Source of the DNA: Octopus vulgaris
Taxonomy: Eukaryota
DNA: 64,000 nt
NCBI GenBank assembly: GCA_951406725.2
Contig: OX597830.1
Location: 29,512,001-29,576,000 of the forward strand
Direction: 5' to 3'
In this document: piece by piece, positions 1 to 64,000 of the stretch
Layout of the letters: the number at the start of each line of letters is the position of its first letter
Position numbering within the stretch: position 1 is the first letter of the stretch
The notes under the pieces: generated by a model
The model's input: the letters and a program-made list of their open reading frames with translations, nothing else
Told to the model about the DNA's origin: nothing
Database searches by the model: none
Made by a program: the position numbers and the translations under genes

Positions 1-151
1 TTGCAGGGGATGGAGGGATAGATTAAACCTCATTACTTGAGTCGAACTTACTTATTTCTCTTATGTGGCTAGCGAATATTACAAAATAGTGATTCCTAAA
101 ACACGTGTGTGTCTGTGTGTTTAGTTTTGTATATACATGTACCGCTACCCA

Positions 152-189
<38 letters not shown>

Positions 190-495
190 CACAGATACAC
201 ACAAGACGGGCTTCTTTTAGGTTTTGTCTGCGACATCGACTTATAACGGGTTAGCTGGCCCGTTATAACTAGAAGTCCATAGTAGTCACTTACTGAAGGT
301 GTTGCATACTGTATATGTATATATATATATGTATGTATATATATGTGTATGTATGCATACATACACTCAGACATGACAGAAGTGAATAGACACTCCATAA
401 AACATCGTTTTATGTTTACTGTAAATTGAAAAGTTTCGTATATTTTATTAATCGACATTTTTCTGTTTCTAGTTTTCTGTGTGATTGTTTAATCA

Positions 496-1450
496 TGCCA
501 TGTACAAAAGAAGGCTTGCAACTGTCTTAATTTCCAAGAAGCCTATCGTGTGTTAATCTTAGTGTAAAATCAGAGAAAACCTTGGGATCCCACTTTCTAC
601 ACTAAATAGAGTGATTGTTACCAGACATGTCAACCAGGACTCTCTGATAAAACTCTTAAGAGAAGTGTGGAAGATAATCCTCGTTACAAGGCCTCTGACA
701 TAGCAGAAGTTGATTCAAGTCCCAGAACAGCTGTCAGGTATTTTCACAAACTTGTCTACTCTGCTCGAGCGGCAAGAAGGAAGCCATTTCTTCGACCAGC
801 CATTAACAAGCGGAGAAAAGTTTGGGCCAAGGAGATGGTGGAGATGCCACTAGTATTTTGGGACTCTGTCATCTTCTCCGATGAGTCCATATTTGCTGTA
901 TTTTCTGACAGTTGTCGAGTGTGGGTCTGGAGACACTGTGATCAAGAATTTCATGTGAAAAGATTGCAACCGACAATGAATCACAACGGCTATTCCGTGA
1001 CGGTCTGATGGCCAATTTGGAGCAATGCTCGATCAAAGCTAGTGAAGCGTTACAGAAACATAAACTCAGATAGACGTGCTCATATTGCAGAACGGACACT
1101 TTCCAATCTTTTCCAGTGGTGAAATGATTAAAGAAGACTATTTATGGAAGATAGGACTCCTTGTCACATTGTGAAAAAGATCCATAACAGGTCGGAATAG
1201 AATGGCATTAAAAAGACTCCATGCCCAAGCCGGTCACCAGATATGAACGCTATTGAACACTCTGGGGCATAATGAACAGGATACTTTGTGAAATGAACAT
1301 GAGGGCATTCTCAAATCCAGAACTTTTGAGATTACTGCATGAAACTTGGCAAGAAATTTCTCAAGGAAATATTCGTCATCTGATCAGCAGTGTGTCAAAT
1401 AGGGCCTTTGCATTGAAAAATGCAGAAGGACATGGCTGCAAAATATTAGA
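496..1450 (+). mobile_element. Decayed Tc1-family DNA transposon (transposase pseudogene)
   Basis: ORF 667-1008 reads RKPFL...FWDSVIFSDESIF...VWVWR (Tc1 first catalytic D). PSRSPDMNAIEH near 1225-1260 matches WPxxSPDLNPIE. Stops and frameshifts are present; TIRs not clearly found. Confidence 0.8.
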
Positions 1451-1899
1451 TATTCACATTATAATAATTAATAAATAATTTCAATGTTTTCTTTCAGATT
1501 TAAATAAATTTTAACGACAAATGGATGACTATTTAGTTTTGTCATGTAGGTGTATATATACATGTGTATGTGTGTGTGTTCGAAAGGAAAGTAGATGTAT
1601 AGGGTATCAGCGCACCATAACACCTTGATCATAGTTTTGGACTCTACTAGTAACTCCACAACAGCAATAGTACTTTTATATGTGATCACAGGGCAAGCTG
1701 TTAGTCCATTCCATCGATTCTTTTCGTGACTAGTATTCCACGTTATCGACTTCTGAATTATGAACAGTAATATCAACTCTTGGGTTAAAATTCAGAAAAT
1801 AAAGTACCGTACAGTATACTGTAAGGCCATTTTTTAAACTGCTTTGGTCACAAGATTATGTTGTCAGAAGGAAAGTGAATATCTATCTTCTGGGTTTCC

Positions 1900-2620
1900 C
1901 GAGTCTACATGGTGCGTCTTATGGCGTATGTCCATTTTCCACTTGAGTCTGTGCCTTTTGTTGCTAATCATTTCTGATATGCGTGAATCAGTGTCTATCT
2001 GAAAAATTATCAAATATTCCATTGGTCATATTATGTACTTACTACAATCGGGCTTTCTTTGTTTTCATGACATTCTTGATCTACCACCTGCTGTGTAAAG
2101 GCATCAGTTTCTATGTATACCGCCTACACGGTTACGCTACACTCGACCAGTGGAGAGACCGCGAACAGCATCCAATTATCAGAGGTCCCCTTGCTACGCT
2201 TGTTGTGAGCTGTAGTACGCCCGTGCAATAAGAGGGCCAATCTCTTTATCGGAAAGAATCCCTGCCATCTAGCTGTAAGACAATACAGCGCCAGTAGGCT
2301 GCTGGTCTTTGGAATTTTGCTGTCATAATGACGTGATGGTCAAATATTTTTTTCTGGGGAGTATGTCTCGCAAGGTTGTTGGTAAGAAGACTTGACACCG
2401 AGGTGGCAAATCTCTAGCCTCTATATAACAGATGTTGTTCAAAATAAAGTCGAAGGTCAATAGCATTTGGCACCAATAGAGTTTGTCTTTGTACAAGCTA
2501 CAATAATGGGCTTGACACCGATGCCCTACCTTACTGAATATGATATCTGATTTGTTCTTGCATTTACTAAAGTCACCAATTTCATGCGGGAGCATGAATG
2601 CAAATTAGAGGAGATTCGAA
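1900..2620 (-). mobile_element. Possible very old LINE (RTE-like) remnant
   Basis: GC-richer block; the minus-strand peptide FLPTTLRDIL loosely resembles RTE F...LRxIL. Weak. Confidence 0.2.
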
Positions 2621-3088
2621 GTCTGCTTTTACTTGCTCTTAAACGTATTGACATCCGTGACCTTTACTTTACGAACGATACCTTTTCATATATTTGTTCT
2701 GTATCGAGTTAAATACACTCCCTTGTCATTCTTACTATCAGAACCTCATTATATTTATGATATTTCTGCTGGTGGGCACTTAAAACCTATGATACTATAC
2801 TTACAAAACTGCGATATGTAAACTGAAAAAAAAAATCAAATGATTATACTAATCGTTAAATGGTGAAAGTATCAAAATTAATTTAGTATTATTTTTGCAC
2901 TTATATCGCTGAAAGAAATGTACTAAATCTACTGATGCTATATACTGACATATCACCAACGAAGATAGAAATAGTATACATGATTAATGTCTAAAAGACG
3001 AATGCTACTAGGGGAATAACAGTCGATACTAACAACTTCATTTCATGAGTATGCCGGTAATGAATTTATGATAAACTTACCAATTCTA

Positions 3089-3179
3089 AAACAACAAATT
3101 AACTTACTAGAGCAAGAACAACGACGACGACGACGACAACAACAACAATAACTGCTACTACTACTGCCGCTACTACTAT

Positions 3180-3244
<65 letters not shown>

Positions 3245-3330
3245 ATTCTACTATTACTACTACTACTACTACTACTACTACTAATAATAATAACAATAAC
3301 AATAATAATATTAATAATAATAACAATAAC

Positions 3331-3365
<35 letters not shown>

Positions 3366-3370
3366 TAAGG

Positions 3371-3426
<56 letters not shown>

Positions 3427-3545
3427 AATAATGATAATAATAATAATAATAATGACACTGATACTTCTATTTTGCCGAGCTCGTCGATGACTAGGATGAT
3501 GATGATTACGATTATAATTTTGACGACGGTAACGACGACGACGGC

Positions 3546-3636
<91 letters not shown>

Positions 3637-3967
3637 GACGATGATGATGGTGATGATGATGATGATGAGGAGGAGGAGGAAGAGGACGATGACGTCGACG
3701 ACACTGCTGCTGCTGATGATGATGATCATGTGAGTGATGATGATGATGATGACGATGATATTGAAGACGACGGTGACCAAACGACAACATTCTAACGACG
3801 AAGTTCCTGATGATCGTGATGATCACAATCACGAACATAATGATGACGATGATGATGATGATAATGATGATGATGATGATGAACATGTCCATTAAAACAG
3901 GGAAACTTTGGTATACGGTGCCACGCTGTTGCAACTAATACTGGTGGCGACGACGACGATAATGATG

Positions 3968-3999
<32 letters not shown>

Positions 4000-4015
4000 A
4001 ATGACTGTGCTGATG
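3089..4015. repeat. Compound trinucleotide microsatellite (AAC/GAC/TAC/TAA/GAT/GAG)
   Basis: Directly visible; explains the poly-S/I/D/H ORFs. Confidence 0.95.
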
Positions 4016-4489
4016 AAGATCAAGAAAGAGAGGAGTGTGCAGAAGGGGAGGGAGATTAATGGTAGCATTATTAGTACTAATGATTTCTAATGTTTATATG
4101 TTGATTACTAATTTAATAACAGTATTAATAATATTTAATATGAATAGAGATAAATTTAACTCCACTAGTAATAAAATATTAATAATAATGATGATTTCTT
4201 ATCACATCTTCATGTCACAAATGGTACAAATGAATGATGTACGACGTAGATTGTTAAATAATTCATCTGTACCTTGCAGCAATCTTCATAAAATCATTTG
4301 TAGCTTCTTTGCCTTTTAATGATTTGTAAGTCTATATCAGAACTAGATGCATAAATAGAGAGAGAGAGAGAGAGGAGAGGAGAGATGTGGTGAAGGAGAG
4401 GGGATGAGTAAGACAAAGAAAGACGAACTGACACCCACCCACATACATTTATCAATGCATTAAACGGTTATATATATATATACATATAT

Positions 4490-4790
4490 ATATGCGAGGT
4501 ATTGGTATCCAGAAGTCCCAAGTTGGAAGGTAAAGCTAAGTGAGTGCCATGGTAGAACCGTAAACTCTCGGTTCGATACTAATGCGAGTGAGGAATCTAA
4601 TGCCGGTCATGTATAAGCATGAATATATGAAATCAAATGAGTCAACAAAGACAAGGCTATGTGGAATCTTCAGGACATTTATTAAGAGAAAGTTAGTCTT
4701 ATAGAAGGTTCTGGGATATTAGGGATATTCTTTCATCAGAGACGATGTGAGATAGTTAACTAGAAGGTAATAATAGAGTTCATTATAAAG
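4490..4790 (-). mobile_element. Probable PLE terminal fragment with decayed hammerhead (4696-4743)
   Basis: Minus strand gtct-CTGATGA-...atatccca-GAAC-cttcta-TA-agac. Stem I and CUGAUGA are intact; GAAA and stem III have decayed. Abuts (TA)n. Confidence 0.45.
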
Positions 4791-5111
4791 ATGCGACTCT
4801 CTACCCTATACCGTTTTTCTCCTCCAGCCTTCTCTCATTCCCTTTCTCTCCGTTTTCGGTCTGTCTCTCTCTCTCCCCCGCTCTCTCTCGTCTTTTTCTT
4901 TGTCTCTCTTTCTCTTTCATTGCTCACATGTGGTCATCGTCCATCTTTCTTTTCATTGCATGACCATCTTCCTTTTCCTGCACGGACGTTTAAAAGAACG
5001 GACGTGTTTATTTGTCTCTCTCTTCTGTCGTTTCTCTTTTCAAAATAAAAAAAAAATGTTTCTTCCAGCTTCCATCTTTTGTTTTTTGTGAATTCTCCCT
5101 ACACACACACA

Positions 5112-5550
<439 letters not shown>

Positions 5551-5802
5551 ATCAAGAGTAGCAGAAACTGCATCGTTAGTTGTAAATGTTGTTATTGTTG
5601 CATTTCATGTCCATTATTTTTATGACCGTTATTTGATTTTTTTTTCAATATTCTACGTTATTTTGTTCATCGTTTCTTTAGATTTATTTGTTTTCATATG
5701 TTTATTTTATTTGTTTCCTCAAATGACATTAACCTTGCTATATTATTTGTGATATATTTATTTATCGACTGTCGCCTTTCTGACATCGGTATAGTCGTAT
5801 AT

Positions 5803-5835
<33 letters not shown>

Positions 5836-5842
5836 CATAGAT

Positions 5843-5887
<45 letters not shown>

Positions 5888-6269
5888 GATATACATTTGT
5901 ATGTATACATACATATACTTGTGCATTTTCGTGTGTATAGTTTCCTCGGTTTACTCCTTTTAAACCGTTTCAGTATCATTTATATTTTTATACATTGTAA
6001 TTCTTGAGGTTTAATAATTAATGTTTTACATACATTTGTTTTTGTCAACTCAGTCTCAATTTTTTCTACAGTCTATACTTCAAATCATTTTTACAGACTT
6101 TAGATGTATAAAGTTAGACTGATATTAATGTAATGTGAATTTAAAAAAAAATTGAGCTTAGTATTTTTTGCTATTTATGCATTTAGATTTTTTGTTCTCC
6201 CTTTTTGCTATATTTCGCTTTTACCATCATAAATATATAAGTATTCTCTCAGTATTTGTTTTACTGCAA

Positions 6270-6832
6270 GGAGGCGAGCTGGCAGAATCGTTAGCACGCC
6301 GGGCGAAATTCTCAGCGGTATTTCGTCTGCGTTACGTTCTTAGTTCAAATTCCGCCGAGATAGACTTTGCATTTCATCCTTTCGGGATCGATTAAATAAG
6401 TACCAGTTACGCACTGGAGTCGATATAATCGACTTAATCCGTTTGTCCGTCCTTGTTTGTCCCCTCTGCGTTTAGTCCCTTGTGGGTAGTAAAGAAACAG
6501 GTATTTCGTCTGCCGCTACGTTCTGAGTTCAAATTCACCCGAGGTCGACTTTGCTTTTCATCCTTTCGGGGTCAATTAAATAAGTACCAGTTACGCACTG
6601 GGGTCGATATAATCGACTTAATCCGTTTGTCCGACCTTGATTGTCCTCTCTGTGTTTAGCCCCTTGTGGCTAGTAAAGCATAGGCGTTTCGTCAGCCGTT
6701 ATATTCTAAATCCAATTTCCACCGAGGTCGATTTTACCTTTCGGTGTCGATAAATTAAGTAACGGTCGATCTAATCGTCTGGCCCCCTCTCCCAAAATTT
6801 CCGACCTTATGCCTAGATTAAAAAAGAATATT
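6270..6832 (+). mobile_element. tRNA-derived SINE family B, internally trimeric
   Basis: Head ggcgagctggcagaatcgttagc, then three ~175-bp units starting tatttcgtc...gagttcaaat (B-box-like), then a tail ...cctagattaaaaaagaata. Same architecture at 39180-39752. Confidence 0.85.
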
Positions 6833-8644
6833 ATTTTCTTTTTTAGAACGGCACAGAAACGGTTATTTATGGAATGAGTTTAAAATTTTGCCATGGTCGA
6901 ATTTAACTTCCGACTTATTGAAGTCTATAAAATAAGTACCATGTGGGTTTTGGATTCGATGTAATTGACAAGACTTTCACCTAAAATTGCTGCCCTTGTG
7001 CCAAAATCTCAAAACACTCTTCGTTTCGTTGTTGATTTATGAACAGAAACATTTACTACATGTTTTCCTTGTTTTCTCTTCTTTTTTAGAATTTACTTGT
7101 TCATTAGATATTTTTCAAGGCGTGGAAAATACCTATAATTTTACTTACAAAAACATCAAGCAGAATCAAATCAATATCTGAATTAGCTTATCACAGTTCT
7201 ATTTAATTATATAACAGTCTTTTTGTAATCGATGTAGTTTGTCATTAGTAGCATAGTTCATTCCGCAACAAATTTTGAATTAAAAGAAGGACATACCATT
7301 TTCGTACCCGGTAGACCTCAATATAAATTATAAAAGTGCAGGTTAGGAACAACAGGGTCTCCCCGACAGTGGGGCCTCCTCTCACCTCTGTGTGGATACC
7401 ATGAACGTTAAAAAAACACCAAGGAGGTCACAAAAGAATATCTACAAAGATCGAAGGACATTTTGCAAAATATTTATCACGAAAAATTAAAATTCATTAC
7501 AAAAAGACATAACAGTTGTGGCTGCAATTCCTTTGATCATATATTCATGATAAGGGCTGACTTACATTAAAGGAGATCTGTAACAATAACAACAACGTTT
7601 GGATAGTGAGGAGAATACATGTTCCGTCTAATGTGCAGTACACTTAGATTTGTACATCTCATAGTAGATAAGACAGTATCGCCATCAGTGACGGGATATA
7701 TCATGAGGAACAATAGTTCTGTAAATACCTATCAGTTTTGCAGGACCGAAGCTACTACGAAGCCTTACACACCATGCATAAGAACCGAAACCATCCCACT
7801 TCTTCACAGCAAGAAAAATCATCTAAATTCCGTCCAATCCAACGATGAAAAAACCACTCTAAATATTCATACTGTAGAACCTTTACGAATTATAAAGTGT
7901 GTATATTTTATAATATGAAAATGGATAAAATGTTATTTTATGGAAATAATATGTTTAGGCACAGTGTTATACATAAAAATGTGTTTTGTGGTTATACAAA
8001 ATTATTCTAAATAAAAGAGATAATTTCTCACAGAGCCTCAATTATCGAAAATAAAATTATCTTGCTTTAAAATTTCCATTGTGCTATTTTAAACAATAAT
8101 TTGAGAATCCAAACATATATTTTCATAATCTGAAGCATTCCTTTTATTCTGAGATCTTTAAATAAATGAACATTGAAGTTAAGAATCAGAAGCTACTATA
8201 AAATGTCTGTGTCGACAACAATAAGCCGAAGTTTAACGTATCATTATATTCTCCTAATCAACTTTAAATGTCAAGAACTCGAAGCGATAGGTTCCTCAAC
8301 CCTTTTGGCAATTAAATATGTGAATATTGTCAGAAAATTGTTGTACGAGTAAGCTCTACGGTATGCATCCATATATACACACATGCATACATACAGACAC
8401 ATACCACATAGATACTTATACAAATACAGAGATATAGACAGACACCTACATATGATAGCAGGCATGTGTGTGAATCTTGGAGTGTGTATGTGTGTGTTTG
8501 TGCGTTTGCGTCTATGTGTATGTTTGAGATATTTCAGGCACACCTTTGTGTTTTACTCTAGTAGAAAATATTTCTGAAGGGGAAAATATTTCTATGCTTA
8601 AAGGAGGTATTACATACACACACATATGTATGTATGCATGTATG

Positions 8645-8716
<72 letters not shown>

Positions 8717-10789
8717 CATATGTATATATATATATATATATATATGTGTATGTGTGTATGTATATGTATATTCATATATATATATATATATATACAGTAT
8801 ACTGTACCTCGAGGCACTGCTAATATAAGCCTTAGGTAAACTAATTCACAATATCGCAATAACTGCAAAAGAGTATCTTATTGAAATAGGATAAATTAAA
8901 AAAGGAAATATATTAAAAGTTTCGGATATGGTCACAAATTTATATACTTTAATATGGTCTTGTGCGACGTACGTAGTGGCGTGTGCCAGTGCATGGGTGT
9001 GCAGCTCTTTCAAAACATGATCATGCAGTATTGTGATGTGGAGGGGAAGAGATAATGGAATTCAAAAGACTTTCCTGTTAAATTTCTTTCTATCTCTGGC
9101 CGTATTTCCTTGTATATATTTGCGGTGGCTGTGTTTGTGTGTGTGTATATATAGATACGTGGTTGCGGCCTATGTGTATATATATATATATATTTACAAG
9201 CACATACACATTCACTCACAATATATAACATACGTGTGTCGCGTAGATATATATATATATATGTGTGTGCGTGTGTGTGTGTGTGTGTGTTTGAGTTTCA
9301 GAGTGACTTTGGACAGAGGGAGAAAGACTGAGACAGAAAACTAGAGTTATCGAATACGAAACTAATATATGAAGGAAAAAGTAAAATTACTTCTATAGAG
9401 GTCCACTTATCTAAACCGGCTGCGACACGTCAATGCTGGAGACGTAACACTCTATTTGGGACTACATAGATACATACAGAAATTAAAAACATTAAAGCAT
9501 GCATATATGTAAGGCTGCTAATTAGCAGAGGTTTTTAGGAGACTTTAAACTATTCATATCTAACACCACTACTGAAGAAAGCTGTCGATTTCCATAGTCC
9601 TCAACACTAAGAGAAAGCTGAACACTGAGAAGATAATTTAATGGAATGATTATTGCTACTGAGCTGAAAGTGAAATATGCAATTTGTTTACTGGTTTTGT
9701 TCGTAGGGGCGATGGGACGTAATTATCGAATCAGATGCGACTTTTCTGAAGAACTTCGTAAAGCGTAATTTTGTAAAATAAAAACAAAAACAAATTACGG
9801 TTTGGCAATTACATGGAACACAGTCGCTCGTATAAAAAAATATGTTACCTAAAACTAGATGGAAATATTAAAGGAATTAGATTTAAAATTCACTAATATT
9901 GCTAAACTATCTTTGGCTAGTATTTTCGGACATTACTTTAGATCTAGCCACAGGCATATATTATTCCCGAGAAGGTCAAAAGCTGAAAATATGTACATAC
10001 AAACTAATTTCAATTTGAGCTAGACAACAACATTTTGAAACACCTATTTTCAATAACATATCAGTCAGATTGAACACTGCAATGCTGAAGCAGAAATAAT
10101 TTCACAACAAATATTCTGCTTAATACCACAGATTTGCTTACAGTATGTGCCTCTCTGATCATGAGCAGGTGTACTGATTGGAGCACCATGGCCATGTGTG
10201 GAGAGCGATTCTATGGTGTTTGAATAAATCTAACATAAGAAAAATTTGAAGGAAATATTAGCCATTTTTTAATACTTTCTAGGGGTAAGCAAATACGAAA
10301 TAAGAGTTGCTACACAAGGGCCGAAAGTGTGTCATACAGTGTCATAAAGAAGAATTCACAATTTAGTATCAAGTCTGGACAAATTTCACAGACTTTATTT
10401 TATTACGAGAAACAGTTTAAGAACAAACTCCTTTCACATCCAGCAAGAAAATGAGGGAAGGTGATATTGTATTCCATATTTGAACGTGAGTAAAGCCACA
10501 GAGTTTACTAGAAAATTTGTAATTTTCGAAAGGTCGTCACATGTGCCAATGACACACATTCACCAAATGCCCTCGACAAAGTAACGCTAAAGTCGTCTCT
10601 TTATGCCTACATATCGTTGCTTCGCTAAAGGTGCGCTCAAATGAACATTATTCCATCAAAATCAATTTGCTGAAGAATTGCGACATTTCGCACATTTAGA
10701 GGTTTCAAACTCTCTTAAGTATGATGAAACACACACAAGATACACTCACATACACACACACACACATGCATACGCACGTACACACACAT

Positions 10790-10837
<48 letters not shown>

Positions 10838-10889
10838 CGTTTGTTTTCCACCTGCCTTCGTCTTTTGTTTATTTTCATAAAGCTTCCCG

Positions 10890-10974
<85 letters not shown>

Positions 10975-13900
10975 CTTCTTCTGATAGGAAAAAGAAGAAT
11001 TATTCGGGACTCAACACAACAAGTTCGAAACCCGCTGGAATAAAATTATACGCTCATTCAGGTAGAAGCACAGAGGAGTAACCATTCCCCTTCAAAATAA
11101 TTCAGGAATTGAGAAACCATGAAATTACAGGTATGAACTTCAACTGAAATATCTCGGATGAAGACACTGTAAACACTAAGTTGTGAGGGAATTGTTGAAC
11201 ATATTTGATGGTGATTCTGAACTACTTATATTATCTATATTGAAAGAAGATTTCGCTCTTCTCACTAGTTCCTTGGACACTCAGAATTATAATTACATTC
11301 GGAAATGCTGGAGTTCAACATAGAATACTCTCCACTATACAGTGATGCAAACAATAATCTACATAGATTTTACTTCATAAGCTAGCAGTTATACATCTAT
11401 TTGTAAAGAAAAACATGCACAGGTATTCAAATCTATTAGTTAATATTTTTGTGTCCTTGTGTATTGTCTGTAATATGTGCTTATGTTTTTTTATTCTTGT
11501 GTCTGTATAAATGAATTACTATTGCCACAATGTTGCGTAAGTCAGTTACTTGTGCATTGTATCTTGTCTTTTCCATCATTTGTAGATTGATAAGTATTAT
11601 CATCTACAGAAACCTCATATCGATGTCATTTATTTCCATGTATTAACTCAGATAAGTTTGTGTGTTCCGAGTTCAAAACTTAGCAATATTCGCTTAGGAA
11701 TCATTAATTATATATCTATTATTTTCTTATGACAGTTTTGTGGAAAACACGCAACTATAGACCTGTATAAATGTTCGTCCGCAAGCTATTATGAGAACTA
11801 TTTGCTTATGTCACACGAAAATCTATCGGTAATTAAAAATTGTAATGTCGTAATTTATTGAATTATAGTATTTGGTAAAAATGCAGATGATAAAATATTT
11901 TATGTAACACGTACCTATCTGTACCTGTAAATAGTCACCCATGAAATTATTTTAACTTGAGATACTAAAACATTCTCCAAAACGGTTCATAAAATTCATT
12001 GCACACTTTTATGGCATACGTAGGTAATCGTTGCCGCATTTTATCCTCTGCCATAGCTTAATCCCAATATTTTCAGCTAATGACTGCTAGTTTAGTTGAA
12101 ACTGTATTCTCCGTTCGACATATATTTTACCATAAAAGGAAAGTTTGCACGAATAGTAGGAATAAGAGCATCCATATGATCTATACATCAAGATTTACGA
12201 GAATATAAACTTACTGAAACGAGTATCTCTGAATTTATTTTTTCTGTGAAGAGAATGTATCAGGTCAGCTGAATATCACTACATGTAGTCGTCTAAATGC
12301 ATGATGTAAGCTTCAAATTATTACATGAAAGCAAAACACTATCATTATATTTGCAAAACTAAGTTGATTCTTTCTGCGGTGTTTAAATGCAAATCGTGGT
12401 CACTGATATAAACAAACTACATTAGATCCATAATATTTCTACCATTTGAAAGATGAAGCTACAAAGGAAGAAACGATGCATGAAGCAAAGGATTGATCTG
12501 GCCAAGGTTTTAACACATATTTTAGTGCTAATACATTCATAGAAATTGCAATTCAACAACATAAATCCTTTTTGCTTTTATCAATTATATTACGAAACTA
12601 GGTGACAAAGATATCTGTTTATTACTTAATATAGTTCCAGGACTTTACAACATGTAACGCCATTTTGATCAGTGGAAGGATGCTGGCTTCGTAATGGAAC
12701 GAAGGTCAATTATCTATTAATGAAAAAAGATGGTTGCGTTGTTTAAATTCGGTTTCATCTCTCACATTATAGTGCTTGCTTAAAGATAATGCAAAATACA
12801 ACGTTGACTAAGTATGTAAAGAATAGACACTTTATACTTTTACTAAAATGCTATGAGCAGAAATATTCCAGACTGTTCGTACAATATGAAATTTTCCGTC
12901 AGCTTAATCAGTGTACGATTCTCACCAACAGGTTTCATGAAACTCGTCAGTAAGTACATAATTTCAGAGGAAAAAATGATTATGGAAGAATTTAGTACAT
13001 GATATGATTGCAAAGGAAAAAAATGGAACAGAGTTTAAAATATTACAAAAGATTGCTTATACAAAGGTTCTCTTTATGGAAAGAAAGCGCGTTTCAAAAT
13101 CAACTATTTACAGGATACTTGGATGAAACCTCAGCGTGGAAGATTAAGTAGGATTAAAATTCATTGTCATTTGCAAAAATAAGTTTGGTGATTGAAATGA
13201 CTGCATTTAAGGTTTTCTGAATTATAGAAAGAAAAGTACTAAGGACAACAAAATACAGCGAACTACATCGGAGTTCAGAAACATGGTTCCAAACGATTGT
13301 TAAAATATCCGAGTACATATTCATTATTTAAATAGCAATACTTCTTAATAAATGTAAAAAAGAAATGCGTGCGTTTCAAAGCATGTGAATATATATTTTA
13401 GTATATTAATGCATATATGTAAATGAATATATAACGTGAAACTTTGGCAGTGAACAGGTCGAGTTTCCAAAGCGACGAAAATATATTGACACAAATCAAA
13501 TGAAGTGAATCTAACGGTTTTTTTGTGTGTGTTTTTCAAAGTGCCTTGTAAATACCTTTCACGCTGCAATTATGAAAAGGGAAATGACGCCAGAAACTCG
13601 AGTCCGTGTGTATCATAGGTTGAAGACGGGAAGGATGGCTTCCCTTTGCAAATACTGAAAGGGCACAGAAAGTGTGTCAATGGCCAGCTGGAGTAGGTGT
13701 CCTCCTGGGGCTACAAGCTACACTAGCATACACCCTTAGAGGTTAGCCCCATTTAAGTGGCAAAAAAGTGTGACACATATATATACATAAATGCTTGTAT
13801 AAATAGATAGGAATGTATATGAACGTATCTACATACATAAACGCAGATGCAAAGACACAGACAACTCCTCCCTTCACATATATATATACATCAAAGAAAT

Positions 13901-14091
13901 TATCAAGAAACATGCCCATTCAGCTGATTTATCTACTTTATCAACGTAAAGAAGACACCGCTAATATTTATTAAATGTAATTATCAAATTATCGAGTTGT
14001 AAGGGTTTGTGAAATTAATTCATATTTATGAGAGATCGTACGTTATGATTAAACTAATTACGACTCTGTAACTGTCATTGTCATCTTCATG

Positions 14092-14130
<39 letters not shown>

Positions 14131-14179
14131 TGGTGTGTGTGTATACATGCACAAACTAGCACATATACACACACATACA

Positions 14180-14221
<42 letters not shown>

Positions 14222-14499
14222 CTATTGCATTAGTTTTTACTTCCTACTATTATATATTGAGATATTTATTCATATATTCATGCTCCATGATCTCTCACTT
14301 CACATATCCGACTTGGTTACAGATGCTCTCTTTCACCGTATCTTCGAAAATCAAAGGACAGCAAGCTTCTTATAATTTGCAGTGTTGATGTCTTAGAAAT
14401 ATTTTATAAATATTTTCCCTTCCGAACGCAGATTCTTATCATAAACCGACTCTCTTTCACCCTCTTCCGCTCTGACTGTCTGTCTGAACGCCTGTCTAC

Positions 14500-14573
<74 letters not shown>

Positions 14574-15789
14574 TTCCCCGCGCCCTCGCGGTTTCTCTGA
14601 AAACCTTTAATTTTTCATTTTTCTCTACCTTCTTTGTTGTTCTCTTCTTGCTTCAAAGGACGAGGTATTATAAAGTTGTTCATAGACATATTGAATCAGA
14701 CATATTATTCTTGTTAAATGAGAAATGTAAAAACTAATCTATAATTAATTGTGTTATGGTTTGATTCATGTCTTGTATAATCTTCTCAAAATGCATCTCT
14801 AATTGATATCATCAATTACATTACACATTTTTATCACATAAATTTTAATCATATTATTGTGTTTTTTTTAAATCATGAAAGTAATTATATGATCAAAATT
14901 AATAAGACTGTTGATAATTGTTATCAGTTTAAAATAAAAATAAACAGTATTCTTCTTCTTCTTGTTTATATTTTTTATTACAAGTAATCAAAAATGTAAA
15001 GGCAGTCAGCATAATTTAATTTATATTGCTGAAATTATAATTATAATTGAAGAAAATATTAAAAAAAGTATGGAATAACAAATGTGCTAGTAATTTAATA
15101 ACGTGTCCACACGGAAATGTGAAGCTCAGTATTAGACAGTACAAAACAGTTCTGTATAATGATGTAATTTCAAAACAGTCATATACAAGAGTTATATATT
15201 CTCTTCGCAACAGCTTGCCAGTGATATCGGCGGAAGTAAATAAATATTAAAAACTTACCAATTTACGAATTCCTTATAACGAATTGTGGGAGTGGGGTTA
15301 AAAAATACCTAAAGAAAGATGAAGTAAATATATTTCTTATGGGACATTGCCAGAAATGTAGCACAGATACATCTAAAGCACCAGTTGGTCGGAAATGCGA
15401 GTTTGCTTATCGCCGCGCTGATAGCATTGAGGTGGTTTTTGCTTCTGTTACTGATGTTTTTATTTATGTTATTGTTGATTATTCTCCAGTGCTCTCAAAC
15501 TGGGAAAAGACATGATCAAAGGTAACGAAGTAGTGAAGATCCGTCTTTTATTCTTCATTTGGGATTGTAAGATATAATCTGAGAAATATGTGCTCACTAT
15601 TTCTAGACACGGGTATGGCTGTGTGGTTAAGAAGGTCATGCACGTAGATTTGTGTTGAATCTGTGTGGCACTTACCTTAGTGGCACCTGCCTTCAGCAAA
15701 CTGAATCTGTGTGGCATCTGTGTGGCACCTACCTTCAGCAAGTATCTTCTACTATAGCCCTGAACCGACTAGTACCTTTTTAATAAATT

Positions 15790-15846
<57 letters not shown>

Positions 15847-16100
15847 ATGTGTGTGTACGTTCGTGTGTTTTATATATTTGTGATATCGTATTTGTGTTTA
15901 TGCTCCTCACGTATATTTCACAACATATGTATGTATTTCACAATAAATGTTTGTCTATTTACGTGCCTGTAGCTTAGCAGCAAGGCAGAGAGGCCAAAGA
16001 GAAGAAATACCTGGACGAAATATAAGTACTGGGGTAAATTTAATCGATAAACAACTTCAAAACTGTGGCCCTTCTCTGCTTAATATTGGCTCAGGGTATC

Positions 16101-16316
16101 AGGCAGCGAGCTGGCAGAAAAGTTAGCACACCGGAAGAAATGCTTAAGAGTATTTTGTCTGTCTTTACGTTCTGAATTCAAATTTCTCCGAGGCAGGCTT
16201 TACCTTTCATCCTCTCGGGGTCGATGAATTAAGTATTTGTTGCGTAGTGGGCCGATCTGATTGACTGACCCCTTACCCAAAATGTCGAGCCTTGTGCCTA
16301 GAGTAGCAATGAATAT
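16101..16316 (+). mobile_element. SINE family B, monomeric diverged copy
   Basis: gcgagctggcagaaa...ttctgaattcaaat...ttcatcctctcggggtcgat...cttgtgcctagagtag. Confidence 0.8.
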
Positions 16317-16809
16317 TGGTCCAATGTTATAGTTTTATAGTGAATCTCTATTAGTACATACTGCTACAAATGTTACCAGTCATTCGCATCGTATGACAGA
16401 CAATGCTATTGCGTATCAGTGAGGAAAGTAATAAAGTCTCAAGAGAAATCTCTGTCAGGTTTTTGAGGCCAGGTTTCTTCAAACTGAAACGTTCCTCTTT
16501 CTCTTATTTTTTAGTAAAACTATTCTAACTTCTCTGAAGGCATCGGATTTATTATGAAAAGGGGTTTGGGGGAGAATCTTTAGAGCGTCGGACAAAATAT
16601 TTTGCGATGTTTCTTCCATAACTTCCGTTCCTTCAAAAATACCACTGATATCACATTTTCCTTAAATTTATTTCCTTCTACGAATGGACTATGGATGGAC
16701 GGATGAATAGTTGGCTGGCAGGCTGGCAGGCTGGATGGCTGGAGAGACGGATAGATAGATGGATGGATGGATGGATGGATGGATGGATGCCTTTATTTAT
16801 AGATACATA

Positions 16810-17487
16810 CCTACCAGTTTGATAAGTAAGTATTAGGACTGTTGCCATTGCAACGAAGCTAAAAGACTCAGAGTAAAGTCACTTGGTGAAGTTTGTCCTT
16901 GAACCCTGCTGTGCATGTGCACTACATGTTAGCGTTCTAGCTCACTTCCACTGTTTACAGAAGTGCTTGGAAGGAAGCGTGTGATCGTCGCATTGGCCAT
17001 GACAGAGAAAGTTGTCATGGTGCCACCTGCTCAAACGCTTACGCAAAGTTGCAGAAAGTGCATGAAAGTGCATGTGTTTGAGCTGCACACAAGTGTACGA
17101 ATGTTTCTGACGTTTCCAAGATGGTCGAAAAAATGTCGTTACTGACAAACGTTCTGGAAGATGCCTAACCAGCAGAACTAATAAAAACGTCGCAGCTGTG
17201 CGTGCAGCTGTGAGGGTGAATCGTCGAATCACCATCTGTGAGTTATCAGAGAACGTGCAGATTGATTACGGTTCATTTCAGGCCGTTACCACTGAAGATT
17301 CGTTTATGAGACGCATGTCTGCCATGTTTGTACCGAAACGGCGTTCCTCTGACCAAAAGGTCACACGGGCTTCAGTGGCAAAATATCTTGATTGCATCGA
17401 GAACGATGAAAAACTGTTTCAAATCTTTGCATAGGCCTCTGAGCAGGTATCGCCAAGCTTCTGGCAAAATCTGGTGCAGATTCTTTG

Positions 17488-17549
<62 letters not shown>

Positions 17550-17744
17550 ATGGTCAATGCGACGACCACATGCTACACACATTCCTTCCAAGCAATGCTG
17601 CAAATAGCGGAAGTGAACTAGAACGTCAAATCTTAGTGCGCCTGCACAGAGGAGTTCAAGGTCAATCACTGCGAAGCGATTTATCCTGCGTGCTTTTGCC
17701 TCGTGACTATGGCAACAGTCCGGATACTTACTGATCAGACCACG
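16810..17744 (+). mobile_element. Non-autonomous mariner foldback element, copy A
   Basis: Transposase HTH fragment (NRRITICELSE...RRMSAMFVPK). Right TIR ggcaacagtccggatacttactgatcagaccacg followed by TA. Homologous to 52143-53013. Confidence 0.8.
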
Positions 17745-17782
17745 TATGTTCAGTGCCACGGAAAGTCGAAAATCTCAAGAAT

Positions 17783-17821
<39 letters not shown>

Positions 17822-18844
17822 TATACGTTCATATACACACATGCACACATATCCACTGATAATACCTTTTCTTTTCAGGTTTTAATAAAATATGTCATCT
17901 TGTATCTATGTATGTTTATATTACCAACGTCTGTGTATTGGCAGAATCTTTGAACCTTCGGAAAATGAATTCACTTATTCCTCTCAGTTGCTGTATTCTA
18001 AGATGCAGTTTTTTCATGGTTAACTTTACTTTTCATTTTGCAACATTAAAATAAAATAGCTGTGAAGTATTTGAATCGATGTGATCGAATAACACCACGC
18101 ATTGTGTATAAGTAAGAAATCGTAGCTTCTGTCTGTTGATTGCTTGAAACACGACGACCGGAGAAACACCTTTGTGATCATTCTACAGTATTTTCCGGTA
18201 TACATGTCCAAGTTTTCAAACCAAAAATCCCTCGCTTGCATTAATGATTAAAACCTTTCTCTCAGACATTTCTCATTTACACTCACAGAGCTCAGCCTAC
18301 AAGTCACAGACTGGCTAACATTCATTAACTTAATTCCAGGCAAATCATAGATAAAAACTAGCCATGTTGATCGATGTAATTTGCTAAAGTATTGACGTAT
18401 TACATACATTTTAATAACTTTTATTATAATTGTTTTATTTATAATTATTTTCTTTTAACCGTTTATATAATCACTTGTTTAAACCCGAAGGTATTTATTC
18501 CCGATGGAAAACTTTCTCAACATGATTAACCAACCATTACTTCTGTACTTAAAGTCATCAGTGAAAACCAAACAACGCCGACGCTATTTTAGCAATCGTC
18601 ATCATTATCACGAACCATAAACTCAGTTTTGCATCACCTACGCTTTTGTTTCGCGTCTGTATAACTGAATGACTAAAGGAGTTATGTTACCAGACTGTGA
18701 AAGGACCACGAAATGTTGTACGAAAGACAACGGCTATTAAATAAACAATTGGTATGTAGGTGTGTGTATGCATCTATACATACATATGCCTATACATACA
18801 TATACATATATACATATATACACATATATATTTATTTATATGTT

Positions 18845-18890
<46 letters not shown>

Positions 18891-18894
<4 letters not shown>

Positions 18895-19043
18895 TGTGTG
18901 GTAAGTAGCTTGCTATCCAACCACATGGTTCCGGGTTTCTGTCCCACTGCGTGGCATCTTGGGCAAGTGTCTTCTGCTATAGCCCCGGGCCGACCAATGC
19001 CTTGTGAGTGGATTTGGTAGACGGAAACTGAAAGAAGCCTGTC

Positions 19044-19091
<48 letters not shown>

Positions 19092-19303
19092 GTGTGTCTA
19101 TGTGTGTGTCTGTGTTTGTCTCCCTAGCATTGCTTGACAACCGATGCCAGTGTGTTTACGTCCCCGTCACTTAGCGGTTCGGCAAAAGAGACCTCTAGAA
19201 TAAGTACTGGGCTTACAAAAGAATAAGTCCCGGGGTCGATTTGCTCGACTAAAGGTGGTGCTCCAGCATGACCGCAGTCAAATGGCTGAAACAAGTAAAA
19301 GAG
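18891..19303 (+). mobile_element. tRNA-derived CORE-like SINE family A with internal (TA)n(TG)n
   Basis: tggctgtgtggtaag (A box), ggttccgggtt (B-box region), cttgggcaagtgtctt (CORE-like), tail ggtgctccagcatg..cagtcaaatggctgaaacaagtaaaagag. Many copies in the window. Confidence 0.88.
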
Positions 19304-19326
19304 TATATATATATATATATATATAT

Positions 19327-19380
<54 letters not shown>

Positions 19381-19529
19381 CGTTTTGGGATTTGGTTTGC
19401 AAGATCCTATATGTGAGTTCGTGTGTTGAAGCATATTCTGTTGTGTCTGGGGAGAGTCATTTTCTTTTTGTGCCTTATAATTTAACACACTCACCAGTAA
19501 AATTTCCACTTATTTCTTATTTTTATGTT

Positions 19530-19568
19530 CCTAAAATTTTCGTTGCGCCTTGCAACCTTTTCAATTGC
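19530..19568 (-). ncRNA. Candidate minimal hammerhead variant (U3-A8) in a TA-adjacent insert (19378-19575)
   Basis: Minus strand: UUGAAAA-g-guugc-aaggc-gcaac-GAAA-auuu-uagg. Stem II is 5 bp and stem III is a palindrome (AAAUUU); stem I is poor. Confidence 0.35.
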
Positions 19569-19754
19569 CTTGACTCTGTCCGTTATTTACATTGCGTTCC
19601 TATTTGTTTGTTTGTACGCATGTGTGTGGGTCAGTGTGTGTGTGCGTGTGTGTGCCTATGTATGCATGTACGTAAGTATGTATGCGTGTATGTATGTATG
19701 CAAGTGTGTGTATGTATACATGTGTATGTATGCATATGTATATGTGAATGTATG

Positions 19755-20393
19755 TTGCAGAAAATGTATGGAGAGAAATGTAGGAGCTGCACACAAGTGC
19801 ACGAGTGGTTCAGACGTTTCCAAGATGGCCGAATAAATGTCGATATTGACGAACGTTTGTGGTGACACCTAACTAGCAGAACTGATAAAAATATAGCAGA
19901 TGAGTGTGCAAGTGTGAGGGGAAATCCTCGAATCACCATCCTTGGTGAAGATGCAGGTTAGTGACGGTTCAGTTCATTATCATTGAAGTTTTGGGTATGA
20001 GACGCGTCTCTGCCACGTTTCCGTCAAAACTGCTTTCAGCTGACGAAAAGGACACTCGAATTTCAGTTGCACAAGATCCCTTTCATTTTTATCGAGAACG
20101 ATGAAAATTTTTTCAAAAGTTTGAGTAGGCTTCTTAGCAGGTATCGCCAAGCTTCTGGCAAAATTTTATGCAGAATCTCTGCTCAACTATCTCTGTCATG
20201 TTCAATGCGACGATCACACGCGAAACATATTCTTTCGACGTAATGTTGTAAACAGTGGAAGTCAGCGAGAATGTTAGAGATAAGTGCGCATGCATATCAG
20301 ATTTCAAGATCAATCTGTGCGAAGCGAATTTACGCTGTGTACATTAATTTCGTTACTATGGTAACAGTCCGGATACTTGTTGATCAGCCGTCG
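19755..20393 (+). mobile_element. Non-autonomous mariner foldback element, copy B (left end lost)
   Basis: VHEWFRRFQDGRINVDIDER matches the mariner HTH region. Right TIR ggtaacagtccggatacttgttgatcagccgtcg followed by TA. Confidence 0.8.
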
Positions 20394-20440
<47 letters not shown>

Positions 20441-20634
20441 AGTGTGTATGTATGTATGTACATACGCATATATCTCACTATATATATACGTATATATAGT
20501 GCAGTGATCTGCAGCTAAATGACTTGCTTCTAGCAAAAACTGTCCGATGAACGGCAATGCGAAATATATTTTGTTGAATTTTTTGCTGCTTTAAATAAAG
20601 CATATTATACCACTATATATATTTTTCACATTTA

Positions 20635-20684
<50 letters not shown>

Positions 20685-20784
20685 AAAAGTAGGATAAAAT
20701 CTTTATAAGAATTTATCAAATAGTCAGCGTGTAAAACCTCATCAGAGAAAAATCCACCATTTGTTTTCATTTAAATATATTTAT

Positions 20785-21189
20785 TTATATTATATAGAGG
20801 GCATTGCTACACATTTATGCCACACGCTAGGAGGGACTCTTAAAGTCAAAACTACTAAAATAAAAAAACATACCAGACGAACAACACTTCTATATACTAC
20901 GTTACGTAGTATATAGAAGTGTTCACCCCTTATACATCTATGTAAATGGCGCGTTTTTTCGTCTGGTAAGTTGATTTTGTTCATTCATTATAAATCTTGA
21001 ATTATGCTTTTACTGATCAGTAAAGAGTGCACCACCTCACTGATTATAAAAGCACAGTGATCTGCAGCTAAATTCTATTTTTAAATGGCTTGCTTCGAGA
21101 GTTGCATTCGGTACGATATGCTTATTTATTTTAGTAGTCCCTCCTAGCCTGTGGCATTTATGTGTAGTAATGCCCTCTATATAATATAA
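20785..21189. repeat. Inverted repeat, ~65-80-bp arms, between (TA)n tracts
   Basis: gagggcattgctacacatttatgccacacgctaggagggact versus agtccctcctagcctgtggcatttatgtgtagtaatgccctc. Confidence 0.8.
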
Positions 21190-21287
21190 TATAATATAAT
21201 ATAATAAATATATATATTTATATATATTAGCAATTGGCAAATATGCACTCGTATATATAGAGAAATGTATTGGAAAAAGTAATGTAG

Positions 21288-21340
<53 letters not shown>

Positions 21341-21923
21341 TGCATTCTTGAGATTTTCCATTTTCCATGCCACGGGATATATGTATATAGCTATAAATAC
21401 AAACATCCATCCATCCATCTAGCCATCTATGTATCTATCAGTTCCTCAATCCAACCAGCCAACCCTTCATCCGTCCAACCATCATTCATCAATATGTACA
21501 AACGCACATACATAGAAAGAAACATACATGCGTACATATTTAAGAAATTAATGAAAGAAGGAGTACATTTGTACGAATGACGTGGACTTGATGTTTCTGT
21601 CGAGTTCACTGTAATTGGAACAATCTAGATTCTTAGAATAACTGCCAAATACGAGAGAAGCAACATGTTTTGCTTTCATTAGTGAAATCCAGAATAACGG
21701 TATCTAATTTGATGGCAGCTGGAACGTTAAGTAAGCGATAGTTTTCTATCTCAAACTGTAAGTAAACAGAGACGATTAAGCATGTGACTGTTTAGTGAAC
21801 GATAACGTAAACCGATGAAGTAATAAGCGGGGTGGGGATAAGAAACAAATCTTCCTATCTTCTATTTCTCACCACAAGTGTGTGGCTCTACCGAAGAATC
21901 CATATTGCATATTGATACCTGTT

Positions 21924-22049
<126 letters not shown>

Positions 22050-22210
22050 TATATATATATAATATATATGTATATATATATATGTGTGTGTGTGTGTATA
22101 TATATATATGTATATATAATAGTAATTCGAGACAAAACCACTATTTTGCAAAACAAACAAGGAAAGACTTAATCAATACATAAAAATTTTTAATATAAAG
22201 AAATAAACCG

Positions 22211-22252
22211 CCACTACAATCGTTCATGTCTTCAATGACATTCGTCAGGTGG
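22211..22252 (-). ncRNA. Mirror hammerhead in the left arm, GAAA reduced to GAA (likely inactive)
   Basis: Reverse complement of 22297-22339 with one A missing. Confidence 0.65.
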
Positions 22253-22296
22253 ATTTTCGATCTCCTAAAATTAAAACAGATTAGGAGATCGAAAAT

Positions 22297-22339
22297 CCAC
22301 CTGACGAATGTCATTGAAGACATGAAACGATTGTAGTGG
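22297..22339 (+). ncRNA. Minimal type I hammerhead ribozyme
   Basis: ccac-CUGACGA-auguc-auugaa-gacau-GAAA-c-gauu-g-UA-gugg. All core nucleotides present, 4-bp stem I, 5-bp stem II, GUA cleavage triplet (cut after 22335). Confidence 0.8.
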
Positions 22340-22522
22340 CGGTTTATTTCTTTATATTAAAAATTTTTATGTATTGATTAAGTCTTTCCTTGTTTGATTT
22401 GCAAAATAGTGGTTTTGTATCGAATTACTATTATATAATATTTTTCTATAAAATTGGATTTAATCCTAAATCTGATTTTTTCCCTGTAAATTTGGATTTA
22501 TTCCCTAATATTTATTATGATA

Positions 22523-22564
<42 letters not shown>

Positions 22565-23001
22565 TATATGTGTGTATATGTATGTATGTATTTATCTATG
22601 TATGTATATATCATAGGTCAGGATACAACATGTAACTGTGATTGAAAGAAAACTAAAACTCTCAAAAACCACCCACTATATGCGAACACGCACGGAGGAC
22701 GTAGCAAATGCATTTAGGAAAACGGTCGTCCCCAATTGTAAAACTACAAAGAGGAAGGTAGGTGTCCCAGCATCAAACGATTTCTCTTTTTATGCCGGAT
22801 TTATACTTAAATCTCATCAGCTAGGATTACTACATTTAACTATTTGAAAAAAAAATATCTAACTTTCCGTATGCGTAGGCTTTCAGCTGACGGTCATGCG
22901 ACTTCTAAACGAGCATTAGCGAGTAAGTATAAATTACTAAAGTTATCATTATGTTTAAAAAAATTATGATGAACTGGCCAGCAAACGTAATCCAAAGATG
23001 C

Positions 23002-23059
<58 letters not shown>

Positions 23060-23158
23060 AAAGAGAGAGAAAGAGAAACAGAGAGAGAATGGTGAATAGA
23101 TACATCTCCACAATACACATACATACATACGTACGCACGTACGTATATATACATATAA

Positions 23159-23237
<79 letters not shown>

Positions 23238-23522
23238 TGTGTGTGTATGTGTGTCTGTGTGTCTGTGTGTCTGTATACACGGCAGAGGTAGATCTCTAAC
23301 ATTCGACTGATGAGAATTTGTTTGTTCGATAAACTAAATTACTACCTCGTGAATTAAAGTGTATGTGGTTGAGCTCTCATAGTTACACGTTCCATTAACT
23401 TGTAACTTGGGCGCACATTAATGTGTTCAAGCACTAGAACCTTTTTTTAATTACAAACGGAGCTTATAACATCTCTATACATTCTGTCAAACCAATTTCC
23501 CTCACAATATACATTTTGACTA

Positions 23523-23640
23523 AGGTGGCGAGCTGGCAGAACATTTAATACGTCGGGTGAAATACTTAGCGGTATTTCGTCTGCCGTTACGTTCTGAGTT
23601 CAAATTTCGCCGAGGTCGACTTTGCTTTTTATCCCTTCAA
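23523..23640 (+). mobile_element. SINE family B 5' part
   Basis: ggcgagctggcagaa...cgttctgagttcaaat..ccgaggtcgactttgc. Confidence 0.8.
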
Positions 23641-23784
23641 TAGAATAAATGCCTATTGAGCCCTGTTCTCCATGTAATTTTGAAACCATCATTCCTATGT
23701 ATGTATGTATGTATGCCTGCATGTATGTATGCATGTATATATATATATATATCCCTCTATCGATCTGTGTTTCTTTATATATTC

Positions 23785-24175
23785 TTTTATTCTTTTGTTT
23801 CAGTCATTTGACTGTGATCATACTGGAGCACCGACTTTAGTCGAAGAAATCTATCCCAGGACTTATTCTTTGTAAGCCTAGTACCTATTCTATCGGAGAC
23901 TCTTGCCGATCCGCTAAATTACAGGGACGTAAACACACCTACACTGGCTGTCAAGCGATGGCGGGGGGGAAAACAGACACAAAAACATATATATATATAT
24001 ATATGTTTATATATAGGTGTATTTATATATATGTGGTCGTGGTAAGAAACTTGTTTCCCAACCACATGTTTCCGGTTTCAGTCTCACTGCATGGCATCTT
24101 GAGCAAGTTTCTTCTATTGCCCAGGTCCCACCCAAGCCTCGTGTTGGATTTGGTAGACGGAAGCTGAAAGAAGAC

Positions 24176-24180
<5 letters not shown>
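23785..24180. mobile_element. SINE family A fragments (3' half on minus, head on plus)
   Basis: gtttcagtcatttgactg..ggagcacc (tail, reversed), then gtggtaag..ccaaccacatg..ggatttggtagacggaa (head). Confidence 0.7.
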
Positions 24181-24203
<23 letters not shown>

Positions 24204-24209
<6 letters not shown>

Positions 24210-24470
24210 AATATTAGGGAATAAATCCAAATTTACATGGAAAAAAATCAGATTTAGGATTAAATCCAATTTTATAGTAAAATATTATAAAATATTATTA
24301 GAGACAAAACCACTATTTTGCAAAACAAACAAGGAAAGACTTAATCAATACATAAAATTTTAATAAATAGTCAAAAAAACCGTGACTATTTATTAAAATT
24401 TTATGTATTGATTAAGTCTTTCCTTGTTTGTTTTGCAAAATAGTGGTTTTGTCTCTAATAATATTTTATA
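24204..24470. mobile_element. Second foldback of the same PLE-end family, 88-bp arms
   Basis: Arms 24286-24373 and 24383-24470 are reverse complements. Shares gagacaaaaccactattttgcaaaacaaacaaggaaagacttaatcaatacat with 22129 onward. TA-flanked. Confidence 0.82.
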
Positions 24471-25959
24471 TGTATATATATATATATATCTGTGTCTACG
24501 TGTGTGTCTCTGTCTCTGATCCCAGGACTAAAAAAAATAACTCCTGAGATCGAATTACTCGACTAAAAAAAAAACACTGTATGTTGGTGCTACGACATGG
24601 CCGTAGTCAAATGACTGAAACACGTAAAAGAATAAAATATTTTGTCACATATATGTATACAGATGTATACAGACATATTGTTATCTATGTGCATATATTA
24701 ACATACTCACACGTATGTATATGTATTTGTTAACTATTTGTTGAGATTTAAATGGAAAGAAAAACACTAAATACAAATAAAGAAGATATGAAATCATGAA
24801 ATTAAGTAAAAAGTTAATTACTTACCCTTACGAAGTCTTTATTAAGTAACACCCGCTAGCTTTTATTATTAGGTTTCTATAATTAATTGTAATATAAGTA
24901 TGTTTATCATAAGATAAATAAAACGCACAAATTCTTGCGCTGTTTATATTTTACAAAGACAGGTTGGGCGTTGCACATACCTATCATTTAATTGCTTTCT
25001 ATTATATCACTTCAGCAAATACTACACTCTTATACACCCTTATAATGTATATCCTTCCTTCTTTTAGTCTGAGATGTGTATTACTCTATACCATTTCATG
25101 AACGTTGTGTGGAATCCTCTGCAAGGTGCCTTGGGGACTACATTCCGCCACTGGAATGAAAGGGATACTGAGAATGACTCCCTTAAGTTCTATTTACAGA
25201 ATAGTGCATTGGACCCGAGAAAGAAACAGCCAAACATTGAGTGATTTCTAGTCAAGGGTTACATTGATAGTTTTACTTCATTTTATTTATTTCTTTTTTT
25301 GTTGAAGTTCGAATGACAGAAGATAACTTCAGCAGAATTTGAAATGAAAGAACACACTGTCGGAAGAAAATAGCCTTTTTGACCGATGATTTAAACATTC
25401 CGCCCAACAAGCGACTTATCTCTTTCCCTTCTAATGTTTAATCATTTTTGATAGCTCTCTACATTCTGAGTTGACAGGCTGCAGTGGGCAACACATCATT
25501 CCTAAATTTGTGACTTCGTGATTATATTGCAAATAATTCTGAGTTCAAATCCTGCTGATGTTAGCTCTATCATTCATTTTTCTGTGTTTGGTAAAATAAA
25601 GTCCCAATTAATTACAAGAGTCGATTTAATCACCTCACCCCTCTGTAGATATCCATGTACCTATAATGGAAATGATTCTTTAATTCTAAAGTCAGCGATC
25701 TGTCTCAATCGTTACTGTGCTCTTAGGAACATTTCGTCTGACGATAATTTCTGATTTTAAATTCTACTAAGGTCTACTTTACCTTTCACTCTTTTGGGGA
25801 TTGATGAAATAAATACTCGTTAACCACTCGGATAGGTGTAATTACCTAACCCCTCCTCACAAACTTGCAAGCCATCTGCTAGTATTAGAGAGGATTATTT
25901 AAATGTTTTTGGTGATTTTACTTATTACAATGCAGGTAAGGCAATGATATTAAATTGTT

Positions 25960-27147
25960 GTTGCATTTTACAACACATTTGGTTGTAGCGTTTAGCATTT
26001 CCAACGAAAATAAAACAAAAGTTTTAAATACAAAGTGATTTATCCAATAGCTTATGTGCTTGCCAGTGCGTTCCAGTAACTTTTAGTATGTAGTGGGCAG
26101 ATCAATTAGTCCTTCGTCAAACAATTTCCCGTCTTCTATGGCCACAAAATCTTCTAGGTGAGTTTTTAAATGCGCTTCGGAGTTAAACGTCTGTCCATTG
26201 AAGGAAGTGAGCGAAACAGACGGAAATTTGAAGGCAAAAGATAAGAAAATGGAGGGCGCGGGAAAGCTTCACTGCTAAGCCCCAATAACTTTTGATGCGT
26301 CTGCAAATAAGAGTGCGGTCTAGCTTTAGTAGAGGCTTATGGTGGACGCTGCACTTAATTTGTGCTGCTGGTCACAGTACACACCCGAATTAATGGTTCT
26401 GACCATGGGAAGAAACTCGTTAAAGACGTCCTCCAAACCCACCACATTGAAAGCATATTCTTCATGTGAATTCTTACTCTCGAGATTGTCTTTGAGGGTT
26501 CATAGCGTTTTCTTCATAGATATAGACAAAATAGTTTTCTTCCTCGCATCACCATACTTTCAGAAATCAACCGTTTTTTTTTTCTTCCTCGCATTTCTGC
26601 AATGTAAATCTGCCGGGCGAGATTAACATCCTCCAATTCATTTGAGACATTAATTGCGACCCTGCTAACGAAACAAAGCTGATGCAAGAGAACTTCATTC
26701 AAGATTTGCATTTTTAATAAATATTTGCGATCATCCTGGTCATATAACAGAGTTTCGTGTCGCTGTTAATCTAAGTTGGTCAGTCAGAGTTAGATATATT
26801 TTCAACGGAAAATTTTCCGGATTGGAATCATGGAAACCACTTTTGAAACTCAGGTTTCATAGTAACTTCCACTTCTTCACCGGAGCATATTTTTGACCGC
26901 ATTCTTGCCTTATTGAAAATATATAAAATCATGAAGTGTCGATAATATTTGTTTTGGTTCCACGTTTTTAGAGTGAGCTCATACTCACAAAATACAATCG
27001 GGTAGCAATTTCGTGGCGACCTCGGTTGTAGAGTTAAGATTCTAACCAGTGCGTACGTGCAAAGGACAGACTGAATTTGGTTACTTAATAGAGTGCATGA
27101 AGTTTAGTGTTGACTGAAACCAAACGGACTTTTCGTCCAAACTAATA
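25960..27147 (-). mobile_element. Decayed mariner (DD34D) transposon
   Basis: Minus strand PRPPFSYLLPSNFRLFRSL and FNGQTFNSEAHLK resemble HPPYSPDLAPSDYHLFRSL. TIR-like tattagtttggacgaaaagtccg at the right end; left boundary approximate. Confidence 0.7.
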
Positions 27148-27483
27148 TATTCTTAAAGGTCGAGTTCACTAAACGCTGAAGCTGTTGATGAATTTGGAAC
27201 AAATAGGCTTTTATATACAAATAAGAATAATTTCAAGTATGCAAAGTTCAAATTGTTGCTGAAAATAGTCGAAGTAAGTTATCTTTAGATTTTTGCTTTT
27301 TGATGTCCGGTTTAATGACGGGTTCCGTCGTGTTTATTTAATATGTAAGTTTTGAGGAATACAATTTTGCTTCGTTGAAATATTTGTTTAATTGAATGTA
27401 AACACGTTCACATGTTTGTATACCATTAAGCAATATATTACTATCCTATTTTGAAATACATACATATATACATACATGTATAT

Positions 27484-27588
<105 letters not shown>

Positions 27589-27593
27589 TATTT

Positions 27594-27758
27594 AGGCGCA
27601 GGAGTGGCTGTGTGGTAAGTAGCTTGCTAACCTACCACATGGTTCCAGGTTCACTCCACTGCGTGGCATCTTGGGCAAGTGTCTTCTGCTATAGCCCCGG
27701 GCCGACCAATACCTTGTGAGTGGATTTGGTAGACAGAAACTGAAAGAAGCCTGTCGTA

Positions 27759-27819
<61 letters not shown>

Positions 27820-28018
27820 TTGTGTTTGTCCCCGTAGCATCGCTTGACAACCAATGCTGGTGTGTTTACGTCCCCGTCACTTAGCGGCTCAGCAAAAGAG
27901 ACCGATATAATAAGTACTGGGCTTACAAAAATAAGTCCCGGGGTCGATTTGCTCGACTAAAGTCGGTGCTCCAGCATGGCTGCAGTCAAATGACTGAAAC
28001 AAGTAAAAGAGTAAAAGA

Positions 28019-28020
<2 letters not shown>
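27594..28020 (+). mobile_element. SINE family A, full length
   Basis: ggcgcaggagtggctgtgtggtaag head, internal microsatellite, tail ending in (gtaaaaga)n; embedded in (TA)n. Confidence 0.9.
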
Positions 28021-28059
<39 letters not shown>

Positions 28060-28064
<5 letters not shown>

Positions 28065-28232
28065 TAGAAAAAAACCCACCTTTTATCAATTCAAAATGAA
28101 CAGTTAAATTACACCATCTAGAAAATTATATATAATAGAAATATTAAAATTAAAATAACAATATGCAATTTTCTAGATGGGGTAATTTAATTGTTCATTT
28201 TGAATTGATTAAAGGTGTTATTTTCTAATTTA
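28060..28232. repeat. Foldback, ~66-bp imperfect arms, TA-adjacent
   Basis: aaattagaaaa..atcaattcaaaatgaaca..ccatctagaaaatt versus aattttctagatgg..tgttcattttgaattgat..ttttctaattt. Confidence 0.8.
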
Positions 28233-28320
28233 TGGCCGATGCACAGGTTTCTTTAAGGGCAGTGCATCAGCATGGCCGCAGCTCTGAGCTGAAACTAGAG
28301 AAAAAAATTATATATATATA

Positions 28321-29677
28321 CTAGCATTATGACCCGGCGTTGCCGGGTCATATTGCTTGTGCATGTATATATGTGTATATATATGTGTACATCTATGTAT
28401 ATACATCTACACATCTTTATATATAAAAGTGAGGTTGTGTGCTGTCTGTCTCCTACGATTTAGATTCCTAACTGCTCCCACATTTTGCGGTGCAGTTTAA
28501 CCAAAACCGGGTATCTTATAGTCGGGTATTAGCGCGCGTCTACGATGAGTCTACGATTTTTTTAAAAATTTACCATCAATTTTTCCCATTTTTAATGCAT
28601 TTTTGGCATATATAAGGGAAGTAACTCTCTAAAAATTTATTATTAAATCTCAGAACGTAAAAAGCTACAGTAACAACCCCCTTTGTGGTTAGCCATATTG
28701 AGATGGCTATTATACTTTACATCTCTAAAAACGCTTATATAGTTATTTCCCTTACAAACCCGAGCAACGCCGGGCGATACTGCTTGTAAAATATAGAATA
28801 CAAAGTTATATCTTGATATCGCTAGTGATAACAATACTCAAAATATATAACAGACTGGAATTGTAGGCCCGCCTCTTGCAATTTCGATCAATTGTATCTT
28901 GTCCTCCCTCTTGTATAGAAGTGTGGCTACAATCCAGCCTACCTCTACTTCTGGGTGGGGGGGGAACATTTTAGATTTTTTATCCGGGACGTCCTACGTC
29001 CCAGATATAAAGGTAAAAATAAAATATTTCCACTTTGCAAGGTTCGAGTCGAGTACTCCCTTGAACGCTCCGTTAACTCGAACGTTGCTTCTATTGTGGC
29101 GAATTTACCGCCTCTGGTTAGATACTTGATATCTTTCATAGTCGCACCAAGACACTTTTCGATGGTGCTTTCTTTCAGGTGTTCAAATCTTTTTTTTTTT
29201 CTCTACATTGTGTACTTTATAGACAATATTTTCTTTAATTTAATGGACTATTCCATTTCTGCGCATTAATTTTATTTTAATTTATTCCTATTCATGTGAA
29301 GTCATTGATGCAATTTTATACCAATTGCTATTTTTACTTTTGTTATGTTACGATTATATTATACTTTAGTTTGATTTTAATCATTACTTACTACATATAA
29401 TTCAATTGTTATTATAATTTTTATTGTTAAAGTGAAAGTATCTGACATAAAATTGAGAAATGTTTTTGTTTCACTTTTGACACGTAATACTGAAATAGTG
29501 GAGAAGATATGATATTGCTATAGGCTCGCTCTAGGCAAGAAGTTGAACATTTTCTTTGCCCATGAAACTACATGGACCCTAAGTAAGGCATGTGTAAAAT
29601 TTGAATGAAATTGGTTGTGTAGTTCTCAAGTTTTAGGGAAACACACAGACCAGACAGACAGACACACACATTCTCAG

Positions 29678-29690
<13 letters not shown>
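28321..29690 (-). mobile_element. Helitron-like non-autonomous element ends (3' hairpin + CTAG at 28321; 5' end with GTCT repeats near 29690)
   Basis: Minus strand gcaatatgacccggcaacgccgggtcataatgCTAG. The other end reads tatatataaaaaactgagaatgtgtgtgtctgtctg...aaccaatttcattcaaatttt. That the two ends belong to one element is inferred. Confidence 0.5.
28414..28786 (+). mobile_element. Non-autonomous Helitron-like element, ~373 bp
   Basis: Starts TC-tttatatataaaa, then gtctgtc. Ends with hairpin cccgagcaacgccggg and CTTG (a variant of CTRR). Inserted between A and T with no TSD. Confidence 0.7.
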
Positions 29691-29756
<66 letters not shown>

Positions 29757-29769
29757 CAGATATATATAT

Positions 29770-29819
<50 letters not shown>

Positions 29820-29820
<1 letters not shown>

Positions 29821-30550
29821 TTCCAAATGCATATTGAATCTGGTGATAAAATGCAGACGACTAACTGGATGGATTCTCCGAACTTTCAGAACAAGAGAGA
29901 AGGAGACACTGATGGTCCTATGGAAAACATTCGTCCTCAGCCGCTTGGACTACTGCTCCCAACTTTGGTCACCACACAATATAAAACAAACAGCAGAACT
30001 CGAAGCAACTCAGAGAAGCTATACAAAGAAAATCGTCTCAATGCAAAATGTCAGCTACTGGGAAAGACTGAAGGTATTAAACCTCTTCTCCCTGGAGCGG
30101 AGGCGGGAGAGATATGCAGTGATATACATCTGGAAAATCCTGGAGGGTCTTATCCCAAACTTTGGCATTCAAAGTTACTCCAACCGCAGAACGGGGCGCC
30201 ACTGCGTGGTGCCAAGGATTCCAACATCACCATCAAAATATAGGTCCAGATACTGCAACAGCTTGGGTTTCAGAGGACCACAGCTCTTTAACATCCTCCC
30301 TAAATGCCTGAGAGACTTACATGGTGTGGATGTGGGTTTCTTTAAAACTAAACTGGATCTCTTCTTGTTGGGAGTCCCAGATGAACCTACCTCACGACAG
30401 GAGACACGGATGCGGGCAGCAGCATCGAACTCCCTTGTTGATCAAGTGCCACGTATCAGGGGTGGATTCACAAACTAGTGTAGCTCATTCAGCGGTGGTG
30501 CCCCAGCATGGCCGCGGCCTTCGGGCTAAAACATTTTTAAGGATTTAAGG

Positions 30551-30555
<5 letters not shown>
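29820..30555 (+). mobile_element. 5'-truncated CR1-group LINE (ORF2 C-terminus, 3' UTR stem-loop, tttaagga tail) inside (TA)n
   Basis: [19 protein letters not shown]...[12 protein letters not shown]...[19 protein letters not shown] is the post-RT motif of CR1-group ORF2. The frame is open to the stop at 30478. Confidence 0.88.
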
Positions 30556-30625
<70 letters not shown>

Positions 30626-31241
30626 GTCGCTAAAAAAGAAATGTCCGATTTTCTTATGCACCATGTTTGATAGTCGTTACCTCTAATACTCTTATCCTGA
30701 CAATTCTTTGAATGATTATGTGGACCACTCCTAACGAAACCCAGAGCTTCCTTCGACCAATACATATAAAGTATTAAGAACAAAATGTTTAATTAGATAT
30801 ACTTTTATTTTAGTTGTTTACACTATTTTACGCTTGCTTATTCTCTTATACCTTCAAAGTTCACAAATTTCCTAATTTAACTTATGAATCACATTCTTTT
30901 CCATAATATCAATATGATTACAAAACCTCTTTGTAGACGATATTTTCTGTTTTGTCGGCACTAATTTTCAAATTACTGAGTTTTTAGCTCAACTCAGAGC
31001 AGTGTATAACTGGCCGTATATAAACATCGGAGTAGGTAAAAAGGCACCTAGACGATCTGAAGTCTGATCCTGTGCCTTGTTTGCTGTGAATGTGCGAGCG
31101 GCATCTTTGGGGTTGCAAAAAGTCAAACTAAGACATACTTCTCACTGTTCTATGCGATTACGTTTGAAAAAACTGAGATGTAAACAACAGCCTCCTCGAT
31201 TAGCCATTTCGGATTCTGCTCGAGACTGACACACTTCAATA

Positions 31242-31486
31242 ACCACAAAATAATCACACACATTATGTACTGACACACACTTTTTCCATTTTATTTTCGC
31301 TATTAACCTATTTCTTTATTACCCACAAGGGGCTAAACACAGAGGGGACAAACAAGGACAGACATAGGTATTAAGTCGATTACATCGACCCCAGTGCGTA
31401 ACTGGTGCTTAATTTATCGACCACACAATAATCACACGCATTATGTACTGACACACACTTTTTCCATTTTATTTTCGCTATTAACC
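31242..31486 (-). mobile_element. SINE B fragment (~31309-31419) flanked by a 67-bp direct duplication
   Basis: 31242-31308 and 31420-31486 match with 2 mismatches. Confidence 0.85.
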
Positions 31487-31489
31487 GTC

Positions 31490-31790
31490 CTCTTGACACC
31501 CTTCGTATCTACGAACTATACGCTGAAAACCTAGAGTTACTCGTGGTCGGTGAATTTTTAATAAAAATGCGAAGGTTGTCTATGAATTGAAAATTCGATA
31601 TCCACGAAATAATTATACTTCCTATTTTTTTTTTAATGCTAAAAACCTTTCTGACGACGGTATTTGTAATCACGAAAAATATCGTGACCATTGTTCCAGC
31701 CGTCTGGCCGTGAAGCGACGACAGACAAAGAGACGGACAGATGTACATAACTCAGACAGATGAATATAACGCCCATTATAATAAGATGTG
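31490..31790 (-). mobile_element. Possible Helitron/HINE-like 5' portion
   Basis: Minus strand begins atcttattataatggg followed by gtctgtc-type repeats, like the ends of the other Helitron-like elements. Confidence 0.35.
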
Positions 31791-31967
31791 TGTGTGCGTG
31801 CGTGTGTGTTCAGTAAGAGGGCCCGGTAAAATGGATACCAGGCTTTTAAAAATAAGGACTGGGGACTACATTAGTCTAAACATTTTTCAATGTGGTACTC
31901 CACACACACACAGATTCATACACACACATACACACACACACACACGCACGCACGCACGCACACACAC

Positions 31968-32095
<128 letters not shown>

Positions 32096-34671
32096 AATCG
32101 TATAGAATTTTCTAAATATTTTAGATGTTGAGGCACTTTACGGTGGAGGCTTTCTGAACACAAATAGAAAAGATAGAAATTATGGGAAATTCTCACCTAT
32201 TACTGACACCTTAGAGCTTTCGATTTTAGTGCCTTGACCTTATAAAATTCAATTTATATTTATTTGTCTTCTATTCTACGTCGTCTGATTTGAATACATA
32301 TCTTTTCCAACGCCATAAATATGCCGATTCAAAATTCATGCTTTTTATATTGTACATACATTGATATCTATCTAAACTCTTTTTTTTTTGGGACTTTTGT
32401 GTGTTTTGGCGAACAAAACCCAGAAAACATGGCTCTATCTCTCTGTGTCCCTTTTCTCCCTTACCCGCCCTCTCTCCGTCAATGGCTGTGTGTGTGACAT
32501 ACACACATACATATATGGGAATTCAAAACTTGTCATCTGCTGGATGCTTTCATTTTCCCTTCTATTATAAGAATTGCTACTAAGATGTGACTTGGGTGAG
32601 AAACGTGCGTCTCAGAATCATCGCCACCCACGCAAAATACCAAAGAGAGGAAGAGAAACACAATTTGTTAAACCTAGATCTGCATTCAGAACGTAATCTC
32701 CAACATAGCTAGCAATTTGCTATTCCTTGCAATATAAACATCTCCTTGCCAAACAAATACCACAAACATTTTAACAACGGCAGCATTGTGACTATCCGTA
32801 GCTTTCTTAATAGCATCGTTTCTTAGATCTCACAGCTTAAGTAAACACTGTTATTCCCTACACCAAATTCTTGTCTACAATTTAAGAATCATTCAGAAAT
32901 ACCCAACTAAATGATCCTGCCTTTCAAAGTGGATGATATATAGGGAAGTAATACTGATGCTGATGGATTTGAATGTAATTTAGTTGGTCATTGAGACAAC
33001 AGGTTCAACATAGGATAGAACCAGAGGGCAATAGAAATATGTCTGTAAACAAAGCTAATTTCACACATGTATCTCATTTTGTGTGGAAACGAAGGGATAT
33101 TATAATGGAATACGATCCCACAAAATAGATTATTCGGAACGTCCAAATATAAATAATTTGAGCAAGAATATGTAATTGAGGCTTATCTAAGATATTCCTA
33201 ATTCTGCAATAATCATCAGGATTTTTCTATTAACACGCTAGTGTTTATATCATGCACTCGTCTAATGGCAATATATTTTCGGTAATTTTTCCCAGCAGCT
33301 GATGGGAACATTTCGTTTGTTAGGTAATTCCACTGCAATCTCATCTTTCTTTAATAAAATGCTATACTCAATCGTTTGTTGCACAAAAATATATTATAAG
33401 AATACCAAGCTCTAATACTCTCAATTATCCTAGAAATCAGTAACAAGAAATCAATGGCCAAGTCAAAACATGAAATGTAACCCTTAATTCTGGCTTTGAT
33501 AAGGAGGAGTTTTTGATGTATATGTTATATACATTTATGTATGTGTGTATGTGTAAATGTGTGTGTGTATTTTCTGCTCATCAAAGAGTTTATATTTTTT
33601 CTCTTTAATTCGTTTGAGAGAAACTGTATATTTAAACAAACTCAGTCCTCAAAACGCCAGTGAATGCCTGACATATGGAGTATAAATGTATGGTTAAAAT
33701 GTAACACATAATGATTATGATAATAATCTGTACTGCGTTAAAAGTAATCAGGTTCATGAGACAGCAATTATGAACATACACGACCTACTTTTTTTCCAGT
33801 TCCTGAAGTATTTTCAGCGAAATGATCAAGTGTATAATCATTTGTTTTTCATAAACCATGGTTTAGATATTTATAATTTTGTTTTGCATTGTTTAATTAG
33901 AGCACAACCGCTATGCAAGTTTACCACATTGAAACAAACGTAGCATCTACTTTTAATTGCGTACATATTATCGAACACTATTTATTAACTAGCTAATATA
34001 CATTTTAAAGTAAAGAGACTGAAGCACTATTTTACACTGTATACACGAAGGTACTAAACCAAGCAGACAGAAATACAAGTACAGGTACACCTCAATATCT
34101 TTATCTTCGTATATAAGGTCCCTACAGATTTTTAACAAAATTTACATTGAACATTATTTCACACGTGAAGAATTACTTCTATAAGAAGGAAAAACCTTGC
34201 AAAAATGCATCTTAGAATAGTTTATAATGTTACTTCCTACGAACAAATTTCAACGGACAGACACTGGACGCACAAAGCCCTAGTTTTTCTTAAATTTATT
34301 AATATTTTAATACGTACTTTCAATTTTTCACACTCCCTATTCTCCATCTATCCTCAAACATATAAGTTATATATAATATTATCAATAAGGTATGTCTCTT
34401 ACCCGTTGATAACAGTTAAGGAGCTAGAAACGTCAATGTTTTGGAATCCTAGAGGATGGCATCAGTGGACAGATGTGGTGCTTTCATACCTGTTTACCAT
34501 AAGAGAAAAAAATGTCTCCACAGTAGCTGCAGTAACTTTACGATTTTGCAGTTGAAATATGTAACAAGCATGTTTTAACGAAACTATTGCTTGGCACTAA
34601 TATTACGGTAATATATGTGTGTGTGTGTGTTTGTGTGTTTGTGTGTTTGTGTGTGTGTGTATTTATATATC

Positions 34672-35084
34672 TTATACTCTTTACTCTTTACTCTTTTACT
34701 CTTTTACTTGTTTCAGTCATTTGACTGCGGCCATGCTGGAGCACCGCCTTTAGTCGAGCAAATCGACCCCGGGACTTATTTTTTGTAAGCCCAGTACTTA
34801 TTCCATCGATCTCTTTTGCCGAACCGCTAAGTGACGGGGACGTAAACACACCAGCATCAGTTGTCAAGCAATGCTAGGGGGACAAACATACACACACACA
34901 CATATATATATACATATATACGACAGGCTTCTTTCAGTTTCCGTCTACCAAATCCACTCACAAGGCATTGGTCGGCCCGGGGCTATAGCAGAAGACACTT
35001 GCCCAAGATACCACGCAGTGGAACTGAACCCAGAACCATGTGGTTGGTTAGCAAGCTACTTACCACACAGCCACTCCTGCGCCT
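34672..35084 (-). mobile_element. SINE family A, full length
   Basis: Reverse complement of the family A sequence, with a (tactcttt)n tail. Confidence 0.9.
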
Positions 35085-35497
35085 TATATATATTTTGTCT
35101 TTTAATTGTTCCAATAATTAAACTGCGACCATGCTCGGATATATTTATGTACATATCCTGTCGTTAAAACCATTTCTTGCAAATGTACCACTATAATGGG
35201 GAGCGGTGATATTGAAGATCTATGTGTCCTGACGTAGACAAAGTAACTTATATTGATTATTTGTGACTTGATTCTTGATTACACCACGTGAGCTCAGCTG
35301 ACGAATATAGGGAAGACTAAATTCTTAGAGGCCATTTTGATTGTAATTTCAGGTTTCCACACTGTAACGCATATTAACTATTAACTATTTCTAATATAAC
35401 TTATCTTAACCTGGTGATCTTACGCATACAAATTTGTATTTAAAAGGTGCCTATCTATCTATCTACCTATCTATCTAACTATCTATCTACTTATCTA

Positions 35498-35544
<47 letters not shown>

Positions 35545-35971
35545 ATATCTATATATCTATCGCACGCAGAATGTGTTCCTGGATTCTCAGAACTTTCCAG
35601 TCGAGAGATATCCACACCGTTATACTTCTCTTCTCTATTTTTTCCTGACCACACCTTGAATACTATTGTCCACTGTTGTCTCCCTATACGAAATATAGTA
35701 TCATGAAAATCGAAGCACCTCAAATGTCAATTACAAAAAGATAGATTTCATGACAGACTTTGATCATTGGGGTTACAGCCACTTATATAAACATAAGCCA
35801 CTCCTGCGCCTATAGCGACTCATTTAGAAAAACACAAAGGAGGTCAGAGTTTCGACTGTCCATAGTTTTCTGGTGGCGAATCTTTTCCTTCTTCTAAGAA
35901 TATTTACCAAATCTTCTCGGCTCTTCCTTCAAGTATACTGCGTGATAAATTTACTATGTATGCAAATATAT

Positions 35972-36002
<31 letters not shown>

Positions 36003-36040
36003 GATATATATATATACATATATATATATATACATACATA

Positions 36041-36077
<37 letters not shown>

Positions 36078-36083
36078 TGTATG

Positions 36084-36128
<45 letters not shown>

Positions 36129-37129
36129 CATTTAAATACACACACAGGCACACACTCATGGACATACACACACACACATATATATAGTTATATATATGAA
36201 TTTTACTATATTTTCTTGACACAGGAACAATGAAAGACAAATCAGTCTGCAGCGATTCACATCGAAAAGAGTATGTCAAACTGAAAATTAGAATATTGGT
36301 ACATATGCTACAGCACAAGTTACAACCAATGACTCGATGAAGCTAATGGACAGATTGTGTGAACAAGATTTTAGTGTGAAATATAACTGTTACATATCGT
36401 GAATATTTTGGAGATTAGCGCTATGAAAACTGTTTAAGCCTTATGCATGATTCTTCATTATTCACTTGAGGAAACATGTACTGAGTGACATTTTAGATGC
36501 ATGTGAATGTTATTAGGGAAACCTTTGTTACCCATGTCTGGATTTCCACGTCACTAACAGATTTTTGGGTTTCCCTTGAGGTTTGTAGCTGTTTCACTTC
36601 TTCACCCACAGAGATTTTGGTGCAGCAATGGCTGTGTGGATAACAAAGTCGTAACGAGATTATTTCAGTTTTGATTCCAAAACGCTGCATACGAAGTATT
36701 TTTGCCATAGCTACCGTTCAACTAAAACGTTGTGTGAGATCTGGTAAACCGGAACCGTGTGAGTCCCCACTCGCCAAGTCTATTGGACTAATTCTGTGGC
36801 CAAGTTGAATACCATCATTTGGGCGGTCGTACACAGAAACATACTTAAACAGTAATGTCAATATAAAGTAGATGATGCAATAGCTAGCTATATCAGCTAA
36901 TACATCTACACCAAAGATTAGTGTCTTTGCCAAGGATCTATAAATCAAAAGGGTCTCATAAAAAGCAAAACAATAATCAGTATGATTGGTACAGCTGGTA
37001 ACAAATTCTCCCTCAAATCATAGCATTCATACTCAGAAAGGAATATAGAAATAACAGCCCACAGACATGCACGACGTGGAAATATGTAAAATGGATTATG
37101 GTAATTATTTTAGGAGTTATTATTATTTT

Positions 37130-37437
37130 CGACGTCGATTAAATAAGTACCAGTTACGCACTGGGGTCGATATAATCGACTTCATCCGTTTGTCTGTCCT
37201 TGTTTGTCCCCTCTGTGTTTAGCCCCTTATGGGTAGTAATGAAATAGGTATTTCGTCTGCCTTTACGATCTGAGTTCAGATTCCACCGAGGTCGACTTTG
37301 TCTTTCATCCTTTTTGTCGTCGATAAATTAAGTACCAGCTACATACTGATGTCGATCTAATCGACTGGGCCCCTCCCCCAAAATTTCGGGCCTTGTGCCT
37401 AGAGTAGAAAAGAATAAATCATTGTCTTGTAAAATTC
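37130..37437 (+). mobile_element. SINE family B, 5'-truncated multimer
   Basis: About 1.7 internal units plus the tail cctagagtagaaaagaata. Confidence 0.85.
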
Positions 37438-37752
37438 GTGAGGTGGCATGGACAACATCTTGAACTTTCTGCAGCGGCATACTGAAGCCTTGAACGCTAA
37501 GAGTAGAGACGTCTGCGTCAGGTTTATATCAGGCATTCATTTATTTGTTTATTTAAGGCGCCCCCAAATATCGTAATATTAAGTACGACAGTTCTGAGAT
37601 AGCTAGACTAGAATACAATTGATTATAAATCTATTCTGTTAGAATAAACATGTGCTTGTTCCAAAATTACAACTTCGGTATAGTCAGTGTCCATTTTCAC
37701 GAGACTTTCAAGTCATATTTAAGGAAACTCTGACATATTTTGTACACTGATA

Positions 37753-37797
<45 letters not shown>

Positions 37798-37906
37798 CAT
37801 AATAAATAATATTAGGGTAATAAGAATTATGGAAATTATTATTACTACTGGCCTAGCACAAGAGAAAATTTAGTCAATGTGTTTTGATGTACACGATATA
37901 TGTGTA

Positions 37907-38312
37907 CATGCAGGAGTGGCTGTGTGGTAAGTAGCTTGTTTACCAACCACATGGTTCCGGGTTCAGTCCCACTGCGTTACACCTTGGGCAATTGTCTTCT
38001 ACTATAGCCTCGGGCTGACCAAAGCCTTGTGAGTGGATTTGGTAGACGGAAACTGAAAGAAGCCCGTCGTATATATGTATATGTATATATATAAGCGTGT
38101 GTGTGTTTGTGTGTCTGTGTTTGACTCCCTAGCATTGCTTGACAACCGATGCTGGTGTGTTTATGTCCCCGTTACTTAGTGCTTCGGCAAAAGAGACCGA
38201 TAGAATAAGTACTGGGCTTACAAAAGAATAAGTCCCGGGGTCGAGTTGCTCGATTAAAGGTGGTGCTCCAGCATGGCCGCAGTCAAATGACAGAAACAAG
38301 TAAAAGAGTAAA
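37907..38312 (+). mobile_element. SINE family A, full length
   Basis: Head, CORE-like block and tail as in the other copies. Confidence 0.9.
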
Positions 38313-39179
38313 TGATATATATATATATATATAGAAAGGAAATGCATAGAAATTAATTTCTGAAATCTTAATACAAACTTACAAACTTATACTAACTCAC
38401 GACAGAATGTCTTAAACATTGAAATTTATTGGAAACGCAGAATTTACACAAAAGAAAATAAAAGAAGCCCATAAAAACGTTATGCAGAAAACAAGCATAA
38501 CCTAATAAAATTGTATAGGGTAATTTATATATAATTTTTCTTTTCATAAGGTGTAACAATGAAACAAATGTTACATTGTTAATATTTGGGAGTGCCGCAG
38601 CTAAATAGTAAAACACCAGACAAAAACCTGTCCCGCATCATACAATGATTTATTATTAAGAAGCTGGAAAAAAAAAAAACTAGAGCAAACTTGATATATT
38701 TTCAGTCTTATTGCTCTAGTTATTTTTGCCTTTTTAATTAGAAAAATGTTTCTATTTATTTCTTTTCTCTTTCTACATACATAAATTCACGTAACAGTAC
38801 GTGGTGAATTGGTAAACACGTTAATTCATCGACAGAAATTATTTATTTATTTGTGCGCTATTTATTTGGGCTCTTTGAGTGCAAACCGAGCTATGGTCAT
38901 CTTTTAGAGGTTGGTTTAGAGGTATCAGTTCGACGCAGTAGATTAACGGACCTTCGTCCGTAAAGATGTCAGACCGAATGCCTTTTCTGACTGCTAGTAT
39001 TCTGGGTTCAAATCCCAGAATAGCTGGTACAAACAGGTAGAGAGGTTACACCGCAATTCTGCAAAGGAATTGCTCCAGCATTGAGACAATTGGAATCCTT
39101 CTAATGGTTACATCCATTTTTAAGAAACTTCTATTTTATCAAAGAGATCTGTATCATGTTGACGTAAATCTTTCTCTTA

Positions 39180-39752
39180 AGGCGCCGAGCTGGCAGAAAC
39201 ATTAGCACGCCGGGCGAAATGCGTAGCCGTATTTCGTCTGTCGTTACGTCCTGAGTTCAAATTCCGCCGAGGTCGACTTTGCCTTTCATCCTTTCCAGGT
39301 CGATAAATTAAGTACCAGTCACGCACTGGAGTCGATGTAATCGACTTAATACCTATGTCTATCCTTGTTTGTCCCCTGTATATTTAGCCCCTTGTGGGTA
39401 ATAAAGAAATAGGTAATTCATCTGCCGCTACGTTCTGAGTTCAAATTCCTCAGAGATCGACTTTGCTTGTCATCATTTCGTGGTCGATTAAATAAGTACC
39501 AGTTACGCGTTGGGGTCGATATAATCGACTTAATCTGTTTGTCTGTCATTGTTTGTCCTATCTGTGTTTAGCCCCTTATGTGTAGTAAAAAATAGGTATT
39601 TCGTCTGCCTTAACGATCTGAGTTCAAATTCCGCCGAGGTCGACTTTGTCTTACATCATTTTTGTATGTGCCAGCTACATACTGAGGTCGATCTAATCGA
39701 CTGGGCCCCTCCTCAAAAATTTTGGGCCTTTTGCCTAGAGTAGAAAAGAATA
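39180..39752 (+). mobile_element. SINE family B, trimeric full-length copy
   Basis: Same head, three units and tail as 6270-6832. Confidence 0.88.
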
Positions 39753-40099
39753 AATCATTGTCTTGTAAAATTCAGTGTAGCATACCACCTTCTTAAAATA
39801 CCTGGCAGAGATTTGCAAGAGGATAAGCTTCTATCTTCAGCAGATAGTTTTTCTTGTGTTTGTACGTGAGTGTAAATCTGGAAAAACACTGATTCTTCAG
39901 ACATTAGAAAATATAGCTATTCTCTTCTCCGGAGAATATCATATCATTTTAAAGGAATGGGTCAAGTTTCGATTTGAATTCAATATGTTACATGTAGAAA
40001 ATTCATCGGTCCACTTAAGTGCTCATTTTGTCAGGTAGTTCGGTTGAAATATCTCTCTCTCTCTCTCTCAAACTCTCTCTCTCCCTTCTGTATGTATAT

Positions 40100-40690
40100 A
40101 CTCTTTACTCTTTTACTCTTTTAATTGTTTCAGTCATTTGACTGCGGCCATGCTGGATCACCGCCTTTATTCGAGCAAATCGAACCCAGGACTTATTCTT
40201 GGTAAGGCTAGTACTTATTCTATCGGTCTCTTTTTCCGAACCGCTAATTTACGGGGACGTAAACACACCAGCATCTGTTGTCAAGTGATGTTGGGGGACA
40301 AACAGAGACACACAAACACACACACATACATACACACACACAGATATATATATACATATATACGAGGTGCTTTTTTCAGTTTCCTTCTACCAAATCCACT
40401 CAGAAGGCTTTACTCGGCCCGAGGCTATGTGTGCGTGTATGTGTGTGTATGTGCATATTTCTGTTCGTGTGTCTTTCTTTGACACCCCCACCCACTCAAC
40501 TCAACATCGCTTGACAACCGATGCTTGTGTATTTACGTCCCCGTAACTTCGCGGTTCGGCAAAAGGGACCGATTGAATACGTACCAGGCTTAAAAAAGAA
40601 TACGTCTTGGGGTCAGTGTACTCGAATAAGGTGGTGCTCATGCATGGTTGCAGTCAATTTACTGAAACACGTAAAGTAATAAAAGAAAAA
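40100..40690. mobile_element. Two partial SINE A copies in inverted orientation
   Basis: Minus-strand copy 40100-40428 and plus-strand 3' half ~40500-40690. Confidence 0.7.
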
Positions 40691-41146
40691 AAATTATATA
40701 TACATTTTTGTGTCATACCCGTGTGTTTGGGCGTACATGTCTGCGTTTGTGCGTATCTGCGTGTGTTAATTTATATTTATATGTATATATGTTTGTATGT
40801 GCGTATGTATGTATGTCTAGTTACATAATTATATATTCAATCCGTAATTCAATATTCATATTCAGCAATTCATATTGTATAGAAGTGACTGTAACTATTA
40901 TGATAATATGTCTAATTATGATTCCTAGACATGTTATAAACGCTACATTAACGGATAAAGGAAAATATTTCACGGTTTTAAACTAAAACAAAATATATTC
41001 AGCAAACAAAAAGAAACGCAAACAAGCAACTTCCAGCTGTCTAGAAAATTTTAATTTAGGAACATACCTGGAATAAATGAATATTAGACATGTGAAACAG
41101 AGCATTAATTTATGAATATATATATATATATATATATATATACAAA

Positions 41147-41246
<100 letters not shown>

Positions 41247-41504
41247 CTGTGTTTGTGAGCATAACTGCGTATGTGTGTATGTGTGGGTGTACGTTTGTGT
41301 AACAATGCATTTCTTTATCTTTACTGTTCTACATTAGTGCGCTTATCCTTGTCCTTATGGCGAAACTGTAAGCTTGACGCTCAAAATGGCTACTGTTATT
41401 TATTTTGTTTCCTTCAGATCTTCTGCTCCATTCCTGTTATTGGCGAATGTTTTCATTCTTTTGGCATCTAAGAATATAACTGAAATATTTTTTCAAACAA
41501 TCAG

Positions 41505-41768
41505 CTATTGTTTTCTGCTCTAGGCACTACCCCTCTAAATTTTGAGTGGGGGAGCCAGTCGACCCCCGTACGCAAAGGATGAAAGGCAAAGTCGACCTCG
41601 AAGGAATTTGAATTCAGAACCTAAAGACTGACAAAATACCTATTTCTTTACTACCCAAAAGGGGCTACACACAGAGGGGACAAACAAGGACAGACAAACG
41701 GATTAAGTCGATTATATCGACCCCAGTGAGTAACTGGTACTTATTTAATCGACCCCGAGAGGATGAAA
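41505..41768 (-). mobile_element. SINE family B fragment
   Basis: aaggatgaaaggcaaagtcgacctcg...gaatttgaattcagaac is the reverse complement of the unit. Confidence 0.8.
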
Positions 41769-42069
41769 TATCTACCAAATAAAATATCTACCAAATAAGG
41801 CAATTGCATATTAAAATATAATTGCCTTATGTACTACGTAGTGAGACTGAACCCAGAACCGCAGGTTTTAAAAGCATGATTCTTAGTCACAAAGCTATGT
41901 CTACCAATATGCGGGGCACGGACATGTGATGACAATCGTGCATCCCAACCACATGGTTTTCGGTTCAATTCCAGTATGTGGATCCTTGAGCCAGTCCCTT
42001 ATACTTTATCCACAGTCGGACCAAAGCCTTGTGAGTAGATTTAATCGGCGGAAACTGAAAGTAACCCAT

Positions 42070-42154
<85 letters not shown>

Positions 42155-42249
42155 TTGCGTGTCTGTGTTTGCCCCCACCCACCATCTCTTGAGAAATGAT
42201 GCTGGTGTGTTTACGTCCCCATAAAAGAGTAAAAGAGTTAAGAGTATAC

Positions 42250-42310
<61 letters not shown>

Positions 42311-42818
42311 TAGGTAGTTGTGTTATATTTTCTGAAGAACGTAATGCAAATAGCTGCGTACCTGGCGAACTGCGTGGAGACAATTGTAGCGATTACAAAT
42401 AAAACCCAACAGTACTTATTGATTTCATATATTAATTATATACTAAATTATAACAAGGCATTGGCATTATGCCTCTCCACGCGCTAAAAATAGCAACGAA
42501 GTGACGCTAACTCCACCTTAGAGACTAAAAGATAAAGCGCAGGCTGTAGTCAGCAAAAGAAAGATAATATATTAAACCTTCGGTTAAACGTGTTCTTTAT
42601 ATCTTCTTACAGCCTGTTATATTTGGAGATCTTTTAGGTGCAGTTGGTGCCATTTGGCGTCTATTTGCAGCGCCTGGAGAATCGTTATGACGGTCCCTTG
42701 TAATAATTACTATAATTATTATGGTATTTGTAAAACTTACCTGTAAGTGTTTTATTTTCGCGCTAGCCTCCCGATAACATTTTTAATGATTTTTATCCTG
42801 TGTTGTCATTATAATACG

Positions 42819-42915
<97 letters not shown>

Positions 42916-42929
42916 GTGTATGTGTGTGT

Positions 42930-43274
<345 letters not shown>

Positions 43275-44155
43275 TTGTGTGTGTGCGTGTGTATGAAGAT
43301 TCGCTTGAGAGAAACAACTTAAAAATTATATGAGGCAATTCAATAGGTCCAGTCACCGTGTCACCTTTGTGTCTGTTTCATATCAATGTTGTTCTGCTTA
43401 CAAGTGCAAAATATTACTTCTTTGTTTCAGTCATTATTAGACACAAGAAAACAACTCGTTCAACATGCCGAATGCATAACAAACCGCAAAATACAGGACG
43501 ATATTAGTAAATGTATGTTCTCGCGGGAGTACAATACACATGTGTATTTTAATGAACAGGCTTTGTAAACAGCACGGTTCTTGCCACTAAACTTGGGATA
43601 TCGCATTTGAAACGGGTTCTAAGCGCGTATACGAAGTAAGAAAGGTTTGCGTTGCGTGCTGGCTTGCCCATTACGTTTATGATATCTACTTGTATTTTCG
43701 TACATCCGTCATGCATAACGCATATATACACACAGTTAGATGCACTGCTGCGTAGTTTCATGTCTGTATACGTACAACTATCTATCTATCGGCTTATTTC
43801 ACACTCTGTATATATTATTATCATATATCATTATATATCATATGCGTGTACGTGTGATAACACACACACACACATATATATATATATGTACATATATTTA
43901 ATAATATACATATGCACATTCATACAAACAACAACATTTACACGCTTATATATATTTGACTCACACGGCTTTGCCTTCGTGCGAGCGTGACGAACTATCC
44001 GTACGTATATGCATGTGATTTTGCTTATGTCCTCATATATATAATAACACACGCTAGCACACATATACACACGTACACACACATATATAGATGCTTTCAT
44101 ATATATACATATATATCTGCATACAATCATATATATACATAATGTATATACCTAC

Positions 44156-44216
<61 letters not shown>

Positions 44217-44225
44217 ATGTATATA

Positions 44226-44281
<56 letters not shown>

Positions 44282-44662
44282 TACACACATATATATAGAT
44301 TCTGATATATATATATTTATATATATTCACATATACATACTCAGGAATAACCTTTCTCACAGACATTGTGGTAGACAATACGAACGAACCTCATTTGTCT
44401 TGCGCTCGACATAAAAGTAATTATCTTCCATAAAAGACATTGCATGCAAACAAATCTCATTGCTGCATACATAAGTGCATCTCTTGTTATGCAAAACAAC
44501 ATGACCGTATTGATTTGCTGCTAATCTCATCCGTTCCTGGAGATTAGAAACTTTTTCCCGATTATTCATGACTATGATGAATGTGGGTTACTATCGATTG
44601 AGAAGATAATTTTAGTTATACGTACAACCATATGTATGTATGTATGTATGTATGTATGTCTG

Positions 44663-44745
<83 letters not shown>

Positions 44746-44770
44746 ATATGCATATCATATATATATATAT

Positions 44771-44813
<43 letters not shown>

Positions 44814-44869
44814 GAAGAGAGAGAGATATGGATAAGTATATACATATGTTTATATGTGTGAATCATAGG

Positions 44870-44926
<57 letters not shown>

Positions 44927-45784
44927 ATATCTATGTATGTGCATATATATATCAGTTATATATATGTATATATATATATATATATATATCAGTAGATATA
45001 TATGTTTGCATGTGTTCTTATCTGTGTATGTGTAAATCATATATGCTATTATACGCTTGTATTTACCCATAAACCCTTGAAACATATTGTGACTTTCTGT
45101 AAGGTGTATTTTAAAACGTGTAATGGCGGACATACACGCACAAAGTGTATATGGAGTTTTACGACGCGTCAGATCATTCGGCAAATATTGTAGCAATATC
45201 TCTCTCAGATGCAAACATAAGGAGTAAAAGAGGGGAGGATAGCGATCTACAGCAAATGTGTGTGAGTATGTGCATGTGTGTGTGTGTGAATGTGTGTGTT
45301 TGCGTTGTATTGCACGTATGCAATAAAAAGTGTGAAGGTGCCATGTTCTTGTCTAAAGCGATTTCACTAATATTTTAAACTGAGAAATACATGCATATAT
45401 ATATACATCTACACACATAACACGCATATATACGTAGTCCATTTGCAATCACATACACACAAACACACATATACCTAAATACACACTTAAATACACACAC
45501 TCACACACGCACACGTGCAGATATGTAATCTGTCATTTGTTTCCGACGTAGGACTACAATCGTGTTGTAGTAACACAAATCGAATTAGCAGTAATTTTAT
45601 TTTTGTGCTTTCCATGGACATTTCCCCTTCTCTCTGCAAATTTCCTCTTTCATACTTACGATGAATAGACATGATCGAAACGTTACACACCTACAATTCC
45701 TGCATGCTGTAAAGAGCACGAACGTTTTGATATTCATCCGTTTGCTATTTCTAATTTTCGATTTGCCTATATATATATATATAT

Positions 45785-46258
45785 CCTGTGTGACCCCTAT
45801 GGTCATGACTGACCATAGGATTGCACGTAGAAAGTTAGCCTCCGAGGCACATGTCTGGGCAAGATTGTTTATCGAAGACCAGCAACCACCCATGCATACC
45901 ATGCTCCCCTCTCCCTTCCACCGATGTTATCGAAGAGAAAGGCAAAAGCACTAGTGACATCGCAGCTCATTTATTAACCTGCAAGTGGCTGTGCACTCCA
46001 TAGACATGTATATTGTTAACGTAATTCGCGGGGAGATTCAGTTGACACAGAGTGTGACAAGGCTGACCCTTTGAACTACAGGCACAACAGAAACAGAGAG
46101 AAAGAGTGAGAGAAATTTGTGTTGAAAGGGGACCACCCCGCTCCCGGAGCCTCGTAGGGCTTTAGATGTTTTCGCTCAATAAACACTCACAATGCCCGGT
46201 CTGGGAATCGAAACCGCGATCCTACGACCATTGTTCTAACCACTGGACCAGTGCGCCT
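45785..46258 (-). mobile_element. Additional SINE-like repeats; tRNA-like head at ~46190-46258
   Basis: Minus strand ggcgcactggtccagtggttaga...ggtttcgattccc (A and B boxes). The left block resembles 56720-56840. Confidence 0.55.
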
Positions 46259-46388
46259 TCACACACACACACGCGCATATATATATACATACATACGTAT
46301 ATGTACATATATGTATATATATATATATATGCATATATATATATATATAACTACTGGGCCATTGCGCCTCCACACACACACATACATG

Positions 46389-46424
<36 letters not shown>

Positions 46425-46448
46425 TACATACATACAAATATATGCATG

Positions 46449-46496
<48 letters not shown>

Positions 46497-46535
46497 CATA
46501 CATACATACATACATACATACATACATACATACAT

Positions 46536-47520
46536 ACAATAATAATGTTAGGGAGTATGGCTGCAAACTTACAGGGAAAATTTAGATTTAGGATTAAATC
46601 AAATTTCAAAGTATAAATATATAAAATATGAATTAGAGAAAAAACCACTATTAGGCAACTCAAACAGTGATAGACATATACCAATACATAAATAACAAAT
46701 AATATTAATATAATTGATATAATATATAATATATATATATAAAATTTTAAATTTAAATATTTTATTTATTTATTTATTTTTATATATTATATAATAAGTA
46801 AAAACACTACGTACGTTTCATGGCTATAATTAAATTCGAATTACAATTAAGTTTGAATTCAATTGAAGTAAATTCGAACTAAAATTATAGTCAATCTTCA
46901 GGTTAATGATAATAGTTAAATAAATAAGCAAATAGATTTCAACAATATTTTTTAAGAAATAAAAAAATAATAATTTTTCTTATAAAAAACTCAATATCTA
47001 AATTAGAAACTTGAAATATTAGGATTATGTCATACAACTCATTTATTATGTTAAATATTTATTTTTAAGGTAAAACGAATAGATAGTAATTTGTATTTAT
47101 CTATGAAGATATAATATGGCTTTAAAAAACATAAACTCACGAATATCCTTAACTCAGTTATAATCCAATATTTAATTACCAAATTATTTAACAAAATAAT
47201 CACTATTCATACTTTTAGAGTTAAGTTCACATCTAATAATTATAAAATATTTTAAAATAATAACTAAATTATTATCAACAAGAATAGAAATTAAAATCTA
47301 AAATTCACTCTATCAATAAATATACAGACATATAATGAAAACTAAATAAATTTATTAGTCTATTGTTACTTACATAAATATTAAACATTAATATAATATA
47401 TTTATGAAATACATTAAAAATTAAATATTAAAAATCAAATTATAAACGTATAACCTATCTTAAAAGAACCGTATAACTATTTTACGATCTATATATCTTG
47501 TTGGCTAAGTAATATCTTAC
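46536..47520 (-). mobile_element. Longer AT-rich PLE 3' region related to the 22113/24204 family
   Basis: Shares agatttaggattaaatc and aaaaccactatt with 24240-24320 and carries a hammerhead at the equivalent position. Right boundary approximate. Confidence 0.6.
46805..46904 (-). ncRNA. Hammerhead ribozyme with long stem II and palindromic stem III
   Basis: Minus strand: ac-CUGAAGA-uugacuauaauu...aauuauagccau-GAAA-cguacg-UA-gu. ACGUACGU is a perfect palindrome; stem I is only ~2 bp in this copy. Confidence 0.6.
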
Positions 47521-47544
47521 AAATAACGTACAGTTATAATCTAA

Positions 47545-47640
47545 TAATTAAATACATTATTTCTTGGTAGGTTCAGATGACCAAAGTCTGCTTTTGGGTG
47601 GCGTATGTTCTTAGATAATAGTAGTTTTCTTGTCTTCATG
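47545..47640 (-). mobile_element. Short R4/Dong-like LINE fragment abutting (TAA)n
   Basis: DMKTRKLLLSKNIRHPKADFGHLNLPR resembles D.KTRKLL...HPKAD..RLYLPR of R4/Dong ORFs. (ATT)n follows at 47643-47795. Confidence 0.65.
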
Positions 47641-47643
47641 TCT

Positions 47644-47786
<143 letters not shown>

Positions 47787-47796
47787 CATCATCATT

Positions 47797-48344
47797 AAAA
47801 TGACAGTATGTTGTCAACCTAATGTCGCAGTACGGGAAGAATGCTACTTTTATTTAGCCCAAGGAAACACTGTTTCTGTTGGACTTGACACATTTCCTGC
47901 GTCCTTATGCTTACAAAGCGGAGATAAGTACCTCCACCCTGCAAAGCCAGCGCTCAGAGACTAGTTCAGAATCATTGCGCATCATCAATCTGGGGTAGCA
48001 TGGCCTGATAGCTGTCGATGCTTATCCACCTTTGAAAAAATATATATTTCAAGTGAAATACATTCGTTCTTGAAGATAGAAATAATGGGTGAGTCCCATG
48101 AAAGGGAAGAATGCTACTGTTATTTAGCCCTAAGAAACACCGTTTCCTGTTGAACTTGACATATTTTCTGTGTCTCTGGATGCTGGCTTTGCTAGTTGGG
48201 GGTGCTTGTCTCCATTTTGAAAGCATAAGAACACAGGAAATGTGTCAAGTCCAAAAGGAAACGGTGTTTCCTAGGACTAAATAACAGTAGCATCTTTCCA
48301 TTTCATGGGACTGTCACATTACGTTGACAGCATACTATCATTTT
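47797..48344. repeat. Three copies of a ~115-bp unit (two direct, one inverted)
   Basis: gaagaatgctact.ttatttagccc.a.gaaacac.gtttc at ~47837 and ~48106; reverse complement at 48221-48344. Confidence 0.75.
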
Positions 48345-48433
48345 ATCGTGCTGCAACTGCATAAATCTCTCTGAGAGATTTAGAAATGTATTATTTCTAT
48401 CATCATCATCATCACCATAACCATCACGATCAC

Positions 48434-48510
<77 letters not shown>

Positions 48511-48531
48511 GATTATTATTATTATTAGAAC

Positions 48532-48591
<60 letters not shown>

Positions 48592-48699
48592 CAGTAGTAG
48601 CAGCAGCAACAGCATCAGTAGTAGTAGTAATAGTAGTTGTAGTGGACCTACAGTTGCACAGGGAAGAGCTTGCGAACGCTGAATCTTTTACGGGAATCT

Positions 48700-50230
48700 T
48701 GGTCGGATTGTGCAACCTCAGATAATCTGTATTTTACGTAGGTTAGTTGCCATTCCCAAAAGTGTTATCTTTTGCAATATCTAATTCTGAGACAGATTCC
48801 GTTTGTGTTAAATTGTTTCTGAGGGTTTTTCATCTGCGATCCAAGTGCTCCAATTACAATTGGTACCATTCTTGCTTTCATATTCCACCTCCTCACGTCA
48901 CCTATTTTCAAGTCTGCGTATTTTGCGATTTTATCGTTTTCATTATCATTGATATAATGATCTCTTGGGTTAGCTACACCAATCGACAAACCCCTCGTCC
49001 AAGAACATTTATACACCCAAGTTATGTCTGGCTCTGTATGTTCAAGAATTCCATATATCTGGCTCTTTATGCTCATGAATTCCATATTCAAGAATTCCAT
49101 ATGTATTCCATATGTCAATTCCACAAGTATTTCCCCGTTTGGGTTTCTGGAACCGTCAAATTTTGTCCTGGTACCTTTTTGTATTGCTTGGAAATTCATA
49201 TTCTCTGCATAAAGACCAATGCAGGTGTATGTATACTTTGCCGTAATGATGTTAGCATTCTCTCAAGCATGAAACAAACAATCATGGTGCTTGTCACAAT
49301 TTCCATCCTCTTGCATGACCTACACTAATTTGTTTCATCTTGGATATACATATCACTTATCGAGTTTTAGCTCAGTATCTGATTCCGAGTAACCGTACAC
49401 AACTTACTGTCTCTCTGTATTACGATCACCTCTTGTCAACCAATTATATGAGGATTCTGCGTTTACTTCCTTCGTATGTCTTTTAAATTGACCGTGTTCA
49501 CTTTCTCAGCTTGCAAACTGTAATTTTGTTTTGCTTTCAATACTTTGAATACATAAGCGTCTACTTTTGGTAAATTACTTTCAAAGTTCTCTATCCAAAG
49601 TTGACTAGCCAAGAAAAATATCCAAGGGCATGCTTTCTCAAGTCACACAATCTTTCACACTTTAAGTCCTTCTCCTACGTCTCACGGCGTATATAGCCTT
49701 AAAACATTTGCCATTGTCAAGCATTTTCTTTCGCGTTAACCTATCTATCTTATCTATCATTTTGTTAGTTCGATTTAAAATAGCAGCACTTTATTTAATA
49801 AACACTACAACCAAGACTTTGGCAGCTGTAATCAAGTTCTCATTCAATTTCGTTTTCAGTAGCATTTCTAACTTCTGTAGACAGAATTGCTTCACATTTC
49901 ACTTCATCTCATTCGGAACTTTGGCCATCTCCACAATCCTCAGATACTTGTATCCACTATCCTCAAGGAAACCTATTAAATCTCTATCAGGTAACTGAAT
50001 CCTACAACCATGTACGCATCTAGATATTTTCATATCAGGGTTGCACACTTTGCAATACCAAACTCCATTCTAATCTCTTTACAGTGAACAGTTTCGAGCA
50101 GTGATTGAAACTGTGATTCATTCTTGCCGAAGAATTTCAGAGTGATTTATAAGTCTGGTTTTTAAGTCTGTGTTTTATCATGTGTTCACTTGTGTTTCTC
50201 GTAAGGTACCATGACAATCCCAAAGACTAA
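48700..50230 (-). mobile_element. Decayed R4/Dong-like non-LTR retrotransposon (RT C-half, zinc-knuckle region, restriction-like endonuclease)
   Basis: Minus-strand MEFGIAKCATL, GYKYL, KVYIHLHWSLC and DKIAKYADLK..RRW...MVPIVIGALG. Its 3' end lies next to trinucleotide tracts at 48400-48640. Confidence 0.8.
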
Positions 50231-51299
50231 TGGTGAGAATAAATTAGCCGACTACTTCCACAGCAGGGCTTTCTTAAATATAACATCAAATTTTCATTGA
50301 AACTGTATTTCTACTATCATAAGACAGAAATAAATGAGTAGAATAGATCTAGGTAATCCTGACTACGGGAAAATCATAGTTATTGTGCCTATGACCAACA
50401 TGTTTGCTGGAGGGATTGCCTTGGGTTTAAATATCAACAACACCGTTCATAACAAAATAGCAATGTAGATATTACTTGTTCTGATAATACTGGTAGGAAG
50501 TATGTCAAATTTATCTATACCATGACATGTTAAACATTTCTCTTTCTAGACTTCAACCTGACACCACAAGAAGTGAATAAGATGTTTCGTTCCAACAGTT
50601 ACGGTGTATTATTAGCAGCTAAATTACTAACCTACAGAAGACTAAAATAACTCAAATAACAAATTAAAAAAAAAAAAAACTTAAATGCCAATATGAGTGC
50701 TGGTAAGCTATAAGCCTGTTGCAGTGGAGAAAAACTGAACAGCACAACATATTAATTACTAATGATATAAGTGAATTAAATTCCTCTCTATATGCTTGTT
50801 GTCTCCTAGCTACTAAACACGCAATGTAAAATAAATAATGTTACAGAGGGCAAGAGAGATCAAGACAGAATAGATTAGACGGCTAAATTAAAACATAGAC
50901 TAGACTTTCGAGGTAACGAATTCAAATAAGATAACCCAGATGTCACTTTTAATCCTTCCAGAATAATTAAGAGTGGTGTGTGATAAGTAAGTATATCGCA
51001 AACATGAGAATAATGAGTAATATATGAAACATTACAGGGAAATGTATTTGCCTTCAATAATAAATTAAATAGGTAGAGTATATGGGTAAAAGAGGCCTTC
51101 ATAAACCTTGTAAATGTTAAGCAACATTTTATAAAGCGTTATGTAGTAATAACATAAAAGTAACAGAAATATGTTGGGGCCCTTTATCTACAAAAAAGAA
51201 AGCATAAAAGTAAAACAAAAACAAGATTATGTAGGGAAAATATAAAAGGAAAATCCTTGACCCCAATACCTTACATTATTTGGTATAAATTCATGGCGT

Positions 51300-51646
<347 letters not shown>

Positions 51647-51763
51647 GGGAGAGTTTACGAAAAAAACAAAATAGGAGGACAGGTGGTGTACAAAACAAAC
51701 AGATGCATTAGTATAACGCTCAGGAATAGAAAAAGTCTTTTACGTTTCGAGCCTACGTTCTTC
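51647..51763 (-). mobile_element. PLE end fragment truncated inside its hammerhead
   Basis: Minus strand gaac-gtag-gctc-GAAA-cg-TA-aaagac, with the CUG core lost. Homologous to 54820-54935. Confidence 0.6.
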
Positions 51764-52142
51764 TATCTATGTGTATATATACATAGATAGATAGAGACAG
51801 ACGGGCAGACAGACAGATAGATATAGATTATTGTTAAACATGAATATTTTTGACAGTAACTTTGAACTTTCGGCTCGCTAAACCGTCATCGGACTGTGTT
51901 GCACTGAAGTTAATGTTGACTTCATATTGTCTCTGTTGAGTTACAATCATTCTTGAGTTTGTGGCTCTAAGTGTTGCGGAATGGTAAATTAGCTTATAGG
52001 GTAGGCTGTGACAGAGAGGTCTTCGGGTCATATTATTGTTTAGAATTTATTCATGAACATAGAATTTGCTTCTAGCTGTGGATGCTTAGGAGTTCGCCTT
52101 AAGATCATGGGATAGTTATTGAGTGATTCAGAAATGAAATTA

Positions 52143-53013
52143 CGTGGTCTGATCAACAAGTATCCGGACTGTTGTCATAGTAACGAAGCTAAAGCATGGA
52201 GAGTAAAACTGCTTGGCACAGATTGATCTTGAACGCTGTTATGTGCTCGCACTAAGATTTACCGTTGTTTGCAGCAGTGCTTGGAAGGATGGTTGTGGTG
52301 TGTGATCGTCGCATTGAACATGACAGCAATGTGAGCAGAGATTCTGCATCAAATTTTACCAAAAGCTTAGTGACACCTGCTCAGAGGACTACACAAAATT
52401 TGCAAAAAGGTTTCATCGTACTCGACACAATCAAAGAGAGTTCCTGCAAATGAAACCTGAGTGTCATTTTGGTCAGCTGGAAGCAATTTTAGTACAAACT
52501 CGGCAGATACACGTCTTATAACTAAATCTTCAGTGATACTGGACTGAACTGAACCGTAACTAATCTGCACATCCTCTGATAACTCACGGGTTGTGATTCA
52601 ACGATTTCTCCTCACAGCCGCACGCACATATGCGATATTTTTCTCAGTTGTGCTGATTGCAGGTCTCCCACAACGCTCGTCTCTATCGACTTTTTCCGGC
52701 CACCTTGGAAAACTCTCACCCATTCATACACTTTTGTGCAGCGCCTACACTTCTCTCCAGATACTTTCTGCAAATTTCTGTAGGTCTCTGAGCAGTTATC
52801 GCAATAACAACGTTGTTATGGTCAATGCGGCGATCACACGCTACACGTTTTCATTCCAAGCACTTCTGTAAACAGCGGAATTGAGCTACAACGTTAAAAC
52901 TTAGTTCGCATGTACAGCTAAGTACAAAGTCAATCTTTGCCAAGCGGCTTTACTCTGTGTACTTTAGCTTTGTTACTATGGCAACAGGCCTGATACTTAT
53001 TGATCAGACCTCG
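52143..53013. mobile_element. Non-autonomous mariner foldback element, copy C (complete, 871 bp, TA TSD)
   Basis: TA|cgtggtctgatcaacaagtatccggactgttg ... caacaggcctgatacttattgatcagacctcg|TA. Transposase N-terminal fragments lie on both strands. Confidence 0.9.
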
Positions 53014-53304
53014 TAGGCAGAGGAAGTACCAGTAGTTTTAAATACTTTTAGTTTTATTAGATTTAATTTTTTGCGTTGACAACATAAATCACCAAGTTTC
53101 AAATTATAGTCCAGTATTTAAAAACTTCGTAATTAGGTGGGTCAACATTTTGTAATGGAATTTTTTAAGTATGTAAGTTAGATGGTTGTTTTAGATGTTC
53201 AATTTCTTTATTGACTGTTCTTGTTATTGTTTAAGGTATTCCCCGTCTATATTTGGAGGATACGGGTTACTAGTAGGATATGTCGCGGTGTTGTTAGTAT
53301 ACAC

Positions 53305-53525
53305 TTTTACTTTTTTCAGTAATTGGACTGCGGCCATGCTGGAGCACCACCTTTTGGTCGAGCAAATCGACCCCAGGACTTATTCTTTGCAAGCCTAGTA
53401 CATATTCTATCGGTCTCTTGCCGAACTGATAAGTTACGGGGAAGTAAAAACACCACAAACAGTTGTCAAGCGATGTTGGGAAGACAAACACAGGCACACA
53501 AACATATACACACACATACATACAA

Positions 53526-53579
<54 letters not shown>

Positions 53580-53589
53580 TTGTATGTAA

Positions 53590-53622
<33 letters not shown>

Positions 53623-53740
53623 CAACAGGCTTCTTTCAGTTTCCGTCAACCAAAGACACTTGCCCAAGATGATACGCAGTGGGAACGAACCCGGAACCAT
53701 GTGGTTGGTAGTAAGCTATTTACCACACATCCACTCCTGC
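53305..53740 (-). mobile_element. SINE family A with internal deletion
   Basis: Reverse-complement tail and head are both recognisable. Confidence 0.8.
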
Positions 53741-54188
53741 AACACTTCTGTAGAAGATGATATAGGTAGATATAACTGTTATTCGTCTATATGTTTCTTT
53801 CATTGTTCTATAAGCAATTTGATAATTTTGTAGAAAATCTAAACTTGCGTTTTATGAATGCAGAATTTGTGGACTATATGTTCACAAACATTTCTTCAAT
53901 TCTGTTTCAAATGTGAGTAGTTTATGATATATCATTATTAGGCCGATGGATGTATTCGAAAGCGGGTTATTATGTACAGTAGGTATATACTCGTATAAAA
54001 ATATAAATAAAAATTGATCTATCATCCTAATTGTAAATTTAAAAAACATTGAAAAGCAATTTTTTAAATATGGGGAATTATGAAATGCAAAAGTTTATTC
54101 TAACTAACTTGCACACTGATATATATATATATATATATATTTACTGTGCAAATATAAAGGTTTGTGCACTTATATTAGTACACTTATT

Positions 54189-54512
54189 TTGGGTCATCCC
54201 ATAAATAATGTAGTTTTTTAAATATTTCTTTTATTTTTCAAAATTATGATAAATTAAGTTTCTTCTTTTTTCACTCTAAAATATACCCTCCTCCATTTTC
54301 TACAATGCACTCCCATATATCTGGTAAATCTGCAAGCCCCCTCTTTCAAAATTCACTTGTCCGTGACGTAAAATACCCCTCCAGTATTGTTCTAGCCTCG
54401 TCTACAGAATTCGTATTTCTTCCGTCCAAATGATTTTGAAGACTGCGGAATACATAGTAATCAGATGGGGAAATGTCCAGCGAATATGGTGGATGGGGCA
54501 TCGTTTCCCATT
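54189..54512 (-). mobile_element. Mariner 3' fragment with TIR, cut by a SINE A head (54512-54645)
   Basis: PHPPYSLDISPSDYYVFRSLQNHLDG matches the mariner YSPDLAPSD motif. TIR-like ttgggtcatcccataaataatg. Confidence 0.85.
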
Positions 54513-54643
54513 GAAGCAAACACATGAACTTGGGTTCAGTCCCACTTCGTGGCATTTACAGCAAGTGTTCTTCTATGGCCGCGAGCCGAACAATGACTTG
54601 TGAGAAGAGGATTTGGTGGAGTGCAACTGAAAGAAGCTTGTGT

Positions 54644-54717
<74 letters not shown>

Positions 54718-54897
54718 TTCAATTAGAGGTTAAATAAGCCTCATTAAGGGATAATATTAATCCAATGAATTTACTGGTTTCTTACCTATTAATCATTTTG
54801 AATATATATTTGAAATTTATAGAAAAACAAAAGACGAAGACAGGTGTATGAACAACAAACAAGTGTATTAGTTTGACACTCGGAAAAATGAACAAGT

Positions 54898-54933
54898 CTT
54901 TTACGTTTCGAACCTACGCTCTGCAACAGAAAG
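54898..54933 (-). ncRNA. Ultra-minimal hammerhead variant in a PLE end (54820-54960)
   Basis: cuuu-CUGUUGCA-gagc-guag-guuc-GAAA-cg-UA-aaag. Stems I and II are 4 bp each, stem III is the palindrome ACGU, and the core is altered. Confidence 0.55.
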
Positions 54934-55314
54934 GAATCAGAGAAAATAAACAGAGAGTGTATTATCTAAGAAATCGGTTCGGCAAAATTGACCGCAAGAA
55001 TAAAATAAAATAAATTTTGGGGTTGATTTGACGAATGTGACTGACAGAAATAAACGATAAAGATGAATTGTTCTATGATTTAGTTTAAACAATTCTCTAA
55101 GTTGGCACACACACACATATGGATAAATCACAAGCAAACACATTTCAAGTGTGCTATGTCCTTGTTTTGCATATAACGCTCAAAAGTATCATAAGCCTCA
55201 TACATAACACTACATAAAAACTACACGAACGAATATACATAAACGCATATACAACCCACCCACATACATACAGACACACGCGCCTACTTTGCTCACCCTT
55301 CTGCTTCGCTCTCA

Positions 55315-55349
<35 letters not shown>

Positions 55350-58300
55350 CCTCTCGTTCTTTTACTATAGGCCTTCTCTTTCATTCTTTGAATCATTTTT
55401 CTCTTTTTGTTGTACATTCCGTAAAGTCATAAATTTAGTCTAATCATTATAAGCCACATCAGATTCTAATTAACTGCTACTGCGACTACTTATGGTTTTT
55501 ATCCTTAATGCGTTTGATGGTGACTTTTCTTTCATTATTTTTTTTTTTTTTTTACTTATTCTTCATATTAATTTCATGAACTACTCTGTCAAAGTGTGCA
55601 CATGTTCTGATGTAGTATTTATGCGTGTTAAACTGTCATTTGTCTACATCACTTTAATGTTTAAATTCTGATTGGCAATTCTTGATTTAATAGACACATG
55701 GGTAAATCCAACCGTGCTCACCCCTTATAATTAGGTGCATCTAACACTACACTAGCCAACGTGTCTCTTCTTCAAGGAGTTTGAGTGTAAGTGTTGAGGA
55801 ATATTTGGTTACTCTTTGTGAATATATTGGACCGTCTAAACATATTATTTTCATAATGTGGATGTGCGTGGCCTAGTGGTAAAGATGTTTGACTTATGAT
55901 CATAAGGTTATAGTTTCAATTGCTGAATTGGTTGACGCGTTCTGTTCTTGAACAAGACATTTAAATTCACCCTGCTCCAGTACACTCAGCTGGTAAAATG
56001 AGTAATCTTGAGACACATTAGTTCAGGTGGGGATGATATATGCCATGGAAACCGGTCCTATGAATGTATATGACTCGTGAAGGAACTTTAATTTTACTTA
56101 TTAATAATATTCTCTCCTCATTCTCTCTGCCTGTCTGTCTCTGTCTCTGTCTTTGTCTGTCTCTCTCTCTGACAAATGTGTCTATTTGAGTCTGTATGTA
56201 CATGTGTATGGTTGTATATATGTATGTGTGAGAGTGTTTGTACGTGTGTTCGTCAACTATGACACAACTTGGTAGTTGTGTTTGGATACCATCATTAGAG
56301 TTGAATTTGGTGCATGTATTCCACTCCTGTCTCTTGTTCAACGATGATTCCTCATTCCCCCATTCGTGTTAGCGACTTTGAATAAATGGATTTATAGTTT
56401 CTCTTTCTATTCTTTTCTAATAGGTGATGAAGAAGTTCTATACTTTCGTAAACAATTCTGTTTCGGTTGATTTCAAATAAGTCTGCAATATATGTATATC
56501 TATAACTCATTAACATATGCTTTTTTTTTTATAGTATGATCTTTGAAGAAAAAGAAGGTATTGTTCCTATCTTCCAAAACATATTAGGTTATCTGTCAAA
56601 CACAGACATTTTCACGTGGCTGCTCTACTGGTAATGTGTGCGTAACAGTTTTCCTTAAATTGCATTCTAACGCTTACAAAATGGTTGAAAAACCTACGGT
56701 CGTGAATAAGAATGAGATTGCACCTGGAACGTTACCTTCTAAAGCACAAGTCTGGGCACGGTTATTTATGAAATAAAAGCAGTAACTCATGCATTCTCCA
56801 CAGCACCGGGGTTATCCAAAGGAAAGGCAAAGGCTGATACAGACAAATTCAATGTCTGTAGAATGGAACCCTCTGGTCATAGGTTTGCTAGTCATGGGCA
56901 AACCTAGAATTAAACTATGAAAAGAAAAAAATGGCTTTAGTGAATAATTGCTATTGTTTAAAGTAAGCTGTTGCAAACTTCAAATAAATGGCTTACGTTT
57001 GTGTAAACGAAGAACCAGAATGCTCCACTATCCTTTTCAATAATTCTAAAGTCTTATGAATGCCTTCAGTATTTGGAGGAAGTACAATTGTGCCATTAAA
57101 AAAACAGAAACAGAAAAGAAGAAAAACAGAAAAAACAAAAACAGAAAGAAATAGTAGCCCTTTTTCGATACACTTCAGTCCCTGGCAATGCGCTTATAAA
57201 GAATCAAGTTTATAATAGACACACTCACACATCCCTCATGTTTCTAGTCTACGAGGTCTGTTTGTTGATATTTTAAATATAGTTTTAATAGATGTTTATT
57301 GTTTACGCTGATAGTGTTTTTACCGTAATGTCTGTTACAACCGCGTCTAGTACTGGTATTCCATCATAAAAAACTGTATTGTTGTTATTCACATTGCTAC
57401 AATTATGGTTACAGTTTTTTGTACGATTTACTTTCGTTGCTCTGAAATAGCTTTTGTTCTTGTTGTATTTGTTACTCCTATTTCTGTGAATGTCTGAGCA
57501 GCTGTTGTTGTCAGTAATATATGTTACCATTTACAACTCGATCGTTCTGCTGATATTTCTCGAGAAATTCAACTAAATTTAGGAATATGTTCAATGATAA
57601 ATGCCAAAGCTTCTAATCACCAGTCTAAAATTATTAATGTATTTCATCTGAAATTTCTCAGTGTTTGAAGTTAGAAAGTAGGGAGAGTTCTCTTTGTCCA
57701 TAATTTCCTGGTGTGTTATAATATTGGTTCAATTTTGGTAGTCTAATGTCACAAATACAGACGATTTCTTTAGCCAACTAGATCCACTTCAGTACTCAAA
57801 CGTCACTTATATAGCTGTGCCCTAAATCAAGAAAGTTAAGATCAACCTCAGCAGGATTTGAATCCGTACGTAACTAAAGAGAACAGTGCATTATGGCTAC
57901 TATTTTAAGGATTCTCCTTTCAAAAATATATATTGACACCCACCAGCTTCTTAAATTCAATATATCTCGTGCATTCTTTGCAGACAAAACGTGATTGTAA
58001 TTCCTAAGAATTAATAAACAATATTCATATTTCTAATCATTAAAGTAATTAATAAGAGAACACTTAATGCTCATGTAAGCCAAAACCAACAGAAATACTG
58101 GTTTATAGTTTTATATTTTCATGGACGATAATATAATATGTTGTGCTCAGCTCCATCTCAAATATTAGCAGTGAAAAATATTATAAACTCTTCAAATGTA
58201 CTGCTAATTACATGATTATATATGATGTTAGTGATTTGATGGAAGTTTGTCCTCATGCACTACACTCTAAGATTAAAGATATAGAAGGTGAGATACATCC

Positions 58301-58887
58301 CATCGTTTTTCGACCTACGTAGCTACATAGTTGTTATATTTATGACGTTTGGAAGTCGAACGATCGCACTGAGATTTCTATAATCGCTCATCTCGTAAGG
58401 AAAGAATCAGTCGATTCGTGTCTTGTAAAGCTTTGATTATAATTGTTTCTATCGTTAAATAAAAGACGGCAGCCATTGCATGCGAAGTTATGTCATTAAT
58501 AATTTGCACTAGATTATTATGAGAGACATTAATTTTTATATCAGACACCGAATTTCAAATTGGTTAAATGACATCAATATCAGTCATTAAAAGTTTTGAA
58601 TCCTGGAATTAAATCAACTAAATAAACAGACATTTGAGAGTTCTGAAGCAAATCATCAAGAGAGACTGTTCATAGTAATGAAACCTTCCGAAAAATCGTA
58701 CAGAATGAAAAAATATATGCGATAAGACTTTGCTCATAGATATTCATAATCAATTGATACAGGTCGCAGCAGTTACTGAGAAAGACAACAATAAAATAAT
58801 AACTATTGTAAAGAAGCATTTTAAGGGACGTTAAGTGAGGCTTTCCGGTCAAGTCGTGAGGTAAATATTATTTCAGAATGAATATAC

Positions 58888-58920
<33 letters not shown>

Positions 58921-59061
58921 GATCAATAAATGGTGGGGTTGTGTTGACCGCACGTGGAGAGATGATAAGTAAGGAAAACATTTTTTAAAAATGCAGAATG
59001 CTCAAATGAAATAAAATTTTAATAAAATGAGAAAATGATAAAATATATAAATATATATATT

Positions 59062-59102
59062 TATTCAACCGGTTTTCGTCAATGTATGACTTGTCAAGAA
59101 TA
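59062..59102 (-). ncRNA. Minimal hammerhead variant with U3-A8 covariation
   Basis: uauuc-UUGACAA-guca-uacau-ugac-GAAA-accgg-UU-gaaua. Stem I 5 bp, stem II 4 bp, palindrome AACCGGUU; one extra A after GAAA. Confidence 0.65.
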
Positions 59103-59739
59103 TTTATGTTTTAAGAAGTTTTTTTGAAAATTAGAAAGGGGAAAAAAAGAAAATTGCAATGTTTTTTGTAAAAGACTAATGATAACAATGTACAAAAATT
59201 AAAAAATAAGTTCTCCGATACATTGTGAGTTCGTTGTGTATCTTGAGTTTTATGGTTGTTTACCAAAAAGTTACCTTGAGGTGTTAAGATCCAAAGGGAT
59301 TAAGAGCATGTGATGTGTTGTGTTGTTGAATACAGCATGTTGCAGGACAGGAAGTAGTAGTAATTGTGGTCCTGGTTCTTCAGTTCCTGTGTTGTGAGTA
59401 AGGGGAGAAAACTCTTTTGAGTTCTTCAATAAAACCCAAATTATAAAACTATCATTTTAGCTTCATTTGCATTATCTTTTTTATATATAATTGCTTGTTA
59501 ACTTAACTTTCAGATTTTAACACTTTATTTATATTATTTTCTAATAATATAAAACTGCATAGACAATTGCATTTCAAATTGTCATATCATTTATAATAAA
59601 AATGATAGTAGTAACAACAACAATAGTGAAAATGATATTTAAAGAATATAAGTTTTAGCTTGAAGTGGTGAATGCATGGTATCTTTATATATTTGTGTTA
59701 GTCCATCCATGAAGAGTGAGGTAGAGAAAGGAAGTTTGA

Positions 59740-60003
59740 TCAACGAGGAGTTTGCATATTAAGTTGTGTTTGGAATTTTTCAATAAAGAGATTCTCCTTG
59801 TTAATTCTCTCCTGTGTGGTGATCCCGTCTTTACATTGGTAGAAGGGGAATATATAGAATTTGGGGTTTAAGTCTTTGGCACATGAGTCTAAGTGGTCAC
59901 TCAGTGGAATTTGTCGGTATTCCGGGAGATTTATTTGTTCTTTATGCACCGTTACTCGTTTACGTAACGGGAGACTCGTTTGTCCCACATAATTATGTTG
60001 GCA
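59740..60003 (-). pseudogene. Penelope-type GIY-YIG endonuclease C-terminal fragment
   Basis: CQHNYVGQTSLPLRKRVTVHK...HL...ERINKENLFIEKFQTQLN matches C..YIGxT..LxxRxxxH...R..E..I....LN. Confidence 0.85.
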
Positions 60004-60034
<31 letters not shown>

Positions 60035-60360
60035 TGTATGTATGCAAATGTATATATATATATATATATACATATATATTTATATCTATGTATTTGTCTA
60101 TATCGTTCTATCTATCTATATACATGAATATATATTTTTGTGTGTATATGTGTATGTATACACATGTATATATATATATATACACATGTCTATATATGTG
60201 GATGTATACACATGTCTATATATATGTGTGTGTGTGTGGGTATGTCTGTGAGTGTGTAACCTAAAACAGAACGTGATATATGTATACGCATAAAAAATTT
60301 TGAATTTGGCATTTGGAATTGAAATGTAAAATAAACCTGTCTGTGGGAAATGCCTGACGC

Positions 60361-60409
<49 letters not shown>

Positions 60410-60421
60410 CATAACTACATA

Positions 60422-60467
<46 letters not shown>

Positions 60468-61461
60468 TATCTATATATCTATATATATATATTACATATA
60501 TATGTATGTACATATATACAAATCATATACATGTGCGCATACGCACCCACATACATACATGCATGAATATATACACGCTCGCACACACGCACACGGACAC
60601 ACTTACCCATATATATAACGTATGTACGTATATATGCCAATAAAACCACAGGCATATATCACACATATATACGTGGCTGTGTGTTTGTATGTGCGAAGAA
60701 AGAAAAAAAATATAATGTGGGAATATTACTTATATGAATAACGTTAAACAATAAGAATAAAATGCTCATGTGTATAATAACAATAGAAAATTAGGAATAT
60801 TTTTTTATGATACATTTTCGTTTGTTTTAAAAAGTTTTATTTTATATTTCTCGGGTGGTTACTGTATTTCATATTATTTGTCAATTTATATTTTGGCATA
60901 TCTTTTTCTCTACTTATATGAACCATTGTTAATAATATTTGGAAAATCAGCTCTTAAGTTATTACGAGATTCTTCTAAACAATATTATATTCATTATATA
61001 TTTTCTTTTTCTTGTTGCCACCATTCAGTAAATTAACCGAATTTTATTGCAAGCGATATTCTCGATTGTCATAAATGAGTATTTGTATGTATGCATGTGC
61101 GTATGTAAGACTGCACGCATGCGTATAGATTTACGTTTCTGTGAGTGTGTGTATGTAATGTATACATATGTATGTGTGTGTACGTCAGTTTATTACATAT
61201 ACGTATATGAAGGCTTATTTTAGTATGTGTATCCATGTATGTATGTATATACATATATATTTGTATTGATAAGATATATATATATATGCATATATATATA
61301 CACGCATATATATATATATATATCTTATATTAATAAGATGTATAATAAGATGTATACATACGTGTATATACACCCATACATACGTGTGTGTGTAAATGCA
61401 TAAACTATATCAATATGCATATAAGTATTATATAATATATATATATATACATATATATTAT

Positions 61462-61504
<43 letters not shown>

Positions 61505-61536
61505 CATATGTTATAAATATATACATATATGTGTTT

Positions 61537-61583
<47 letters not shown>

Positions 61584-62671
61584 TCTATATCTCCCTCTCT
61601 CTCTATATATATATATATGTATATGTATGTATATATTGAAAAAAATATTAACTAAAGAATAAATTCCAACAATCATGATAAGTATTTCTTTTCTTTTTGT
61701 TTTGTTCTTATATTTAATATTGTTTTTGTTTCACACTCTTCATTCTCTACTTCGTTCCCAGAGGTACCAGTTCCCTCATGCAGTAAAGTAAAAAAGAAAT
61801 GCTCTAATAATGTAATGTCAACAACACAATTGTATTAACAGTCAAATTAATGCTCTCTCAGCATTATGTCGCGTAGTAGTCTCCCATTGGGATCTGCGCT
61901 TTATAATTAAACTACATACCAAGACATACTAGATCCGTCATATCTATATTATTTAGACCCTTACGTTACTAAGTCCTTAGCGCTTGAATAGCAAATTCCC
62001 CAAACATTTTAGTTATTTTGGAGAGATGTCTTTTGTTTCAGTAGTATCGTACTCTCTACCGCTGAATGTAAATGAATTGCTTTGGCTTTCCTGCCTTTTT
62101 ACACTTGAAGGTAAAAGAAAACTCTAGTGATATCATTCATTTCTAAGTCAATATGAAACTTGCTTCTCTTACTCAGTTGAGTTGCAATGGATCTTTTCAT
62201 CATATTTCAAATCTCTTTGCCGATGTTTGACTGCTAAACGATATATCGACACTTATCATCTGTGTTTCGGCATATACCATAATCTTTGATTTTTTTAAAA
62301 AATAGATCACATTCGATAATATTTGATATAATATTAAATATATTCAATTAATGATGTGAGCTAAATGAATCGTTAGCATAACTTTTCCAAATTTCCGAAA
62401 GAGTGAATTGCGTTATGATGCTATTTTTCTCACAGGGGTTTGAAGCTGCGCTTAGGTACATCACATTCTTTTTCAACATTCCTTGTTCTTATGCAGTTCC
62501 TGTTATTCTCTCCAACGGACCCTACTATACTGCGTAGTCGACAAAATAATAAACAATGCGCATGCGATGAATTAAAAACATAAAATGGCGACAATCTACC
62601 CATCACACTATCTATCTATCTATCTATCTATCTATATATCTATCTATCTATATATATATATATATATATAT

Positions 62672-63576
62672 ATTGCTAAGATGATCTGGTTCTTGACTGA
62701 TGACTGAGGGCTTCGAATGTCCCGTCCTGTGGTTCTTGTGTCGTCTCTGTGGCGTTTCATGTTCTTGTCCATGTCTGTAATTATTTTTACTGTTTACCTA
62801 TATAATCGGCGGCTACGTATCCACAATTGTCCTTATACGATAAGTATATTTTTTCTCAAGCATTGATACGACTCTTAATCTGTCTCTTTCTCTCTCTCTC
62901 TCTCCTCCCTTATTCCCCTTCCTTTCTTTCCCTCTCCATCCGTCTTCCCCCCCCTTCTACGTTTCTCTATCTCTCTCACCTCCAGCCCCCTCGATCTGTC
63001 TCTTTCTTCTCCTCCCTCGTCCACCTTCTCTCTCTTTTCATCTGTCCCTTTCTCCTGTCTTTTGTTCTCACGTGACCGCTAGCCGCTGTTGAGCGCTCTT
63101 TTCGTTCCAGCAGCCGCCGAAGCAACACGTATTTGTTCGTCTCCCTGCGGCCATTAGGCACAACTTCATAAGCCAGCCCCATACTCAACTCGTCCTGTCG
63201 AAAGACCCTTGTCCTACGTCCTGGTTTTGTTTTGTTGTTTATTATTTTTTTATTTTTACCGTTATTGTTTTTACGTTTTTGTATTCTTATTGGTGTCACG
63301 TATTCTGTATTTTTGTTCGTGTACTTCGTTCGTTTTCCGTCCTCGTGTTGTATACATTCGAAGGTTTCTTCCAGGGGATCTAATGCGCTTGGCTTAGATT
63401 TCCCTTGGCGGGCTGCCCACATCGGAGCAATCTCAAGATTAATCAGCCGAAATTGCTAAGATGATCTGGTTCTTGACTGATGACTGAGGGCTTCGAATGT
63501 CCCGTCCTGTGGTTCTTGTGTCGTCTCTGTGGCGTTTCATGTTCTTGTCCATGTCTGTAATTATTTTTACTGTTTA

Positions 63577-63584
<8 letters not shown>
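62672..63584 (+). mobile_element. 780-bp non-coding unit with a 133-bp terminal direct repeat, inserted in (TA)n (PLE pLTR- or retrozyme-like)
   Basis: 62672-62804 and 63452-63584 are identical (offset 780). No TG..CA ends, no TIR and no credible ORF. Confidence 0.8.
63417..63487 (+). ncRNA. Candidate non-circularly permuted hammerhead ribozyme
   Basis: agcaaUC-ucaaga ... ucag-cc-GAAA-uugcu ... ucuuga-CUGAUGA-cuga. All three stems are complementary, but the strand order is not that of types I, II or III. Confidence 0.55.
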
Positions 63585-63668
<84 letters not shown>

Positions 63669-63720
63669 TAAATATATATATATATATAAATATATATATA
63701 TATAAATATATATATTTATA

Positions 63721-64000
63721 TGCGCAGGAGTGGCTGTGTGGTAAGTAGCTTGCTAACCAACCACATGGTTCCGGGTTCAGTCCCACTGCGTGGCATCTTG
63801 AGCAAGTGTCTTCTGCTATAGCCCCGGGCCGACCAATGCCTTGTGAGTGGATTTGGTAGACGGAAACTGAAAGAAGCCTGTCGTACATATGTATATATAT
63901 ATATGTATCTGTGTGTGTTTGTGTGTCTGTGTTTGTCCCCCTACCATTGCTTGACTACCGATGCTGGTGTGTTTACGTCCCCGTCACTTAGCGGTTCGGC
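63721..64000 (+). mobile_element. SINE family A, running off the window end
   Basis: gcgcaggagtggctgtgtggtaag head through gtcacttagcggttcggc. Confidence 0.9.

Follow-up and report, generated by a model that had tools for sequence, protein, structure and literature searches.

The 64,000-nt stretch of Octopus vulgaris DNA analysed here (GCA_951406725.2, contig OX597830.1, positions 29,512,001 to 29,576,000 of the forward strand; hereafter the window) holds a short unit that lies in a (TA)n microsatellite, is preceded by a truncated copy of itself and contains the core letters of a hammerhead ribozyme (HHR) in an unusual order. This raises two questions, namely what kind of element the unit is and whether its ribozyme strands can come together within a single copy. 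A 5'-truncated copy in front of a full copy is the normal insertion form of Penelope-like elements (PLEs), and among these the Naiads are described, in the available text of PMC8557442, as preferring (TA)n, forming partial tandems and having no canonical HHR, with 'HHR_core' and 'HHR_half_core' cases only. For PLE hammerheads, which work as dimers, the accessible part of PMC4209133 proposes copying of more than one unit from cut or circular RNA. A further class, types SGC and CSG, was validated by Eckert 2023 as co-transcriptionally cleaving ribozymes, with a helix beside stem I in type SGC; in the available sections of that paper (PMC10085705), CUGANGA and the stem II strand are assumed to be inseparable and no example in the genome of a known organism is reported.

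Self-comparison of the window recovered the exact 133-bp direct repeat with a period of 780 described in the initial annotation (62672-62804 = 63452-63584), of which 126 bp (62673-62798) are specific to the repeat, given that its first A and its last six letters (TATATA) merge with the TA tracts. The order is thus (TA)n, a 126-bp 3' fragment, TATATA, a 774-nt unit and again (TA)n:

62609-62672, no strand: (TATC)n(TA)n microsatellite, the 5' target tract (sequence).
62673-62798, + strand: 5'-truncated upstream copy, pseudo-LTR-like, with the 3' strand of stem III (IIIb), the 3' strand of the bridging helix, the 3' strand of stem I (Ib) and CUGAUGA, and without the 5' strand of stem II (IIa), the cleavage strand and GAAA (repeat comparison).
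62799-62804, + strand: TATATA joining the two copies, presumably element tail or target remnant (repeat comparison).
62805-63578, + strand: 774-nt non-coding unit of a high-copy family, in which the read comparison began after the first 116 nt (reads, frames, composition).
63579-63662, no strand: (TA)n microsatellite, the 3' target tract (sequence).

The flanking (TA)n, the non-coding character and the likeness to a PLE pseudo-LTR unit that had been noted earlier all hold, the last in the form of a partial tandem of a hammerhead-bearing unit. Pyrimidines make up 69% of the unit, its longest ATG-started frame on the + strand has 27 codons, a 159-codon stop-to-stop frame on the - strand has no Pfam match, and no further copy was found within the 64 kb. 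It has no open reading frame with the N-terminal GIY-YIG, CxC and reverse transcriptase (RT) of an autonomous Naiad; insertion in (TA)n, seen here at one locus, and a partial tandem with a 5'-truncated upstream copy are both what a non-autonomous Naiad derivative is expected to show. As the initial annotation had it, the upstream copy carries the CUGAUGA segment and neither the GAAA nor the cleavage segment: it contains UCUUGA-CUGAUGA-CUGA, lacks GAAA, the cleavage strand and IIa, and begins immediately behind GAAA, at 20 nt on the 3' side of the equivalent of the predicted cut. Genomic copies retain 146 nt 3' of that cut.

The family is abundant. Eighteen of the 24 sequencing runs listed, spread over organisms A, B and C, contain at least half of the unit's words, and in all four runs aligned, contigs align on one unit period (3805, 8368, 1879 and 582 contigs). 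These alignments required 80% identity and left out the first 116 nt, so that the tandem junction and the 5' end lie outside the comparison. Two metatranscriptome runs contained 0.08 of the unit's words; since run X6 was labelled as RNA only by guess, it is not counted as evidence of transcription. Because the family is abundant in three organisms, the repeat is neither an assembly slip nor a target-site duplication, the 126 bp being element sequence.

An order-free hammerhead descriptor, run over both strands of the 64 kb, found the site at 63411-63483 only:

63411-63415, + strand: 5' strand of stem II (10.1-10.5, GGCUG), detached from CUGAUGA (descriptor, family variation).
63417-63423, + strand: 5' strand of the bridging helix (CCACAUC; previously taken as an extended stem III) (descriptor, shuffle test).
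63424-63426, + strand: non-bulged strand of a kink-turn motif (3n G, 2n G, 1n A) (sequence against the kink-turn definition in the available text of PMC5579392).
63427-63432, + strand: 5' strand of stem III and AUC triplet, cut predicted after C63432 (descriptor).
63433-63438, + strand: 5' strand of stem I (UCAAGA) (descriptor).
63444-63456, + strand: 3' strand of stem II (CAGCC), GAAA core and 3' strand of stem III (descriptor).
63457-63462, + strand: 3-nt kink-turn loop 63457-59 (two of three positions variable) followed by 1b G, 2b A and 3b U (sequence, family variation).
63463-63469, + strand: 3' strand of the bridging helix (GAUCUGG) (descriptor, shuffle test).
63471-63483, + strand: 3' strand of stem I (UCUUGA) and CUGAUGA core (descriptor).
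63490-63496, + strand: pairs with 63422-28 in a predicted competing inactive rod (folding prediction).

All hammerhead core letters (CUGANGA, GAAA and UH at 63431-32) are present, in the order cleavage site AUC, GAAA 63449-52, CUGAUGA 63477-83, and stems I, II and III abut the core with 6, 5 and 5-6 bp, provided that a strand of stem II is supplied from upstream. The full strand order reads IIa - bridge(b) - IIIa - AUC - Ia - IIb - GAAA - IIIb - bridge(g) - Ib - CUGAUGA. This is S-G-C order rather than the circularly permuted connectivity of types I, II and III in the Rfam models, and two further features of type SGC are found, namely a short (5-nt) linker between Ia and IIb, and a helix (63417-23/63463-69) that bridges stems I and II at 1 nt from each. 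The pairing of CCACAUC with GAUCUGG at 6 of 7 positions, ending 1 nt before stem I, had been correctly recognized in the initial annotation; its identity had not, as it is the bridge between stems I and II and not an extension of stem III. Block C, CUGANGA followed by its stem II strand within 0-2 nt, is broken (0 bp contiguous): the letters after CUGAUGA pair 0 bp in register, and the partner of CAGCC is GGCUG 63411-15, 73 nt upstream. The A9-G10.1 link is therefore severed, and, since the distal helix corresponds to Eckert's bridging helix, the whole can be described as an SGC/CSG ring reopened between A9 and G10.1. Shared with the type-SGC/CSG ribozymes, as far as the available text of PMC10085705 describes them, are the S-G-C block order, the short Ia-IIb linker, the bridging helix over the tops of stems I and II and the double pseudoknot; here, in contrast, block C is broken, the cleavage strand comes after IIa and a bridge strand, and bridge and stem III are connected by a kink-turn. 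Judging from these letters, the unit likely encodes a self-cutting RNA whose hammerhead parts are strung in a re-threaded order.

The kink-turn motif between bridge and stem III consists of a canonical helix ending in G63427-C63456, a 3-nt bulge (63457-59) and then the pairs G63460.A63426, A63461.G63425 and U63462.G63424. As a sequence motif it agrees with the standard (box C/D) kink-turn of the accessible part of PMC5579392 in the C helix, the 3-nt loop, G1b.A1n, A2b.G2n and the G at -1n, and differs in lying inside the stem III of a ribozyme and in having U.G at 3b.3n. Within the family the loop varies and the G.A pairs are constant.

Standard searches and folding gave little. Rfam 15 returned no match at gathering level for the window, and in E-value mode TA-driven chance matches only; nor did any of 20 related loci match at gathering level. 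Pseudoknot-free folding assigned near-zero probability to stems I and II and the bridge of the window copy, an inactive rod (-24 kcal/mol) won once the 3' flank 63484-63500 was present, the ribozyme region was no more stable than shuffles (z 0.01 and 0.40), and MAFFT produced no alignment of six ribozymes.

Variation among family members was more informative. Between 63405 and 63490, 11 positions vary at 5% or more, none of them among the 48 positions of the core, stems I-III and the G.A pairs (P=5e-5, in a test that leans on alignments requiring 80% identity); two of the 11 lie in the kink-turn loop, five in the bridging helix and two directly after the core on its 3' side. No variant at 5% or more occurs in the catalytic letters CUGANGA, GAAA and UH except at N7. 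At 63420, G predominates (44-89% of depth in 4 runs), which makes the bridge pair at 7 of 7 positions, and T, a mismatch, accounts for 11-53%; the C.C mismatch in the bridge of the window copy is a minority letter, as is its U at position 1 of the kink-turn loop. The bridge variants are unphased, some are mismatches and 63423 C>T may be CpG decay. Depth peaks at 63423-63474, at 2-6 times the preceding bin; this is summed depth and not copy number, and the excess indicates that further families share the ribozyme stretch.

The same architecture recurs behind Naiad-type RT genes, in their 3' UTRs and with other letters. An RT-motif scan gave at least 120 metagenome loci (about 840 estimated, flanks for 80) and 47 loci from genome collections; regions of 300 nt or more were available for 108 of the 167, which group into 74 clusters at 70% identity. 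A descriptor of the split layout scored 20 or more in 11 of the 108 on the sense strand, in none on the antisense strand and in none of 20 shuffles. Anchors were then chosen from the core and stems I and III only, which avoids circularity, and this search gave nine loci plus the window, with a contiguous stem II of 0-1 bp in nine of the ten and 3 bp in one. Against 500 shuffles, an upstream stem II strand followed by a bridging helix within 0-2 nt was significant in the window (p=0.02), in L127, L130, L156 and L168 (0.002 each) and in L273 (0.004), and Fisher's method over six lineages gave 2e-8, with L168, L132, L152 and L184 left out as relatives. These values supersede a test of the upstream stem without energies (p 0.005-0.35), which was too lenient. 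In four loci of the L132 family the tight cage was no better than in shuffles (p 0.12-0.28).

The order-free descriptor matched eight of the 108 regions in sense, none in antisense and none in five shuffles. Four of the eight are split and four are of type CSG, and between them the gap from A9 to 10.1 is 0, 1, 29 or 30 nt or the link is severed: in the CSG-type L279 and L259 the two are 0 and 1 nt apart, L247 and L269 have 29-30 nt inserted, and L130, L156, L168 and L273 are severed as in the window. In the remaining 100 regions, many of which end short of the 3' end, this descriptor found no match; evidently some Naiads use something other than such hammerheads. Whole contigs for five descriptor loci have GIY-YIG N-terminal to the RT, which is the Naiad order; the L273 contig shows it, and the related loci L288-L292 carry the full autonomous-Naiad frame with N-terminal GIY-YIG, CxC and RT. 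Across these unrelated lineages the catalytic letters CUGANGA, GAAA and UH are kept. Viral contigs served as a negative control: the kink-turn form of the pattern gave 120 motif matches, none with all four helices and the best being chance matches in apparent coding sequence, and a stricter RT pattern found no viral loci.

The scan also gave several observations in their own right. L132, L140, L152, L172, L184 and L198 form one RT family with an S-G-C hammerhead and no tight cage; by eye, a longer link before stem I in the L132 family pairs with letters 3' of CUGAUGA, possibly a further variant. L259, L279, L247, L133 and L269 have type-CSG hammerheads in Naiad 3' UTRs, three of them with a hairpin between A9 and 10.1, and the two DNA-only CSG sequences of Eckert may belong to PLEs. 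Of the 47 loci from genome collections (L241-L287), most are Naiad/Chlamys-type RTs inside prokaryote assemblies, likely host contamination, and two of these contigs are tandem arrays with a period of about 3.8 kb. The 5' parts of L290 and L291 contain apparent coding sequence upstream of the Naiad frame, in or beside the repeat, possibly a second ORF.

Published Naiads point the same way. In the available subset of the 54 consensi of PMC8557442, inspected by eye, the split layout with different stem letters is seen in nine (Bfor, Chem-3, Amil, Aacu with mismatches, Anas, Plae, one in part 19, Obim and Ovul), and the 3' ends of Naiad_Obim and Naiad_Ovul have a 5-bp stem III and a kink-turn as in the window. 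Five nematode or spider records look like type CSG, two arthropod ones (Ppla and Lpol) look SGC-like with a short contiguous stem II, and nine displayed ends (CGi, Pmar, Omin, Adux, Esco, Chem-1, Chem-4, Movir-1 and Dst-3) show no such ribozyme or another layout. The unit thus resembles the published Naiads, above all Naiad_Obim and Naiad_Ovul, in (TA)n insertion, partial tandem, a core near the 3' end and, by eye, the split layout with kink-turn; it differs in having no ORF, in its length (774 nt against 3.4-4.4 kb) and in sharing architecture with autonomous Naiads without a sequence match. BLAST of the unit gave no matches in the 167 loci, hence no autonomous partner by sequence, and a motif comparison with the available Naiad consensi gave no informative match.

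A GIY-YIG remnant lies 2.7 kb from the unit in the window. Protein searches with it return only PLEs with a C-terminal endonuclease, and it is therefore not the unit's partner. It belongs to a 5'-truncated canonical PLE remnant in (TA)n (59740-60002 and about 59062-59102, - strand), whose C-terminal GIY-YIG is 54-60% identical to P0001-P0003 and whose 3' UTR, by eye, holds a decayed minimal type I hammerhead with a palindromic stem III. Overall the window has the look of a repeat-rich invertebrate genome. Also in TA tracts is an abundant SINE-like family, which resembles an octopus SINE (63720-64000, with copies near 18770-19380, 27460-28060, 34660-35090, 37750-38340, 40090-40430, 42820-43230 and 53300-53740). 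Tc1/mariner-like remnants are found at 613-1005 (HTH_Tnp_Tc3_2, E 1.4e-5) and, alike, at 16810-17752, 19754-20396 and 52135-53017. A frame at 48765-49262 (- strand), which has no Pfam match, resembles the end of a restriction-like endonuclease, and one at 29609-30478 (+ strand) resembles a LINE RT end.

Can the strands meet within one copy? The initial annotation held that the CUGAUGA strand, starting 1 nt from the hairpin, probably could not reach the core in cis. Three observations speak against this. The spacer between bridge and stem I is 0-2 nt in five unrelated RT loci, so that the 1-nt spacing of the window is a conserved design; the SGC ribozymes in the available sections of PMC10085705 also have a helix beside stem I; and a kink closes a crude rigid-helix model. 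In this model, which uses approximate A-form geometry and loose core restraints and covers the window, a straight control, L156 and one published variant, the residual for the window was 12 once the kink-turn was included, falling to 5 when one pair was frayed, whereas a control with a straight 15-bp stem III did not close (555). The steric worry is thus sound for a straight helix and falls away for the kinked geometry of the window, for whose family folding in cis is feasible. L156 was half closed (residual 50), and a nearly straight published variant with a 15-bp stem did not close in cis (185).

Such straight variants are where a domain-swapped dimer would apply above all. Each copy would then fold only the long hairpin of stem III and bridge, and its tails (IIa and Ib-CUGAUGA) would attach, in head-to-tail fashion, to the loop of another whole copy; cutting would then take two full ribozymes, on a tandem transcript or on two RNAs, and spare monomers. 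The swap works at any length of stem III, canonical PLE hammerheads do work as dimers (PMC4209133, available part), and the 904-bp repeats of one related locus contain two complete ribozymes. Yet most variants have a kink-turn, a bulge or a three-way junction at the turning point, the crude model of the window closes in cis, and the validated SGC/CSG ribozymes were assayed as cis-cleaving during transcription, according to the accessible text of PMC10085705. We regard the dimer as unlikely, while giving it some weight.

It might also be that the conserved fold now serves the Naiad RT, or a 15.5K-type kink-turn protein, in binding or priming and has stopped cutting, or that the window copy has decayed. 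This would fit the 146 nt that genomic copies keep 3' of the cut, the predicted competing rod and the in vitro behaviour of the Poseidon PLE, whose RT starts inside the template and whose insertion does not need HHR cleavage (PMC11167929, available text). The retention of CUGANGA, GAAA and UH across lineages, with N7 as the only variable letter in the family, argues against it, and we hold it to be improbable.

Very improbable, in our estimate, is the switch proposed in the initial annotation, by which the truncated upstream repeat or a second RNA would supply Ib-CUGAUGA and only terminally redundant or circular transcripts would be cut. The upstream copy does have Ib and CUGAUGA and starts right after GAAA, and a straight stem III could not have brought the strand in cis; however, it lacks the stem II strand GGCUG (IIa) and therefore cannot complete a ribozyme, the 0-2-nt spacing is kept in unrelated loci, and the kink removes the steric objection. 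The edges of related repeats are also scattered, at 460 nt 5' (L292), 8 nt 5' (L291) and 70 nt 3' (L290) of the cut, the last two being contig starts. An ordinary type-SGC hammerhead that takes stem II from letters 3' of CUGAUGA (either CUGA 63484-87, bulged by 2 nt, or GGCU 63489-92, set off by a 5-nt insert) is scarcely credible, given that, although both 4-bp pairings are possible and the two arthropod Naiads look contiguous by eye in the available records, nothing pairs in register, 63484 and 63488 vary, loose-end consensi replace the stretch behind 63480, GGCUG/CAGCC has no family variant at 5% or more, and homologous layouts take the upstream strand.

The reading that we prefer, and consider probable though well short of certain, is that the unit is a non-coding, high-copy repeat in a (TA)n partial tandem, likely a non-autonomous PLE moved by a Naiad RT, with a complete set of hammerhead strands predicted to fold in one copy and to cut after C63432. 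Mobilization by a Naiad is inferred from the target, the tandem form and the shared ribozyme architecture. Under this cis reading, the kink-turn would turn the bridging helix back along the core, so that the top of the helix would cap stems I and II through 1-nt links. Cleavage would be slow or partial, owing to the AUC triplet, the double pseudoknot and the competing rod once 63484-63500 has been made; AUC hammerheads are prone to misfold during transcription, according to the accessible part of PMC1636495. Under slow cutting, much of the RNA would still carry the 146 nt on the 3' side of the cut, which are required for every genomic copy. At a nicked (TA)n, reverse transcription of a tandem or circularized transcript may start at the 3' end of the unit and run a little beyond one unit length, and the 126-bp upstream copy would be an ordinary 5'-truncated PLE overrun and not a part of the ribozyme. 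With its start 20 nt 3' of the cut, the repeat is compatible with a linear template that has been cut; in L292, however, a whole ribozyme lies in the upstream repeat, whose start is 460 nt 5' of the cut, so that repeat edges do not track the ribozyme and one locus cannot decide the form of the template.

We know of no active hammerhead that is severed at A9-G10.1, which counts against the preferred reading. In the papers that our search covered (most subscription papers lie outside its coverage), we found none on non-circular hammerheads in PLEs or animals, on an A9-G10.1-severed hammerhead or on a natural kink-turn hammerhead, and 'type-SGC' appears in Eckert 2023 only. For other permutations, Eckert is the only source cited in the available text of a 2026 NAR paper, and the available part of a 2026 preprint on animal non-LTR retrozymes (bioRxiv 10.64898/2026.07.22.740005) uses type I descriptors only. 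The unit resembles these retrozymes in being a non-coding, hammerhead-bearing, PLE-derived repeat, and its ribozyme order is not theirs. With canonical PLE hammerheads it shares a hammerhead inside a PLE repeat and the proposed processing of tandem RNA and more-than-unit copying; theirs, in contrast, have C-G-S order and a tiny palindromic stem III and act as dimers, whereas here stem III is long and the connectivity is another. On comparative evidence, which is strong, the unit is a putative hammerhead variant in a probable non-autonomous, Naiad-type element.

More tentatively, and with the odds against it, Naiads across animals could be the natural home of non-circular hammerheads (CSG, SGC and the A9-G10.1-open form); in this family, the kink-turn cage might be switched by a host kink-turn protein (15.5K/Snu13) or by pairing between two copies, and tandem RNA might be cut to 780-nt monomers, or to circles, that the Naiad RT copies. 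The 3' ends of Naiad-1_Movir and Naiad-4_Chem (sequences in PMC8557442, File S5) resemble twister ribozymes, which would suggest that Naiads swap ribozyme classes.

If the preferred reading is right, the natural hammerhead connectivities would rise to seven, the newcomer splitting a block that had been held indivisible, and the non-circular class would gain its first examples from chromosomes and from animals. One clade would then hold an evolutionary series in which the A9-10.1 gap is 0, 1 or about 30 nt with a hairpin, or the link is severed. The kink-turn is offered as an answer to Eckert's geometric puzzle of how to join stem III to the bridging helix, and inside a self-cleaving RNA it would be a ready handle for control by proteins. 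For the family itself, the split layout would explain why Naiads, including the 'half-core' cases, seemed to be without a hammerhead, and, if the RNA does cut itself, it would overturn the published view of Naiads as elements without hammerheads.
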